From: Myxococcota bacterium
GTDB taxonomy: Bacteria > Myxococcota_A > UBA9160 > PR03
Reading direction: 5' to 3'
Length of the DNA stretch: 64,000 nt
Assembly (NCBI GenBank): GCA_041611735.1
Contig: JBFIML010000001.1
Coordinates: forward strand, 64,001 to 128,000
Below, piece after piece: positions 1 to 64,000 of the stretch (positions are counted from its first letter, which is position 1; every line of letters starts with the position of its first letter). A program made the translations under genes and the position numbers. The notes beneath the pieces were generated by a model that was not told where the DNA came from, searched no databases, and was given only the letters and a program-made list of their open reading frames with translations.

Positions 1-1096
1 CGCGTGGCGCGAGCCCATGCCGCTCCAGGGCAGAGCGCAGGGCCCCGGCCAGGGCGTCGGCCTCCCCGGTCGGGTCGCCGCGCGAGCGCGCAACCTCCGC
101 CCGGCCCAATAGCTCCGCCTCCCGGGACGGCGCTCGTCGGGGGCGTCGGCGCCAGAGCGCTCGGGCCAGGACCGCGCCGAGGGCCAGGAGCACGGCCCCG
201 GCCGCCAGGACCCGGCGCCACCGGCCGCCGGCGCCGCCCGGCGCAAGGCGATCCGCCCTCGCTGGCGCAAGCTCGCCGTCCTCCGCCACGGGGGCTGCGT
301 CGCGCACCGTGAGCGCGAGGGCCGCCGTCTCCGCCACCGCGTAGTGGCCCCCGGCCGCATCGAGATAGGGCACGCGCAGCGCCGGGACCCGGAGCACCCC
401 CGCCTTGCGGGGGACCAGGTCGAAGCGGAACGAGCGCCGCACCACGAGGCGATCGCCCGCATCCAGGCTCGACGTCGGCGGATGGGCGAAGACCTCCGCC
501 CCTGGCAGCTCGGGCGGGTCACCCAGCGGTGGAGGGACCCGCCACACGTTGGCGGGCCCCCAGATCGTCACCGTGAAGGGCACCGACTCGCCCAGGGAGA
601 CCGCGCGGCGCGTCAGCGAGGCGCGCACCTCCACGGCGCCCACGATGCCCGCGAAGCCAGGCGGGCGACCGTGCTCCGGAAGCGCCTGCACGTCGAGGAC
701 CGCCTCGGGCACCTGGAAGGACGTCTCCCCGTCCTCGGTGACGCAGGCCATGCGCGCGCGCGGCGTGGTCAGGCGACCCGCTCGCGCCGGAAACAGGGCT
801 CGTCTCTCCTCGAAGACCAGCCGGTGCGCTCCGATGCCGGAGATGCGCGGGTCGGGCGAGCGGCCGGGCAGCCACTCGGCGCGCAGCGAGCGGAAGTCGA
901 GGGGGTCGATCCAGCGCACGTCCGCCACGTCCGCCCGGCGCAGGATGCGCAGCCGGTAGGTCACCTGCTGGCCCACGAAGGCCCGCAGCGGTTCGAGCTC
1001 GACGACGGCCTGGCAGGCCGCCGGCTCGGTCCCCCGGGCCGGCGCCGCCGCCACGGCCGCGAGCCCGAGCACGAGCGCGCGCACTCCGGTCCTCAC
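1..1096 (-). CDS. BatD-like exported protein (3' end runs off the window)
   Basis: Not in the ORF track. My translation from GTG 1096 (GTGA overlap with the upstream stop) gives MRTGVRALVLGLAAVAAAPARGTEPAACQAVVELEPLRAFVGQQVTYRLRI..., a signal peptide plus the BatD-type xVGQQVTY motif; it is the last visible gene of a MoxR/DUF58/vWA operon. Confidence 0.7.
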   Translation of the reverse strand, partial: MRTGVRALVLGLAAVAAAPARGTEPAACQAVVELEPLRAFVGQQVTYRLRILRRADVADVRWIDPLDFRSLRAEWLPGRSPDPRISGIGAHRLVFEERRALFPARAGRLTTPRARMACVTEDGETSFQVPEAVLDVQALPEHGRPPGFAGIVGAVEVRASLTRRAVSLGESVPFTVTIWGPANVWRVPPPLGDPPELPGAEVFAHPPTSSLDAGDRLVVRRSFRFDLVPRKAGVLRVPALRVPYLDAAGGHYAVAETAALALTVRDAAPVAEDGELAPARADRLAPGGAGGRWRRVLAAGAVLLALGAVLARALWRRRPRRAPSREAELLGRAEVARSRGDPTGEADALAGALRSALERHGLAPR

Positions 1097-2688
1097 CAGC
1101 CGGCGGGTCGCTGCGCCGCCGGTTGCTCCGGGAGCGTCCGGGCGGTGCGTCGGAGACCGCGCGCCGGGTCGTCCTCCACCGCCGCCAGCCAGCGCTTCAG
1201 CTCCTCGGCATCGAAGGCCGGGAGCTGCGGGTCCGGAGCCCGTCCCGGTGCCTCCGTGCGGGGCGGCTCGGACCCCTGCTCGGCCGCGGCCCGATCCGTC
1301 GCGAAAGGCACTTCAGTCGGCGCAGGCTGCTCCTCGAGCAGCTCCTCCTCGGTGGCTTCGTCGGTCTGGGCGGCGAGAGCGCGCAGCGTCCACTCCAGGT
1401 TGAAGCGTGCCGCGGCGTCCCGGGGTGCCAGGGCCAGGGCGTCGAAGAAGGCATCGCGGGCCTCCTCGAGCGCGCCGGTCTCCAGCAGAGCCACGCCGAG
1501 GTCGTAGTAGGCCAGGGCCGCGCGGTGCTCGGAGCGCGCGGTGAGGGCGGCAGCCAGGAACTTCCGCTGCGCCTCCTCCCAGCGACCGGCGTGGGCATGC
1601 CCCAGACCGAGTTCGAGGAGCACCCGCGCGCGCGGGTCCGCCGCGCCCGGGTCCGCGCCAGCCAGCGGCACCAGGACCAGGGCGAGCGCGGTCAGGGCCA
1701 CGCCACGCCGGGCGAGACGGCGATCCCGGAAGGGGCCCGCGAGCTCCAGGGCGAGCAGCGCCAGGGCCGCCGCCGCGAAGGGCGCCACCGGTCGGGCGGG
1801 AACCCGGCGCTCCACCACCTCCCCCGGCCGGGCGCCCGCGTCCCGCCGGATCTCGGCCACGCTGCGCTCGAGATCCACCACGCCCCAGGCGTCTGCCGCG
1901 AGGACGGCTCCCCCGGTTTTAGCGGCCAGCCGTCCGAGGCGAGCCAGGTCGCGTCGGGACACGACGACCTGCCCGGCACGGTCCCGGAGCGGGACCCCGG
2001 CGTCGGGAACCGGTGCGCCCGCCTCGCTACCGAAGGCGAGGGCGATCACGCGCGTCCGCGCCTGCGCGGCGTCCGCGATGCCGAGGTCCGAGGCATGGGC
2101 GGGATCCTCTCCGTCGCTCAGCACCACCAGGACGCGGGGCCGCTCGCTGTCCGGTCGGAAGGCGGCAACCCCCGCCCGAACCCCGTCCGCGAGATTCGAG
2201 CCGCCAGAGGGCATGAGCTCCGGATCCAGGGCCGGGAGCATCTCCAGCAAGGCGCCCCGGTCGGGAGTCAGGGGGGTGAGCAGAACCCCCCGGGTGGCGA
2301 AGGCCGCCAATGCGGCGCGATCGCCGGGGCGCAGGTGCCGCAGGACGTCCTCGGCCGCGCGCCGGGCGCGGGCCAGCCGGGTGGGCGGGACGTCGGCCGC
2401 CTCCATGCTGCGCGAGACGTCCAGGAGCAGCACCACGTCGGCCCCGGATGCGGGCACCCGAAGCGTGCGCTCCCCCATGCGCGGACCGAGCCAGGCCACG
2501 GCCAGCAGCGCGAGGGCGGCGACCGGGATGAGGTCCCGCACCAGGGAGGACGGACCCGGCAGGGTGGTCCCGAGCAGGTTGCGAGCGCGCCGGCGGGCGA
2601 GGAGCCAGCCGCCGAGCACCCAGATCGCGGCCAGGGCCACGGCGACTGCACACGGCACCAGCCACTCGGGGCGTGCCAGGTCGCTCAT
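1093..2688 (-). CDS. vWA domain + TPR protein (BatB-BatC-like fusion)
   Basis: C-terminal part of ORF 1093..3690 from MSDLARPEWL; N-terminal TM helices, MIDAS DVSRS, LSDGE, then TM and TPR-like helices (AYYDLGVALL...ARFNLE). Confidence 0.85.
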   Translation of the reverse strand: MSDLARPEWLVPCAVAVALAAIWVLGGWLLARRRARNLLGTTLPGPSSLVRDLIPVAALALLAVAWLGPRMGERTLRVPASGADVVLLLDVSRSMEAADVPPTRLARARRAAEDVLRHLRPGDRAALAAFATRGVLLTPLTPDRGALLEMLPALDPELMPSGGSNLADGVRAGVAAFRPDSERPRVLVVLSDGEDPAHASDLGIADAAQARTRVIALAFGSEAGAPVPDAGVPLRDRAGQVVVSRRDLARLGRLAAKTGGAVLAADAWGVVDLERSVAEIRRDAGARPGEVVERRVPARPVAPFAAAALALLALELAGPFRDRRLARRGVALTALALVLVPLAGADPGAADPRARVLLELGLGHAHAGRWEEAQRKFLAAALTARSEHRAALAYYDLGVALLETGALEEARDAFFDALALAPRDAAARFNLEWTLRALAAQTDEATEEELLEEQPAPTEVPFATDRAAAEQGSEPPRTEAPGRAPDPQLPAFDAEELKRWLAAVEDDPARGLRRTARTLPEQPAAQRPAGW

Positions 2689-3752
2689 GGGAGCCGCCTT
2701 CGCGGCCCTCGCAAGGTCGCCAGCTCGACGACCACCAGCAGGCCCGCCAGGGCCAGCCAGGGCTCCAGCCGCGCCTCCCGTCGCTCGGCGGGGCGCAAGC
2801 GGCGGGGGACGCGCTCCAAGGCGTCTATCTCCGCGTACACCGCCTCCAGGTCGCGGCTGCGTCGCGCCAGGAAGAAGCGGCCTCCGCTGGCGCCGGCCAG
2901 CAGACGCAGGGCATCGGCGTCGAGGTCGTGGCGTTCGAGCCGGACCGCCTGGCTCGCAGCGCCGCCGGCGCGTCCCACGGCCACCTCGCCCTCGGAGCCG
3001 ATGCCCACCGTGTGCACCCGCACGCGCGCAGCTCGCGTCAGGGCAGCGGCCACGTCGAGCGGCACCGCCCCGGCGTTGCTGCGACCGTCGCTCAGCACCA
3101 CGACCACGCGACCTGCGCTCGGGCGGGGCGGAGCGTCCGGATCGGTCGCGCCCCCCACGCGGCGCACGGCGAGGGCGAGGGCGTCGCCGAGCGCCGTCGC
3201 CTCCCCGGCCATCCCCGCCTCGATGCGCTCGAGCGCCGCGGCCAGCAGCTCCCCGTCGCTGGTGAGGGGGCACTGGGTGAACGCGTGCTGTCCGAACACC
3301 ACGAGTCCCACCCGGTCTCCCTCCGCCACACGATGGCGGGCGAAGCGCGCCACGACCTCCCGGGCGAGATCGAGGCGCGTTCGCCAGAGCCCCGCCACCT
3401 CCGCATCGATGGCACGCATGCTCCCGGACGCGTCGACGACGAGCACCAGGTCGAGCCCTTCGCCCGGGGAGCGGGGCGCCGAGTGAAGCACCACCGGGCC
3501 GGCCAGGGCGAGTCCCAGGAGCGCCAGCGCTCCGGTCCGCAGCACCAGCCCGAGCAGGCGCAGTGCGTCGCGGGGGGCGCCGCCTGCCGAGCGCGCCTCG
3601 GGCCAGGCCGGCCAGGGCAGCGCTGGCGGCGTGCGCCGCAGTGCGGCGAGCCCGGCGACGACGGCGATCGCCAGGCCGAGCCCCACCCACGCCGGCTGCT
3701 CCAGGGCGTCGAAAGCGAGCCAGCCGCGCAGCGATGCCAGCGCGTCGCTCAC
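2685..3752 (-). CDS. vWA domain protein (BatA-like)
   Basis: From GTG 3752 (VSDALASLRG); MIDAS DASGSM, GLVVFG, TALGDAL, LSDGRSNAG, HTVGIG, C-terminal TM. Confidence 0.88.
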   Translation of the reverse strand: MSDALASLRGWLAFDALEQPAWVGLGLAIAVVAGLAALRRTPPALPWPAWPEARSAGGAPRDALRLLGLVLRTGALALLGLALAGPVVLHSAPRSPGEGLDLVLVVDASGSMRAIDAEVAGLWRTRLDLAREVVARFARHRVAEGDRVGLVVFGQHAFTQCPLTSDGELLAAALERIEAGMAGEATALGDALALAVRRVGGATDPDAPPRPSAGRVVVVLSDGRSNAGAVPLDVAAALTRAARVRVHTVGIGSEGEVAVGRAGGAASQAVRLERHDLDADALRLLAGASGGRFFLARRSRDLEAVYAEIDALERVPRRLRPAERREARLEPWLALAGLLVVVELATLRGPRRRLP

Positions 3753-4717
3753 GGGTGCACCTCCTGGGGCCTGGTCTCCCGGGCGAAGCGCGCCGCTGCG
3801 TCGATCGCCTGGCGAGCCCGGCGCTCCGCCCGAGGATCCGTCTCCACGGCCTCCGGGGCCCGGAAGCGGGCCCGGTCGAGCTCGCGCAGGACTTCCACCA
3901 GACCCTGCCAGCGGGTGGCCAGGACCCTCGGAGTCCGGGCCGCGGCCAGCTCCTCGGTGGTGTGGGCGCCGAGTTCGAGCCCGAAGCGGCACACCACGTA
4001 ACGGCGCAGGACGACGGCCGTGTCCGCGGCGGCCTGCGCCGGCTCGCGAGCTCCCCGCTGGCAGGCGGCGTCGAGATCGGCGCAGGCCTCGCGCCAGGCG
4101 GAGACCGGGTCCGCAGCCTGCGTCGACGCCTCGTGCCTCGCGGTGTGAACCAGGCCGGAGCGACGCCAGCGGGCCACCGCCGCCACGGCGGCGAGTGCGA
4201 GGAGGGCGCCTCCCGCGGCTGCTCCGGCGAGCGGGCGCCAGCCCGCCGGCGCGGGCAGCTCCCGCAGCGGGTAGGGCGTCTGGCGAGGCGGTGACTCCGC
4301 CTGGGACGTCACCACTCGCAGCGCGACCGGCTCGGTCACGAGGGTCGTGTGCACTTCCTCGGGTCCCTCCACCTGGATGCGCAGGGCCGGCCACTGGAAC
4401 TCCCCCAACTCCTGGGTGCGGATGCGGATCCCGGCGCGGTGCAGCCAACGTTCGGGCCGGCGCTCGAGCACCGGGGCTTCCCAGTCGAGCACCCAGATGC
4501 CGGGCACCGCCCGCGGCGGCACGAGAGGCGCCACCTGATGGTCCGGCGGCGTCACCACCGCCACCTCGAGGCGCGCCACCTGACCGAGCAGCAGGGTCGA
4601 GGGCTCGAGCACCACCGTGGCGCGCGGCAGGGGAGCCACCACCTCGTCGCTCGGGGGTGCGGGCGGGCCACAGCCCGCCAGGAGCAGCCCCGCGCCCAGC
4701 GGGATCCACGCCCTCAT
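3749..4717 (-). CDS. Putative lipoprotein/membrane protein of the MoxR-Bat operon
   Basis: MRAWIPLGAGLLLAGC lipobox, beta-rich domain, central TM helix, C-terminal TTEEL helical domain; ATGA/GTGA overlaps on both sides. Confidence 0.7.
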   Translation of the reverse strand: MRAWIPLGAGLLLAGCGPPAPPSDEVVAPLPRATVVLEPSTLLLGQVARLEVAVVTPPDHQVAPLVPPRAVPGIWVLDWEAPVLERRPERWLHRAGIRIRTQELGEFQWPALRIQVEGPEEVHTTLVTEPVALRVVTSQAESPPRQTPYPLRELPAPAGWRPLAGAAAGGALLALAAVAAVARWRRSGLVHTARHEASTQAADPVSAWREACADLDAACQRGAREPAQAAADTAVVLRRYVVCRFGLELGAHTTEELAAARTPRVLATRWQGLVEVLRELDRARFRAPEAVETDPRAERRARQAIDAAARFARETRPQEVHP

Positions 4718-5661
4718 CGGGCCCGTCTCGGCGTCAGGGCTGCGCGTTCGCGGAAGAAGTGCGTCAAGGCATGCAGCGGTTCCGAGCGGGTGGACATCCA
4801 GAGCGGCTCGACGCCGTGGCTGCGCAGGAGGCGGTCGAGGGTGCGGTGACGCTCGAGCGCCGCCGCGGCGTAACGCTCCCGCGCCGCGCGGCCGGTGGCC
4901 AGCACGAGCCGCCGCCGCGGCCGCTCTGGATCCGCCAGGCGCACGACGCCCGCTGGCGGGAGCGCCCGCTCGCGCGGATCCTCGGGCACCACGGCCACCA
5001 CGTCGTGCCGGCGTGCGAGCGCCGCCAGGCGGGCGCGCAGTCGCTGCGCTGCTGGTTCGGTCCCCGTTACGGACTCGTCGCGCAGGTCCGAGATCAGCAC
5101 GAAGACCGCGTGTCGTCGCGCCCGAACGCGCGCCCACTCGAGCACCGGTGCCAGACGCGTCCCCCCGCCGCTGGCGGCTGCGGCGGCCACGGCGGCCCGA
5201 ATGACGCGCCAGGTGTGCGCCTCGCCTCGGCCGGGGCGCACCTCGGCGACCGGGGCGTCCGCGAAGGCCAGCAGCCCGATCCGGTCTCCGGCGCGCCCCG
5301 CCGCCGCGGCCAGCAGGGCCACGGCGTGGGCCGCCCGTGCCGCCTTGCTGCGCCCGGCGCTGCCGAAGCGCATGGAAGCGGAGGCATCCATGGCGATCAG
5401 CACGGTCTGGGAGCGCTCCTCGCGAAAGCGCTTCACCCAGGGCTCGCCGGTGCGGGCGGTGGCGTTCCAGTCCAGGAAACGCACGTCGTCCCCGGGTGCG
5501 TAGGGACGCGACTCCTCGAACTCGATGCCGCCGCCGCGGAAAGCGCTGGTGTAACCGCCCGCCAGCAGGTTCGTGGCCTCGCGCCGGCTCCGCACGCGCA
5601 GCACCCTCGCCGCGCGCGCGATCTCCCGCAGCGAGACGTCGGGCAGGGGGGTCGGATCCAT
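4714..5661 (-). CDS. DUF58 family protein
   Basis: SAFRGGGIEFEESRPYAPGDDVRFLDWNATAR, DASASM, ISD motifs; follows MoxR. Confidence 0.92.
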   Translation of the reverse strand: MDPTPLPDVSLREIARAARVLRVRSRREATNLLAGGYTSAFRGGGIEFEESRPYAPGDDVRFLDWNATARTGEPWVKRFREERSQTVLIAMDASASMRFGSAGRSKAARAAHAVALLAAAAGRAGDRIGLLAFADAPVAEVRPGRGEAHTWRVIRAAVAAAAASGGGTRLAPVLEWARVRARRHAVFVLISDLRDESVTGTEPAAQRLRARLAALARRHDVVAVVPEDPRERALPPAGVVRLADPERPRRRLVLATGRAARERYAAAALERHRTLDRLLRSHGVEPLWMSTRSEPLHALTHFFRERAALTPRRAR

Positions 5662-5670
5662 GGAAGCTTC

Positions 5671-6639
5671 CTAGGGCGTCTCGACCGCGGCCAGCACGGC
5701 TTTCACCACGTCATCCGGGCGCAAGCCGTCCGCCTCCGCCTCGTACCCGAGCAGGACGCGGTGGCGGAGCACGTCGGGCGCCACGCGCTTCACATCGTGG
5801 GGGTTCGCGTAGTCCCGTTCGTCCAGGAGCGCCCGGGCCCGTGCGGCACGCACCAGGAAGAGCGAGGCCCGGGGAGACGCCCCGGTGGCCACCGGGGCCG
5901 CTCCCGCCTCGAGACGCGCCAGCCGGGCCCCCGCCTTCAGCGGGTCCCGGGTGGCCCGCACCAGACGCACCGCGTAGTCGGCGACGGCCGGCGCCACGTA
6001 CACGCGGGCCGTGCGCTCCTGCAGCGCGACCATCCGCTCGGCGTCGGTCACCGGCTGCACGTGCGTTGGTCCCGCGGCGTCGCGATCCACGATCTCGAGC
6101 TCCTCCTCCAGGGAGGGATAGTTCACCACGAGCTTGAGCAGGAAGCGGTCGATCTGGGCCTCCGGCAGCGGATAGGTCCCCTCCAGCTCGATCGGGTTCT
6201 GGGTGGCCATCACGAAGAAGGGGCGCGGCAGCGGGAAGGTCTCGTCACCGATGGTGGCCTGCCGCTCCTCCATGGCCTCGAGCAGGGCCGACTGCACCTT
6301 GGCCGGCGCGCGATTGATCTCGTCCGCCAGCAGCACCGGGGTGAAGATCGGGCCCCGGTGCACCGCGAAGCGGCGCTCGTCGGGCAGGTAGATCGGGGTC
6401 CCGAGCAGGTCGCCGGGCAACAGATCCGGTGTGAACTGGATGCGCCGGAAGCCGAGCCCGAGGGCCTCGGCGAGGGTACGCACGGCAGTGGTCTTGGCGA
6501 GCCCTGGCACCCCCTCCACGAGCACGTGTCCCCCGGACAGCAGGCCGATCAGGAGCCCCTCCAGCAGGTCGCGCTGACCCACCAGGACACGGCCCACCTC
6601 GTCCAGCAGACGCTTCACGGTCGCCTCGTCGGCGCTCAT
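5671..6639 (-). CDS. moxR: MoxR family AAA+ ATPase
   Basis: Walker [21 protein letters not shown], Walker [16 protein letters not shown]...[10 protein letters not shown]. Confidence 0.95.
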
Positions 6640-7142
6640 GGTCCGGCGCTCCGGCGCCGGCGGGCGACCCGCTCCAGCAAGGCGGTGGTTCGCACCCCCG
6701 GCACCTGACGCAGCCGTACGACGCGGCCGCCCCGCTTCTCCACCTGCTCGCGCCCCACGATGGCGTCGAGGCGCCAGTCGCCGCCCTTGGCCAGCACGTC
6801 CGGCTGCAGCGCGCGGATCAGGGCCAGCGGAGTCGACTCGGGAAACACGACGACCCAGTCCACGCAGCTCAATGCCGCCAGCACCTCGGCGCGCTGACGC
6901 GCGGGCACCAGCGGACGCTCGGGCCCCTTGAGACGCCGCACGCTGGCGTCGCTGTTGACCGCCACCAGCAGGCGGTCGCCCAGGGAGCGGGCCTGCTCGA
7001 GGCTGCGCACGTGACCCAGGTGGAGCAGATCGAAGCAGCCGTTGGTGAACACGATGCGCTCGCCGCGGCGCCGGGCAGCGCGGACGGCCCGCCGCGCGGC
7101 GGTTCGTGAGAGCACGCGGCTTCGGGCCGGGGCCCGCGTCAC
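6636..7142 (-). CDS. rfaE2: D-glycero-beta-D-manno-heptose 1-phosphate adenylyltransferase (stand-alone RfaE domain II)
   Basis: [36 protein letters not shown] 7142 overlaps the upstream TGA. Confidence 0.9.
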
Positions 7143-9817
7143 GAGGGGCCGCCGCCGGAGCGCAGCAGTCCGCCCACGAGACCCTGGATGCGGTCGAGCC
7201 CGCCGCGCACGAAGGAGGGCACCCCCTCCAGGAGCAGGCTCGCGGGGCCAGTGGCCAGGGACTTGGAGGCGATCAGGTTCGCCTGGGGCGACTCCCAGGG
7301 TCCGGTGAGCGCGAAGTAGCCCGAGACCAGGTTCTGGTCGGGGCCGAGCAGCAGCCGGTTCAGGACCGGAACCTTCCCGATCATCGTATCCAGTATGGGG
7401 AAGAAGAAGATGCCCACCACGGCCTCCATCTCGTGCGGCGGCTCGACCACGTCCACGCGCCCGGTCGCCACCATGCGAAGCGCTGGTCCGTCCAGGGTGA
7501 GCGAATCGGCTTCGAGCCGCCCTCCCGCCAGGCGCAACTCCGCATCGAGGGCCTCGTAGGGCAGCGTCTCCCGGGCCTGGAAAGGGTTCACCGCCTCGCC
7601 CGCCGTCGCAATCGCGATCACCGCCGGCAGGCGGCGGCGCACCTCCCCATTGCGCGCGTGAAAGGAGATCGGCCCTTCCGCGCCCTCGAGCAGCTTGCGA
7701 CCGGCAACCAGCCCCCCGCGCAGATAGGCGCCCCCCACCACCTGGCCCGTGACCCCGTCGGGCGGCAGCTTCAGCCCCTCGGCCAGGGCGACGATGGGAG
7801 CGCCCTGCACCTGGAGGCGGACCTCGAAGGGCACTCGGCTCGCCTCCGAGAGGTCGAGCAGCAGGTCGCCCTCGGCGAGTCCCTCCGGTGCCAGGGTGAG
7901 GCGTGCGTCGTGCAGCTCGAGGCGGGACGCGGAGCCGCGGAAGCGGCCCTCGAGCTGCCGCACCGGGAAGCCGCCGAGGCTCTGCAGCTGCGCCACCACG
8001 CGTCCCCGTCCCCAGACCGAGCGCTCGTGGACCGCGCGGGGCGCGCCGTCCGGAGCCGCAGCCTCCAGGGTGACGGCCACGCGTCCGGGAGCGGCGCCGC
8101 CGATGCTTCCCTGACCCTGCACGGGGATCCCCCCCCAGCGCGCCTGCGCCAGGCGCACCGACACTCCGGCCTCGGCCGGCTCGATGCGTGCCCGCAGGTC
8201 GGAGAGTGGCCAGGGCAGCGCCGGGTGGTCGAGCCACTCCGCATCGACGTCCACGTGGGACCAGCTCGGACTGCTGCCGGGTCGGCGCTGGGCGGCGATC
8301 CAGTCCCACAGCGGCTTCCGGCCCGGGAGGGGGGAGCGGGCGGGTGCGGTCTTGGGGCGCCGAGCGCCTCGCAGGTGCTCGAGCCCGACCACCCGCAGGT
8401 CGAGGCGCGGCAGCGGGCTGCCGGCCAGCACCCCCACCGCGTCTCGGATCTCCAGGCGCTGCGGGTTCCACGCCAGCCCTCCGGAGAGGTCGGTGAGGGT
8501 GCTCCCGCCCGGAAGCCGCAAGGTGGCGCCGACCAGCTCGAGTTCGATGCCGAGCCCGGCCGGCCAGGCGAGCGGGTCTCCCGCAAGGCGGCGCCAGTCG
8601 GCCAGTGACGCGCCGCGGCAGACCATCGTCAGGGACGCCACGCGACCCGCGTCGAGGCCCGCCGCCACGTCCCCCAGCGCATTGGATCCGGCCGGCAGGA
8701 GCGACTCCACCAGGGAACCCGCACGGGCCAGGGAGAGGTCGCGCCCGTCGAGGACGAAGTCCGTGCGCGATGCCTCGCCAAGCGGAAGTCCCAGGGAGCC
8801 CCGGGCGCGCAGTTCTCCGCCACCGGTCGCCAGCCGCAGTCGGGTGATGCCCAAGCGCTCCGGCTCCGCCCGGGCATCCAGCTCGAGGCGCGCCGTCCGG
8901 GTTCGGAGCCGCAGGGGTCGATCTCCGGGCGCCGCGTCCAGCTCCAGGGGCCGCGCCTCCAGCTCGACCGCCAGGCGCTGCTCGGACTCCGCGTGGGAGC
9001 TCCAGCGCAGCCAGCCGTTCGCCCGGCCCGTGACGCGACGGAGCGGGACCCAGCGGGCGGCGAGCTGCTGGAGCACCGCCAGGTCCGCCTCCTCCAGCTC
9101 GAGCGTGAGCTCGGCGTTGCCGGAGCGGCGCAGCTCCGCCTCGACCCCCAGGTTCCCTCCCGAAGCTGCGGCCTCCCCCAGGCGGGCCTCTGCCCGCAGC
9201 CAGAGCCCACGGCCGAAGGGACGCTGTCCGAAGCGGGCGCGGACCTCGGTCAGGGCGAGCGGCTCCCGGGCCGATCGGGCGTCGGGCGCCCCGCCGAGCC
9301 AGCGCAGCTCCGCGTCCTCGATGCGGACCGACGGCACCGTGGGAGGGATCCGCAGCGCCAGCCGGGCCGCCTCTCCGAGCCACTCGCCCACCTCGGGCTG
9401 CTGCTCCACGCGCTCCGGAGTGCCGGCGAGCCGGGCCAGGGCGGGCGGAAGCCACTCTCCCGTCTCGGTCCGCGCCACCCGGACGCGGACCCCGGAAAGC
9501 TCCACCCAGCGCGGGTCGAGGCGCCCGAGGAGCAGGCTTCCCAGGTCTATGGTCACGCTGGCGCGGTCGACCTCGATCCCCGGACCCTCGGCCTCGGCTC
9601 CCGAGCGGAGGGTCCGGGCCTCCAGGCCGACGGTGGGCAGGAGGACCGGCCTCACCTGCCCCACCTCGACGGGGACGCCCAGCCACACCCCGAGCCGGGT
9701 CTCCACCTCGGAGCGCAGCCGCTCCGGGGCGAGCCGGTTCAGGACGCGGTAGCCCCCGGCCAGGACGGCCACCGCGAGCAGGACAAGGACCAGGATCAGG
9801 AGGCGGGCGCGCCGCAC
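7139..9817 (-). CDS. AsmA/YhdP-like membrane-anchored envelope protein
   Basis: 892 aa, single N-terminal TM, long alternating beta-strand pattern, AsmA_2-like C-terminus ([13 protein letters not shown]...[11 protein letters not shown]). Confidence 0.75.
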
Positions 9818-10096
9818 GAAGCTCCCACGGCGAATCTAGCCCTCGGCCTCGCCCCCGTCGCCGCCCGTCTTGCCGGTCCGCGATCCGTAGCTGTGCCTCC
9901 CTGATGCGAAGTTAGGGGCCGGGAGCCCGCGCGCGCGGGTCCCATCCCCTTCCGCCTTCTCGGGGATCTCCCCGCCCCTCGGCCTCGCGACCCAACCGCC
10001 GATTATTGCTCAAGAAATCCCGCCGTCGGACGAACCACACGGAGCAAGCGCGAACGGTCGCGGCAAGGGCCGGTCTGGCGGAGGGAGTGCGACGGC

Positions 10097-10354
10097 ATGG
10101 AAACCAAGGGGCAGGCGCGGGCGCGCAGGAACCGCGTTCGGGAGCTGCGGGAGAACCGGCTCATGACCCAGGCGCAGCTCGCGCGCAAGGCGAAGGTTGC
10201 GCTCCGCACCATCCACAGCGTCGAGAAGGGCATGAACTGCCGCATGGACACGAAGCGCAAGATCCTGCTGGCCCTGGGCATGCGCTTCGAGGACAAGGAC
10301 TACGTGTTCCCGCCCGAGTCCGCCACCGAATCCTTCGCGCCGACGGCCCACTAG
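10097..10354 (+). CDS. Small XRE-family HTH transcriptional regulator
   Basis: NRVRELRENRLMTQAQLARKAKVALRTIHSVEKG HTH_3 pattern; SD GGAGGGAG upstream. Confidence 0.88.
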   Translation: METKGQARARRNRVRELRENRLMTQAQLARKAKVALRTIHSVEKGMNCRMDTKRKILLALGMRFEDKDYVFPPESATESFAPTAH

Positions 10355-10396
10355 CTCCCCACGGAAGCCTCCTCCTTCTCGGGTAACATCTCCCGC

Positions 10397-12820
10397 GTGC
10401 CGGGACGGAGCCCTCGAGGGCCCCGGGAGGGGGAGACCATTTCGGAGCGCGTCACCCTGCTCGCCGACGTCGCCGGGATCGTCTCGCGGTCCCACGACCT
10501 GCGCGAGACCCTCGACAACGTGGTCGAGCTCGTCGCCCGACGGCTCGAGGCCGATGCGTGCTCGCTCTACCTGGCCGAGCCCGACCTGGGGCGCCTCACG
10601 TTGCGCGCGACGAAGGGCCTCGCCCCGGAGGCGGTGGGTCGCGTCGGCCTCGCGCTCGGGGAGGGGCTGGTGGGGCTCGTCGCCAAGCGGCGCGAGCCGA
10701 TCGCCTGCGAGCGGGCCCGCGAGCATCCCGCCTTCCGCTACCTGCCGCAGACCGGGGAGGATCGCTTCGAGTCGCTCATGGCGGCTCCCCTGCTCGTGCG
10801 CGAAGCGACCATCGGAGTGCTCGTGGTTCAGACCGAGCGTCCGCACCGCTTCGAGCCCGCCGACGTCCAGCTGCTGCAGACGTGCGCCCAGCTGATCGCG
10901 CCGGTCGTGCTGAACGCGATCCTGCTCAGCCTGGTCGGGGGCAGCGATTCCCAGCGTCAGCGCTTCGTGACCGAGCTGGCCCGGGCCGGAATCCCGATCG
11001 CCGGCTTCGAGAGCCAGCGCCGGCCCGAGCGAAACGTGGAGCTGCGGGGCCTCCCGACCTCCCCGGGCATCGCCATCGGGCCCGTGCGGCGCCTGGACGA
11101 CCCGGCGGACCTGGAGGAGGTCGCCTACGTGCCCCGCCAGGACCTGGTCGAGGAGTGGCAGGCCCTGCGCGACGTGCTGGTCGAGGCGCGCTACGACCTC
11201 GACGCGGCGCGTGCCGTGGCTGGGAGCCGCTTCGGACCGGAGTTCGCCGCCGTCTTCAACACCCACATCCAGATGCTCGAGGACAAGGGCTTCGTGGGCC
11301 GGCTCGAGGTTGCGGTGCGGGGCACGGGCAACGCCGTGGAGGCGGTCCGGCGCGTGGTGGACGAGTACCGCCGGCTGTTCGACCGCATCGAGGATCCCTA
11401 CTTCCGGGAGCGCGGCATCGACGTGGACGACGTGGGCCGGCGGCTGCTCGCGAAGCTGCTCGGCTTCGGCGACCGCAGCGTCTCGCTCGAGCCGGGGGTC
11501 GTGCTGGTCACCTCGGTCATCCTTCCGGCCCACTTCACGCTGCCCGACATGGAGAAGGTGGCGGCGATCGTGGCCGAGCACGGCGGCGCCACCTCCCACG
11601 GGGCGATCTTCGCCCGCACGCTGGAGATCCCGGCGGTGACGGGCGTGGCGGGTCTGATGGCTGCGGTGCGTTCCGGCGAGACCGCCGTGGTGGACGGCGC
11701 CGCGGGGCGCATCTACCTCTCGCCGGACGAGGCCCTGCTCGCCGAGTATCGCGGTGCCCGGGAGCGCTACGAGATCGCGGTGGAGCACCTCGACGCCCTT
11801 CGCCACCGGCCCGCGGAGACTCGCGACGGTCGCTGCATCGCCCTGACGGCGAACGTGGGCCTGCTCGCCGACCTGCACCTGGTGGAGCGTCACGGAGCCG
11901 AGGGCATCGGGCTGTTCCGCACCGAGCTCCTGGCTCTCGCCCACCGCGGCATCCCCGACGAGGAGGAGCAGGAGAAGCTCTACGAGCGGGTGGCCCGGGC
12001 CGTGGCGCCGCACAACGTCACGATCCGCACCCTCGACCTGGGTGGGGACAAGGCGATCCCCGATCTCGGCTTCGGAGAGGAGGAGAATCCGCAGCTCGGC
12101 TGGCGCTCGATCCGCTTCTCGCTCGCCCACGAGGACGGCTTCCGGGCCCAGCTCCGGGCCATCCTGCGCGCCAGCGCGGGAGGCAACGTCTCCCTGTTGC
12201 TGCCCATGATCAGTTCCCTGGGTGAGTACCGGCGCGCCCGGCAGCTGATCGCGGAGACCCAGGAGGAGCTGGCGCGGCGGGAAGTGCCCTTCGACCGCCA
12301 GCTCCCGGTGGGAGTGATGATCGAGGTACCCTCGGCGGCCCTGATCGCCGAGACGCTGGCGCGAGAGTGCGACTTCTTCAGCATCGGGACCAACGACCTC
12401 ACCCAGTACACCCTGGCCGTGGACCGCGGCAACGAGCGTGTCGCCCACCTGTTCGACCCGTTGCATCCCGCCGTGCTGCTGTTGATCGACCGCAGCGTGC
12501 GGGCGGCCAACCGCATCGGGATCCCGGTGAGCGTGTGTGGGGAAATGGCCAGCAACCCGCTGGCGGTGCCGTTGCTGGTCGGGCTCGGCATCGCCGAGCT
12601 CTCCGGCACTCCGGCGGCCGTCCCCGTCATCAAGGAGATCGTGCGTGCGCTCGACGCTTCCTTGGTGGCCGAGGACGCGCGCCGGGCCCTCGCCGCCGGG
12701 ACGGTGCAGGAAGTGCGGGCCATCGCCGCGGAACGGCTGCGCCAGGCGGGCCTGTTCGATCACCCGGACATCGGCGGCTGGCTGCGCTCGATCGTGGAGC
12801 GCTACGCCGAGCCGGGCTGA
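10397..12820 (+). CDS. ptsP: GAF-domain PEP-protein phosphotransferase (enzyme I-Ntr); start may be ATT at 10439
   Basis: N-terminal GAF domain, phospho-His motif GGATSHGAI, GIGLFRTE, RTLDLGGDK, SIGTNDLTQY, SVCGEMA. Confidence 0.93.
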   Translation: MPGRSPRGPREGETISERVTLLADVAGIVSRSHDLRETLDNVVELVARRLEADACSLYLAEPDLGRLTLRATKGLAPEAVGRVGLALGEGLVGLVAKRREPIACERAREHPAFRYLPQTGEDRFESLMAAPLLVREATIGVLVVQTERPHRFEPADVQLLQTCAQLIAPVVLNAILLSLVGGSDSQRQRFVTELARAGIPIAGFESQRRPERNVELRGLPTSPGIAIGPVRRLDDPADLEEVAYVPRQDLVEEWQALRDVLVEARYDLDAARAVAGSRFGPEFAAVFNTHIQMLEDKGFVGRLEVAVRGTGNAVEAVRRVVDEYRRLFDRIEDPYFRERGIDVDDVGRRLLAKLLGFGDRSVSLEPGVVLVTSVILPAHFTLPDMEKVAAIVAEHGGATSHGAIFARTLEIPAVTGVAGLMAAVRSGETAVVDGAAGRIYLSPDEALLAEYRGARERYEIAVEHLDALRHRPAETRDGRCIALTANVGLLADLHLVERHGAEGIGLFRTELLALAHRGIPDEEEQEKLYERVARAVAPHNVTIRTLDLGGDKAIPDLGFGEEENPQLGWRSIRFSLAHEDGFRAQLRAILRASAGGNVSLLLPMISSLGEYRRARQLIAETQEELARREVPFDRQLPVGVMIEVPSAALIAETLARECDFFSIGTNDLTQYTLAVDRGNERVAHLFDPLHPAVLLLIDRSVRAANRIGIPVSVCGEMASNPLAVPLLVGLGIAELSGTPAAVPVIKEIVRALDASLVAEDARRALAAGTVQEVRAIAAERLRQAGLFDHPDIGGWLRSIVERYAEPG

Positions 12821-13503
12821 ACCCGCCCTTCGGGTGCCAGGTCGGCGACCACGGCGCTGTGATCGCTGCCCGGCACCGCCACCACCTCGATCCGCTCCAC
12901 CTCCAGCCGGCCGATCAGCACGTGGTCGATGCGCAGCAGCCGCGGCCCACGGGCTCCGGGGCCCCAGGTGCGCCCGCGTGCGCCGCCAGCCACGTGCGCC
13001 GCGTCCGCCAGGCGGCGGGCCAGCCGGCGGTAGGCAGGCCAGAGGGGAGTCGCGTTCAGGTCCCCAGCCAGCGCCCGCGAGACTTCGGGGGCGGTCTCCA
13101 GGTAGGCGGCCAGCGCCCGCACCTGGTGACGGCGCAGGGCCAGGCTGCGCCACGGCGGCCACAGGTGCGGCGCAGTCAGGTGCACGTTCAGGATCTCCAG
13201 GGGGCCGGGGAGCGCAGGCCACGCACTCGGGTCCAGGCGCGCGATGCGGGCCGGGCGGTCCGGCAGCGGCAGCCGGTCGAGCTCTCCGGGGTGGCGCAGG
13301 GCGAAACCCATGCCGCTGTGGTCGCAGGCGGGCTCCACGCGTCCGTGGGGGAGCACGCGCTCGAGCTCCCGCGCCTGTTCGGGGGTGATCTCCTGGACGG
13401 CCACCACGTCGGCCTCCAACCGCTGCACGAGCTCCGCAAAGCCCTTCGCATCGGCCCGCCCGTTCCACAGGTTCGCGGTCAGCAGTCGCACGGATCCGCC
13501 CAC
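12802..13503 (-). CDS. Endonuclease/exonuclease/phosphatase family protein
   Basis: LTANL, VAVQE, GDLN, RIDH, GSDH catalytic motifs. Confidence 0.88.
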   Translation of the reverse strand: MGGSVRLLTANLWNGRADAKGFAELVQRLEADVVAVQEITPEQARELERVLPHGRVEPACDHSGMGFALRHPGELDRLPLPDRPARIARLDPSAWPALPGPLEILNVHLTAPHLWPPWRSLALRRHQVRALAAYLETAPEVSRALAGDLNATPLWPAYRRLARRLADAAHVAGGARGRTWGPGARGPRLLRIDHVLIGRLEVERIEVVAVPGSDHSAVVADLAPEGRVQPGSA

Positions 13504-14208
13504 CTAGACTCCTCCTCCCGGCCTGTCTTCCAACGGACGCGCGGGCGCGTGCCTTGAGACCACCGCCTCGGCTTGCGCGTCCAGGCGGTCCAGCTCGCGC
13601 TCCAGCGCCAGGAGCTGCTGGTCGAGCTGCTGCCTGGAGGCCTCGCGAGGCACCTGGAGCGGAGGGCCGAACACCGCCGCCACCCGCGCAAAGGGAAGCG
13701 GCAGCGAGACCCGGTCCCAGCTGCCGAAGCGAAGCGCCGGCCGGGCCGCCAGTCCCAGCGGCCACAGGGGCACGCCCGTGGCCCGGGCGGCGGCGAGCAC
13801 GCCCGGCTTGGCGCGCCGGGCCGGGCCGCGCGGACCGTCGCACAGGACGCCCACCGACTGCCCGCTGCGCACGGCGCGGATCATGCCGGCCAGGGCCTCG
13901 CGGCCGCCTCGCGAGCTGGAGCCCCGAGGCGGAGGCCCGAACCCGAGGCGGTCGAGCACCGCGGCGATGCGCTCGCCATCCCGGCTGCGGCTCACCGGCA
14001 CGATCGCCTGGCGGTCCCGGAACGCCCAGGCGGCCACGAAGAGCCCCCGATGCCACAGCGCCGCCACGAACGGCTGGCCGCCAGCGAAGGGGTCTCCACC
14101 CGCCACCCGCAGCCTCCAGGTGGCTCCGAGCGCGCGCAGCAGCCCCGCCATCAGGGCAGCGAGCAGCCGGGTTGCGAGATCTGGCTCCCGGGAGCGGGCG
14201 TCTTCCAT
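13504..14208 (-). CDS. DUF374 lysophospholipid acyltransferase family protein (LpxJ-like)
   Basis: From MEDARSREP; LWH, SRSRDGE, RGSSSRGG, DGPRGP, SWDR..LPLPF motifs. Confidence 0.85.
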   Translation of the reverse strand: MEDARSREPDLATRLLAALMAGLLRALGATWRLRVAGGDPFAGGQPFVAALWHRGLFVAAWAFRDRQAIVPVSRSRDGERIAAVLDRLGFGPPPRGSSSRGGREALAGMIRAVRSGQSVGVLCDGPRGPARRAKPGVLAAARATGVPLWPLGLAARPALRFGSWDRVSLPLPFARVAAVFGPPLQVPREASRQQLDQQLLALERELDRLDAQAEAVVSRHAPARPLEDRPGGGV

Positions 14209-14231
14209 GGGGCGCCGAGGGTAGCGCGCGC

Positions 14232-15110
14232 TCAGGCCTGCAACGCGATCAACGCGACCCCGAGCACGATCGCGAGCGAGCCCGCCAGCCGTGCCCCGGG
14301 TGGACGCTCCCGCAGCCAGACCACCGCCAGCAGCGCGGCGAACAGCACGCTCGTCTGGCGCACCGCCACCACGTAGCTCACCGCCGCGGTGCGCAACGCC
14401 TGGAGGATGAGCGTATAGCCCACGAACGAGACCGCCGCGGCGGCAACCACCGCCCAGAGCTCGCTGGCAGCGGTGGCGGCCAGCGCGCCCGGCGCCAGGC
14501 GAGCCCGCGCCAGGGGGAGGAAGCAGAGCGCGCTGCCCGTGTGGATCAGGAAGTAGAGGGCGATGGCGACGGGAAGCGCGCTGGGCCACGGCTCCGCCTC
14601 GAGTCGCGCCATCAGCCCCTTGTCGAGCAGCGAGTAGGCGACGCTGGCAGCGAGCGTGAGCCAGGCCCACCCCGTCCCCCGCGTGGCCAGCCGCCGCCAG
14701 CGCAGGCCCCCCCCCTGCAGCGCCCACAGGCCGACCACCACCAGGGCGATGCCGAGCGCGCCGTCGAGCGAGATGGACTCGCCCAGCCAGGGCACCGCCA
14801 GGAGCGGCAGGAAGGCCGGAGCGGAGCGGGTGATCGGATACACCAGGGTGAGGTCGGCCGTCTCGACGGCGCGCGTCAGCCAGTGGAAGTAGAGGCCGTG
14901 GGCCACGGCCGTCGCCGCCAGAAACCCCCACACCTCCGGCGCCAGCTCGGCCAGGGGCAGCCACGGAAGCAGGACGACCGTCATCGGCAGCGTCACCGCG
15001 ACCTGCAGCACGTTGAAGGCGAGTGGGTCGCGGCTCCGTTTCATGGAGACGCTCCAGGCCGCGTGGAGCAGCGCGGAGGCGAGCACGAGCGCGAGCACGA
15101 CCGGGCTCAC
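14232..15110 (-). CDS. EamA/DMT family transporter
   Basis: About 10 TM helices; ALLHAAW, DLTLVYPITR, VVAVRQTSVLFA motifs. Confidence 0.9.
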   Translation of the reverse strand: MSPVVLALVLASALLHAAWSVSMKRSRDPLAFNVLQVAVTLPMTVVLLPWLPLAELAPEVWGFLAATAVAHGLYFHWLTRAVETADLTLVYPITRSAPAFLPLLAVPWLGESISLDGALGIALVVVGLWALQGGGLRWRRLATRGTGWAWLTLAASVAYSLLDKGLMARLEAEPWPSALPVAIALYFLIHTGSALCFLPLARARLAPGALAATAASELWAVVAAAAVSFVGYTLILQALRTAAVSYVVAVRQTSVLFAALLAVVWLRERPPGARLAGSLAIVLGVALIALQA

Positions 15111-15141
15111 GCACGCCCCTCGTCCGCGATGCCGCCGACGA

Positions 15142-15666
15142 TCAGCCTTCCCGGTTCGCGCGGTCGGCGCGCGGTCGGCTCCACCACAGCAGGTAGCCCG
15201 CCATCACCCCGGCCGAGAGCAGGTTCGCCGCCAGCACGACGCCCGAGGCCAGCGCGCCCAGCACCCCGGGCATGAATGCGATCGTGAAGGCGATGAAGCC
15301 CGCCTCGAAGAAGACGAACAGCAGCAGCAGGAGCAGGCCGAAGGAAGGGTTCTTCTCGAACTGCGCCACCATGTAGGCCGCCGCCAGCCCGATCACCACG
15401 AAGACCAGCAGGTGAACGCCCGTGTAGGCCAACGCCATGGGGAGGTCCACGCCCTGCACGCTCTCGAAGCTCTTGCCCTGGAAGAGGGCGCTGCCCAGCA
15501 GCGAAGGGGTGAAGAGTGGTTGTCCCTCGAAGGCGTCCACCCCCAGGAACAGCACCGCCACCGCGAGCCCCCCCAGCAAGCCCGCGAAGATCCCGTCCAC
15601 GGCCGCGTGGGAGGTCCTCGCAGCGTCCGCTCCCGACGCCTGCGTGGTCTCCTCGAGGCTCGCCAT
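15142..15666 (-). CDS. Uncharacterised integral membrane protein (4-5 TM)
   Basis: From MASLEETTQ with SD GAGGAGG; hydrophobic, PLFTPSLLGSALF and YTGVH motifs. Confidence 0.75.
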   Translation of the reverse strand: MASLEETTQASGADAARTSHAAVDGIFAGLLGGLAVAVLFLGVDAFEGQPLFTPSLLGSALFQGKSFESVQGVDLPMALAYTGVHLLVFVVIGLAAAYMVAQFEKNPSFGLLLLLLFVFFEAGFIAFTIAFMPGVLGALASGVVLAANLLSAGVMAGYLLWWSRPRADRANREG

Positions 15667-15695
15667 GAGAGCCACCTCCTCGCCCGTCCGAGTGC

Positions 15696-18335
15696 CTAGA
15701 CCACCACGTTCACCAGGCGTCCAGGCACGACGATCACCTTGCGCGGCTTCCGGCCGTCCAGATGGCGGCGCACCCGGTCCGAGCCGAGCGCCGCGGCGCA
15801 CACCTGCTCCTCGCTGGCGTCCTTCGGCACCGTCACCTCGTCGCGACGCTTTCCGTTCACCTGTACCACGATCGAGACCTCCTCGGTCTCCAGGAGCGCC
15901 GCATCCGCCTGGGGCCACGGCGTCCAGGCGATCGACTCCTCGTGTCCGAGGCGCCGCCAGAGCTCCTCGGCCACGTGCGGGGCGAAGGGCGCCAGGAGCT
16001 TCACCAGGGTCTCCGCCGCCTCGCGCGGCAGGGGCGCGTCGCGGGCCAGGTCCCGGGCCATCACCATGAGCTTGGAGATGGCCGTGTTGAACTGGAGGGC
16101 CTCGATGTCGTCGGTCACGCCCTGCACGCCGCGTGCCACGAGCCGGGCCTGCTCGGGCGTTCCCGCACCCGGCTCGAGCTGGCGCAGGGGCTCGCCCTCC
16201 GCCTCCTCGTCCAGGAGCAGGCGCCACACGCGCTGGAGGAAGCGGTGGACGCCCTGGATTCCGTCGATCGACCACGGCGCGTCCTTCTCGAGGGGGCCCA
16301 GGAACATCTCGTAGAGGCGCATGGAGTCCGCTCCGTACTGGCGGACCACGTCGTCGGGGTTGACCACGTTGCCCCGGCTCTTCGACATCTTCTCCACCAC
16401 CTCCTCCAGCTCGACCTCGAGGGTGGGGTGGAGGGGTCGCCCGTCCGGCGCGCGCCGCACCGCCTGGAGCGGGACCCAACGCGCCCTGAGCTCGCGCCCG
16501 TCCTCCCGGGCCACGATCCGCTCCGCCTCCTGGCTCACCTCGCGGAAGGAGTACACGCGCGGCTTCGCAACAGCGCGGTCCTGCGTGTCGTCGTCGAAGT
16601 AGCGGTAGCTGTAGCCGAGGATCATGCCCTGGTGGATCAGGCGCTGGAAGGGCTCCGGCGTGTGCACGAGCCCGAGGTCGTGGAGCACCTTGTGCCAGAA
16701 GCGCGCGTAGAGCAGGTGCAGAACGGCGTGCTCGGAGCCCCCCACGTAGAGGTCCACCGGCATCCAGTAGCGCTCGGCCTCGCGGGACCAGCCCTCCTCC
16801 CGGTTGTCCGGATCGCAGAAGCGCAGGTAGTACCAGCAGCTCCCCGCCCATTGGGGCATGGTGTTGCGGTCTCGCCGGGCCGGCTGGCCCGTCTCCGGGT
16901 CTCGGGTCTGCATCCACCCGGGGGCGCGCTCGAGCGGAGTGCGGTCGTCGCCGGTCGGACGGAAATCATCGAGCTCGGGCAGCTCCACGGGAAGCTCCGA
17001 ATCGGGCACCGGCTTCACGCTTGCGTCCGGGAGGTGGAGCACCGGGAAGGGCTCGCCCCAGTAGCGCTGGCGGCTGAACAGCCAGTCGCGCAGCTTGTAG
17101 GTGACCGCCCCCTCGCCGTGGGCCTGCTCGGCGAGCCACTCGGTCATGCGGCGCCGGGCCTCGGGCGTGGCCAGCCCGTCCAGGAAGGCCGAGTTGACGT
17201 TCACGCCCTCGCCCACGAAGGGCAGCCCCCCGTCGTGGCCCGTGGGCGCGTCCACCACCCGCACGATGGGCAGGCTGAAGGCCTTGGCGAATTCGTGATC
17301 GCGCTCGTCGTGGGCCGGCACCGCCATGATCGCGCCGGTGCCATAGGTGGCGAGCACGTAGTCGGCGATCCAGATCGGGATGCGCTTGCCCGTGCAGGGG
17401 TTCAGGGCGAACCCGCCGGTATCGACGCCGGTCTTCTCGCGCGTCTCGGCCAGGCGCGCCCGTTCGCTCTTGCGCCGGGCCTCCTCCGCGTACTTCCGCA
17501 CCGCCTCGCGCCGGTCCGGGGCCGTGACCTTCTCCACCAACGGGTGCTCCGGCGCCAGCACCATGTAGGTGGCGCCGAACAGCGTGTCGGGCCTCGTGGT
17601 GAAGACTTCGATCGAGAGCTTGTCGTGTCCGACCACTGGAAAGCGCACTCGCGCCCCCTCGCTGCGGCCGATCCATTCGCGCTGCATCTTCTTGGTCGAC
17701 TCGGGCCAGTCGAGGTCGTCCAGGTTCTCCAGCAGCCGTTCGGCGTACTCGGTGATGCGCAGCATCCATTGGCGCATGGGCATCCGCACCACGGGGTGTC
17801 CGCCCCGCTCGCTCTTGCCGTCGATCACCTCCTCGTTGGCGAGCACCGTGCCCAGGGCAGGGCACCAGTTCACCGCCACCTCGGCCTCGTAGGCCAGCCC
17901 GCGCTCCATCAGCTGGAGGAAGATCCATTGGGTCCAGCGGTAGTAGCCTGGATCGGTGGTATCGATCTCCCGCGACCAGTCGTAGCTGAAGCCCAACGAC
18001 TCGAGCTGCCGCCGGAAGTTCTTGATGTTGCGTCCCGTGGTCTCGCGCGGGTGTGTGCCCGTCTCGATGGCGTACTGCTCCGCCGGCAGGCCGAAGGCGT
18101 CCCAGCCCATGGGGTGCAGCACGTTGAAGCCGCGCATGCGCTTGTAACGTGCCACGATGTCGGTGGCGGTGTACCCCTCGACGTGGCCGACGTGGAGCCC
18201 GTCGCCGGAGGGGTAGGGAAACATGTCGAGCACGTAGAACTTGGGCTTGCGGGGGTCGATCTCGGCGCGGAAGGTCTGGTGTTCCCTCCAATAGGCCTGC
18301 CAACGGGCCTCGATCGCCTGGGGGTCGTAGGGCAT
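15696..18335 (-). CDS. leuS: Leucine--tRNA ligase
   Basis: [26 protein letters not shown] (HIGH motif), editing domain [27 protein letters not shown]. Confidence 0.97.
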
Positions 18336-18538
18336 GCCCGAAGCTTGGCTGAGAGCCCGATCGGCCGCCAGCAGCTCCCGGCGCCGACGTCCGCAGACCG
18401 AGGGGGGGTCGCCTGCCCACGGCAGCTGCGCACGCGGTGAAGGACCGCGGCGTGGTCTCGACGGCCTGGTCATCGGCGACCCCCCTCGCGCTCCGGACGG
18501 CTCAAGCGGAGGCCCGCCGCGTCGCCTACGTTCCGTGC

Positions 18539-19396
18539 GTGCCCGACGAGCCGGCCGAGAACGCAGCCCCGCTCCAGTGGTCGGAGATCTACGTGGTGTC
18601 GGACGGCACCGGCGAGACCGCCTCGGCGGCCGTCCGCGCAGCCATGCTCCAGTTCGAGACCCGTTGGCGTATGCGTACCTTCGGCGACGTGCGGGTCGAG
18701 TCCGACGCCCGGCGGGTGATCGAGGAAGCGGCGCGCAACGGGGCCCTCGTGGTCTTCACGGTGGTGAACAAACGGGTCGCCCGGGAGCTGCGCAGCCGGG
18801 GCGAGGAGCGCGGCGTCGCCACCGTGGACCTCCTGGGTCCCGTGATCTCGAAGATCGCCGAGTACCTGCACGCCGAGCCCCGGCTCCAGCCCGGGCTGCT
18901 GCACGGATTCTCGGACGAATACTTCCGCCGCATCGAGGCCGTGGAGTTCGCGGTGCGCCACGACGATGGAACCAACCCGCACACCCTCTTCCAGGCAGAC
19001 GTCGTGTTGACCGGCCCATCCCGGACCTCCAAGACGCCGCTCTCCATGTATCTGGCCCAGCGCGGCTACAAGACCGGCAACGTCCCCCTCATCCCCAACA
19101 TGGACCCGCCCCGGGAGCTGCTCGAGCTGAATCCGCGCAAGGTGTTCGGTCTCGTGATGAAGCCGGAAGTGCTGGTCACGATCCGCAAGGAGCGGGTCCA
19201 GACGCTCGGGGTGCCCCCCTATCTGCGCTACGCGGACGCCGAAGGCGTCTTCGTCGAGCTGCGGCGTGCGCGGCGACTGTTCCGCGAGCGCGGCTGGCGG
19301 CTGATCGACGTCTCGGGGCGGGCGGTGGAGGAGAACGCCACGCGCATCCTCGAGCTGCACGCGGGGCGCTGGACGGAGCCCTGGCGCCCCGGCTGA
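18539..19396 (+). CDS. ppsR: PEP synthase/pyruvate phosphate dikinase regulatory protein (DUF299 kinase/pyrophosphorylase)
   Basis: [50 protein letters not shown]. Start placed at GTG 18539; the ORF extends upstream to 18437. Confidence 0.92.
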
Positions 19397-19405
19397 CGTC
19401 GCCGC

Positions 19406-22400
19406 CTAGGCTTCCGCCGGGGCCCGGCGCTCCCGTTCCTTCTGCAGCCGCAGCGCCTCGCGCTGCTCGTCCGTCAGCAGGTGCATGGCCAGTCTCGGCC
19501 GGATGATCGAGTAGAAGGTCGGGATCACCGTGATGGCGCCGAGCATGTTGAAGATCATCAAGATCGTCAGCAGCTGGGCCATCTCGGCCTGGAACCGCAG
19601 GCTCGACCAGCTCCACAGGATGATGCCGCCCACGATGGTGGTGGCGGTGAAGCTCACGGCCATGCCCGTGGTGCTCACGGCCCGCCGGATCGCCTCGTCG
19701 ATGTCCGCGGTCTCGGCCACCTCCTGGCAGATGCGGTCCACGATGTAGATCGCGTAGTCCACTCCGATCCCCACGCCCACCGACTGAACCGGCAGGGTGT
19801 TGATGTTGAGGCCGACGCCGCGCAGGGCCAGATATGCCAGCGAGACCATGGTTGCGGTCGCGATCTGGATCACGATGATCGTGGCGCTGGTGACCGACCG
19901 GTACGTGAGACCGTTCAGCACGAAGATCACCAGGAAGATCAGCGAGATGTTGGCGACGTGGCTGCGCTCCACCTCGTCGTTGATGGCGCCGAGGATGCCC
20001 ATGATGCCGCCCGCCATCACGAACTGGACGCCCCGCGTCCAAGAGTCGGTCGGCTGGTACTTCGGGACCGAGTCGACCGCCTTCAGATCGTGGACGATCA
20101 GGTCCTTGGTGTTCACGGCCACGGCCCGGATGCCGAACTCCTCGCTCTCCCACCAGGCATCCACGTCGTCGGGGCCCCAGTCCGCGAGCGAGGAGGGCCA
20201 GGTGAAGACCTCGCCCTCCTCGACGCTGTCCCGCTGCTCCTCGTAATCGAGGACGGCTCCCTCCTGGAATTCCTCGAGCCAGTCGGGGAGACCGTCGCTT
20301 CCGGGATTGCTGGGCTGGACCGCCTCGTAGCGACCGTCCTTGCGGATCTGGAGGTTGAGCGTGTGGTTCCGCGGCGGAAGCAGCGGCCCGATCATGTAGT
20401 AGAGCATGTCCTTCAGCCGGTCGCCGTCGAAGAAGCCGGCGTCGGCGGCCGCCTTGTCCATGTCGAGCCGGACGATCACCTCGCCGATCGGATTGCGCTT
20501 GATGAACTCTTCGGCGGCGAGCACGGTCCGCATGATCGTCTCGCCCTTCTTGTCCGGGAAATAGAAGGAGATGTTCGCGTCCCGGCCGTCATCGGTCATG
20601 TAGGGCCGCAGGAAGCCCGGGGCGCCGTTGATGCGCAGCTGGAAGATCGTCGTGCGCACGGTGCCCGAGTCGTCGGGCACGAACTGCCACTTCGGGTCGC
20701 CGTAGTGGTTCATGCGCCAGTACGCCTTGATGATGGGCGCGATGGAGACCGAAACACCCAGATTGGTGTGGGCCTTCATCCAGCGCTCGAACTCCTCCAT
20801 GCGTCGGATCGGCAGCGGGTCGGCGCTCGCGTTGTCGCGGTCGCCGTTGGCGTAGACCACGAAGGAGTCCACCCCGCCGAACTTCTGGGCGATCGCCTCC
20901 GTGGCCAGGTTGAACTCGTGATCGGGCCAGAGCAGGGGCGAGCCCGGCGTCGCCAGCCCGATCTTCGAGTGGTAGAGGGTGATGTAGGTCGACCCCACGA
21001 AGATCACGACCACCACCGCTGCCACCGCGTACTTCCAGACCCGGTGCGTCGTGAGCCAGCCCACGAAGCTCATGGCTCGCACCATGAACTTGGGAAGGAA
21101 GTGCTCGGTCTCCTTGGGCGGCGCCATGTAGCAGATCATGACGGGGTGGAGGATCTCCACCGTGAACAGGATGGACGCCACCCAGAAGGCGCCGAAGATG
21201 CCGAGGTCGCGCATCTGCGGGATGGAGGTCACCAGGATCACGAGCAGGCCAGCGACGTCGGTGATGATGCCGAGGGTCCCGGGCACGATCAGCTCGCCCA
21301 TGGCCACGGTGGCGGCCTCCACCTTGGCCTCCTCGACATCGTCCATCTGCGCGGCCAGCAGCTCGAAGTCCTCGAAGAAGCGCTCGGCCATCTGCACCGT
21401 GTGAGACACGGCGCGCGCCGTGATGATCATCGGGATCACCAGCACGAGTGGGTCGAAGGTGATCCCCATCCAGCCGGTGAAGCCGGTGCCCCAGATCACG
21501 GTGGCGATGGCCGCGATGAAGGGGATCAGCACGCCGTGCATGCGTCGGAAGTAGCCGAGCAGCAGGAGGAACACGATGATCACGGTGAGCGCGACGAAGA
21601 GCCCGATCTCGTAGGCGTGCTTGAGGATCCACCCCACGTGGATGGGTTCGCCGGAGACGAAGATGCTGTGTCGCTCGTCCTCCTCCGCGGCCTTGATGGC
21701 CTGTACGTGGTCGAAGACCGCCGCGTAGACCTCGCGCGAGCTGAGGCGGTCCGCCACGAACCCGGCGGTGATCAGGGCCCCCTTCTCGTCCAGGGAGACG
21801 AGGCGCCCGTAGATGCGCGGCGGGTTCTGCAACACGATTTCGCGCAGCCGGTCTGCCTCCGCCTGGGTCTCCGGCACCTTGCTCATCAGGATGTCGGACG
21901 TGATGGAACCGTCCGGCTCGATCTGCACCACGCGTGTGCTGCTGTGCGCTACGGAGCGCACCTCGTCGTGGTTGACGGGATAGGGCGGGAAGCGGATGTC
22001 GAGCTCCTTCAGGAGCTTCTCCTGGGAGAGCCCTGTCTCCTCCAGCTTCGCGCGCAGCTCGTCGCGCTCCTCGGTGCGGCTGTCGAAGCCGACCCCGTCC
22101 AGGGCGCGCGTGATGCGGTGGATCTTCTGCAGCGTCTCCGGCGTGAAGATCGTGCCTTCCTTCATGATCACGCCGATCGCCACCAGCGCGGAGCCGCCGA
22201 ACTTCTTGGCGAACTTGTCCTGGGCGTGGATGAAGGGGTGGTCCGGCCACTGAGCGCGCGCCGAGGTGTCGACCCGCACGATCGGCCCGGGCAGCCGCAG
22301 GCCGTTGGCGCGCAGGATCGCGTTCACGGTGGGGTAGAGGAAGAAGGCCGTCGCCAGGATCAGCAGCATGGCCACCGGGAAGCGGTGCCGCACTACGAAG

Positions 22401-22459
22401 CGCGCGAAGCGCAGGGTGGCGGTCTCGCGAACTCGGTGGTGGGGGATCTCGTGGGACAT
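19406..22459 (-). CDS. MMPL/RND family transporter (1017 aa) with extra inserts
   Basis: Two repeats of TM + periplasmic loop + 5 TM; TM4 ARAVSHTVQ, TM10 GIGVDYAIY, TTGMAV. Confidence 0.88.
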   Translation of the reverse strand: MSHEIPHHRVRETATLRFARFVVRHRFPVAMLLILATAFFLYPTVNAILRANGLRLPGPIVRVDTSARAQWPDHPFIHAQDKFAKKFGGSALVAIGVIMKEGTIFTPETLQKIHRITRALDGVGFDSRTEERDELRAKLEETGLSQEKLLKELDIRFPPYPVNHDEVRSVAHSSTRVVQIEPDGSITSDILMSKVPETQAEADRLREIVLQNPPRIYGRLVSLDEKGALITAGFVADRLSSREVYAAVFDHVQAIKAAEEDERHSIFVSGEPIHVGWILKHAYEIGLFVALTVIIVFLLLLGYFRRMHGVLIPFIAAIATVIWGTGFTGWMGITFDPLVLVIPMIITARAVSHTVQMAERFFEDFELLAAQMDDVEEAKVEAATVAMGELIVPGTLGIITDVAGLLVILVTSIPQMRDLGIFGAFWVASILFTVEILHPVMICYMAPPKETEHFLPKFMVRAMSFVGWLTTHRVWKYAVAAVVVVIFVGSTYITLYHSKIGLATPGSPLLWPDHEFNLATEAIAQKFGGVDSFVVYANGDRDNASADPLPIRRMEEFERWMKAHTNLGVSVSIAPIIKAYWRMNHYGDPKWQFVPDDSGTVRTTIFQLRINGAPGFLRPYMTDDGRDANISFYFPDKKGETIMRTVLAAEEFIKRNPIGEVIVRLDMDKAAADAGFFDGDRLKDMLYYMIGPLLPPRNHTLNLQIRKDGRYEAVQPSNPGSDGLPDWLEEFQEGAVLDYEEQRDSVEEGEVFTWPSSLADWGPDDVDAWWESEEFGIRAVAVNTKDLIVHDLKAVDSVPKYQPTDSWTRGVQFVMAGGIMGILGAINDEVERSHVANISLIFLVIFVLNGLTYRSVTSATIIVIQIATATMVSLAYLALRGVGLNINTLPVQSVGVGIGVDYAIYIVDRICQEVAETADIDEAIRRAVSTTGMAVSFTATTIVGGIILWSWSSLRFQAEMAQLLTILMIFNMLGAITVIPTFYSIIRPRLAMHLLTDEQREALRLQKERERRAPAEA

Positions 22460-22568
22460 GGATCCTCTCGTCCTTCGGGGAGCCGGACCCCATCGACGCC
22501 GGGGTCGGACGGACGCGGCCGCGGGGACCGTGTCGCGACGGCCTCACGCGCGGCCGGCACCCGAGCGC

Positions 22569-22598
22569 ACCTTATGACCGAAGCCGGGCGACGGTCAA
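22569..22598 (-). promoter_or_regulatory. sigma70-like promoter of the MMPL gene overlapped by a TGACCG-N11-CGGTCA palindrome
   Basis: Minus strand TTGACC-N18-TAAGGT; inverted repeat 22575-22580/22592-22597. Confidence 0.55.
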
Positions 22599-22658
22599 GC
22601 GGGATCTGCCCGGGGGGACGGCGATCCCCCAGAGATCCACCAGGCCGTGGCGTCTCGC

Positions 22659-23174
22659 CTACGGGCAGCGCGCCAGGAAGGCGGCGGGCGTCACGACCCG
22701 GGCGCCCTGGCTTCGGGCACGCGCCGCCAGCCGCCGGTCCGCCGTCACCAGGGCGACCCGCGCCGGCTCGGGAGTGGCGCGAAGACGGGCGAGCATCCAG
22801 GCGTCGGCGGACGGGGCGAAGGCCACGCGCAGGCGCGCGGACGGCTCCGCGCCCGCCTCGGCGGGTCTCGCGCCGTCGAAGATCACCCAGATCTCCGCCT
22901 GAGGGTCGTCGAAGCTGGCGGCCCTCCCCAGGAGCCGTGCCCGGGCCTCCTCCCGCCACCAGCCCTGCCGATCCGAGTCCCGCAAGAGCGCCACCTGGAG
23001 CACGTTGAAGCCATCCACGAGCCAGGTGGTCGGGGTCGCTGCGGGATGCGGGTGGGCCACGGGGCCAGGGTAGGGCGCTGCGCTCCCCACGGCCCGGGCC
23101 TCGAGCTCGGCCCAGCCCAGGGCGAAGGCCACGAAGCCGAGCATGACGCCGAACGCCCGAAGTGCCTCTCGCAT
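22659..23174 (-). CDS. NYN/YacP-like PIN-fold nuclease domain protein
   Basis: WLVDGFNVL, VIFDG, SADAW, LVTADRRL; start uncertain. Confidence 0.78.
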   Translation of the reverse strand: MREALRAFGVMLGFVAFALGWAELEARAVGSAAPYPGPVAHPHPAATPTTWLVDGFNVLQVALLRDSDRQGWWREEARARLLGRAASFDDPQAEIWVIFDGARPAEAGAEPSARLRVAFAPSADAWMLARLRATPEPARVALVTADRRLAARARSQGARVVTPAAFLARCP

Positions 23175-23277
23175 GACCGGCAGCGTGCCGCGCCTCCGTG
23201 ACAGGGACGGACACGAGGGGGATCGGGAGAAGCCGCCCCGGCTTGCGGGACCGCGGGGCCTTCCCTACCGAGGAGCC

Positions 23278-24156
23278 ATGGCCGCCCCGTCCACCGTCCT
23301 CCCCATCGGCCTGGTCCAGATGTCCATGTCCGAGGACCCGGAGGCGAACCTCGCCCGGGCCCGCGAGGGCATCGAGGAGGCGGTGGGCCGCGGGGCTCGC
23401 ATCGTGTGCCTGCCGGAACTCTTCCGCAGCCGCTACTTCTGCCAGGCCGAGGACGCGGAGCGCTTCGCCCTGGCGGAGCCCGTGCCGGGGGGACCCACCA
23501 CCGAGGCCCTGGCCAAGCTCGCCGCCGCCCGCGGCGTCGTCCTCGTCGCCTCGCTCTTCGAGCGGCGCGCCGAGGGCCTCTACCACAACACGGCCGTCAC
23601 CCTGGACGCCGACGGCCGCGTGGCGGGCGTCTACCGCAAGATGCACATCCCCGACGATCCGCTCTACTACGAGAAGTTCTACTTCGCACCGGGGGATCTC
23701 GGCTTCCGGGCCGTGGCGACCCGGCACGCGCGCGTCGGGACCCTCGTCTGCTGGGACCAGTGGTTTCCCGAGGCAGCCCGCCTCACGGCCCTGGCCGGGG
23801 CGCAGGTGGTCTTCTATCCCACCGCCATCGGCTGGCAGTTCGACGCCGGGTCCGCAGAGGACGCGTCCCAGCACGACGCCTGGGAGACGGTGCAGCGCGG
23901 CCACGCCATCGCGAACGGCGTCTTCGTGGCGGTGGTGAACCGGGTCGGCCGCGAGGCAGCGATCCGTTTCTGGGGCCAGTCGTTCGTAGCCGATCCCTTC
24001 GGCCGCGTGCTGGCGCGTGCCTCGGACCGCGACGAAGAGGTCCTCGTGGTGGAATGCGACCTCGGGCAGATCGAACGCGTGCGCCGGGAATGGCCCTTCC
24101 TGCGCGATCGCCGCATCGACGCCTACGCGGACCTGGCCCGCCGCTTCCGGGACTGA
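23278..24156 (+). CDS. aguB: N-carbamoylputrescine amidase (carbon-nitrogen hydrolase)
   Basis: CLPELF, YRKMHIPDDPLYYEKFYF, LVCWDQWFPE (E-K-C triad); SD GAGGAG; adjacent to agmatine deiminase. Confidence 0.9.
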   Translation: MAAPSTVLPIGLVQMSMSEDPEANLARAREGIEEAVGRGARIVCLPELFRSRYFCQAEDAERFALAEPVPGGPTTEALAKLAAARGVVLVASLFERRAEGLYHNTAVTLDADGRVAGVYRKMHIPDDPLYYEKFYFAPGDLGFRAVATRHARVGTLVCWDQWFPEAARLTALAGAQVVFYPTAIGWQFDAGSAEDASQHDAWETVQRGHAIANGVFVAVVNRVGREAAIRFWGQSFVADPFGRVLARASDRDEEVLVVECDLGQIERVRREWPFLRDRRIDAYADLARRFRD

Positions 24157-24170
24157 GCCCCGCGCTGTCC

Positions 24171-25238
24171 GTGGAGGCGACGTCCGAGACCCCGGCCGCC
24201 CTCTCCTACCGATGGCCTGCCGAGTGGGAGCCCCACCGGGCCACCTGGCTGTCCTGGCCCCACAACGCCGAGACCTGGCCCGGGCGCCTGGCGCGCGCCG
24301 AGCGGACCTTCGCCGAGCTGGTGGGGCATCTGGTGGAGCACGAGGCGGTCTGCATCGCGGTGGGGGATCACGCACTCGAGGAGTCGGCGCGCAAGGCCCT
24401 GCGCCGTGCCGGCGTGGAGCCCGATCGCGGAGTCGCCTTCCACCCCATCGCCACCAACGACGCCTGGGCCCGCGACCACGGGCCGATCTTCCTGGTGCGG
24501 AAGGGAGCGGACGGGGCCCGCGAGCGCGTCGTGGCCGATTTCCGCTTCGACAACTGGGGCCGCAAGTACCCGGGCTTCGAGCGCGACGACGCGGTGCCGG
24601 CTGCGGTGGCGCGTGTCCTCGGGCTGCCTCGCTTCGCCGCGGACTTCGTGCTGGAGGGCGGAGCTGTGGACGGGGACGGGGAGGGCACGGTGCTCACCAC
24701 CGAGTCGTGTCTCCTGAACCCCAACCGCGGGGCCGACCGCGATCGGGAACGCATGGAGCTCCGCCTGCGGGCGTGGCTCGGCGCAGAGCGGGTCCTCTGG
24801 CTCGGCGCCGGCATCCAGGGCGACGACACCGATGGCCACGTGGACGACGTGGCCCGCTTCGTGGCGCCCGCCACGTTGGTGGCTGCGGTGTGCGGGGACC
24901 CCGCCAACCCCGATTCCGCCCCGCTCGCCGAGAACCGCCGCCGCCTGGCCCGCATGACGGACGCCCGGGGGCGACGCCTCGCCGTGGCGGAGCTTCCCGT
25001 GCCGCCGCGGGTCGTGGTGGACGGCAGCGTCCGCCCGGCCAGCTACGCGAACTTCTACCTGGCGAACGGCCTCGCCCTGGTCCCGACCTTCGACGCTGCG
25101 AGCGACGCTCGGGCCCTGGCGGTCCTGCGCGAGGCCCTGCCGGGCCGCGACGTGGTGGGGGTGCCCTGCAACGATCTCGTGGTGGGCCTCGGGGCGATCC
25201 ACTGCGTGACCCAGCAGGAGCCGGCGGGCGGACCCTGA
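24171..25238 (+). CDS. aguA: Agmatine deiminase
   Basis: PAEWEPH, DAWARDHGP, LEGG, DDTDGHVD, ASYANFY, GLGAIHCVTQQEP. Confidence 0.93.
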   Translation: MEATSETPAALSYRWPAEWEPHRATWLSWPHNAETWPGRLARAERTFAELVGHLVEHEAVCIAVGDHALEESARKALRRAGVEPDRGVAFHPIATNDAWARDHGPIFLVRKGADGARERVVADFRFDNWGRKYPGFERDDAVPAAVARVLGLPRFAADFVLEGGAVDGDGEGTVLTTESCLLNPNRGADRDRERMELRLRAWLGAERVLWLGAGIQGDDTDGHVDDVARFVAPATLVAAVCGDPANPDSAPLAENRRRLARMTDARGRRLAVAELPVPPRVVVDGSVRPASYANFYLANGLALVPTFDAASDARALAVLREALPGRDVVGVPCNDLVVGLGAIHCVTQQEPAGGP

Positions 25239-25331
25239 AGCCGAGGAGAAGCGGTTTTCCCTCGACGGAAATGGCGTTCCTCGCCGAGGCGGCTCGGCAC
25301 CCCCAGAAAGGCCCTTGGGGCGTTTCTGCAC

Positions 25332-25347
25332 TGGCACGCTTGCTGCA
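25332..25347 (+). promoter_or_regulatory. sigma-54 (-24/-12) promoter candidate
   Basis: TGGCACGCTTGCTGCA: GG at 25333-34 and GC at 25345-46 with exactly 10 nt between; about 90 nt upstream of ATG 25440. Confidence 0.7.
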
Positions 25348-25370
25348 CTTGTCCTGCCATCCACCTGCGC

Positions 25371-25400
25371 GACGCCCTGGAGCCCGGGCTCCAGGGCGTC
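25371..25400. repeat. Perfect 30-bp palindrome in the predicted 5' UTR
   Basis: GACGCCCTGGAGCCC|GGGCTCCAGGGCGTC is its own reverse complement. Confidence 0.9.
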
Positions 25401-25439
25401 CGTCCAAGATGGCTCCGGAACGAATCGCGAGGCCCCCCA

Positions 25440-27188
25440 ATGATCCGCGTGCCTGCCGTCTGCGCCCTGGCCGCCCTCACCCTGCTCGCCCCCCTGGGCG
25501 GTGAGCCGGCCCGGGCCGACGAGCCCTATCCGACCGACCGCTGCGTGAGCGAGAAGCTCGCGGCGGCCGCCCGCCATTGCGGAGAGATCCTGGGCCTCTT
25601 TTCCCGCTTCCACGCGGACCATCCCGCCCTCGGGCGGCGGCTGGCCCGCGCCGAGGCGCGCCTCGCGCGCGCCTGGCGGCGGGCCGAGGCCGGCTCGGCA
25701 GCGGACGGCGTGGACTGCGCGGATTCCACGGCCGGGAGCGCGGCCGTGGCGGACCTCGTCGAGGCCGGCGCAGACGGGATCGCCGGGTCCGCCGGGGCGC
25801 GTCTCTGCCGCGCGCTCCTCGAGGCGGAAGCCTGGCACCTGCGCAGCCGTGGCTGGGACCGGGAGCGCGAGCGGCTCGAGCGCCGGCGGGCCGAGGCCCT
25901 GCAGGCCGACGGGCCCGGCGATGGCAAGGCCCACGGTCGGCGCGAGCCGCACCCGGCGGCGCGCGAAGAAGGGTGGCGGGCTGCGGTCGAGGCCCTGGTC
26001 CAGCGCGTGGTCCTCGCCGTGACGGTCTCCCCGCACGTCCCCACCGAGTGGACGCAGGTCACTCCCGACGCGGAGGTTCGCTACGAGGGGCGCTCCCTCG
26101 CGCCCATCTGCTCGCGCGGCACCCCGTGGGTCTTCTTCGTGAAGCGCGGCACCGTGAACAAGCTCTTCATCCACTACCAGGGTGGTGGCGCCTGCTGGGA
26201 CGGCGTCACCTGCGACGCCTTCCCGACCTACGACCAGGCCGTCGATCCGGAGCGGGAGAATCCCGCCGGCTTCTCGGCGGGCCTCTTCGATCTCGACAAT
26301 CCCGACAACCCCATCCGGGACTGGCACATGGTCTTCGTCCCGTACTGCACGGGCGACGTCCACTGGGGCGACGCGCGCTTCGAACACCCGGACCTGGCCG
26401 GGGAGAACACGGTCGTGATCGAGCACAAGGGCTGGGTGAACGCCCGCGTGGCCGAGAAGTGGACGCGCGAGCACTTCGTGCATCCTGACCAGGTGTTCGT
26501 CACCGGCTCGAGCGCCGGCGCCTACGGCGCCATCGTGAACTCCTTGCCCCTGCTGGAGTTCGTGTACCCGTCGGCTCAGGTCTCGGTGCTCGGCGACGCG
26601 GGCAACGGCGTCATCACCCAGGACTTCCTGGAGAACGACATCCGCAAGTGGGGGGTCGAGAAGAACCTGCCGCCCTGGATCCCGGCCCTGAACCGACCGC
26701 TCGAGGAGCTCACGGCGGCGGACCTCTGGGTCGCCGCAGCGGAGTTCTACCCCCAGGCTCGCTTCGCCACCTACACCACCGCCTTCGACGGGAGCCGCGG
26801 TGGCCAGACCGGCTTCTTCTGGGTGATGCTCAACCCGGTCCGCGACAACCCCTTCAACATCTTCAAGTGGCTCAATTGGTGGGAGGCCAGCTGCGAATGG
26901 AACCAGCGCATGCGCGCGCTCAACGCCAACGCCACCGCCCGGGCCCCGAACTACCGCTACTATGTGGGCAGCGGGTCGCGCCACACCATCGAGTTCAACG
27001 ACAAGCTGTATGACGACACCACGGGCGGGGTTCCGCCCTTCGTGAGCTGGCTTCGCGCCATGATCGCCGGCAGCCCCGAGTGGGTGAACGTCGAGTGCCA
27101 GGACTGCGGCGTGCTGCTGCCCGGCGATCCGGCCCCCAGGCCGGCCCTGCCCCCCTTCACTGCCGACGGGCGCATCATCTGCGATTGA
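25440..27188 (+). CDS. Secreted pectinacetylesterase/Notum-family hydrolase with N-terminal helical Cys domain
   Basis: Signal peptide (..EPARA|DE); YQGGGACW, VPYCTGDVHWG, nucleophile GSSAGAYG, GSRHT. Confidence 0.85.
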   Translation: MIRVPAVCALAALTLLAPLGGEPARADEPYPTDRCVSEKLAAAARHCGEILGLFSRFHADHPALGRRLARAEARLARAWRRAEAGSAADGVDCADSTAGSAAVADLVEAGADGIAGSAGARLCRALLEAEAWHLRSRGWDRERERLERRRAEALQADGPGDGKAHGRREPHPAAREEGWRAAVEALVQRVVLAVTVSPHVPTEWTQVTPDAEVRYEGRSLAPICSRGTPWVFFVKRGTVNKLFIHYQGGGACWDGVTCDAFPTYDQAVDPERENPAGFSAGLFDLDNPDNPIRDWHMVFVPYCTGDVHWGDARFEHPDLAGENTVVIEHKGWVNARVAEKWTREHFVHPDQVFVTGSSAGAYGAIVNSLPLLEFVYPSAQVSVLGDAGNGVITQDFLENDIRKWGVEKNLPPWIPALNRPLEELTAADLWVAAAEFYPQARFATYTTAFDGSRGGQTGFFWVMLNPVRDNPFNIFKWLNWWEASCEWNQRMRALNANATARAPNYRYYVGSGSRHTIEFNDKLYDDTTGGVPPFVSWLRAMIAGSPEWVNVECQDCGVLLPGDPAPRPALPPFTADGRIICD

Positions 27189-27228
27189 AACCACCCCGCT
27201 GGTTGCCGCATCCGGAAAGGAGATCGTC

Positions 27229-29706
27229 GTGAAGAAGCTCCCCCGAGCAGTCCTCCTGCTCCCGGTCCTCGTGGTGGCTTCGCTCTCGCTGGCCATGGGG
27301 CCCTGCTCCGGCCACCCGGGCGGGGGTCTCCCGTTCTTCCGCTTCGAGGCGCCGCTCCCGGGCCAGCTCTCCCAGGTGGGGCCCCTCGGCTTCGAGCTGC
27401 GGCTGCCCCCGCACCCCAAGCAGGCCAACCTCGTGATCGAGCTGGACGGGCAGCCCCTGGATCCCTCCAGCTTCGAGCGGGGCCGTCGCCAGGTCTCCGG
27501 CCCGCTTCCGCCCCTGGGTCCGGGCGCTCACGAGCTCCGCGCCTCCATCGAGCTGCGCCCGGTTCCCTTCCTGCCCGCGAGGGTCCTGCACGCCGCCGCG
27601 GCCTTCGAGCTGGTCCAGCTCGAGAACCCCGAGGAGTGCGAGATCCTGAGCCGGGCGGACTGCCTGCTTCCGTATCCCTCGTCGCGCTTCCAAGCGCCGG
27701 CGGAGACGCCCACCGGCTGGCGCCTGGCCTTCCCCGTGGCGGGGATGCCGCTGCAGTTCGGCCGTCCCATCTCCCCGGACATGCTGGGCCAGCTCGACGG
27801 CTTCAGCCCCCTCGTCCAGGTCCTGATGAACTTCCCGGGTGGTGTGGACCTGGAGCGCTCCGGGGCGGCGCAGCTGCTTTCGGACCGGCGCACCCACGAC
27901 GACCGCTCCCTGGACCGCAACAGCCCCACGGTGCTCGTGGACCTCGAGACCGGCGAGCGCGTGCTCCACTTCGTGGAGCTCGACGCGCGCCTGACGGACC
28001 CGGCCCGGCGCCTCTTCTTCCTGCGTCCCGCGCAGAGCCTGCGCCCGGGGCACCGCTACGCGGTGGCCGTGCGCAACCTGGTCGCTCCCGACGGGAGCCC
28101 CGTTCCGGCGGAGCCGGTCTTCGCGGCCCTGCGGGACGGGCGGCCTTCGGACATCCCGGCCGTCGAGGCGCGTCGCGAACACTTCGAGCACTTGTTCCGG
28201 GACCTGTGGCGCAAGGCCCGGGTGCCGCGCGGGGACCTGGTGCTGGCCTTCGACTTCGTGGTGCAGAGCGACGAGGGACTGACCCACCAGATGCTGGCCA
28301 TGCGCGAGCAGGCCTTCGACTGGCTCGCCCAGCAGGTGGCGCTCGGGAACACCGCCGACCTCTTCACGGTGAATCCGGACGCCACCCGGGAGAACGACTG
28401 CTCCGAGCCCGACACCCTCTTCTGGCGCACCGTGGAAGGCACCTACCGGGTGCCGCTCTTCCTGACCGCCGACCCGGTGGCGACGCCCCGGGCCGACAGC
28501 TTCCTCGCCGTGGACGCCGACGGGCATCCGGTCCCGAACGGCGAGACGAACCCGCCCTTCACCATCGCCGTCCCGTGCGCCGTCCTGCAGGGCGGCCCGC
28601 CGGCCAGCCCGCTGGTGATCGGTCACGGCCTGTTCGGCAGCGGCCGCAGCACCATTCGGGGCTTCCTGGACGACGAGGTGGCCGACGGGGTCCTGGATCT
28701 GGGCTTCGACCGCTTCGACTACATCCCCGGCGCCACGGACTGGCGGGGCCTCTCGACGCCCGACCGGGAAGGGCCGCCCGGACCCGACGGCCGGCCCGGT
28801 CCCCTCGTCCAGAGCTGGATCGTGACCCAGGTGCTGACCCAGCTCGGCAACTTCTCCCAGCTCCCGGACCGCCTGCGCCAGGGCCAGCTCAACACCCTGG
28901 TGCTGGCCCGCATGATGAAGCAGGGCCTCTTCAACGTGCATCCGGCCTTCCGGACGCCCGAGGACGCGGGCGTCTTCCCGGGCCCCCAGGAGCCGGCCTA
29001 CTACTTCGGCGCGAGCCTCGGCGGCGTCATGGGCCTCATGTTCGCGGCGCTCTCCCCGGACGTAGAGCGCCTGAACGTGGACGTGCCCGCCATGAACTTC
29101 GCGTTCCTGCTGCAGCGGGCCACGCCGTTCCTGCAGTTCCAGGACCTGCTGGTGCTCACGGGAATCGGTGACGCCACGGAGGTGGCCATCGGCGTCGGGC
29201 TGATCGGCGAGCTCTGGGTGCGCGGCGAGTCGGCGGGCTACGCCACCCACATCACGCGGGATCCACTGCCCGGAACCAACGCCAAGCGCATCCTCATGAC
29301 CGAGGCCTGGCTCGACCAGCAGGTGTCGAACCTCGGCACCGAGATCGCCGCGCGCACGCTCCGGCTCCCGAACCTGAAGCCCGGCTCCCTGGTCTCCGAC
29401 CTGGTGGACGTCCCCGACCGCGCGGGGCCGCTGCCCTCGGCGCTCGTGGTCTACGACACGGGCTCCTTCGACCTGGCGAACCCGGCCCACGAGCCCTTCG
29501 TGCCGCCGCTGGCCAACCTGCAGGCGATACCGAACCGCTGCGACCCGCACGGGCTGCGGGGCCTGATCCCCGCGTCCCTGTTGCAGCTGATCGCCTTCCT
29601 GCAGCCGGACGGGGAGATCGAGAACTTCTGCAACGGCGACTGCGACGCCGCAGAGCCGATCGAGCTGCCCTTCGGCGCGGACGCGCCCTGCAATCCGCTT
29701 CCCTAG
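27229..29706 (+). CDS. Large secreted alpha/beta-hydrolase (bacterial lipase N-terminal domain type)
   Basis: Signal peptide; CLLPYPS, LDGFSP, RY..AV, GHGLFG, nucleophile YFGASLGG, DPHG; SD AGGAG. Confidence 0.75.
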   Translation: MKKLPRAVLLLPVLVVASLSLAMGPCSGHPGGGLPFFRFEAPLPGQLSQVGPLGFELRLPPHPKQANLVIELDGQPLDPSSFERGRRQVSGPLPPLGPGAHELRASIELRPVPFLPARVLHAAAAFELVQLENPEECEILSRADCLLPYPSSRFQAPAETPTGWRLAFPVAGMPLQFGRPISPDMLGQLDGFSPLVQVLMNFPGGVDLERSGAAQLLSDRRTHDDRSLDRNSPTVLVDLETGERVLHFVELDARLTDPARRLFFLRPAQSLRPGHRYAVAVRNLVAPDGSPVPAEPVFAALRDGRPSDIPAVEARREHFEHLFRDLWRKARVPRGDLVLAFDFVVQSDEGLTHQMLAMREQAFDWLAQQVALGNTADLFTVNPDATRENDCSEPDTLFWRTVEGTYRVPLFLTADPVATPRADSFLAVDADGHPVPNGETNPPFTIAVPCAVLQGGPPASPLVIGHGLFGSGRSTIRGFLDDEVADGVLDLGFDRFDYIPGATDWRGLSTPDREGPPGPDGRPGPLVQSWIVTQVLTQLGNFSQLPDRLRQGQLNTLVLARMMKQGLFNVHPAFRTPEDAGVFPGPQEPAYYFGASLGGVMGLMFAALSPDVERLNVDVPAMNFAFLLQRATPFLQFQDLLVLTGIGDATEVAIGVGLIGELWVRGESAGYATHITRDPLPGTNAKRILMTEAWLDQQVSNLGTEIAARTLRLPNLKPGSLVSDLVDVPDRAGPLPSALVVYDTGSFDLANPAHEPFVPPLANLQAIPNRCDPHGLRGLIPASLLQLIAFLQPDGEIENFCNGDCDAAEPIELPFGADAPCNPLP

Positions 29707-29707
29707 A

Positions 29708-29741
29708 CAGGAGCCCGACCCGAGTTCGGGTCGGGCTCCTG
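29708..29741 (+). terminator. Perfect 16-bp-arm hairpin directly after the stop codon (no U-tract)
   Basis: CAGGAGCCCGACCCGA-GT-TCGGGTCGGGCTCCTG. Confidence 0.6.
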
Positions 29742-29833
29742 CGGGAGCCACCGCGCTCGCTTTCCCCGAGCCCCGTAATCCGCTAGAAACCGAATGGTAT
29801 CCCGGTACTTCGGGAGGATTCGGGGGACTCGGC

Positions 29834-31549
29834 ATGGACGTGGTCCGTCACGACCTGATCATCGTGGGCGGAGGCGCGGCTGGCCTGCGCGCGGCGATCG
29901 CGGCGGTGGAGGCCGACCCCGGCCTGAGCGTCGCGCTGGTGTCCAAGGTCTATCCGATGCGCAGCCACACCGTGTCCGCCGAGGGGGGGGCGGCCGCGGT
30001 GGCGCGCGCCGACGACACCCTGGACATGCACGCCTACGACACCATCAAGGGGTCCGACTTCCTCGCGGACCAGGACACCGTGGAGTACTTCGTCGAGGAG
30101 TGCCCCAAGGAGCTCACGCTGCTCGAGCACTGGGGTTGCCCGTGGAGCCGCAACGAGGACGGCAGCGTGGCCACCCGTGCCTTCGGCGGCATGACCACGA
30201 AGCGCACCTGGTTCGCTGCCGACAAGGTCGGCTTCCACATGCTGCACACGCTGTTCCAGCACTCCATGCGCTTCGACCGCATCGTCCGTTACGACGAGCA
30301 GTTCGTGTCGAAGCTCCTGGTGCACAACGGGCAGGTGGGCGGAGTAGCCGTCCTGGACGTCCGCACCGGCGAGGTGCGGGCGATCCTCGGGCGCGCCGTG
30401 ATTCTCACGACGGGCGGGGCAGGACGCATCTTTCCCTTCACCACCAACGGGACCATCAAGACCGGAGACGGCATGGCGCTGGCCTATCGGGTGGGCGTGC
30501 CCCTCAAGGACATGGAGTTCGTCCAGTACCACCCGACGGGCCTGCCGGGCACGGGGATCCTGATCACCGAGGCGACCCGCGGCGAGGGCGGCTACCTGAT
30601 CAACGCGGAGGGCGAGCGCTTCCTCACCACCCGCGACTACGGCGTCGGGCAGAAGGCGGAGCTCGGCCCACGCGACATGATCTCCCGCGCCATCATCCAG
30701 GAGATGCAGGCCGGACGCGGCATCAAGGGGCCCTACGGAGAATACGTGCACCTGGACCTCCGGCACCTGGGCGAGGAGAAGATCAACCAACGCCTGCCCT
30801 TCGTACGCGAGCTGGCACGCACCTACGCCGGCGTCGACCCGGTGCACGAGCCGATCCCGATCCGGCCGGTCGTTCACTACATGATGGGCGGTGTGGACAC
30901 GGACGTGGACGGCGCCACGGTGCTCCGCGGGCTCTACGCCGCGGGTGAGACCGCCTGCGTGACCATCAACGGAGCCAACCGGCTCGGCTCGAATTCGCTG
31001 ACCGAGTGTCTCGTCTTCGGGGCCCGAGCCGCGAGGCATGCGGCGCGTTTCGTCCGCGAGTGCAGCGCGCCGGACGAGCCCGCGCTGCGCCGGCAGATCG
31101 AGGACGAGGCCGGCCGCATCGCCAACCTGCGCGGCCGCAAGAAGGGCGGCGAGCGCATGACGCCCCTCCGCCGCGAGCTGAACGAAGCCATGGAGAGCGG
31201 CTGTGGCGTGTACCGGGAGGAAGGCGCCACGCGAGCGGCGCTCCAGACCATCGCCCAGCTCAAGGGGCGCCATGCGGACCTCCGGCTGGAGGACGACAGC
31301 AAGGTGTTCAACACCGAACTCGTCCAGGCCCTCGAGCTCGCAAACATGCTCGATGTGGCGGAGGCGGTGGCCATCTCGGCGCTGCACCGCAGGGAGTCGC
31401 GCGGTGCCCACAGCCGCCGCGACCATCCGAAGCGCAACGACGGCGACTTCCTGCACCACATCGTGGCGAGCTTCGACCCCGGCGGGCCGCGGCTCGGCCA
31501 GAAGGCCGTGACCCTCACCCGCTGGCAGCCGGAGGAACGCAAGTACTGA
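29834..31549 (+). CDS. frdA: Fumarate reductase flavoprotein subunit
   Basis: SKVYPMRSHTVSAEGG (covalent FAD His; Glu at the Frd/Sdh diagnostic position), QYHPTG, ELGPRD, HYMMGG, GANRLGSNSL. Confidence 0.93.
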   Translation: MDVVRHDLIIVGGGAAGLRAAIAAVEADPGLSVALVSKVYPMRSHTVSAEGGAAAVARADDTLDMHAYDTIKGSDFLADQDTVEYFVEECPKELTLLEHWGCPWSRNEDGSVATRAFGGMTTKRTWFAADKVGFHMLHTLFQHSMRFDRIVRYDEQFVSKLLVHNGQVGGVAVLDVRTGEVRAILGRAVILTTGGAGRIFPFTTNGTIKTGDGMALAYRVGVPLKDMEFVQYHPTGLPGTGILITEATRGEGGYLINAEGERFLTTRDYGVGQKAELGPRDMISRAIIQEMQAGRGIKGPYGEYVHLDLRHLGEEKINQRLPFVRELARTYAGVDPVHEPIPIRPVVHYMMGGVDTDVDGATVLRGLYAAGETACVTINGANRLGSNSLTECLVFGARAARHAARFVRECSAPDEPALRRQIEDEAGRIANLRGRKKGGERMTPLRRELNEAMESGCGVYREEGATRAALQTIAQLKGRHADLRLEDDSKVFNTELVQALELANMLDVAEAVAISALHRRESRGAHSRRDHPKRNDGDFLHHIVASFDPGGPRLGQKAVTLTRWQPEERKY

Positions 31550-32298
31550 TGGACGATCTGCAGAACAAGACCTTCGTGGTGACGCGCTTCGACCCGGATC
31601 GGGACGCGGCGCCCCGCACCCAGTCCTACGAGATCCCGTGCCGTTCCGACTGGAAGGTCCTCGACGCGCTCAACCACATCAAGGACGAGATCGACGCGAC
31701 GCTCTCCCATCGCTGGTCCTGCCGCATGGCCGTGTGCGGGAGCTGCGGCATGAACGTGAACGGGGAGCCGAAGCTCACCTGCAAGGCCGCGCTCGCCGGC
31801 TACGGGGACGTTGTCGAAGTGGCGCCGCTCGCCAACTTCCCGATCGTCCGCGACCTGGTCGTCGACATGGAAGGCTTCATGGAGAAGTTCCAGGCCGTGA
31901 AGCCCTGGATCATCGAGGCCAAGGCGCGCGCGGTGGAGGAAGGACCGCACCGCCAGTCGCCGGAGCAGCTCGAGGCGTTCCGTCAGTTCAGCATGTGCAT
32001 CAACTGCATGCTCTGCTATGCGGCTTGCCCGGTCGTGGCCCGCGAGCCGCACTTCCTGGGGCCGGCCGCCATCGCGCTCGGCCACCGCTACAACATGGAC
32101 AGCCGTGACGAGGGTGCTCGCGAGCGCAACGCGATCTTCCGGGGCGAGGGCACGGTCTTCTCCTGCTCCTACGCCAACGAGTGCACCGAGGTCTGCCCCA
32201 AGAACGTGGACCCGGCGGCCGCCGTGAACCAGGCCAAGCTGAATGCCGTGATCGACTGGGCCACCTCGCTGGTACTGCCGCGCCGGGGAGAGGAGTAG
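31549..32298 (+). CDS. frdB: Fumarate reductase iron-sulfur subunit
   Basis: WSCRMAVCGSCG...C, CINCMLCYAACP, CSYANECTEVCPKNVDP; TGATG overlap with frdA. Confidence 0.93.
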   Translation: MDDLQNKTFVVTRFDPDRDAAPRTQSYEIPCRSDWKVLDALNHIKDEIDATLSHRWSCRMAVCGSCGMNVNGEPKLTCKAALAGYGDVVEVAPLANFPIVRDLVVDMEGFMEKFQAVKPWIIEAKARAVEEGPHRQSPEQLEAFRQFSMCINCMLCYAACPVVAREPHFLGPAAIALGHRYNMDSRDEGARERNAIFRGEGTVFSCSYANECTEVCPKNVDPAAAVNQAKLNAVIDWATSLVLPRRGEE

Positions 32299-32300
32299 CC

Positions 32301-32738
32301 GTGGGCCTCTCCCACCCGGATGCCATGCGGCCCCCGCGACCGGCGCCCACGCGCGCCGCGCCGCCCACGCTGCCGGACGGCTTCTGGACCCGCCCGCGCA
32401 TGCGGCGCTACCTGCTCTTCGACGCCACCGGGATCGTGTACCTCCTGGTGGGGCTCGTCACGCTCCGCGTGGCCTGGGCGTTGGCGGCGGGGCCCGAGGC
32501 CTGGCAGGGGCTCCAGGCGAGCTTCCGCCATCCTCTCTATCTGGCCTTCCACGCGCTGACCCTCGCCTCGGTGCTGTTCGTGGGCGTGCGCTTCTTCGGG
32601 CTGTTCCCGAAGGCGCAGCCGGCTCGGCTCGGGCCGCTCAAGCCGCCGCCGGAGCCCGCGATCCAGGCCATGCTCTACGTCGCCTGGGGCGTGGTCACGG
32701 TCGCCCTGCTCGTGGTGCTGGGAGGGGTCTGGCCGTGA
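32301..32738 (+). CDS. frdC: Fumarate reductase membrane anchor subunit C
   Basis: 3 TM; W..RYLLFDATG resembles FrdC YMLREGT; FFGLFPKA; position in operon. Confidence 0.8.
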   Translation: MGLSHPDAMRPPRPAPTRAAPPTLPDGFWTRPRMRRYLLFDATGIVYLLVGLVTLRVAWALAAGPEAWQGLQASFRHPLYLAFHALTLASVLFVGVRFFGLFPKAQPARLGPLKPPPEPAIQAMLYVAWGVVTVALLVVLGGVWP

Positions 32739-33094
32739 AGCATCTGCTGCTGCGCCTCGAGCCGATCATCTGGCTGCTCTTCGGGGCTGGAATCCTGGTG
32801 GGGACCCTGCTCCTGCCGGGCTACCTGCTGACCGTCACCCTGGCCGGGCCGCTCGGGATCCTTCCCGCGGACGCGCTTTCCTACGACCGGGCCTACGCCA
32901 TCGCGGCAAGCCCCCTCGGGCGCCTCGTCCTGCTCGGTCTGATCGCGCTTCCGCTCTGGAAGGGGGCCCACCACCTGCGCTCCCTCTGGATCGACCTGGT
33001 GGGGGCCTCGAGCGAGGCCGCCGTGGCCACGCTGCTCTACCTGGTGGCCCTCGTGGGGAGCGTCCTGGGCCTCCTGGCGGTGGTCGGCCTCTGA
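32735..33094 (+). CDS. frdD: Fumarate reductase membrane anchor subunit D
   Basis: EPIIWLLFGAG, PLG..ALSY, LPLWKGAHHLR match the FrdD pattern. Confidence 0.85.
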   Translation: MKHLLLRLEPIIWLLFGAGILVGTLLLPGYLLTVTLAGPLGILPADALSYDRAYAIAASPLGRLVLLGLIALPLWKGAHHLRSLWIDLVGASSEAAVATLLYLVALVGSVLGLLAVVGL

Positions 33095-33154
33095 GCTGCG
33101 CTTGACGCCTCCCGGCCCGTGCTTAGGCATGGAGTCCAAGGAGGTCGACGAGCC

Positions 33155-33643
33155 ATGGCACTTCCCAGTGTGCTTCGCCGGGGACGCAACCGCGACGTCC
33201 CGGTGCGCCGGAGCGAGGATCCGTTCTGGTCGCTCCAGAACGAAGTGAACCGCCTGTTCGAGGACTTCTGGCACGGAAGCGGCTTCGGCTTGCCCTTCTT
33301 GGCCGAGCCCTCGCGCTTCCACCCGAGCATCGACGTCGCCGAGACCGAGAGCGAGGTCCGGGTGACCGCGGAGCTGCCGGGCCTCGAGGAGAAGGACTTC
33401 GAGCTGCACCTGGCCGGCGACCAGCTCATGATCCGCGGCGAGAAGCGCACGGAGCACGAGGAGAGCGGGCGCGGCTGGCACAGCGCGGAGCGCGCCTTCG
33501 GCAGCTTCCAGCGCGCGATCCAGCTGCCGTGCGAGGTGGACGCCGACAAGGCCTCCGCCGAGTACAAGAACGGCATCCTGACCGTGCGCCTGCCCAAGGT
33601 CGCCCAGGCCCAGGCACGCCGCATCGACGTGAAGTCGGGCTAG
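33155..33643 (+). CDS. Hsp20/alpha-crystallin small heat-shock protein
   Basis: PSIDVAET, AELPG, ERAFGSFQRAIQLP, AEYKNGILTVRLPK; SD AAGGAGG. Confidence 0.95.
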   Translation: MALPSVLRRGRNRDVPVRRSEDPFWSLQNEVNRLFEDFWHGSGFGLPFLAEPSRFHPSIDVAETESEVRVTAELPGLEEKDFELHLAGDQLMIRGEKRTEHEESGRGWHSAERAFGSFQRAIQLPCEVDADKASAEYKNGILTVRLPKVAQAQARRIDVKSG

Positions 33644-33663
33644 GGTCCATCTTCCGACGCATC

Positions 33664-33695
33664 GGGGCCGGCGCCGCGCTGGCGGCGCCGGCCCC
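33664..33695. terminator. 14-bp GC hairpin between convergent genes (possible bidirectional terminator)
   Basis: GGGGCCGGCGCCGC-GCTG-GCGGCGCCGGCCCC. Confidence 0.6.
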
Positions 33696-33726
33696 TCCTG
33701 TACGCAGCCCGGGTCCGCGCGGCCGG

Positions 33727-34170
33727 CTAGCGATGCCTGCGCCCGTCCCGCCGGCCGTGATGCCCGTGTCGCTCGGACCGCTGGCGGTCGTGCCGGAAGC
33801 CGTGCCGATCGTGCTTGCCGCGGTGCAGGCGATACCCGAAGCCGTGCCGGTCGTGCTTGCCCCGGTGCAGGCGATACCCGAAGCCGTGCCGGTCGTGCTT
33901 GCCGCGGTGCAGGCGGTAGCCGAAGCCGTGCCGGTCGTGCCTGCGGTGGTGCCGGCGTTGCCAGAAGCCATGCCGGTCGTGCTTGCCGTAGTGGTGCCGC
34001 CCGTGCCGCAAGCCGTGCCGGTCGTGGCGCGCGTGCGCCCGGTACGAGTCGCTGTCGTCGTCCGCGTACCGGTGGCCGGCCTGGGCGGCGGGCGCCGCCA
34101 GGAGCGCCAGACCGAACACTGCGCTGAGCAGCCCGGCGCCTGTCGTGAGTCGCTTCCTCGACATCGTCAT
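33727..34170 (-). CDS. Secreted His/Arg-rich tandem-repeat protein (147 aa)
   Basis: C-terminal part of ORF 33727..35247 from MTMSRKRL; Sec signal ending AQA, then six HDRHG motifs. Confidence 0.75.
   Translation of the reverse strand: MTMSRKRLTTGAGLLSAVFGLALLAAPAAQAGHRYADDDSDSYRAHARHDRHGLRHGRHHYGKHDRHGFWQRRHHRRHDRHGFGYRLHRGKHDRHGFGYRLHRGKHDRHGFGYRLHRGKHDRHGFRHDRQRSERHGHHGRRDGRRHR
33796..34026. repeat. 42-bp tandem repeat (about 5.5 units) inside the His-rich gene
   Basis: Unit GAAGCCGTGCCGGTCGTGCTTGCCGCGGTGCAGGCGATACCC at 33796, 33838, 33880; diverged units at 33922, 33964 and about 34010. Confidence 0.9.
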
Positions 34171-34250
34171 GGGTTGACCCCCGTATCGTGGTTCCGAGGG
34201 CTTGGACGGCGGCGTGCTGGTGCTATTCGCTGTACGCAAGGGCGCGATGG

Positions 34251-35396
34251 TCAGGGACCCGTCGAGAACAGGCGTTCCGCGAGTTTGCGCCGGTGATGGG
34301 TGGCGTCGCCCAACAGTGCACGGCTCCACAGTGCCCGCCTCATGTAGAGGTGCGCATCGCACTCCCAGGTGAAGCCGTAGCCGCCGTGGAGCTGTACGGC
34401 CCGTCGTACCGCATCGGAGAACACGTCGCCGGCGAGCGCCTTGGCCATGCGCACGACGGGCTCGGCCTGCGCAGGGGTCCGATCCAGGCCGGCGCCGGCC
34501 GCCAGCGCGAGGCTGCGCACCAGCTCGACCCCGATCAGGGTGTCCACGATCGGGTGCTTCACCGCCTGGAAGCTCCCGATCGGACGCCCGAACTGGACGC
34601 GCTGGATGGCGTAGTCGCGGGTCAGGAGCAGGGCTCCCTCGGCGCCCCCGACCATCTCGGCTGCGAGCGCCGCCGCGCCTCGTACCAGGACCTCGTTCAG
34701 CGCCGTCGCTCCCTCGCCGTCGAGTCGGGCGTCGGCGGGAACGCGCACGCCTTCCAGGGTGACCCGCCCGCTGCGGCGTGTGGCGTCGATGCCGGTCTCC
34801 GGATCGATCACGAGGCCCGGGCACGGTGGCTCCACCACGAAAAACGCGAGCTGGCCGTCCGGCTCGCGGCACGGCACGACGAGCAGGTTCGCACTGGGCG
34901 CCGCGAGCACCTGGATCTTTCGGCCGCGCAGTACGAAGCCGCCTTCGGCGGGCTCTGCGCTGGTGCAGAGGGCGTCGGCCTCGAAGGCACCGCCCGGCTC
35001 CAGGAGGGCGAGCGAGGCGATCGACTCGCCGGACGCAATGGACGGCAGCCACCGCTCGCACTGCCCGGCGCTCCCGGCGTGCTCGAACGCGAAGCCCGCC
35101 AGGAGACAGGCGAAGAATGGGGAGGGCAGCAGACTCCTCCCCATTTCGTCGAGGAGCAGGGCCAGGGGCAGGTGTCCCAGGCCGGCCCCGCCGTGGGCTT
35201 CCGGGAAGGCGAGCCCGACCCAGCCGAGTCGGCCGATCTCCCTCCACAGCGTCGGGTCGAACCCCGACGGCTCTTCCATCCAGCGCCGCACCTCTGCCGG
35301 CGGGCAGCGTTCCGCCAGGAAGCGCTGCGCCTCGCTGCGAAGCAACACGTGCTCCTCGGTCACGCCGAAGTCGAGGGGAACGTCGAGACCCGCCAT
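34251..35396 (-). CDS. Acyl-CoA dehydrogenase, short partner subunit of a heteromeric pair
   Basis: From MAGLDVPLDFG; RVQFGRPIGSFQAVKH, QLHGGYGFTWE; lacks the CQGFSEP motif. Confidence 0.88.
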   Translation of the reverse strand: MAGLDVPLDFGVTEEHVLLRSEAQRFLAERCPPAEVRRWMEEPSGFDPTLWREIGRLGWVGLAFPEAHGGAGLGHLPLALLLDEMGRSLLPSPFFACLLAGFAFEHAGSAGQCERWLPSIASGESIASLALLEPGGAFEADALCTSAEPAEGGFVLRGRKIQVLAAPSANLLVVPCREPDGQLAFFVVEPPCPGLVIDPETGIDATRRSGRVTLEGVRVPADARLDGEGATALNEVLVRGAAALAAEMVGGAEGALLLTRDYAIQRVQFGRPIGSFQAVKHPIVDTLIGVELVRSLALAAGAGLDRTPAQAEPVVRMAKALAGDVFSDAVRRAVQLHGGYGFTWECDAHLYMRRALWSRALLGDATHHRRKLAERLFSTGP

Positions 35397-35404
35397 GGCG
35401 CCGC

Positions 35405-36631
<1,227 letters not shown>

Positions 36632-36659
36632 GGGCGACGAGTATAGGCCGATGACGCTC

Positions 36660-37094
36660 TCACGCGCCGGGTGACTCCTCTCCCAGCTGGCGCAGGATCG
36701 TGGCGGAGTCGAAGTACACGCGCTCGCAGACCAGGTGGATCCCCTCGAACAGGAAGAAGGCGGTCATGCGGCAGCGGAACGCACGGCCGGTGGGCGACAT
36801 GCCCAGCAGGGCGCCTCGATGTGTGCCGAGCAGCCAGAACTCGACCACCACCGCGTCATCCGCGTGGCGCAGGGAGATCAGCTCGTTGCGCTGGTCCGGG
36901 AAGGCGGTGCGCGTCTCCCGGAAGTAGCGCTCCACCTCTTCGTGACCATCGTAGACCTGACCGGTGGCGATCAGCTCGTAGCGTGGACGTCGGAAGGTCC
37001 CGATGGCCTTGGAGAAGTCGTGGACGTTCTCCGCCTCCATGTGCTCGCGCACGATGCGTTCGCGGGCGGTCCTCGTCTCGGCGGCGGTGCTCAT
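36660..37094 (-). CDS. SnoaL-like ester cyclase (NTF2 fold)
   Basis: AFPDQ, GTHRG..G..PTGR, ERVYFDSATILRQLG. Confidence 0.88.
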   Translation of the reverse strand: MSTAAETRTARERIVREHMEAENVHDFSKAIGTFRRPRYELIATGQVYDGHEEVERYFRETRTAFPDQRNELISLRHADDAVVVEFWLLGTHRGALLGMSPTGRAFRCRMTAFFLFEGIHLVCERVYFDSATILRQLGEESPGA

Positions 37095-37690
37095 GCAGGG
37101 ATCCGCATCGCGACGCGCTCCTCGCTCCGCAGCCCCTCCTCGTGCTCGCGCCGCACCAGGGCGGCGAGCTCGGGGCCCAGCTCCGCGGGCGCCAGCGTCC
37201 GGAAGCCGAGGCGGCCGTAGAAGGGCGCGTTCCAGGGCACGTCCCGGAAGGTGGTGAGGGTCACGGCCGGCAGGCCCCGGGCGCCGGCCCAGGCACAGAC
37301 CGTGCGTACGAGGGCCGTCCCGATCCCGCGGCGCCCGTGGGAGGTCAGCACGTCGAGCTCATCCAGGTGGGCGGCGCCGTCCAGGAGCTCCACCAGGGCG
37401 AATCCCACCACGCCCTCGTCCGCCTCCGCCACCCACAGACGCCCCTCGCGCTGGGCGCGGCGCAGCTGGGCGACGGGCGTCCCGTCCGCGCGTATCCCTT
37501 CGGCCATGGGCAACCCTGCGAAGCGCGAGGCCGCTTCGCTCTCGATCGCCGGGAGGGTGTCCACGTCCCCGGGCCGGGCGAAGCGGATCGCACACCCCGT
37601 CCCCTGCCCGAAGGACCTGCCGCCTTCGGCAAGAGAGTGCTGCTCGACGGTCGGGTTCGGACGCCCCAGGATTGGCGTGGCTTCCGGCAT
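37091..37690 (-). CDS. GNAT family N-acetyltransferase
   Basis: HLDELDV..HGRRGIGTAL, TLTTFRDVPWNAPFY.RLGF. Confidence 0.88.
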   Translation of the reverse strand: MPEATPILGRPNPTVEQHSLAEGGRSFGQGTGCAIRFARPGDVDTLPAIESEAASRFAGLPMAEGIRADGTPVAQLRRAQREGRLWVAEADEGVVGFALVELLDGAAHLDELDVLTSHGRRGIGTALVRTVCAWAGARGLPAVTLTTFRDVPWNAPFYGRLGFRTLAPAELGPELAALVRREHEEGLRSEERVAMRIPA

Positions 37691-37768
37691 CGGCTCAAGC
37701 CTACCCCAGGCCGCCGGTTCAAGGCCCACCTGCGGCGTGCCGAAGGCAGACGTGGGAGGGGAGGGGCC

Positions 37769-38317
37769 ATGCGTCCGCAGGCCGAGCCGCGCTTCAGCAA
37801 ACGAGTTCCGTGTCGTCTGCGGGTAGCCGGGAGCACCTACTCGGGGCTCGTGCTGAACGTGTCGCGCACCGGGCTCTTCGTGCAGACCAACGCGCAGACC
37901 CGACCCGGCGCAGAGTTGTGCGTCGATCTCGGCCCCGGAGCGACCGGCGGCCGCATTCCGCTCGGCGCCAAGGTGGTGTGGCGGCGCGTCGTGGCGCCGT
38001 ACCTGCGGACCGTCACCCACGGCGGTCTCGGCGTGCGCATCGAGAACGCGCCCGAGGCCTTCTATCACTTCCTGTCCCGGGTGGCGCGCGAGACGGAGGC
38101 GCCGGCTCCCGTCCCGACGCCCGCGGTGGGCGTCGGGACCCCGTCCGCAGCCTCGGCCGCATCCGGCTCGCCCTATCGGGTCCGGATCCGCCACGAATCG
38201 GGGTCGCGCTCCCGCACCCTGATCCTGCGCTCCTCCTCGGAGCACGAGGCGCGCCGCAGCGCGCTGGCCAGTGCCGGGCCGGGCTGGACGGTCCTCGAGG
38301 TCCAGCGCGCGCGCTAG
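37769..38317 (+). CDS. PilZ domain protein with small C-terminal domain
   Basis: RPQAEPR, NVSRTGLFV, KVVW, GLGVRI; SD GGGAGGGG. Confidence 0.8.
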   Translation: MRPQAEPRFSKRVPCRLRVAGSTYSGLVLNVSRTGLFVQTNAQTRPGAELCVDLGPGATGGRIPLGAKVVWRRVVAPYLRTVTHGGLGVRIENAPEAFYHFLSRVARETEAPAPVPTPAVGVGTPSAASAASGSPYRVRIRHESGSRSRTLILRSSSEHEARRSALASAGPGWTVLEVQRAR

Positions 38318-38766
38318 CGCGAATCCCGAACGCCCAGCGTGAGCTTCGTGTCCAGGTCGCGCAGCCAGTAGAGCGCGAAGCAGGCGGCGAGCATGGGCCA
38401 GGCGGCGAAGAAGAGCAGGTTCGCGAAGGGGTCCAGGTACTGGCGCCAGGAAGAGAGCGTCGAGATGCCGTGCAGGACCAGGACCGCGCCGTAGCTGAGG
38501 CGCTTGCGATACCCGACCACGAAGCCCGCCAGGAGCAGGAGCTCGAGGCTTCCCAACACCTGGAAGGCGCCTCGCCCCAGCCCGTCGATCGAGTAGAAGC
38601 TCTCGTAGACCCGGGCGGCATGCTCCGGGTTCGCGAACTTGTCGAGGGTCCAGACCAGCATCACCCCGAAGACGGCGAGCCGGAGCACCAGGAGCGCGAG
38701 CGGTACGCGGGAGTCGAGCTTCACGGCGTCCGGGCTGAGCGGCGCACGCTTCGGGTGAGCCAGCAC
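38314..38766 (-). CDS. DoxX-like membrane protein
   Basis: LLVLRL..WTLDKF, G.LEL, VLHGIST, NLLFFAAWPML. Confidence 0.72.
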   Translation of the reverse strand: MLAHPKRAPLSPDAVKLDSRVPLALLVLRLAVFGVMLVWTLDKFANPEHAARVYESFYSIDGLGRGAFQVLGSLELLLLAGFVVGYRKRLSYGAVLVLHGISTLSSWRQYLDPFANLLFFAAWPMLAACFALYWLRDLDTKLTLGVRDSR

Positions 38767-38781
38767 CTCCGCCCCGTCGGT

Positions 38782-39174
38782 TCAGGCCCCGGCGGCCAGG
38801 ACGAACAGCCAGAGGCACGCGCCGAAGCCCACTGCGAAGCTGGTGGAGCGCAAGAGGTCCTGGTTCGCCATGTAGAACACCGGGTGGAGGATCCGTGCGA
38901 TCACGAAGAGAACCGCCGCGGTGGCCGAGCTCCCGGGATCTGCACCCGCCAGGTGCGCCACCAGGACGGCGACCGAGAAGACGGGAAGCGCCTCCCAGGC
39001 GTTCTGTTGCGCGGCCCAGGCACGGGCCCCGGTTCCTTCCAGGGCGGCGTACTGTGCGCGCGGGTGCTTGTTGTCGACGCGCCCGAGCTGGCTCATGCGG
39101 AAGTAGCCGCCCGCTCCCGCCAGCACGTACGGAATCAATACCGCGATGAGCAGGCACCAGAAGGGAGTCGTCAT
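38782..39174 (-). CDS. MAPEG family membrane protein
   Basis: DNKHPR, RAWAAQQNAWE, ARILH..FY, LRS motifs; SD AGGAG. Confidence 0.9.
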   Translation of the reverse strand: MTTPFWCLLIAVLIPYVLAGAGGYFRMSQLGRVDNKHPRAQYAALEGTGARAWAAQQNAWEALPVFSVAVLVAHLAGADPGSSATAAVLFVIARILHPVFYMANQDLLRSTSFAVGFGACLWLFVLAAGA

Positions 39175-39370
39175 GGAGTCGTCTCCTGCGGAACCGCGTC
39201 CGCCTCGAGAATCCAGACGGCATCATGCCACAGGAGACGAATCGCCGTTGCTGCGAAGATCGTCGCGACCCCGGGGTGGACGGGCCACAGTGGCGAACAC
39301 CCGGTGCGGCGCCGCCAGCGGGTGAAGGATCGAACCGGCTCGCTGCGAGGACGGCGTGGCCGGTCAGCGG

Positions 39371-40069
39371 CTACGCCTCCACGCCCTCGGCCAGGCGCTG
39401 CGCGATGATCCGATACACCCCCGGCGCGAAGCCGAGCCCGAGATGGGTGGTGCGGACCTCGACATTCTCGACGTTCGGGGCCGCCTGGTCCACGCAGGCG
39501 CGCCAGGCCACGATGCGGTCCGCCTTCGAATAGACGGCGGTGACCGGAACCTGCAGGGGGAAGCGGCTGCGGGCCGCCACCTCCCTCTCGATGGCATCGA
39601 GGTCGTATCCCCGACGGCGATACACCTCTGCGACCGCCGTGTACTTGGGGCCTCCGATCACCGGGCTGCCCAGGGTGACGACCCGCTCGACGTCGTCCGG
39701 GCGCTCGCGGGCCGCCTCCCGCGCCAGGTAGCCTCCCAGGCTCCAGCCGATCAGTCGCACCCGCTGTTCGAACTCCCGCGCCACCCCCGCCACGAGCGCG
39801 ACGACCTGCGGGATGAGGGCCGGTACGTCCCCGCCGTTTCGACCGAGGTCCCAGCCTCGCACCGTGTAGCCGAGGTAGCGCAGGTAGGCACGCAGCACGG
39901 AGGTCGAGGCGTCCCCGGCCCCGTAGCCCGGAAAGACGAGCACCGGCTGCCCGCGTCCCTTCGGCTGCGCGGCCAGGGTCGGCCAGTGCCAGGCGAGCCG
40001 GGGCAGCTCCAGGGCGCCGAGCCCTTCCAGCAGGAGACCCAGCGGCGAGGGCGAGCCAGGCGAGTCCAC
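39371..40069 (-). CDS. Alpha/beta hydrolase (lipase/esterase-like)
   Basis: VLVFPG, GWSLGG nucleophile elbow, VTLGSP, YSKAD, THLGL. Confidence 0.85.
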   Translation of the reverse strand: MDSPGSPSPLGLLLEGLGALELPRLAWHWPTLAAQPKGRGQPVLVFPGYGAGDASTSVLRAYLRYLGYTVRGWDLGRNGGDVPALIPQVVALVAGVAREFEQRVRLIGWSLGGYLAREAARERPDDVERVVTLGSPVIGGPKYTAVAEVYRRRGYDLDAIEREVAARSRFPLQVPVTAVYSKADRIVAWRACVDQAAPNVENVEVRTTHLGLGFAPGVYRIIAQRLAEGVEA

Positions 40070-40095
40070 CAACGGATTGTAGCGAGCCCGCTTGC

Positions 40096-40872
40096 CTAGC
40101 GCCCCGAGAAGTGCGCCTTGCCCGGACCGTGCTCCAGCAGGGAGACGATGCCCTGTTGCATGTCCTCGGTCTCGAACAGGGGCGCCGCCAGCTCGGGAAG
40201 GAGGGCGTCCGACGCCCGGATGCCCTGGTCCAGGAAGCTGCGAAGCACCCGCTTGCTGGCGGCGTGGGCCCGGGTGGGACCCGCGGCCAGGCGCTGCGCG
40301 AAGCGCAGGCTCTTCTCTTCGAGCTGCGCTGCCGGGACCACCCGGTTGACGATGTTCCAGCGCTCGAAGCTGGCCGCGTCGTAGATGCCGGCGCCCATCA
40401 CGATCTCGCACGCCCGGGCCGAGCCCGCACGCTGCGCCACGCGCTGCGCGCCTCCGCCGAAGGGAATGGCCCCGATCACGGCTTCCACCAGACCCAGCCG
40501 GGCGGAATCCGCCGCCCACAGAAGGTCGCAGGCCAGGGCGATCTCCAGCCCGCCGGCCAGACACAGGCCCTGCACCGCCGCGAGGGTGGGGAAGGGCAGC
40601 TCCTCGCTCCGGGCCAGCAGCCGACCCACCCGACCCAGGAGCGCGCGCGCCTCGGCCGCAGAACGGTCCTGGAACATCGCCGCGACCTGGGCTCCGGCCG
40701 AGAAGTTCTCTCCTTCGGCGCGCAGCAGGAGGGCCCGGACCGACGCGCCCGCGGCCGCCTCGATCGCCTGCTCGAGGCCGTCCACGAGCTCGGGTGTGAT
40801 CAGGTTGAGCGGGGCATCGGCGAGCGTGACGATCCCCACGTCTCCGTCTCGTTCGTAGCGGACCTTGGCCAT
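40096..40872 (-). CDS. Enoyl-CoA hydratase/isomerase family protein
   Basis: FSAGAQ, AAVQGLCLAGGLEIALACD, LVE..G..PFGGG; SD AAGGAGG. Confidence 0.9.
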   Translation of the reverse strand: MAKVRYERDGDVGIVTLADAPLNLITPELVDGLEQAIEAAAGASVRALLLRAEGENFSAGAQVAAMFQDRSAAEARALLGRVGRLLARSEELPFPTLAAVQGLCLAGGLEIALACDLLWAADSARLGLVEAVIGAIPFGGGAQRVAQRAGSARACEIVMGAGIYDAASFERWNIVNRVVPAAQLEEKSLRFAQRLAAGPTRAHAASKRVLRSFLDQGIRASDALLPELAAPLFETEDMQQGIVSLLEHGPGKAHFSGR

Positions 40873-40903
40873 GCCATTCTCCTCCTTGCTCCTCAGCCTG
40901 GGG

Positions 40904-41593
40904 CTAGGCACCTGGGTCCCGGCGAAATCGCCTGCGCACCGCCGAGGGCCGGGGGGCGCGCATCCATGCTCGGGTTGCCTCGTGCGGCAGCGGGTCCTGG
41001 CCGGCCAGGAAGAGCTCGAGATACACGAGATCGTCGTAGCCCCAGAAGAGCTCCGTGCCCACCATCATGGTGGGCACGCCGAAGACGCCAGCCGCCAGGG
41101 CCTCGTCGGTCTGGCGACGCAGGTGCGCCTTCGACTCCGGCCGCCCGGCCTCCGCCACGAGCTCGGCGCCGGGCAGGCCGATCTCGTCGGCCAGATCCCG
41201 TACCACGTCCGGGTCGCTCGGGTGCAGCCCCCGCACCCAGCAGGCCTGGAAGATCGCGTCGATCAGGGCGCGCCGCGCCGCCTCGGGCAGCGGCAACGAG
41301 GAGACCCGGAGCGGGAGCAGGGGATTGAAGGGGTGGAACCGGGGCGGATTCAGGGGCACGCCCAGCTGGGTCGCCTTGCGCAGGTTGTTGCGGAGCATCC
41401 ACCTCGCCTTGGGAGGCACCTCCGCCGGACCGAGCTGGCCGTGGGCCTCGAGGAGCCCGGCGAAGAGCACGGCAACCGGCTCCAGGGCCATCCCGTAGCG
41501 GGTCGCGATCTCCGGCAGCCGGACCCAGGCCAGGTAGGCGTTGGACGAGATGTAGTCGAAGAAGAAGCGGATCGATGCGGGGGCCTCGCTCAA
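40904..41593 (-). CDS. 2-hydroxychromene-2-carboxylate isomerase / kappa-GST (DsbA fold)
   Basis: FFFDYISSNAYL, HPFNPL, GVFGVPT, ELFWG.D; TTG start behind SD GGAGG. Confidence 0.88.
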   Translation of the reverse strand: MSEAPASIRFFFDYISSNAYLAWVRLPEIATRYGMALEPVAVLFAGLLEAHGQLGPAEVPPKARWMLRNNLRKATQLGVPLNPPRFHPFNPLLPLRVSSLPLPEAARRALIDAIFQACWVRGLHPSDPDVVRDLADEIGLPGAELVAEAGRPESKAHLRRQTDEALAAGVFGVPTMMVGTELFWGYDDLVYLELFLAGQDPLPHEATRAWMRAPRPSAVRRRFRRDPGA

Positions 41594-41615
41594 CCTTTTC
41601 CTCCGTGGCTGCATG

Positions 41616-42194
41616 CTAGCGCCCGCGCTTGCGGGACCCGGGCGGCAGGCGGCGCAGCAGCACGACGTGGCTGAAGATGAGGATCGGGACCAGGAAGGTC
41701 GGCAGGAGGCTCAGGGGCGGACGCAGCAGCGCCTCCATGGAGGCGGGATCCGTCAGGGCCAGGCGCCGGGCGGTGGCCACCACGAACAGGATGTCGGCCA
41801 GGCCGATCAGGTTCCAGGCCGCGTAGGCCCACGGAGGAGCCGGCCGGCCGAGCCGGCCCAGGACCAGCAGCAGCGAGGCGAGCAGTGCCACCCCGATGTC
41901 GCCCCAGCCTCCCGGGACGGCGAACGCGTAGGGAAGCTCGTTGCGGGCGTGGAGATGGAGGAAGTAGAAGCCGACGAACCGGGAGAGATGCACGGCCACC
42001 AGGGCGTCGAGGGGAAGACCGTCCAGCCAGACGCGAAACGGGGAGATCGACGCGTAAGCGATCACCAGGGCGCCGAGCAATCCGAACAGCATGAGCTGCG
42101 GAAACGGAGGCGGCGCCATGCGCAGGCCACCGAGGGCGCCGAAGGCGAGTGCCGTGAGGAACCAGGCGCCGAGTACCAGGGCGGGCCTGACCAC
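41616..42194 (-). CDS. Uncharacterised multi-pass membrane protein
   Basis: 6-7 TM; HLSRFVG, LPYAFA..GWGD, WNLIGLAD, PTFLVP..SH. Confidence 0.75.
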   Translation of the reverse strand: MVRPALVLGAWFLTALAFGALGGLRMAPPPFPQLMLFGLLGALVIAYASISPFRVWLDGLPLDALVAVHLSRFVGFYFLHLHARNELPYAFAVPGGWGDIGVALLASLLLVLGRLGRPAPPWAYAAWNLIGLADILFVVATARRLALTDPASMEALLRPPLSLLPTFLVPILIFSHVVLLRRLPPGSRKRGR

Positions 42195-42197
42195 GAG

Positions 42198-42845
42198 CTA
42201 CCCGCGCCGCTCGCAGAGATAGTGGTGCCACAGGATCCGCGCCCCCACCGACCTCCAGGGTCGCCACGAAGTCGCCAGCCGATCCAGCCGGTCCGTGGTG
42301 GGTACCGAGCGAAGTCGCTTCACCCGCCGCGCCGCTTGCGCCAGCGCCAGGTCGCCTCGAGGCCAGACGTCCGGGCGGCGCAGGGCCATCAGGAGATAGA
42401 TGGCGGCGGTCCACTCGCCCACGCCCCGATTCTCCACCAGCAGGGAGCGCGCACGGGTGTCGTCGAGCCGGGCGATGCGACCCAGGTCCACCTCTCCGGC
42501 TTCGACGCGTCGCGCCAGGGCCAGACAGGATTCCGCCTTCTGGCGCGTGAGGCCGAGGTCACGCAGCTCGGCGGAGGAGAGGCTTGCGAGGCGCTTGCCC
42601 GTCACCTTGCCGACGGCCGCTTGCAGGCGCCGGAAGACCGCGCGCGCCGAGGTGGTGGAGACGTGCTGCCCGAGAATGATCTGGACCAGGCTGGAGAAGC
42701 CGGGGGCCCGGGCCCAGAGCGGAGGAGGGCCGTAGGCGCCCACCACGCGGGCCAGGTCGGCGTCGCGACGGCACAGCTCACGGGTGGCACGGAGCAGGGA
42801 TGCGCGGTCCAGGCGGCGCGGGACGGCGTCGGGCTCGGCTTCCAT
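42198..42845 (-). CDS. DNA-3-methyladenine glycosylase II (AlkA-like HhH-GPD)
   Basis: IILGQHVS, RGVGEWTA, RPDVWPRGDL, WRPWRS. Confidence 0.9.
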   Translation of the reverse strand: MEAEPDAVPRRLDRASLLRATRELCRRDADLARVVGAYGPPPLWARAPGFSSLVQIILGQHVSTTSARAVFRRLQAAVGKVTGKRLASLSSAELRDLGLTRQKAESCLALARRVEAGEVDLGRIARLDDTRARSLLVENRGVGEWTAAIYLLMALRRPDVWPRGDLALAQAARRVKRLRSVPTTDRLDRLATSWRPWRSVGARILWHHYLCERRG

Positions 42846-42948
42846 CCTCGGATCTCTTGCTTTCTGGCACGATGGCGCATAAAAGGAGGATCGTCGAATC
42901 CCCGGTCCAAGGACGCGGGAGTTCCATCATCCAAGGGGAGAAGCAAAC

Positions 42949-43329
42949 ATGAGGCGATCGGGTCTCTCGATGCTGGCGAGCGTCGCCCTGCTCTCTGCAC
43001 CGCTGCAGGCAGGGGCGGAGCTGTGGGACGTGATCCAGTTCAGGCTGAGCGAGGGCTGCAACCTCCAGAAGTACACGGCGATCGTCAACGACTTCAACGC
43101 CTACTACAAGGACAAGGGCTACCAGGCGCAGCTCCTGCTTCCGCTGCACGCGGAGGAGCAGGGCGGGGTGTTCTGGGTCGGCCGCTCGTCCACCACCGAG
43201 GTCTTCGGAAGGGCCTACGACCACTGGCTCGCCGAGCTCGCCAAGCCGGACAGCACCGTGAGCAAGCTCAGCACCCGCTTCCAGGACTGCGGCACGCTGG
43301 TCTCCCGCTCGAGCTACATCACGCAGTGA
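42949..43329 (+). CDS. Small secreted protein of unknown function
   Basis: Signal peptide ending AGA, SD GGGGAG, two Cys, good codon bias. Confidence 0.75.
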   Translation: MRRSGLSMLASVALLSAPLQAGAELWDVIQFRLSEGCNLQKYTAIVNDFNAYYKDKGYQAQLLLPLHAEEQGGVFWVGRSSTTEVFGRAYDHWLAELAKPDSTVSKLSTRFQDCGTLVSRSSYITQ

Positions 43330-43625
43330 CGGTGGCCCGGAAATACCCCGTCTCCAAGGTGCTCGCGTTGGTCCGGGACGACGCCGGTCGGGTGCTGCTC
43401 GGGAATCACTACATCGAGAACTGGGTCCCGCCGAACGGAGATCAGATCTCGACCGTGATGCTGGTCCGCGAGTGCGAGGTCTTGCGCGGCGAGCCGCGAC
43501 CGGACGGTCAGGAGATCCTGGAGTGTCGCTAGGTCACCCGCCCGCAGGCCGAAGCGCTCCAGATGCCCGCCTGGATGCACCGCCTCCTGGACGACGTCTT
43601 CCCGAGCAGGCCACCCGAGGGCTAG
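43326..43625 (+). pseudogene. Decayed NUDIX hydrolase (Nudix box missing, in-frame TAG)
   Basis: VLALVRDDAGRVLL joins directly to NWVPPNGDQISTVMLVRECEVLRGEPRPDGQEILECR*(TAG 43530-32), then VTRPQAEALQMPAWMHRLLDDVF continues in frame to 43625. Confidence 0.6.
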
Positions 43626-43990
43626 CGCTCCATGGCCAGCACGAGCGCCGCGGCCAGCACGAGCTCCAGGGCGCCGAACAGCCACGGTATCCACCCCGGC
43701 GGCCCGTCCACCCAGGCCGAGACCAGGCGGCCCAGGGCCATGCCGCCCAGGGCCACGGCGACGGCCGCGAGCACGCCCGCCCGGAGCGCGGGAAGCCACG
43801 CGGAGGCCACCAGGAGCAGCGCCACGGCCACGCCGAAGCCGCCGTAGACGGCACGCACCTCGTTGCGGCCGTCGCGCGTCAGGCTGGGGGTCCCGAAGCC
43901 GCCCGCAACCCGCTCGGGCCGCCACAGCGCGACGACGCCCATGGCCAGGAAGAAGCCCGCGACCCCCGTGACCAGGATCCCGGCGCTCAT
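43622..43990 (-). CDS. DUF4345-like membrane protein
   Basis: RNEVRAVYGGFG, GRLVS..VDG, ELV; 4 TM; SD GGGAGG and TGnTAGAAT promoter upstream. Confidence 0.8.
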   Translation of the reverse strand: MSAGILVTGVAGFFLAMGVVALWRPERVAGGFGTPSLTRDGRNEVRAVYGGFGVAVALLLVASAWLPALRAGVLAAVAVALGGMALGRLVSAWVDGPPGWIPWLFGALELVLAAALVLAMER

Positions 43991-44062
43991 GGCGAGGCAA
44001 CCTCCCGGCGCGCGATTCTACCAGACCGCATCGGTCCCCTATCCTCGGAGCCGCGTCCATCC

Positions 44063-45130
44063 ATGTGCCGGGAGGAGCAGAGGCTGCGTAGCTACGAGAT
44101 CCTCGACGAAGCGCTCGAGTCGATCACGGACGCCGGGCCGGACCTCCGCAACGGGCTGACGAATCATGCGCCCATGGCGATCGAGGCCCTGTGCGCCCTG
44201 GGCCGCCCGGACGCCGTGCGGCCGTGGCTCGATCGCTATCGCCAGGAGATGCTGCCTTGGCCGGCTCGCCGGGAGCGCATCGAGGGCGAAGCCTGGCGGG
44301 CTGCGCTCGGCCAGGCGGAGCGGACCAGCGACTGGCGCGCCTGCTTCCACGACCAGCTCCAGGACGCCCCCTGGCAGCGGGTGCTCGACCGCTGGACCCG
44401 GCGTCTGGCGCCCGGCATCTGCGCCTCGGCCATGCACGGCGTGATTCGCGTGGGTCATGCGGCGCGGGCGCTCGCGAACCAGGAGACTCCCGTGCGGATC
44501 GCCGAGCTGGCCGACGCCCTGGCCTCCTGGGCGGCCACCTACCAGGTGCTCCCCACGCATCCCGCGGCGCGCCCGGCAGCGCTCCGCCCGGCCCAGGCGA
44601 TTCGCCAGGTCCCCGTCGTCCCGCCGGACCGCCGCCGCTTCACGGGAACCATCACCTCGTCCCTGGCGGCCCTGGACGAGTTCCCGGCGTTCGCACCCGT
44701 GATCGCGCTCGCCGACCTCGAGGGCGATCCGGCCGCGGTGCTCTCCGAGCTGACCGAGACCTTCGCCCGGGTCTATCTCGCGAACGCCCGCGATGTCCTC
44801 GGCGCCATCGTCTTCGTCCACGGGGTCACCAGTGTGGCGGCCCTTCGCTCGATGCTCCCCCACCTGGACCCGGAGACGGCGCGGCGCGCCACGCGCTACA
44901 CGTGGCAGGCGGGTTGTGCGCTGTACGCCGCCTTCGGAGAGCGTCCGGCGCCAGCAGCAGCCGAAGAGGGCGCGGGCGAGAGCTCCGAAACGTTGACGGA
45001 TCGGGCCATCGCCAACGGTGACGAGCACGCCATCAAGTTCACGGAAGCCTGTCTACGCGAACACGCGCTGCGTCCCTCGGCCGTGTACCCGTCCGCGGCT
45101 CGTCACGCGATCGAGGTGCTGAAGCCCTGA
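44063..45130 (+). CDS. Questin oxidase / DUF4243 family protein
   Basis: NHAPMAIEAL, MHGVIRVGHA, VHGVTS, GDEHAIKFTEAC; start approximate. Confidence 0.8.
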   Translation: MCREEQRLRSYEILDEALESITDAGPDLRNGLTNHAPMAIEALCALGRPDAVRPWLDRYRQEMLPWPARRERIEGEAWRAALGQAERTSDWRACFHDQLQDAPWQRVLDRWTRRLAPGICASAMHGVIRVGHAARALANQETPVRIAELADALASWAATYQVLPTHPAARPAALRPAQAIRQVPVVPPDRRRFTGTITSSLAALDEFPAFAPVIALADLEGDPAAVLSELTETFARVYLANARDVLGAIVFVHGVTSVAALRSMLPHLDPETARRATRYTWQAGCALYAAFGERPAPAAAEEGAGESSETLTDRAIANGDEHAIKFTEACLREHALRPSAVYPSAARHAIEVLKP

Positions 45131-45589
45131 GCGTGGCGGGGATCCGGGGCCAGGCCACCAGAAGATGCGGACCTGCCGCTTGCCCCAGCGCAAGGCCGCC
45201 TCCCGGTCCGTTCCCATGTAGATGTCGATGCGTCGCCGCCACCGCTTCGCCATCTTGTCCAGGACCACGTACTCCCCGGACAACCCCTCGATGCGCACCC
45301 GGGTCCCCCGGGTGAATCCCAGCTCGATCAGGTCCCGGGACACCGCGATGGCGCGGACCCCCGGCCGCAGTCGATCGCCCCAGGCGGCCAACGTGGGATC
45401 CCCGCTTCCCTGGCCGGGGAGCGAGTTGTAGGCGGTCGCGATCACCACGAGCTCTCGTCCGTTGCTCGGCAGTCCGGTGCACGCCGAGAGCACGAGGCAC
45501 GCCACGACCAGGGGCCAGACCCGGCCTGCGGCGCCCGGAGCGGACTGCAGCCCGGCCGGCGCGACCTGCCGTCGAGGGGCGCCCGTCAG
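45053..45589 (-). CDS. 3D-domain lipoprotein (start uncertain)
   Basis: Lipobox LSAC; ATAYNS, IAVSRDL, VLDKM, RIDIYMG motifs. Confidence 0.75.
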   Translation of the reverse strand: MTGAPRRQVAPAGLQSAPGAAGRVWPLVVACLVLSACTGLPSNGRELVVIATAYNSLPGQGSGDPTLAAWGDRLRPGVRAIAVSRDLIELGFTRGTRVRIEGLSGEYVVLDKMAKRWRRRIDIYMGTDREAALRWGKRQVRIFWWPGPGSPPRSGLQHLDRVTSRGRVHGRGTQRVFA

Positions 45590-45999
45590 GTGGCGGCCCG
45601 GAAGCGGCGTTGGACCGCCGGGTAGTGGTAGGCCAGGGCGAAGAGCGCCAGGAGCGCGGCCTGCAGGCCCAAGGTGGGCAGCATCCGCCACGCGGACAGG
45701 TGCCCCGCCAGCAGGGCGGTGATCTCGGTGGCGATCAGGCCGTAGATCACGAGCACGGTGAGCGCCGCGACGAAGCGTCGCTCCACGGGTCGGCGATGGG
45801 CCCACAGCAGGAGCAGCGTCCAGCCCGCCATCAAGGAGGCCCCGTATCCCATGGCGAAGCGGTAGGGACCGGACGGGTCGTCGAAGCCCCACAGGAGTCG
45901 GGCCCCGGGCGGAAACAGCATGGGGATCAGCGCCAGTGCGTCGGTCGCGGCGCCAATCAGGAAGGCCGTCTTCAGCAGTCGGACCTGGCGAGCGTGCAT
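45586..45999 (-). CDS. Uncharacterised 4-TM membrane protein
   Basis: From MHARQV with SD GAAGGAG; ASLMAGWTLLLLWAHRRPVERR. Confidence 0.72.
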   Translation of the reverse strand: MHARQVRLLKTAFLIGAATDALALIPMLFPPGARLLWGFDDPSGPYRFAMGYGASLMAGWTLLLLWAHRRPVERRFVAALTVLVIYGLIATEITALLAGHLSAWRMLPTLGLQAALLALFALAYHYPAVQRRFRAAT

Positions 46000-46009
46000 G
46001 GGCGCTCCT

Positions 46010-46513
46010 TCATCGAGCACGTGAGAGACCCGAGTCACGCCAGCGCTGGATCAGGGTGGCGAAGATCAGGCCGTGGACCACGAGCATGCCCGGAACCACG
46101 AACGCCGGACCGTACCACGCAGCGCCCAGGTGATCCGCCACGCCCAGGCGAACGGCCAGGGAGAGGTTGAACAGCATGTCCGCGAGCCCCAGGAGGTTGA
46201 AGACCCAGACGGTCGGGATCGCCCAGCGCCAGCCGACCCGCAGTGAGACCAGCGCAACCCACGCCAGCGCCACGGTCAACGTGTCCCCGATGGCGGTGTG
46301 GCGGGCGAAGCGATCCGGGAGCGTCGGATCGACGACCTCGGGCACGAGCAGCGTCACGCCCACGTGCCGGAACAGCTGCGGCAGCAGCAGGATCGAGAGC
46401 GCCACCGGGTCGGGCTTGCCCCGCAGCCAGGGCCAGATGAACAGGACGCCGATGGCCGCGTAGGCGGCCAGGCTGAGCACGAACTGGAGAACCAGGAGCT
46501 CGGCCGTTTGCAT
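46010..46513 (-). CDS. Uncharacterised multi-pass membrane protein (related to 41616..42194)
   Basis: QLFRHVG, LPDRFA..IGD, FNLLGLAD, PAFVVP..VH. Confidence 0.75.
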   Translation of the reverse strand: MQTAELLVLQFVLSLAAYAAIGVLFIWPWLRGKPDPVALSILLLPQLFRHVGVTLLVPEVVDPTLPDRFARHTAIGDTLTVALAWVALVSLRVGWRWAIPTVWVFNLLGLADMLFNLSLAVRLGVADHLGAAWYGPAFVVPGMLVVHGLIFATLIQRWRDSGLSRAR

Positions 46514-46612
46514 GACCGCGCCTTCACCCCCGATTGCGATCCATGTTACCGCGGGGTCCGGTGGGATGGGGGTGCAGGGAAGCCACGCCGGGCGCGGCGC
46601 CCACGCCGACCC

Positions 46613-46641
46613 TTGACCCGACCAATCGGTCGGGCCAGACT
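46613..46641 (+). promoter_or_regulatory. sigma70-like promoter with a palindromic operator in the spacer
   Basis: TTGACC-N17-CAGACT; CCCGACC-AATC-GGTCGGG at 46617-46634. Confidence 0.65.
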
Positions 46642-46692
46642 CCGGCTTTGCCGCCGCGCGGGCAGGCCGCGCCCCGCCCCTCGGAGAGCCCC

Positions 46693-47820
46693 ATGAACTT
46701 CGGCTTCACGGAAGAGCAGGAGCTCCTCCGCGCGGAGGTGCGCAAGTTCCTGGACGAGCACGCGCCCCTCGAGCAGGTGCGCAAATGGATGGAGACGCCC
46801 GAGGGCTTCTCCCGCGAGCTCTGGAAGCAGATCGCCGAGCTCGGCTGGCCTGGACTCCTGGTGCCCGAGCCGCACGGCGGCGCGGGCCTCGGCTTCGTGG
46901 ACCTGACCGTGGTCCTGGAAGAGACCGGGCGCACGCTGCTTCCCTCGCCGCTGCTCGCCACGACGCTCGCCGCGGCCACGATCCGCGACGCGGGAAGCTC
47001 GGCGCAGCAGGCGCGCTGGCTGCCGTCCCTGGCGGACGGCTCGGCAATCGGGACCGTGGCCGTGCTCGAAGCCCAGGGCCACCTCGACCCGGCCGGGATC
47101 TTGCTCCGGGGCACGCGCCAGGGCGACGCCTGGCTGCTCGCGGGCGAGAAGCACTTCGTGCTGGATGCCGGGGCCGCCGACCTCTTCGTGGTGGCCTTCC
47201 GGAGCGGCAACGCCCCGGAGGCGCTCGGCCTCGCCGTGATCGAGTGCCAGACCCAGGGTGTGCGGGTCCGCACCACCTCCAACCTGGACGCCACCAGACG
47301 GCTCGGCACCCTTCGCCTCGACGCGGTGCGCGTGCCCACCGACCGGGTGCTGGGCGAGCCCGGCGCCGCCGCGCCCGCCCTGGCCCGCCTGCTCGACCGG
47401 GGAGCCGCCGCCGTCACCGCCGAGATGATCGGGGCTGCCGAGGGCGCCCTGGCCCTGACGGTGACCTACGCGAAGCAGCGCGAGCAGTTCGGTTCGCCAA
47501 TCGGGCGCTTCCAGGGCGTCAAGCACCCCCTCGCCGAGATGTACGTGGACGTCGAGTCGTTCAAGTCGCTGCTCTACTACGCCGCCTGGGCCCTGGACGA
47601 GAGCCCCGAGGAGGTGCCCCGCGCCGTGTCCCTGGCCAAGGCCTATGCCAGCGAGGCCTTCGCGCGCATCGGTCTGGACACCGTCCAGCTCCACGGCGGC
47701 ATCGGCTACACCTGGGAGTACGACGCGCAGCTCTATCTCAAGCGGTCCAAGTGGGCACGGCCCGCCTTCGGCGATGCGGCCTACCACTACGACCGCGTGG
47801 CGCGACTCGGAGGCCTCTGA
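46693..47820 (+). CDS. Acyl-CoA dehydrogenase, short partner subunit of a heteromeric pair
   Basis: MNFGFTEEQ; REQFGSPIGRFQGVKH, QLHGGIGYTWE. Confidence 0.9.
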   Translation: MNFGFTEEQELLRAEVRKFLDEHAPLEQVRKWMETPEGFSRELWKQIAELGWPGLLVPEPHGGAGLGFVDLTVVLEETGRTLLPSPLLATTLAAATIRDAGSSAQQARWLPSLADGSAIGTVAVLEAQGHLDPAGILLRGTRQGDAWLLAGEKHFVLDAGAADLFVVAFRSGNAPEALGLAVIECQTQGVRVRTTSNLDATRRLGTLRLDAVRVPTDRVLGEPGAAAPALARLLDRGAAAVTAEMIGAAEGALALTVTYAKQREQFGSPIGRFQGVKHPLAEMYVDVESFKSLLYYAAWALDESPEEVPRAVSLAKAYASEAFARIGLDTVQLHGGIGYTWEYDAQLYLKRSKWARPAFGDAAYHYDRVARLGGL

Positions 47821-48977
47821 TGGACTTTCATCTCACTCCCGAGGAGGAGGCTTTCCGCGCCGAGGTGCGCGCCTTCCTCGAAGAGGTCCTGCCCGAGGAC
47901 GCGGACCGCAACGACCCGAAGCTCCTGGCCCGCTGGTGGCGCCGGGTCCGCGAGAGGCGTTGGGTGGGATTCTCCTGGCCGGAGGAGGTGGGCGGCGGCG
48001 GCGGCTCGCTGATGCAGCAGGTGATCCTCAAGGAGGAGATGGCGAAGCGCAACGCGCCGCCCCTGGGGAGCTGCTTCATGGGGCTCGCCTGGGTCGGTCC
48101 CGCCATCATCCAATACGGGACCGAGGAGCAGAAGCGCCGCTTCATCCCCGACATCCTGGACGGCAGCTACCAGTGGTGCACCGGCTACTCCGAGCCGGGC
48201 GCGGGGAGCGACCTGGCGGCTCTCCAGTGCCGCGCCCTGCGCGACGGCGACGAGTACGTGGTGAACGGCCAGAAGATCTGGACGTCCATCGCCATGTGGT
48301 CCAAGTGGATGATCCTGCTGGTGCGGACGGATCCCAACCCGAAGGACAAGCACGACGGGATCACGTGCCTGCTGGTCGAGATGGACACGCCGGGCATCAG
48401 CGTGCGCCCGATCCGGAACATGTCGGGGGGAACCATGTTCGCCGAGGTCTTCTTCGACGACGTCCGGGTGCCGGTCGCGAACCGGCTCGGGGCGCAGGGC
48501 GAGGGCTGGAAGGTCACCCTCACCGCTCTGGCCCACGAGCGCTCGGGGATCGCCGAGGTGGAGGGTCTCAAGCGCAAGCTCGAGGAGCTCAAGGACCTGG
48601 CCCGCCGCGTCGGGCCCAACGGCCGCCCGGCCCGGGACGACGACGTGCTGCGCCGGCGCCTGGCCCGCCTCGAAGCCCGCATCGAGGCCATGCGCATGAA
48701 CGGCATGCGCTTCCTGACCCGGCAGCTCAAGGGCGAGCCGCTCGGGAGCGAGACCTCCATCAACAAGCTGCACCGGGCCAACCTGGAGATCGAGCTCGGG
48801 GACCTGGCCCTCGAGCTGCAGGGCGCCGCCGGTCCGCTGACGGGCGATGCCGCACCGGACGGCGGGCGCTGGCAGCGCTTCGCACTGTCCTGGGCCGAGG
48901 TGGTGATCGGGGGCGGCACTCCGAACATCCAGAAGAACATCATCGCCGAGCGCATCCTCGGCCTGCCGAAGGATTGA
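47820..48977 (+). CDS. Acyl-CoA dehydrogenase, catalytic-type subunit
   Basis: WCTGYSEPGAGSDLA, NGQKIWTS, LAHER, IGGGTPNIQKNIIAERILGLPK; TGATG overlap. Confidence 0.92.
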   Translation: MDFHLTPEEEAFRAEVRAFLEEVLPEDADRNDPKLLARWWRRVRERRWVGFSWPEEVGGGGGSLMQQVILKEEMAKRNAPPLGSCFMGLAWVGPAIIQYGTEEQKRRFIPDILDGSYQWCTGYSEPGAGSDLAALQCRALRDGDEYVVNGQKIWTSIAMWSKWMILLVRTDPNPKDKHDGITCLLVEMDTPGISVRPIRNMSGGTMFAEVFFDDVRVPVANRLGAQGEGWKVTLTALAHERSGIAEVEGLKRKLEELKDLARRVGPNGRPARDDDVLRRRLARLEARIEAMRMNGMRFLTRQLKGEPLGSETSINKLHRANLEIELGDLALELQGAAGPLTGDAAPDGGRWQRFALSWAEVVIGGGTPNIQKNIIAERILGLPKD

Positions 48978-48980
48978 GGC

Positions 48981-49262
48981 GTGGACCGGCGTGCGTACAT
49001 CGAGGAGCGCCTGCGCCAGCGGCTCGAGGCCTCGCACGTGGAGGTCGTGGACGAGAGTCATCTGCATACGGGCCATGCGGGAGCGGCAACGGGCGGCGGG
49101 CACTTTCGGGCCGTGGTCGTGTCGGAGCGCTTCGTGGGGCTCGGCCCCGTGGAAGCGCAGCGGCTGGTCTACCAGGCGCTGGACGACCTGATGGGGAGCG
49201 AGATCCACGCCGTCTCGGTGCGCACCCTCACCCCGGAGCGCTGGGCGAAGGCGCGGAGGTAG
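48981..49262 (+). CDS. bolA: BolA family protein
   Basis: DESHLH.GH, GGHF..VVS..F, QRLVY..L, IHA. Confidence 0.9.
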   Translation: MDRRAYIEERLRQRLEASHVEVVDESHLHTGHAGAATGGGHFRAVVVSERFVGLGPVEAQRLVYQALDDLMGSEIHAVSVRTLTPERWAKARR

Positions 49263-49281
49263 GCATCGGCAGGGTGCGACG

Positions 49282-50133
49282 CTACACGAAGCGCGCCAGC
49301 CATTCCTCGAGGGTCACCGAGAAGCCGGCGGCGTTGCGATGGCCCCCGCCCCCGTACCTGGCCGCGATGGCCGCTACGTCGAGATCGCCGATCGAGTAGA
49401 TGGAGACGTCCATGCGGCGCCCGGTGAGCCGGTACACCAGGCCGCAGGGCAGTTCGAACGCGGCCCGGCGGGCCAGCTCGTGCCCGATCCAGCTCCGGTG
49501 CAGCACGGCGTTCACACCCTCCACACGCCGGTCCCCGAGGGCCACCGGGTGTGCCGTGGCCAGGGCGCGCTCCACCTCCAGGCGCTGGGCACGCAGCAGG
49601 GCGACGCCCTCCTCGGCCAGCCGCTCGACGCCGCCCGTGGCGATCTCGTCCCAGACGTCGAAGCGGCGCGGCTGGGAGGCCAGGGCCGCATTCACCTCCT
49701 CCGAGGCCGGCATCTTCCAGCGCCAGAGGTCCATGTCCTGCACGTACTCCAGGAGCTCCGGAACGGGCTCGTCGCGATGGAAGTACCGCCAGGCCAGGAC
49801 CGCGCCGGACCGGTCCAGGTCGAAGTGGATCCGGTGGCCGTGCTCGCGCATCAGGTTCTCGAGGCTCGGCTCCGCGGCGTAGCGCTCGAGGGCCGAGACG
49901 TGATGGTCCAGGACCACCAGGTGCGCTACCCGGTCCGCCAGCTCCCGCAACGCTTCGTTGGACGGGGCGATGTCCACGAAGACGAGTTCGTTGCCTACGT
50001 GCGCGTCGGCCTGCAGCTCGTCACCGTGCCCGCGCGGACGATAGTCAACGGCGTCGCCCCAGGCCTTCCAGACCGCCCAGGCGGCGCCAAAGCCATCCGG
50101 GCAGCCGGCGTGGTAGAAACAGATGCGGCGCAC
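49282..50133 (-). CDS. DHH/DHHA1 family phosphoesterase
   Basis: FYHAGCPDGFGAAW, FVD, LDHH, SGA, QDMDLWRW, GGGGHRNAAGF. Start GTG 50133 or ATG 50151. Confidence 0.88.
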   Translation of the reverse strand: MRRICFYHAGCPDGFGAAWAVWKAWGDAVDYRPRGHGDELQADAHVGNELVFVDIAPSNEALRELADRVAHLVVLDHHVSALERYAAEPSLENLMREHGHRIHFDLDRSGAVLAWRYFHRDEPVPELLEYVQDMDLWRWKMPASEEVNAALASQPRRFDVWDEIATGGVERLAEEGVALLRAQRLEVERALATAHPVALGDRRVEGVNAVLHRSWIGHELARRAAFELPCGLVYRLTGRRMDVSIYSIGDLDVAAIAARYGGGGHRNAAGFSVTLEEWLARFV

Positions 50134-50214
50134 GTGCCCAGGGTAGCCCATCCCGCCGCGGCGTTCCGGGCGCGCCACCGGCAGGAAGAACGAGCGGCAG
50201 GAAGGCGGAGCAGC

Positions 50215-50685
50215 TTGGCGATCGAGCGCGAGATCCGCTTCCGCGTGACACGCGGCGATGCGCCGCCCGGCGGGCGAGCGGTCGTGCAGGGCTACCTCTG
50301 GCGGCGGCTCGCCACGCTGCGCATCCGACTCACCGAGGGTCGCGAGGCCCGTCTGACCGTGAAGACGCGCCGCGGCGACGGACGCAACGAATGGGAGTGG
50401 TCGGTTCCGGCATGGCTCGGGCGCGCCCTCCTCGCGCTCCCGCTTCCGCGCGTGGAGAAGACCCGTCTGCAGGCGGGGCGCCTCGAGATCGACCGGCTCT
50501 CGTGGCCGGAGCCGATCGTGCTGTGCGAGCTCGAGCTCGGGCCGGGGGAGGGGCCCGACCTGCGCGATGCGGCGGCGCGGGCCCGCTGGATGGAGGACCA
50601 TCGGCCCGACTGGGTCGAGGTCTGGGAGGACGTGACCGACGACCCGGCCTACACGAACGCGCGACTGGCGCGGCGCAAGCCATGA
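50215..50685 (+). CDS. CYTH (triphosphate tunnel) domain protein
   Basis: IEREIRF, QGYL, LRIR, LTVK, RNEWE, EKTR, ELE, DVTDDPAYTN; TTG start after GGAG. Confidence 0.82.
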   Translation: MAIEREIRFRVTRGDAPPGGRAVVQGYLWRRLATLRIRLTEGREARLTVKTRRGDGRNEWEWSVPAWLGRALLALPLPRVEKTRLQAGRLEIDRLSWPEPIVLCELELGPGEGPDLRDAAARARWMEDHRPDWVEVWEDVTDDPAYTNARLARRKP

Positions 50686-51566
50686 AGGCGCCCGCCTGGC
50701 TCGACCGGTCGGAGTACCCCTTCGCGCCGCACTTCCTCGAGCTTCGGGCGGGGCGCCTGCACTACGTCGACGAAGGCGCGGGTGAGCCGCTGGTCTTCGT
50801 GCACGGGGTGCCCACCTGGTCCTTCACCTGGCGCAGGCTCGTGCGCGAGCTGGCCCCCCGCTTCCGCTGCGTGGCGCTGGACCACCTGGGCTTCGGGCTC
50901 TCCAGCCGCCCCGACCCGCCCTGCACCCCCGAGCACCACGCGGCCCACGTAGCCCAGCTGATCGAGCACCTGGGCCTGCGCCGGGTGACGCTCGTCGTCC
51001 ACGACTGGGGTGGCCCCCTGGGTCTCGCCTACGCGCTGGAGCGCCCCGAGAACGTCCGGCGTCTGGTCGTCTTCAACACCTGGCTGTGGGCGTCTCGGGG
51101 CCTGCGCGCAGGGCTCACGGCCCGGCTCCTGGCGAGCCCCCTGTATCGGGTCCTGGAGACCCGCTGGAACGTGACTGCCCGCTTCTTCGTGGTGTTGGCG
51201 GCCGGCAACCGCGCCAGTCTCCCGCCGTCCGTGCGCCGTCACTACGTGGAGCCCCTGCGCCGGCCCGCCGACCGGACCGCCGTCTGGACGCTCGTGCGCG
51301 CCATCCACCGTGCCGGCCCCTGGCTGGACGGCCTCTGGGCACGCCGCGACCGGCTGGCCGCCCTGCCGGCGCTCGTGCTGTGGGGCCTACGAGATCCGGC
51401 CTTCACGCGGGCGGACCTCGAACGCTGGCAGGCGGCCCTGCCCCGCGCCGCGGTGCACGCCCTCGACCGAGCGGGCCACTTCCCCCACGAGGAGCTCCAC
51501 GCAGAGGTGGTCGCCCTGCTCGAACGCTTCCTCGCCGACGGGAACCCGGACGCGCCTTGGTTATGA
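50682..51566 (+). CDS. Haloalkane dehalogenase-like alpha/beta hydrolase
   Basis: HYVDEG, HGVPTWS, DHLGFGLS, Asp nucleophile VHDWGG, WG..D, GHF. Confidence 0.88.
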   Translation: MKAPAWLDRSEYPFAPHFLELRAGRLHYVDEGAGEPLVFVHGVPTWSFTWRRLVRELAPRFRCVALDHLGFGLSSRPDPPCTPEHHAAHVAQLIEHLGLRRVTLVVHDWGGPLGLAYALERPENVRRLVVFNTWLWASRGLRAGLTARLLASPLYRVLETRWNVTARFFVVLAAGNRASLPPSVRRHYVEPLRRPADRTAVWTLVRAIHRAGPWLDGLWARRDRLAALPALVLWGLRDPAFTRADLERWQAALPRAAVHALDRAGHFPHEELHAEVVALLERFLADGNPDAPWL

Positions 51567-52819
51567 TCCTGCCGTCGCTGCGGGCGGGCCGGGCCAGGGG
51601 GGAATCCGTGAGGCAGGGATCCGCGGGGCAGGCTGGGAGCCGGCTTCGAGCCGTGGTCGTCGCCGCCGCCGGCGGGCTCGCGCTCGGGGCGGGCATCGCG
51701 ACTGCCGCCGACCCGCCGGCGGCCCATCCCGAGACCCGCGCCACCATGGACCAGATCTTCGAGGCCCTCACCACCGCCTTCCGGGACAGCCTCGACGAGC
51801 AGCGCTTCCAGGATCCGGCGCACCGGAAGCGCGTCGGCGCGGCGCTGCGCGCGCTCGCCGACAACGCCAAGCGTCTCCAGAGCCACGGCCGCGAGCTCAA
51901 CCCGAGCTACGACTTCCTGCGCCGCTCCCTGGCGGAGGACGCGCGCGAGATCGTGCTGCGCTACGAGCAGGGCTCCTACGAGGGCGCCCGCTTCCTGCTG
52001 CACCAGCTCACCGAGGACTGCTTCGCCTGCCATTCGCGGGTTCCGAGCCCCCGGGGCTTCGACCTGGGGCGGCAGTTCCTGGAGACCACGGACCTCGCCA
52101 ATCTGACGCCCGAGGAGCGCGTCAAGCTCGAAGTGGCCACCCGCCAGTTCCCGGCCGCACTGGCTACCTACGAGCGGATCTTCCAGGACCGCTCGAGTCC
52201 CGCCGCGGAGACCTCGCTCTCCGGCGCCTTCGAGGACTACCTGAAGCTGGTCCTGCGCGTTGGCGACGACCCGGCCCGCGCGGCGAAGACGCTCGCCAGG
52301 TTCCGAGAACGGTCGGACGTGCCCCGCTATCTGGACCGCTACCTGGAGGGATGGATCCGCTCGCTGCACGGCCTCCGGCCGGACGTCGCGCCGAAGCAGG
52401 AGCTCGCCCGGGCTCGCGAGCTGATCCGCGCCGGACAGCTCGCCAACTTCTTTCCGGGGGACCGCCAGGGGCTGGTGCACTTCGTGGCGGCGTCGAGCCT
52501 GCTGCACCGGCGTCTCGAACGCGCGAAGCCGGGCGAGGCGGACCTCTCCGAGATCTACTACCTGCTCGGGGTCACCGAGTCCTACATCTCGCGCTCGGCC
52601 TGGGTCTCGGAGACCGAGTTCTTCCTGGAGAGCGCCGTGCGGTCGAACCCGCGCTCGCCCTTTGCCGAGCGCGCCTACGCCTTCCTGGAGGAGTACCTCG
52701 TGGCCGGCTATACGGGCTCCTCGGGCCTGCACCTGCCGCCCGAGACCAAGGCCCTCCTGAAGGAGCTGCACGGGTTGCTGGGCGGGGCGACCCCCGCCAG
52801 GGGCCCGGCGGAACGCTAG
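51563..52819 (+). CDS. Exported monoheme c-type cytochrome with long helical/TPR-like C-terminus
   Basis: Signal-like segment ending ATA; single CFACH at 52019-52033; IYYLLG TPR-like helices. Start may be GTG 51608. Confidence 0.72.
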   Translation: MILPSLRAGRARGESVRQGSAGQAGSRLRAVVVAAAGGLALGAGIATAADPPAAHPETRATMDQIFEALTTAFRDSLDEQRFQDPAHRKRVGAALRALADNAKRLQSHGRELNPSYDFLRRSLAEDAREIVLRYEQGSYEGARFLLHQLTEDCFACHSRVPSPRGFDLGRQFLETTDLANLTPEERVKLEVATRQFPAALATYERIFQDRSSPAAETSLSGAFEDYLKLVLRVGDDPARAAKTLARFRERSDVPRYLDRYLEGWIRSLHGLRPDVAPKQELARARELIRAGQLANFFPGDRQGLVHFVAASSLLHRRLERAKPGEADLSEIYYLLGVTESYISRSAWVSETEFFLESAVRSNPRSPFAERAYAFLEEYLVAGYTGSSGLHLPPETKALLKELHGLLGGATPARGPAER

Positions 52820-52858
52820 CCCCTCAATCCTCCCTTCCGTTCCGCCGATTCGGTTCGC

Positions 52859-53089
52859 ATGGGCAAGGTATTCGGCATCCTGGTGATCGTGCTGGCCATC
52901 TGGGCGGGCCTCGAGGTCTACACCGAGGGCACGCGCCACGCCTTCGGGGGCGCCTTCGCCTTCCTGGCCGCGGAGCCCGAGGCGTCCGCGCAGGAGGAGC
53001 CCGGCTCGGGCGCGCGCCGCGTCGGTGACGCCGTGCAGCGCTCGCACGGGGAGCACGCGGAACGCTTCGAGCGCGCCCTCGGGGACTGA
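52859..53089 (+). CDS. Small membrane-anchored hypothetical protein
   Basis: 76 aa, N-terminal TM, EG..HAFGG motif. Confidence 0.6.
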   Translation: MGKVFGILVIVLAIWAGLEVYTEGTRHAFGGAFAFLAAEPEASAQEEPGSGARRVGDAVQRSHGEHAERFERALGD

Positions 53090-53168
53090 GCACCCGGCCG
53101 GTCCGGCTCCATCGACCCCTCGCCCCCGCGCGGTATGCTGCCCGCGGCGGGAGAGGCCAGGAGGGTCG

Positions 53169-53621
53169 ATGGAGATCAACGGCATCGCCCACGTCATGCT
53201 CACCGTGAGCGACTTCGCGGCATGCCGCGTCTTCTACGGCCGGCTGTTGCCCGAGCTGGGCCTGAAGCCCGTCCTCGACGTGGAGGGCTGGTACTACTGC
53301 GTGGGCGGGCGCACGGCCCTGGGCATCCGGAGCTGCGCGCCGGAGCACGCGGGCGAGCGCTTCGACCAGACCCGCGCCGGTCTCCATCACATCTGCTTGC
53401 GGGCTCGCAGCCGCGAGGACGTGGACGCCCTCCACGGCCTGCTCCGGGAGATGGGTGCCCGGATCGTCCATCCCCCGGAGGAGGGGGCCTGGGCTCCGGG
53501 CTACTACTCCATCCTCTTCGAGGATCCCGACGGGACGCGCCTCGAGATGAACTTCGTGCCCGGCAAGGGCCTGCTCGAGAAGGGCGCCGACGGCAGTACG
53601 CCTCGAATCAGGACGGGCTGA
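53169..53621 (+). CDS. VOC/glyoxalase family protein
   Basis: GIAHVMLTVSD, GLHHICL, YYSILFEDPDGTRLE; SD AGGAGG. Confidence 0.9.
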   Translation: MEINGIAHVMLTVSDFAACRVFYGRLLPELGLKPVLDVEGWYYCVGGRTALGIRSCAPEHAGERFDQTRAGLHHICLRARSREDVDALHGLLREMGARIVHPPEEGAWAPGYYSILFEDPDGTRLEMNFVPGKGLLEKGADGSTPRIRTG

Positions 53622-53651
53622 ATCGCGTCCAACTCGGTCAAGGAGGGTTCC

Positions 53652-54080
53652 ATGCGACGATCCAGGCTCGGCTCCGTGCTCGGTCTTGCAGGCGCGCTGC
53701 TGGCGCTCTCGCTGCTGGCAGGCTGTGCCACCAAGCGGCCGGTCCTCTATCCGAACGAGCACCTGCGCTCGGTGGACGAGGAGCGGGCTCGTTGGGACGT
53801 GGACGAGTGCGTCCGTCTCGCCAAGCAGTATGGCGAGTCCGAGAGCATCGCCGGCAATGCTGCCGAGAGCGCGGCGGTGGGCGGCGCCGCGGGGGCCGCG
53901 ACCGGAGCCGTCGTGGAGGGGGTGAGCGTCGGCCGCGGGGCAGCGGCCGGGGCCGCCGGCGCCGGAGCGGCGAGTGTGATGCGCGGAGTCTTCCGCAAGC
54001 GCGATCCCGATCCCATCCAGCGCCGCTACGCAGAGCGTTGCCTGCGCGAGCGAGGGTACGAGACCATCGGCTGGCGCTAG
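53652..54080 (+). CDS. Glycine-zipper lipoprotein
   Basis: Lipobox LAGC; GGAAGAATGA glycine zipper; CLRERGY. Confidence 0.85.
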   Translation: MRRSRLGSVLGLAGALLALSLLAGCATKRPVLYPNEHLRSVDEERARWDVDECVRLAKQYGESESIAGNAAESAAVGGAAGAATGAVVEGVSVGRGAAAGAAGAGAASVMRGVFRKRDPDPIQRRYAERCLRERGYETIGWR

Positions 54081-54083
54081 GCC

Positions 54084-54692
54084 GTGGCGGATCCCCTCGA
54101 GCTCTGGTTCGAGTTCGCGAGCACCTACTCCTACCCGGCGGTGATGCGCGCCGCGCAGGCGGCCGAGGGGGCCGGCGTCACCCTGGTCTGGCGGCCCTTC
54201 CTGCTCGGTCCGATCTTCCGCGCCCAGGGCTGGAACGACTCGCCTTTCAACCTCCAGCCGGCCAAGGGCCGCTACATGTGGCGCGACCTGGAGCGTCTGT
54301 GTGCCCGCTATGGGCTGCCCTTCCGGCGGCCGTCCGGGTTCCCCCGCAACGGCCTGCTGGCCGCGCGTGTGGCCGTGCTTCCCGAGGTGGAGTCCTGGCG
54401 GCCGGACTTCGTGCGCGCCGTCTTCCACGCCGAGTTCGCCGAGGACCGCGACATCGGAGAGGAGGAGGCGATCGCGGCCGTGCTGGCGGCGCTCGGTCGC
54501 GACGCGCGTCGGCTCCTGGCGGCGGCCGGGTGCCCGCCGAACAAGCAGCGCCTGCGCCGGCAGACCGAGGCGGCCGTGGCCCTCGGGATCTTCGGCGCGC
54601 CGACCTTCGTCTCGGGTCAGGAGCTCTTCTGGGGCAACGATCGCCTGGAGGAGGCCGTCGCCTGGCACCAGGGCCACCGAGAAGTCGATTAG
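54084..54692 (+). CDS. 2-hydroxychromene-2-carboxylate isomerase / kappa-GST (second copy)
   Basis: FEFASTYSY, WRPFLLG, GIFGAPTF, ELFWGNDRLE. Confidence 0.9.
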   Translation: MADPLELWFEFASTYSYPAVMRAAQAAEGAGVTLVWRPFLLGPIFRAQGWNDSPFNLQPAKGRYMWRDLERLCARYGLPFRRPSGFPRNGLLAARVAVLPEVESWRPDFVRAVFHAEFAEDRDIGEEEAIAAVLAALGRDARRLLAAAGCPPNKQRLRRQTEAAVALGIFGAPTFVSGQELFWGNDRLEEAVAWHQGHREVD

Positions 54693-56287
54693 TCGAGAAC
54701 GTCCCTCTCTCCGGCCTGGCGGGCGCGGGTGCGGAGGGTGGTTTCGTCGCGCTCCAGGTGCCAGGCGGAGAGGCCGAGGGCGGCGCAGGCCAGCAGGTTG
54801 ACCACCAGCACGCTGAGCAGCGCGGTGCGCAGACTGCCGAAGAAGTCCGACAGGACGCCGATCGTGTAGGGGCCCAGGGCCAGGCCCACGAACGTGATCA
54901 CCATGATGTAGGCCGCCGAGGCTACCGCCCGCATGCGCGGCAGCACGAGATCCTGGACCGTCGAGGCGCCGACCCCCAGGTACATGGTCGAGATCAGGTT
55001 GAGCGGGAAGACGATCGCGTAGGCGAGAGAGGTGCTCGGCGTGAGGAGCAGCCACACCACGAAGGGGGCCGGCAGCACGGCCGTGAGCATGCCCACGTAC
55101 AAACGGCCCCGCTTCGAACGCTCGCGCCAGCGGTCGGCCACGACTCCCCCGAAGGTCACGCCGAGGAAGCCCGAGACCGCCACCGTCCCGCCCAGCACGA
55201 GGCCGAGCTCGGCGATGGACACCGAGTGGAAACGCAAGAAGAAGGGCGGCAGCCACTGGCCGAAGCCGTAGCCGGTGAAGGCGATCAGCGCGAAGCCGAG
55301 TGCAGCCCAGCGCAGGCTCGGCGTGCCCAGGATCAACGCAGCGGCGGGGCGGTCGCGCAACGCCAGGGACTGGGTCCAGGAGAAGGCCGCGTAGAGTCCG
55401 ATGGCGAGCGCCACCCACTGGGCCGGGTCGCCGGTCAGGCGCACCAGCCCGAAGGCGGCCGCGGCCAGCAGGGCCGCCGCCGTCAGGTTCGCGACGACAC
55501 TGCGGGCCCCGGCGCCGCTGCGCGCCAGGTTCCAGAGCGTGAGGGGCGGCAGCACGGCGCGCAGCTCCCGGAAGAACTCCCGGAAGGGATGCGGCTCCGG
55601 CGCCGTCGGGATGCCGTCCGCCTGGCCGCGCACGGGCTCCCGCAGCGTGCGCACCAGCACGGCGAGGGCCAGCCCCGGAAGTCCCACGGCCAGGAACGCC
55701 ACCTGCCAGCCGCGCAGGCCGAAGGGCGTCGGGCCGTGGGCGTAGGCCGCGTCCCAGCGGTCCACGATCAGGCCGCCGAGGGCCAGGGAGAGGCCGGCGC
55801 CCAGGTAGATCCCGCTCGAGTAGATCGCCAGCACCGTGGCGCGGCGGGCGGGCGGAAAGCAGTCGGAGAGCAGCGAGTAGGCCGCGGGCGATGCGCTCGC
55901 CTCCCCGATTCCCACGCCGATGCGCGCCGCCGCCAGCTGGGTGAAGTTCTGCGCCAGACCCGAGAGGGCGGTCATGGCGCTCCAGAACACCAGCCCGAGG
56001 GCGATCAGGCTGCGGCGGGTCCAGACGTCCGCCAGGCGTCCGAGCGGGATCCCGAACAGCGCGTAGAAGACCGCGAAGGCGGTGCCGTACAGGAAGCCCA
56101 TCTGGGCGTCCGAGAGGCCGAGGTCGGCCTTGATGTGGTCGTTCAGGATGGCCGGGATCTGGCGGTCCACGAAGTTGAGCACGTAGACCAGGACCAGGAC
56201 CCCGAGCACGTAGCGCGCGTAGGCGTCCCCCAGCTGCGCGGGCGGCGAAGCGGGGGCGGGCGCGCCGGGCAGGGTCCCGGGGCTCAA
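54689..56287 (-). CDS. MFS transporter, spinster-like
   Basis: NFVDRQI, GRLADVWTRR, RIGVGIGEA..SPAA.SLLSD; TTG start overlapping the upstream TGA. Confidence 0.9.
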   Translation of the reverse strand: MSPGTLPGAPAPASPPAQLGDAYARYVLGVLVLVYVLNFVDRQIPAILNDHIKADLGLSDAQMGFLYGTAFAVFYALFGIPLGRLADVWTRRSLIALGLVFWSAMTALSGLAQNFTQLAAARIGVGIGEASASPAAYSLLSDCFPPARRATVLAIYSSGIYLGAGLSLALGGLIVDRWDAAYAHGPTPFGLRGWQVAFLAVGLPGLALAVLVRTLREPVRGQADGIPTAPEPHPFREFFRELRAVLPPLTLWNLARSGAGARSVVANLTAAALLAAAAFGLVRLTGDPAQWVALAIGLYAAFSWTQSLALRDRPAAALILGTPSLRWAALGFALIAFTGYGFGQWLPPFFLRFHSVSIAELGLVLGGTVAVSGFLGVTFGGVVADRWRERSKRGRLYVGMLTAVLPAPFVVWLLLTPSTSLAYAIVFPLNLISTMYLGVGASTVQDLVLPRMRAVASAAYIMVITFVGLALGPYTIGVLSDFFGSLRTALLSVLVVNLLACAALGLSAWHLERDETTLRTRARQAGERDVLD

Positions 56288-57288
56288 CGGAACCGGCGCC
56301 CGAGCCAGTCCACCAGGATCCGGTTCAGCTCCTCGGGCTTCTCCTGCTGGGTCCAGTGGCCGCACTCCGGGATCATCACCGTCTCCAGGTCCGGAACCAG
56401 GGCCGGCATGCCGCTCGCCATGGCGGGCGGGAGCGCCAGGTCCCATTCGGAGGTCACCATGAGGCACGGGACCTGGATCCTGGCCACGCCGTAGCCGGGC
56501 ACCGTCTCCCAGTTGCGGTCGAAGTTGCGATACCAGTTGATCCCGCCCGTGAAGCCCGTGCGGGTGAAGACCTGCGTGTAGTGGTCGAGCTCCTCCGGCG
56601 TGAGCAGGACCGCGCCCGGGTTCTCCACCTCGCGGATGCGCCGGAAGGGGTTCATGCCGGCGCCGCCGCGCCCGTCGGTGCGCGGGACCGTTCCCGGGTC
56701 GCGGCGGAAGCCGCGCCGCATCAGCTTCTCGAACACGAGGCGCACGTTGTCGGCCAGCAGGCGGTCGGCCTCGTCCGGGCGCTGGAACCAGAGCAGGTAG
56801 AGGCGCTCGTCGTCCCCGTTCAGGCGCTTGCGCAGGATCTGCATGGGCGGTGCGGGCGGGCGGTGCAGGTACGGCGTGTTGACGCCCACCACTCCGGCGA
56901 CCCGTTCGGGGTGCAGGACCGCCATCCCCCACACCACGAAGCCTCCCCAGTCGTGGCCCACGAAGACCGCCCGCTCGAGCTCCAGGGCGTCCAGGAGCCC
57001 CGCCAGGTCGCCGGTCAGGTGCTGCATGTCGTAGGCCTCGACGGGATCCGGGCGGTCGCTTCCGCCGTAGCCGCGCTGGTCTGGAGCGAGGGCGCGGAAG
57101 CCGGCCGCCGCCAGGGCCGGGAGCTGATGGCGCCAGGAGAAGCCGAGTTCCGGGAAGCCATGACACAGCACGACCGGGAAGCCCTCGCCCTGCTCGTGCA
57201 CCGCCAGGTGGATGCCCGCCTCCGGGCTCGAGTCGGGCAGCAGCAGCTCGGGCAGCACCACGCGGCGGGCAGGGGGGAAGGTGGCCAA
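56284..57288 (-). CDS. Epoxide hydrolase (EphA/soluble EH-like)
   Basis: [32 protein letters not shown]. Confidence 0.9.
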
Positions 57289-57403
57289 GAGCTTCTCCGG
57301 CGGGCTTCGCTCCGCGGCGTGCCTGCGCTTCCGCAGTATACCCACAGCCCGGCGCCCGCAGGGGTGCTCTGGTACCGTCTTCGTTTCCGGAGGATTTCGC
57401 CCG

Positions 57404-59089
57404 ATGGCCCACCGCAAGCGACCCCTGCCGCGGCCCCGCAGCCGCGCCGTGACCGAGGGCCCGGCGCGGGCCCCGGCCCGGGCGTATCTGCGCGCCGTCG
57501 GTTTCGGTGAGGAGGACTTCGACAAGCCCCAGGTGGGGATCGCCGCTGCTGCCAACGAGGTGACGCCCTGCAACCTGGGACTCGCCGAGCAGGCAGACGC
57601 CGCCAAGGAGGGCGTGCGCGAGGCCGGCGCGGTGGGACTGCGCTTCGACACGATCGCCGTCTCCGACGGGATCGCCATGGGCCACGAGGGCATGCACGCC
57701 TCGCTCGTCTCGCGGGAGGTGATCGCCGATTCCGTCGAGCTGGTGATGCACGCGGAGCGCTTCGATGCGCTGGTGACCCTGGCGGGGTGCGACAAGAGCC
57801 TCCCGGGCATGCTGATGGCCGCCGCGCGCCTGGACCTCCCGTCGGTCTTCCTCTACGGCGGCACGATCCTGCCCGGCTGCTTCCGGGGCCGCGACGTGAA
57901 CATCCAGGACGTCTTCGAGGCGGTGGGCGCCCACGCCGCCGGCCAGATGAGCGACGCGGACCTGCTGGAGCTCGAGCGCGCCGCCTGCCCGAGCACGGGC
58001 TCGTGCGCGGGCATGTTCACCGCCAACACCATGGCGGCGGCCAGCGAGGCCCTCGGCATGGCGCTGCCCGGCTCGGCCTCGGTGCCCTCGCCCGACCCGC
58101 GCCGTCACGCCATTGCCCGCGCCACGGGCCGGGCGGTGGTGGAGGCCCTGGAGCGCGAGCTCAGCCCGCGCCGCATCCTCACCAAGCCGGCCTTCGAGAA
58201 CGCCATCGCCGTGGTCATGGCCCTGGGCGGCTCCACCAACGCGGTGCTGCACCTGCTGGCCATCGCCCACGAGGCGGGCCTGGACCTCGGCCTCGACGAC
58301 TTCGACCGCGTGAGCCGGCGTACGCCGCAGCTTTGCGACCTCAAGCCCTTCGGCCGCTACGTGATGGTCGACCTGGACCGGATCGGCGGCGTGCCCGTGG
58401 TGATGCGCGAGCTGCTGGACCGCGACCGCCTGCACGGCGACGCCCTGACCGTGACGGGCCGCAGCCTGGCCGAGAACCTGGCGTCGGTGCGCTTTCCGAC
58501 CGACCAGGACGTGGTGCACCCGGTCGATGCGCCCCTCATGAAGGAGGGCGGCATGATCGTGCTGCGCGGCACGCTCGCCCCGCACGGCGCCGTCATGAAG
58601 ACCGCCGGCGGAAACCTGCGCCGGCTGGACGGTCCGGCCCGGGTCTTCGACGGCGAGCAGGCCGCCTTCGAGGCGGTCACCCACGGCCGCCTCCAGGCCG
58701 GCTCCGTGATCGTGATCCGCAACGAGGGGCCCCGCGGCGGGCCCGGCATGCGCGAGATGCTGGCGGTGACCGCCGCCGTGAAGGGCACCGGTTTGGGCAG
58801 CGACGTGGCGCTGGTGACCGATGGCCGCTTCTCCGGCGCCACCCACGGCTTCATGATCGCCCACGTGGCGCCCGAGGCGGTGGAGGGAGGTCCGATCGCC
58901 TTCGTGCGCGACGGCGACCGCATCGTGATCGACCCGGAGCGCCGGGTGCTCGACGTGGACGTGCCGGAGGCGGAGCTCGCAAAGCGGCGTCAGGGCTGGC
59001 AGCCGCCGGCCCCGAAGTACGTGCGCGGTGCCATGGCCAAGTACGCCCGCCTCGTGGGGAGCGCATCCCGCGGCGCGGTCTGCGACTAG
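57404..59089 (+). CDS. ilvD: Dihydroxy-acid dehydratase
   Basis: [54 protein letters not shown]. Confidence 0.96.
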
Positions 59090-59099
59090 CAGGCGTCGC

Positions 59100-60623
59100 G
59101 TGGAGCTTCCGGTCGCGGCCGTCGCGGTCCGGGAGGTGCCGGCCCCGCCCTCCTGGGAGGCGCTGCGCCAGGGCCTGGCCCGGGCGCCCGGCGCCTGGCT
59201 GCTGGAGAGCACGCTTCCCTCTCCGCGCCTGGGCCGTTTCTCCTTCGCTGGCGCTCGGCCCTACGCCTGGCTGCGTGGCGTCGGGACGCGGCTGCACCTG
59301 GAGCCCCTGCGCCCGGTGCGGCCGGACCTCCCGGCGCGTCCCACGACCTGGCCGGGGGATCCGTTCCAGGCGCTGGCCGCGCTGCGGCCGGCGGCCGTCG
59401 AGGCGGGGCCTGCCGCCGCGGCGCTTCCCTTCGTGGGCGGCGCCGTGGGCTGGCTCGGCTACGAGCTCGCCGCCCGCATCGAACGCGTCGACTTCCCGGG
59501 GCTCGACGACCTGGGCCTGCCGGACCTGGCGTGGGCACTGGTGGATCGCGTGCTGGTCCGTGAGATGCAGAGCGGGCGTCTGTGGGCCTGCGCGCTGGGC
59601 TTCGGGATGGACGCCCGGGGCGCACGCCCGATCGCCGAGCGCGCTGCCGAGGCCCTGGCCGAGGACGTGGCGCGCGGCCGCCCGGAGCGGCTCGGCCTGG
59701 GTTGCGAACCGGAGGCGCCCCCTCGACCCCGCGAAGGGAGACGTCCCGCACGCAGCGCGGCGCCGCTCCGCCTGCGCGATGCTCCGACGGGCCTCGTGCT
59801 CGGCGCCTTCTTCGACGCCGAAGGCTACGCCAAGGCGGTGCACCACCTCCTGGAACGCATCGAGGCCGGCGACGTCTACCAGGCCAACCTGACCCACCGG
59901 CTCGAGGCGGCCTTCGAGGGCGATCCCTGGCGCCTCTACGAGAACCTGGCGCGCCGCAACCCGGCCCCCTTCGCCGCCTACCTGGTGCTTCCGGAGCTGA
60001 CCCTGGTCGGGAGCTCGCCCGAACGCTTCCTTCACCTCCAGCCCGACGGCCGCGTGGAGAGCCGCCCCATCAAGGGGACCCGCCCGCGTGGCGCCAGCTC
60101 CGCCGAGGACGCCGTGCTGCGCCGCGCCCTCGCCGCCTCCGGGAAGGACCAGGCCGAGAACCTGATGATCGTGGACCTCGTGCGCAACGACCTCGGCCGG
60201 GTGTGCGAGATCGGGAGCGTGGCCGTGCCCGAGCTGATGGAGGTGGAGGAGTACGCCACGGTCTTCCAGCTGGTCTCCACGGTGACGGGCCGCCTGCGGC
60301 GCGATCGCGACGTGGCGGACCTCTTGCGTGCAGCGTTCCCACCGGGCTCCATGACCGGCGCCCCCAAGATCGCGGCCATGCAGATCCTCTCCCGTCTCGA
60401 GCCGGTGCGGCGCGGTGTCTACGCGGGCGCCCTGGGCTGGCTCGACGCCCGGGGCAGCGCCGACCTCTGCGTCGTGATCCGCACCGCCCTGGTGCGGGAC
60501 GAGGTCGCCTACCTGCACGTGGGCGGGGCGGTGGTGGCGGACTCGGATCCCCTGGGCGAGTGGCAGGAGTCGCTGGACAAGGCGCGCGCCCTGCTGGACG
60601 CCCTGGCCGTGACGAGGGGTTAG
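59100..60623 (+). CDS. pabB: Aminodeoxychorismate synthase component I
   Basis: LLES, GDVYQANL, SSPERF, PIKGT (Lys typical of PabB rather than TrpE PIAGT), AENLMIVDLVRNDL, FPPGSMTGAPK. Confidence 0.85.
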   Translation: MELPVAAVAVREVPAPPSWEALRQGLARAPGAWLLESTLPSPRLGRFSFAGARPYAWLRGVGTRLHLEPLRPVRPDLPARPTTWPGDPFQALAALRPAAVEAGPAAAALPFVGGAVGWLGYELAARIERVDFPGLDDLGLPDLAWALVDRVLVREMQSGRLWACALGFGMDARGARPIAERAAEALAEDVARGRPERLGLGCEPEAPPRPREGRRPARSAAPLRLRDAPTGLVLGAFFDAEGYAKAVHHLLERIEAGDVYQANLTHRLEAAFEGDPWRLYENLARRNPAPFAAYLVLPELTLVGSSPERFLHLQPDGRVESRPIKGTRPRGASSAEDAVLRRALAASGKDQAENLMIVDLVRNDLGRVCEIGSVAVPELMEVEEYATVFQLVSTVTGRLRRDRDVADLLRAAFPPGSMTGAPKIAAMQILSRLEPVRRGVYAGALGWLDARGSADLCVVIRTALVRDEVAYLHVGGAVVADSDPLGEWQESLDKARALLDALAVTRG

Positions 60624-60710
60624 GGGGCCAGACGAGGTGAAGGAACCGCTTCGCGCCGCGGGACTCGACCGTCTGGGCGTGGCGTCCGCCGGCGACCGCC
60701 ACTGGATCGC

Positions 60711-61100
60711 GTGGGGCCGACGCTGACCGGGGCGCTGGCCGACCTGGTCGTGCTGCTGCACGCGGCCTTCATCGTCTTCGCCGTGGCGGGTGGGCTCCTG
60801 GTCCTGCGCCGGCCGAGGCTGGCGTGGCTGCACCTTCCGGCTGCCGCCTGGGCGGCAGCGGTGGAGCTGGCGGGCTGGATCTGTCCCCTGACCCCCCTCG
60901 AGAACGCCCTGCGCCGCGCCGCTGGCGGTCCCGGCTACCCGACGGACTTCATCGAGCACTACGTGATGCCCCTGGTCTACCCGGCGGGCCTGACCCGCGG
61001 CACCCAGCTCGTGCTCGGTCTCCTGGTGGTGGCGGTGAACGGCGCCGTCTACGCCTGGCTCTGGCGGCGCCGGGCGCGGGCCGGCAGGGCCGCGTGGTAG
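60711..61100 (+). CDS. DUF2784 family membrane protein
   Basis: LHAAF, LHLPA..W, ICPLTPLEN, FIEHY. Confidence 0.88.
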   Translation: MGPTLTGALADLVVLLHAAFIVFAVAGGLLVLRRPRLAWLHLPAAAWAAAVELAGWICPLTPLENALRRAAGGPGYPTDFIEHYVMPLVYPAGLTRGTQLVLGLLVVAVNGAVYAWLWRRRARAGRAAW

Positions 61101-61136
61101 GGTCCCACCCGGCGCCCGAACTCCGGGGAGACGGCC

Positions 61137-61505
61137 ATGCGCCCCTTGGTTCTCGTCACCGGATCGATCCTGGTCGGGCTCGGTCTCGTCGCCCTGGTGC
61201 GGCCCGCCTCGCTCTCGCGCTGGCTGGCATCCTGGCAGCAGGACCGCGCGCTGCGGGCCGCCCTAGCGCTGCGCTTCGGGGTGGGCGCCCTGCTGGTGGC
61301 GGCGGCGCCCCAGTGCCGGGCTCCCCAGGTGGTGCTGGCCCTCGGCCTGCTCGTGCTGCTCTCGGGCCTGGTCGGCGTCTTGCTGGGGGCCGCGCGGCTG
61401 CGGGCCCTGGCCCGCTGGTGGAGCAAGCGGCCCGCCGCCGTGGTGCGGCTGTGGGCGGCGAGCGTGGTGGGCCTCGGCGCCTTCTTCGTGTACGCCGGCA
61501 CGTGA
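61137..61505 (+). CDS. Small 4-TM membrane protein
   Basis: Hydrophobic 122 aa; SD GGGGAG. Confidence 0.7.
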   Translation: MRPLVLVTGSILVGLGLVALVRPASLSRWLASWQQDRALRAALALRFGVGALLVAAAPQCRAPQVVLALGLLVLLSGLVGVLLGAARLRALARWWSKRPAAVVRLWAASVVGLGAFFVYAGT

Positions 61506-61530
61506 GAGCGACGACGCGAGGGAGCGACGC

Positions 61531-62424
61531 GTGCGACCGCTGAGCCGGGCCTTCCTGTGGGTGCTCGTGGCCTACGCGAGCGCCCTGGCCGTGGCGCTCG
61601 CCGTGGGTCGGGCCAGTGGCCTCGACCACCCCATCGCCGTGGCCGCCGCCGCGGACCTGGCCGCCACGCTCGTCGTCTTCGCCTTCAGCTACGCCTTCCG
61701 GAACTCGAGCTTCTACGACCCCTACTGGAGCGTGGCTCCCATCGCGATCGTGGCCTACTGGGCGCTCGGCGCCCAGGCGCCCGGCTCGGACGCACGCCCG
61801 GTGCTGGTGCTCGCCCTGCTGGCGCTCTGGGGCCTGCGCCTCACCGCCAACTGGGCGCGCGGCTGGCAGGGGCTCCACCACGAGGACTGGCGCTACCTGG
61901 ATCTCCAGCAGCGGCACGGTCGTCGCTACTGGTGGGTCAGCCTGTTCGGCATCCACCTGGCGCCCACCGTTTGGGTGTTCCTGGGCTGTCTGCCCGCCTA
62001 TGCGGCCGTGGCGGCGGGCGCGCGCCCCTGGGGCTGGCTCGACGCGCTCGCGCTGCTCGTCACCGCGGGAGCCATCGCCCTCGAGGCTCTGGCCGACGCG
62101 CAGCTCCGCGCCTTCCGGCGCGCAACGCCCCGCTCCGACGCGCTGCTCGACACGGGCCTGTGGGCGTGGTCGCGCCATCCCAACTACCTGGGCGAGATGG
62201 GCTTCTGGTGGGGGCTCTGGCTCTTCGGTCTGGCCGCGGCTCCGGGCTGGTGGTGGACCGTGATCGGGCCCCTCGGGATCACCGGCATGTTCCGCTGGGC
62301 GAGCCTGCCCATGATCGAGGAGCGCATGCGCGCGCGGCGCCCGGGCTTCGCGGCCTACGCGGCGCGCACGCCGCGGGTGATCCCGCGGCCTCCGCGCCGC
62401 CGTGCGCCCCCCGCCTCCTGCTAG
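61531..62424 (+). CDS. DUF1295 (steroid 5-alpha-reductase-like) membrane protein
   Basis: NSSFYDPYWS, WGLRLT, EDWRY, AD.QL, GLWAWSRHPNYLGE. Confidence 0.9.
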   Translation: MRPLSRAFLWVLVAYASALAVALAVGRASGLDHPIAVAAAADLAATLVVFAFSYAFRNSSFYDPYWSVAPIAIVAYWALGAQAPGSDARPVLVLALLALWGLRLTANWARGWQGLHHEDWRYLDLQQRHGRRYWWVSLFGIHLAPTVWVFLGCLPAYAAVAAGARPWGWLDALALLVTAGAIALEALADAQLRAFRRATPRSDALLDTGLWAWSRHPNYLGEMGFWWGLWLFGLAAAPGWWWTVIGPLGITGMFRWASLPMIEERMRARRPGFAAYAARTPRVIPRPPRRRAPPASC

Positions 62425-62449
62425 GGTCGGCCCGGGGTCCAGACGCCGC

Positions 62450-62585
62450 CTGCACGGAAGGGCTCCACGAGTGGCCCTTCGACGCCTCGACGCGGCTGCG
62501 CTTCGCCCTCCACCTGCTCATCCCCATCGGCTCGTGGATCGGCGGCGCCCTGGTGGAGCGCGGCGTCGGGGCGCTGCTCGACTGA
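62450..62585 (+). pseudogene. Orphan 3' fragment of a membrane-protein gene
   Basis: EGLHEWPFDASTRLRFALHLLIPIGSWIGGALVERGVGALLD* looks protein-like, but there is no in-frame start after the DUF1295 stop. Confidence 0.5.
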
Positions 62586-62645
62586 GCGCGGCCCGGCGCC
62601 CCCGGCGCGTCGGTGATAGGCTGTCCGCTTCGAGGAGGAGACCCC

Positions 62646-63470
62646 ATGGCGGCGGAAGCACACGCGTTGCAAGGCCGGACCGCGGTCGTGACCGGGGCAT
62701 CGAGCGGCATCGGGGCAGCCATCGCCGAGCGCTTCGCTGCCGAGGGGGCCCACGTCTTCCTGGCGGGCCGCACCCGGGCCCGCATGGAGGAGACGGCCAA
62801 GCGCATCCGGGAGCGCGGCGGGCAGGCGACGGTGGTCGCCCTCGACGTGCGCGACGTGCGGCAGGTCCAGGAGCTGGTGGAGCAGGCCGTGCACGACACC
62901 GGGCGCCTCGACATCATGGTGAACAACGCGGGGCTCTCCCATCCCCAGAGCATCGTGGACGGGGAGCCGGAGCAGTGGCGCGAGATGCTCGAGGTGAACG
63001 TGCTGGCGCTCCTGGCAGGCTGCCAGGCGGCGATCCGCGCCATGCGCCGGGGCAGCAGCCCGGGGCACCTGGTGAACGTCTCCTCCATCGCCGGCGCCAG
63101 CGAGGCGCGCGGCGTCTACGGCGCCACCAAGGCAGCGGTGGACAGCATCGCCACCCAGCTCCGCAAGGAGCTGGAGGAGGATCCGATCCGCGTGGTGAAC
63201 GTGCGGCCCGGCGCCGTGGCCACGAGCTTCGGGCGCCACTACGATCCGGCGCTGGTGCAAGGCGTGGCGAAGTCCATGGGCATCGAGGCGCAGGTGGAGC
63301 CCGGCGCCCACTGGCCCGATGCCCTGGTGCAGGAGCTCGAACGGAAGGTGCAACCGCAGTTCCTCTCGGCGGACGACGTGGCGCGCGCCGTGCTTTTTGC
63401 GGTGACGCAGCCGCCCCACGTGAACGTCTTCGACGTGGTGGTGCGCCCGCAAAAGGCGCTCAGCATCTAG
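62646..63470 (+). CDS. SDR family oxidoreductase
   Basis: TGASSGIG, NNAG, NVSS, YGATK; SD GAGGAGGAG. Confidence 0.93.
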   Translation: MAAEAHALQGRTAVVTGASSGIGAAIAERFAAEGAHVFLAGRTRARMEETAKRIRERGGQATVVALDVRDVRQVQELVEQAVHDTGRLDIMVNNAGLSHPQSIVDGEPEQWREMLEVNVLALLAGCQAAIRAMRRGSSPGHLVNVSSIAGASEARGVYGATKAAVDSIATQLRKELEEDPIRVVNVRPGAVATSFGRHYDPALVQGVAKSMGIEAQVEPGAHWPDALVQELERKVQPQFLSADDVARAVLFAVTQPPHVNVFDVVVRPQKALSI

Positions 63471-63479
63471 GGGCCGCAC

Positions 63480-64000
<521 letters not shown>

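Follow-up and report, generated by a model that had tools for sequence, protein, structure and literature searches.

ZraP, Spy, and CpxP are small, folded, helical periplasmic proteins that contain LTXXQ motifs and are induced by envelope or metal stress, with ZraP also possessing His-rich ends and binding Zn. Histatins and the His-rich region of histidine-rich glycoprotein are eukaryotic and bind both metals and polyanions in a pH-dependent manner, and SilE binds Ag(I) and Cu(I) through His and Met. SilE and PcoE have been described as intrinsically disordered periplasmic metal "sponges" (PMC5008109), and MrpX as a periplasmic peptide that is rich in methionine and belongs to the SigF/NrsF regulon (PMC4436054). 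Disordered exported proteins in which a single residue type predominates are emerging as simple buffers of the periplasm, with SilE serving for silver and MrpX for hypochlorite. We analyzed a His/Arg-rich protein of 147 amino acids encoded on the minus strand (33727..34170) of a 64,000-nucleotide stretch of DNA, referred to here as the window, from an uncultured marine bacterium whose genome (95% complete) was obtained from a marine metagenome. The protein resembles SilE/PcoE, MrpX, and ZraP in design and belongs to none of these groups. Its gene would constitute a His/Arg version of such buffers that comes with a regulatory handle, in the form of a predicted ECF sigma promoter common to lolA and a PBP1 gene. 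The protein is an orphan by sequence and a descendant by synteny, with a folded, zinc finger–like tail apparently having been swapped via in-frame repeat amplification.

The open reading frame ends with a TAG stop codon at 33727-33729, and its GC content at codon positions 1, 2, and 3 is 0.78, 0.50, and 0.92, respectively, in a genome with an overall GC content of 0.72. A Shine-Dalgarno-like run of GGGGG (34178..34182, minus strand), predicted from the sequence only, lies 7 nt ahead of the ATG. The opposite strand contains an overlapping ORF for 255 amino acids (33529-34296, plus strand), which might itself be the real gene, or the region might be noncoding. Such a long opposite-strand ORF does exist, but shadow ORFs are frequent in high-GC DNA, and this one has a GC3 of 0.78 and a GC1 of 0.92, the reverse of a coding pattern, and runs over the neighboring hsp20 gene. 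The minus-strand frame is therefore favored, given that its GC pattern fits coding in a genome of this composition. In the orthologues described below, it is likewise the minus-strand frame with its signal peptide that has been kept. A noncoding reading of 33727-34170 was rejected on the basis of the codon GC pattern and the orthologues' minus-strand frame, and we regard it and the plus-strand gene as barely credible. Judging by these features, the minus-strand ORF is a genuine gene. Translation and a script count reproduced the layout given in an earlier note on this DNA, with a signal peptide of 31 residues, a DDDSDS patch, and a mature chain of 116 residues, and a recount returned the same 27 His residues and six HDRHG motifs in the mature chain.

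The signal peptide (residues 1-31; 34078..34170, minus strand) has the sequence MTMSRKRLTTGAGLLSAVFGLALLAAPAAQA, 31 residues by script count, with RKR as its basic n-region, then a hydrophobic core, and a cleavage motif in which A-Q-A is followed by G. Inspection of the NH2-terminus by eye showed n-, h-, and c-regions with an AXA site, a signal helix was predicted at residues 6-24 by AlphaFold2 in single-sequence mode, and residues 12-31 aligned to the signal region of the family described below with hhalign (probability of 90%). A Tat signal was ruled out by the absence of a twin arginine, and a lipoprotein by the absence of a lipobox Cys. The host genome encodes LpxC and three proteins of the Omp85/BamA family and is therefore that of a diderm, so that predicted export reaches at least the periplasm. 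The secretion proposed in the earlier note is in keeping with the presence, by sequence, of Sec-type export features in a diderm host. The acidic patch DDDSDS (residues 37-42; 34045..34062, minus strand) is situated just past the predicted cleavage site. The charge of the early mature region influences export, and the patch probably balances the very basic chain and so enables Sec passage.

The mature chain contains 27 His, 30 Arg, 18 Gly, and 12 Asp residues and neither Cys nor Met, corresponding to 23% His, 26% Arg, and 16% Gly, with aromatic residues accounting for 10%, and it includes ten HxxH pairs. Its computed net charge is approximately +23 at pH 7 and +42 at pH 5.5, and its pI is 11.7. 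AlphaFold2 operating on the single sequence yielded pLDDT values of <50 outside the signal helix and no predicted fold, consistent with the earlier description of a protein without a recognizable fold; this output is consistent with disorder and is weak evidence on its own. Like SilE and PcoE, the protein is predicted to be exported via Sec, to be disordered, to carry many repeated short metal-ligand motifs, and to respond to stress. Unlike them, it has a mature chain that lacks Met and Cys and is strongly cationic, its gene lies outside any metal-efflux operon, and no sequence relationship was apparent (no match in Pfam or NCBIfam at E ≤ 10). It shares with ZraP, Spy, and CpxP a small size together with a presumed periplasmic location and stress induction, but it gave no LTXXQ match in Pfam and has no helices beyond the signal peptide. 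The likeness to histatins and histidine-rich glycoprotein, which belong to another kingdom, is confined to a cationic His/Arg/Lys/Gly/Tyr composition, with no homology.

Searches with the 147-aa protein detected no relatives. A word-indexed search of 5.8 billion proteins gave no match, a full HMMER scan, run over 1.84 billion representatives, produced two matches that were both spurious and of low complexity, and an exact look-up with two start variants showed the protein to be absent from a collection of 15 billion proteins. No match was found in metagenome contigs, and the two matches in genome contigs were both off-frame within other genes. A search of 40 related genomes returned the self-match only, and a doubled HDRHG DNA pattern run against 193 genomes of the order found a single foreign match, off-frame in a transporter-like ORF. 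The ESM Atlas yielded only unnamed clusters with scores of ≤0.86. No match to a characterized family was found in Pfam or NCBIfam (E ≤ 10) or among PDB sequences.

Position on the chromosome gave a different result. The convergent neighbor of the 147-aa gene is an Hsp20/alpha-crystallin gene (33119..33643, plus strand; PF00011, E = 1.2e-21), which follows frdABCD on the same strand. Upstream, on the minus strand, are two overlapping acyl-CoA dehydrogenase genes, the second of which occupies 34251..35516 (stop codon at 34251-34253, start uncertain), and a SnoaL-like gene. We took the hsp20 regions of seven other genomes from this bacterial family and compared them by tblastn with the neighbors in the window. 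The gene order frdABCD-hsp20-[slot]-acad1-acad2 was conserved in all seven regions, and in six of them the slot was occupied by a same-strand gene for a His/Arg-rich protein with a signal peptide; in the remaining genome it was empty and only 67 nt long. The slot proteins of the six relatives share a layout consisting of a signal peptide, an acidic stretch, a low-complexity region rich in His, Arg, Gly, and Tyr, which varies greatly in length and sequence, and a conserved tail of approximately 55 residues. The position adjacent to and downstream of the acad1 orthologue is also found at three loci in two other bacterial families of the order. On the basis of synteny, the 147-aa protein is a positional orthologue and local descendant of this exported His-rich family. 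The protein is therefore no true orphan, given that synteny reveals relatives that sequence searches miss. The picture of a protein without relatives thus holds for the sequence searches, which were empty, but not for synteny, which led to an uncharacterized family with a C2H2-like tail.

The tail of the family contains the motif Y-x-C-x2-C-x3-F-x5-F/L-x2-H-x3-H followed by a hydrophobic stretch. A profile built from 22 members matched the C2H2 fingers of PRDM9 (E = 4.9e-6) and ZBTB17 (E = 1.4e-5) when compared with the PDB. AlphaFold2 modeling of a relative with the alignment predicted two or three strands, a helix, and a terminal helix at pLDDT values of 80-91, with residues 29-105 remaining disordered. 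Pfam zinc-finger matches of the relatives' tails were below threshold. Foldseek comparison of a relative's model with the PDB gave no match at E ≤ 0.001, the top ranks (E > 1) being zinc fingers aligned over 25-30 residues. The tail is thus a putative C2H2 zinc finger–like module. Neither Pfam nor NCBIfam contains a model for the family, and literature matches listed for exported prokaryotic C2H2 fingers and for exported bacterial His-rich disordered proteins included nothing on it. In a profile search, the family was present in 32 of the 193 genomes of the order, the genome with the 147-aa gene not being among them.

The window's copy has retained the flanks of the ancestral gene. Neighboring proteins are 66-88% identical to those of the closest relative, and a DNA alignment with this relative spans the 5′ untranslated region, signal peptide, acidic patch, and terminator hairpin. 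BLASTP with the closest orthologue gave 14 identities over 22 residues across the cleavage site and acidic patch (E = 0.001). The composition of the low-complexity part also remains that of the family, with 25% His (9-29% in the family) and 28% Arg (8-30%). Its net charge per residue is +0.23, compared with +0.02 to +0.19 for the 22 family members, so that the His/Arg composition is within the family range and at its cationic end. His enrichment is the sole compositional feature that has been retained across very divergent members. With regard to the parent family as a whole, the 147-aa gene shares the slot and strand, an ECF-type promoter, a signal peptide followed by an acidic patch, a His/Arg/Gly/aromatic composition, and short in-frame repeats. 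It differs in that its product has no Cys, C2H2 module, or terminal hydrophobic helix and contains a far larger repeat array. The classical C2H2 pattern (C-x2-4-C-x12-H-x3-5-H, beta-beta-alpha) is absent from the protein, which also escaped detection by the family profile. A six-frame search of the genome for the module yielded no match with a regular expression and none at E ≤ 10 with a module HMM that found all 24 positive-control loci, none of which had been used in building it.

What the copy gained is the array, six HDRHG-bearing units at 33772..34026 (minus strand), with the HDRHG motifs starting at residues 49, 64, 78, 92, 106, and 120, as delineated by Tandem Repeats Finder, a script count, and substitution counts. 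Three units, at 33985-34026, 33940-33981, and 33772-33813, are older and diverged, and three, at 33898-33939, 33856-33897, and 33814-33855, are near-identical at the DNA level and encode the 14-mer HDRHGFGYRLHRGK three times consecutively from residues 78, 92, and 106. Tandem Repeats Finder reported a period of 42 bp, 4.6 copies, 89% matches, and a score of 302 for 33796-33988. Other members often have short tandem repeats, likewise in frame, within their low-complexity regions, with periods of 6-36 nt and scores of ≤145, so that repeat turnover is the normal mode of the family; the array of the 147-aa gene is the largest among those examined. Its first perfect unit aligns opposite the segment H-D-R-S-H-G-I-V-Y-G-Y-G of the closest relative, just ahead of the finger, which suggests that the 14-residue unit arose from that segment. 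The sequence comparisons indicate that the lineage of the 147-aa protein is one of module loss and repeat amplification.

Such a history raises the question of whether the gene still functions. Given that the only folded module of the family has been lost and that one relative is geneless at this position, the 147-aa gene may be dispensable or decaying. It would then be a remnant that has been functionless since loss of the zinc finger and helix, with slippage inflating the array and with codon bias and signal peptide simply inherited. The absence of the conserved COOH-terminal module from both protein and genome, the empty slot of the related genome, and the failure of the exact look-up to find the protein elsewhere are all in keeping with this reading. 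Against it, the ORF is intact, and the promoter, ribosome-binding-like run, signal peptide, and terminator have been kept. The pattern of substitution also argues against decay. Between the three identical units there are three variable nucleotide sites, each at a third codon position and each synonymous; synonymous changes make up 24.6% of the possible single substitutions in the 14-mer unit, so that three of three would be expected by chance with a probability of approximately 0.015. A variant found in public contigs, described below, is also synonymous. When the three older units were compared with the young unit, only two of 34 differences fell within the 15-nt HDRHG core, and both were synonymous (binomial P = 5.8e-5). 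Because the core has been spared in units that have otherwise diverged, the HDRHG core itself, beyond the mere frame, appears to be selected; to judge from these counts, it is under purifying selection. The earlier claims of three identical 14-residue units encoded by a 42-bp repeat with synonymous differences, and of selection on the minus-strand frame, were exact in the former case and strengthened by the core in the latter. We therefore consider decay distinctly unlikely.

Contigs from three public marine-metagenome runs of two studies are identical to the assembly over 33911-34394. The stop codon, COOH-terminal tail, and last unit are covered by a 1,448-nt contig from the first run and a 166-nt contig from a second run of the same study, and the longer contig alone continues across the hairpin into hsp20. 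Given that independent contigs carry the COOH-terminal end of the protein, this end is no assembly artifact. Both contigs contain a variant, 33760 A>G, as their sole change, and it converts CAT to CAC and thus His to His. All public contigs (three or four runs) end inside the near-identical units, within 33850-33911, and it is therefore from the assembly alone that the identical units are counted as three. Among the public runs listed for this organism, none is an RNA run.

The two convergent genes are separated by a hairpin (33664..33695) that has a perfect G+C stem of 14 bp and a loop of 4 nt, the strong hairpin past the stop codon that had been noticed earlier. A G+C-rich hairpin of other sequence occupies the equivalent place in all six relatives read, and the hairpin in the window is likely a bidirectional terminator without a U-tract. 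A consensus scan of 33400-34500 revealed neither a T-run terminator nor a sigma-70–like promoter, and Rfam gave only two sub-threshold chance matches over 33000-35000. Upstream of the gene, we identified a candidate ECF sigma–type promoter (34202..34230, minus strand) with a -35 element of GCGAAT (34225-34230), a 16-nt spacer, and a -10 element of CGTCCAA (34202-34208), situated 31 nt from the ATG. The motif matches once in the window, compared with 0.06 matches expected. Inspection by eye showed it to be present upstream of the slot in all seven genomes, as (G/C)CGAAT and CGTC(C/G)(A/G)A separated by 16 nt or, in a single genome, 17 nt. When 24 further family loci, all from other bacterial families within the order, were examined, 17 were preceded by the motif, compared with approximately 1.5 expected by chance. 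According to a review, ECF hallmarks comprise AAC at -35 and CGT at -10 together with positive autoregulation and an anti-sigma gene that is co-transcribed (PMC8103513). The -35 element of the candidate promoter contains AAT, as opposed to the canonical AAC.

In the genome as a whole, the strict motif gave seven matches, compared with none in a reversed-sequence control, and a loose version (CGAAT-N16/17-CGTC) gave 41, compared with three in the control. The strict matches precede the 147-aa gene, an ECF sigma gene, and genes for PBP1 (a class A penicillin-binding protein), a DUF4126 protein, a cytochrome c, and an exported protein of unknown function, with the seventh having no downstream ORF. 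Loose matches with the same -10 extension add lolA and genes for a DUF937 protein, a type I phosphodiesterase, and a lipoprotein; several exported proteins of unknown function are found among the strict and -10-extended loose matches. The product of the ECF sigma gene passes the cut-off for the sigma70-ECF superfamily and is closest to the RpoE/SigW models of NCBIfam. The gene overlaps an anti-sigma gene whose product carries an HxxxCxxC motif and a single membrane helix. Of 16 genomes examined in the bacterial family, 10 have the promoter motif ahead of the sigma orthologue. The RpoE/SigW-like sigma factor is the probable cognate of the promoter of the 147-aa gene, a pairing to which the common motif alone points. 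From the presence of the motif upstream of the orthologues, the sigma gene, and envelope genes, we infer that the 147-aa gene belongs, as a conserved component, to an ECF regulon for envelope stress. The predicted regulon resembles one of general envelope biogenesis.

Our leading but tentative reading, to which we would assign slightly less than an even chance, is that the product is an envelope-stress–induced, disordered, periplasmic His-rich protein that most likely acts as a metal buffer. The gene would be transcribed from its own ECF sigma–type promoter, situated in the 80 nt that separate it from the acyl-CoA dehydrogenase pair, and the transcript would end at the G+C hairpin common to this gene and hsp20. 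The product would pass through Sec and be cleaved after AQA, and the mature 116-residue chain would be soluble in the periplasm, would carry a charge that depends on pH, and would use its histidines to buffer or capture divalent metals (Zn, Ni, Cu(II), and Co) with low affinity and high capacity. The metal-buffer reading is based on the facts that His enrichment is the conserved property of the family, that ten HxxH pairs are present, and that Met and Cys are absent; His and Asp ligands without Met or Cys suit Zn, Ni, and Cu(II), not Cu(I) or Ag(I). The high charge counts against it, in that a chain at +23 with 30 Arg residues should repel cations, and to our knowledge characterized bacterial metal sponges are not polycations. 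No metal-homeostasis gene adjoins the 147-aa gene or is included in the predicted regulon. With regard to the geometry of binding, His-His spacings in the 22 low-complexity regions of the family showed mild clustering (z = 2.6-3.0 at spacings of 1, 2, 3, and 5). A defined His site is thus unsupported in these regions, there being no preferred spacing.

The same charge could instead be the functional property, with the protein being a polycation that is induced by stress and, in the periplasm, coats anionic components of the envelope or cross-links them. Its targets might be phospholipid head groups, peptidoglycan, periplasmic glucans, or LPS in transit or, if the protein were released, extracellular DNA or polyphosphate, with binding made dependent on pH or Zn by the histidines and possibly involving coacervation. 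The charge at pH 7 and especially at pH 5.5, the pI, and the aromatic and Gly content fit such a role, a cationic pattern rich in aromatic residues and Gly being known from phase-separating proteins, and the predicted regulon points to envelope biogenesis (lolA, PBP1), not to the handling of metals. The family does not conserve this polycationic character, however, with the 22 members ranging from +0.02 to +0.19 per residue, whereas it does conserve His enrichment, and we therefore regard a polyanion binder as unlikely, though with a real chance of being correct.

Histidine is also highly reactive with singlet oxygen and HOCl, and the protein might act as a sacrificial scavenger of singlet oxygen, hypochlorite, or reactive carbonyls, or as a proton buffer against acid. 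The model for this role is MrpX, an exported low-complexity protein with one reactive residue under sigma/anti-sigma control (PMC4436054). The 147-aa protein appears to share this design, its presumed sigma factor being accompanied by the anti-sigma factor with the HxxxCxxC motif and membrane helix, and the origin of the genome in a marine metagenome suggests exposure to light. It differs from MrpX in that it would rely on His rather than Met, that no partner repair enzyme was found, and that the sigma factor is RpoE/SigW-like. Given that neither a repair enzyme nor an oxidant-linked gene was found in the predicted regulon and that nothing links the sigma factor to oxidants, we consider such a scavenger improbable. 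The histatin-like composition alone might suggest a precursor that is cleaved into cationic antimicrobial 14-mers. The neighbors include no gene for a peptidase, a modification enzyme, a dedicated exporter, or immunity, however, and the other family members are each one protein ending in a folded tail rather than a precursor with several cores, so that we view this possibility as very remote compared with the metal buffer.

A bolder reading combines the history of the gene with its charge: the zinc finger and helix module would have been replaced by a selected HDRHG array, yielding a soluble polycation switched by pH or Zn, within an order-wide family of exported C2H2 proteins under ECF sigma control. 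We consider this combination doubtful, albeit with an appreciable chance. If it is correct, a probably membrane-associated ancestor has become soluble, with charge and self-association switching with pH or Zn, and the protein would be a bacterial counterpart of His-rich condensate-forming proteins, whether as metal sponge or as envelope glue. In the parent family, a C2H2 zinc finger of the eukaryotic type would then be located outside the cytoplasm. The 147-aa protein constitutes a natural experiment with regard to what the disordered His-rich part does by itself and to how far low-complexity turnover creates "orphan" status. The parent family, which is undescribed, is a more unusual object than the 147-aa protein, in that it has a putative C2H2 finger behind a signal peptide. 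Searches with the family yielded 24 database proteins, one of which bears a functional name, copper resistance, as an automatic JGI label.

The exported His-rich/C2H2 protein family is undescribed, and neither Pfam nor NCBIfam contains a model for it. From the NH2-terminus to the COOH-terminus, its layout comprises a signal peptide, a hypervariable, disordered His-rich region, a single C2H2 zinc finger of the classical pattern, and a hydrophobic helix; the placement of a signal peptide ahead of a C2H2 finger is an unusual arrangement. The family was present in 32 of the 193 genomes of the order, with members at the fetched loci L037 (6754–7239, minus strand), L038 (6432–6869, plus), L039 (7255–7710, minus), L040 (7381–7914, minus), L042 (5677–6495, plus), and L043 (7419–7877, minus). 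Repeat arrays were also detected within family genes. An in-gene array of 97 nt at L056 had a Tandem Repeats Finder score of 145, and it was followed in rank among the in-gene expansions seen in the family by a 129-nt in-frame array of Arg/His/Asp-rich units (score of 111) at the contig edge of L071 (genome G156, positions 1–129).

The His-rich gene has been lost from the slot between hsp20 and acad1 at L041 (genome G006), where only 67 nt (6288–6355) separate these genes. Acyl-CoA dehydrogenase genes are recurring neighbors of the family. At L051, L060, L062, L063, and L068, which represent another bacterial family of the order, the His-rich/zinc-finger gene is positioned head-to-head with a paralogous acyl-CoA dehydrogenase gene (43–45% identity to acad1), and the position downstream of acad1 is not used. 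The window itself contains two acyl-CoA dehydrogenase ORFs (34251–36631, minus strand) that are preceded by a SnoaL-like gene and that overlap by ~110 nt according to their listed bounds, with the start of the downstream gene being uncertain. These enzymes may form a heteromeric dehydrogenase pair.

Contig C36 of the window's genome encodes an RpoE/SigW-like ECF sigma factor together with an overlapping anti-sigma gene (21918–23153; L074, L075, L085), the 167-amino acid product of which contains HxxxCxxC and one membrane helix. The sequence CGAAT-N17-CGTCCAA upstream of the sigma gene corresponds to the motif of the window's His-rich gene. The regulon of this sigma factor is predicted to include lolA, PBP1, DUF4126, cytochrome c, DUF937, phosphodiesterase, and unknown exported proteins. 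The window has a second motif of the ECF type, CGAAT-N17-CGTCCAA (53604–53632, plus strand), which lies 19 nt ahead of a lipoprotein-like ORF of 142 amino acids (53652–54080, plus) that has an LLAGC lipobox and was assigned to no confident family. A second exported His-rich protein (~155 amino acids), with up to 19 His in one 50-residue stretch, is encoded on contig C44 of this genome (4614–5129, minus strand; L084). Its sequence is unrelated to that of the window's His-rich protein, and the only homologues found were six distant, unnamed proteins. Visual inspection placed GCGAAT-N17-GGTCGAA upstream of its gene, a sequence that comes close to the consensus of the ECF-type promoter.
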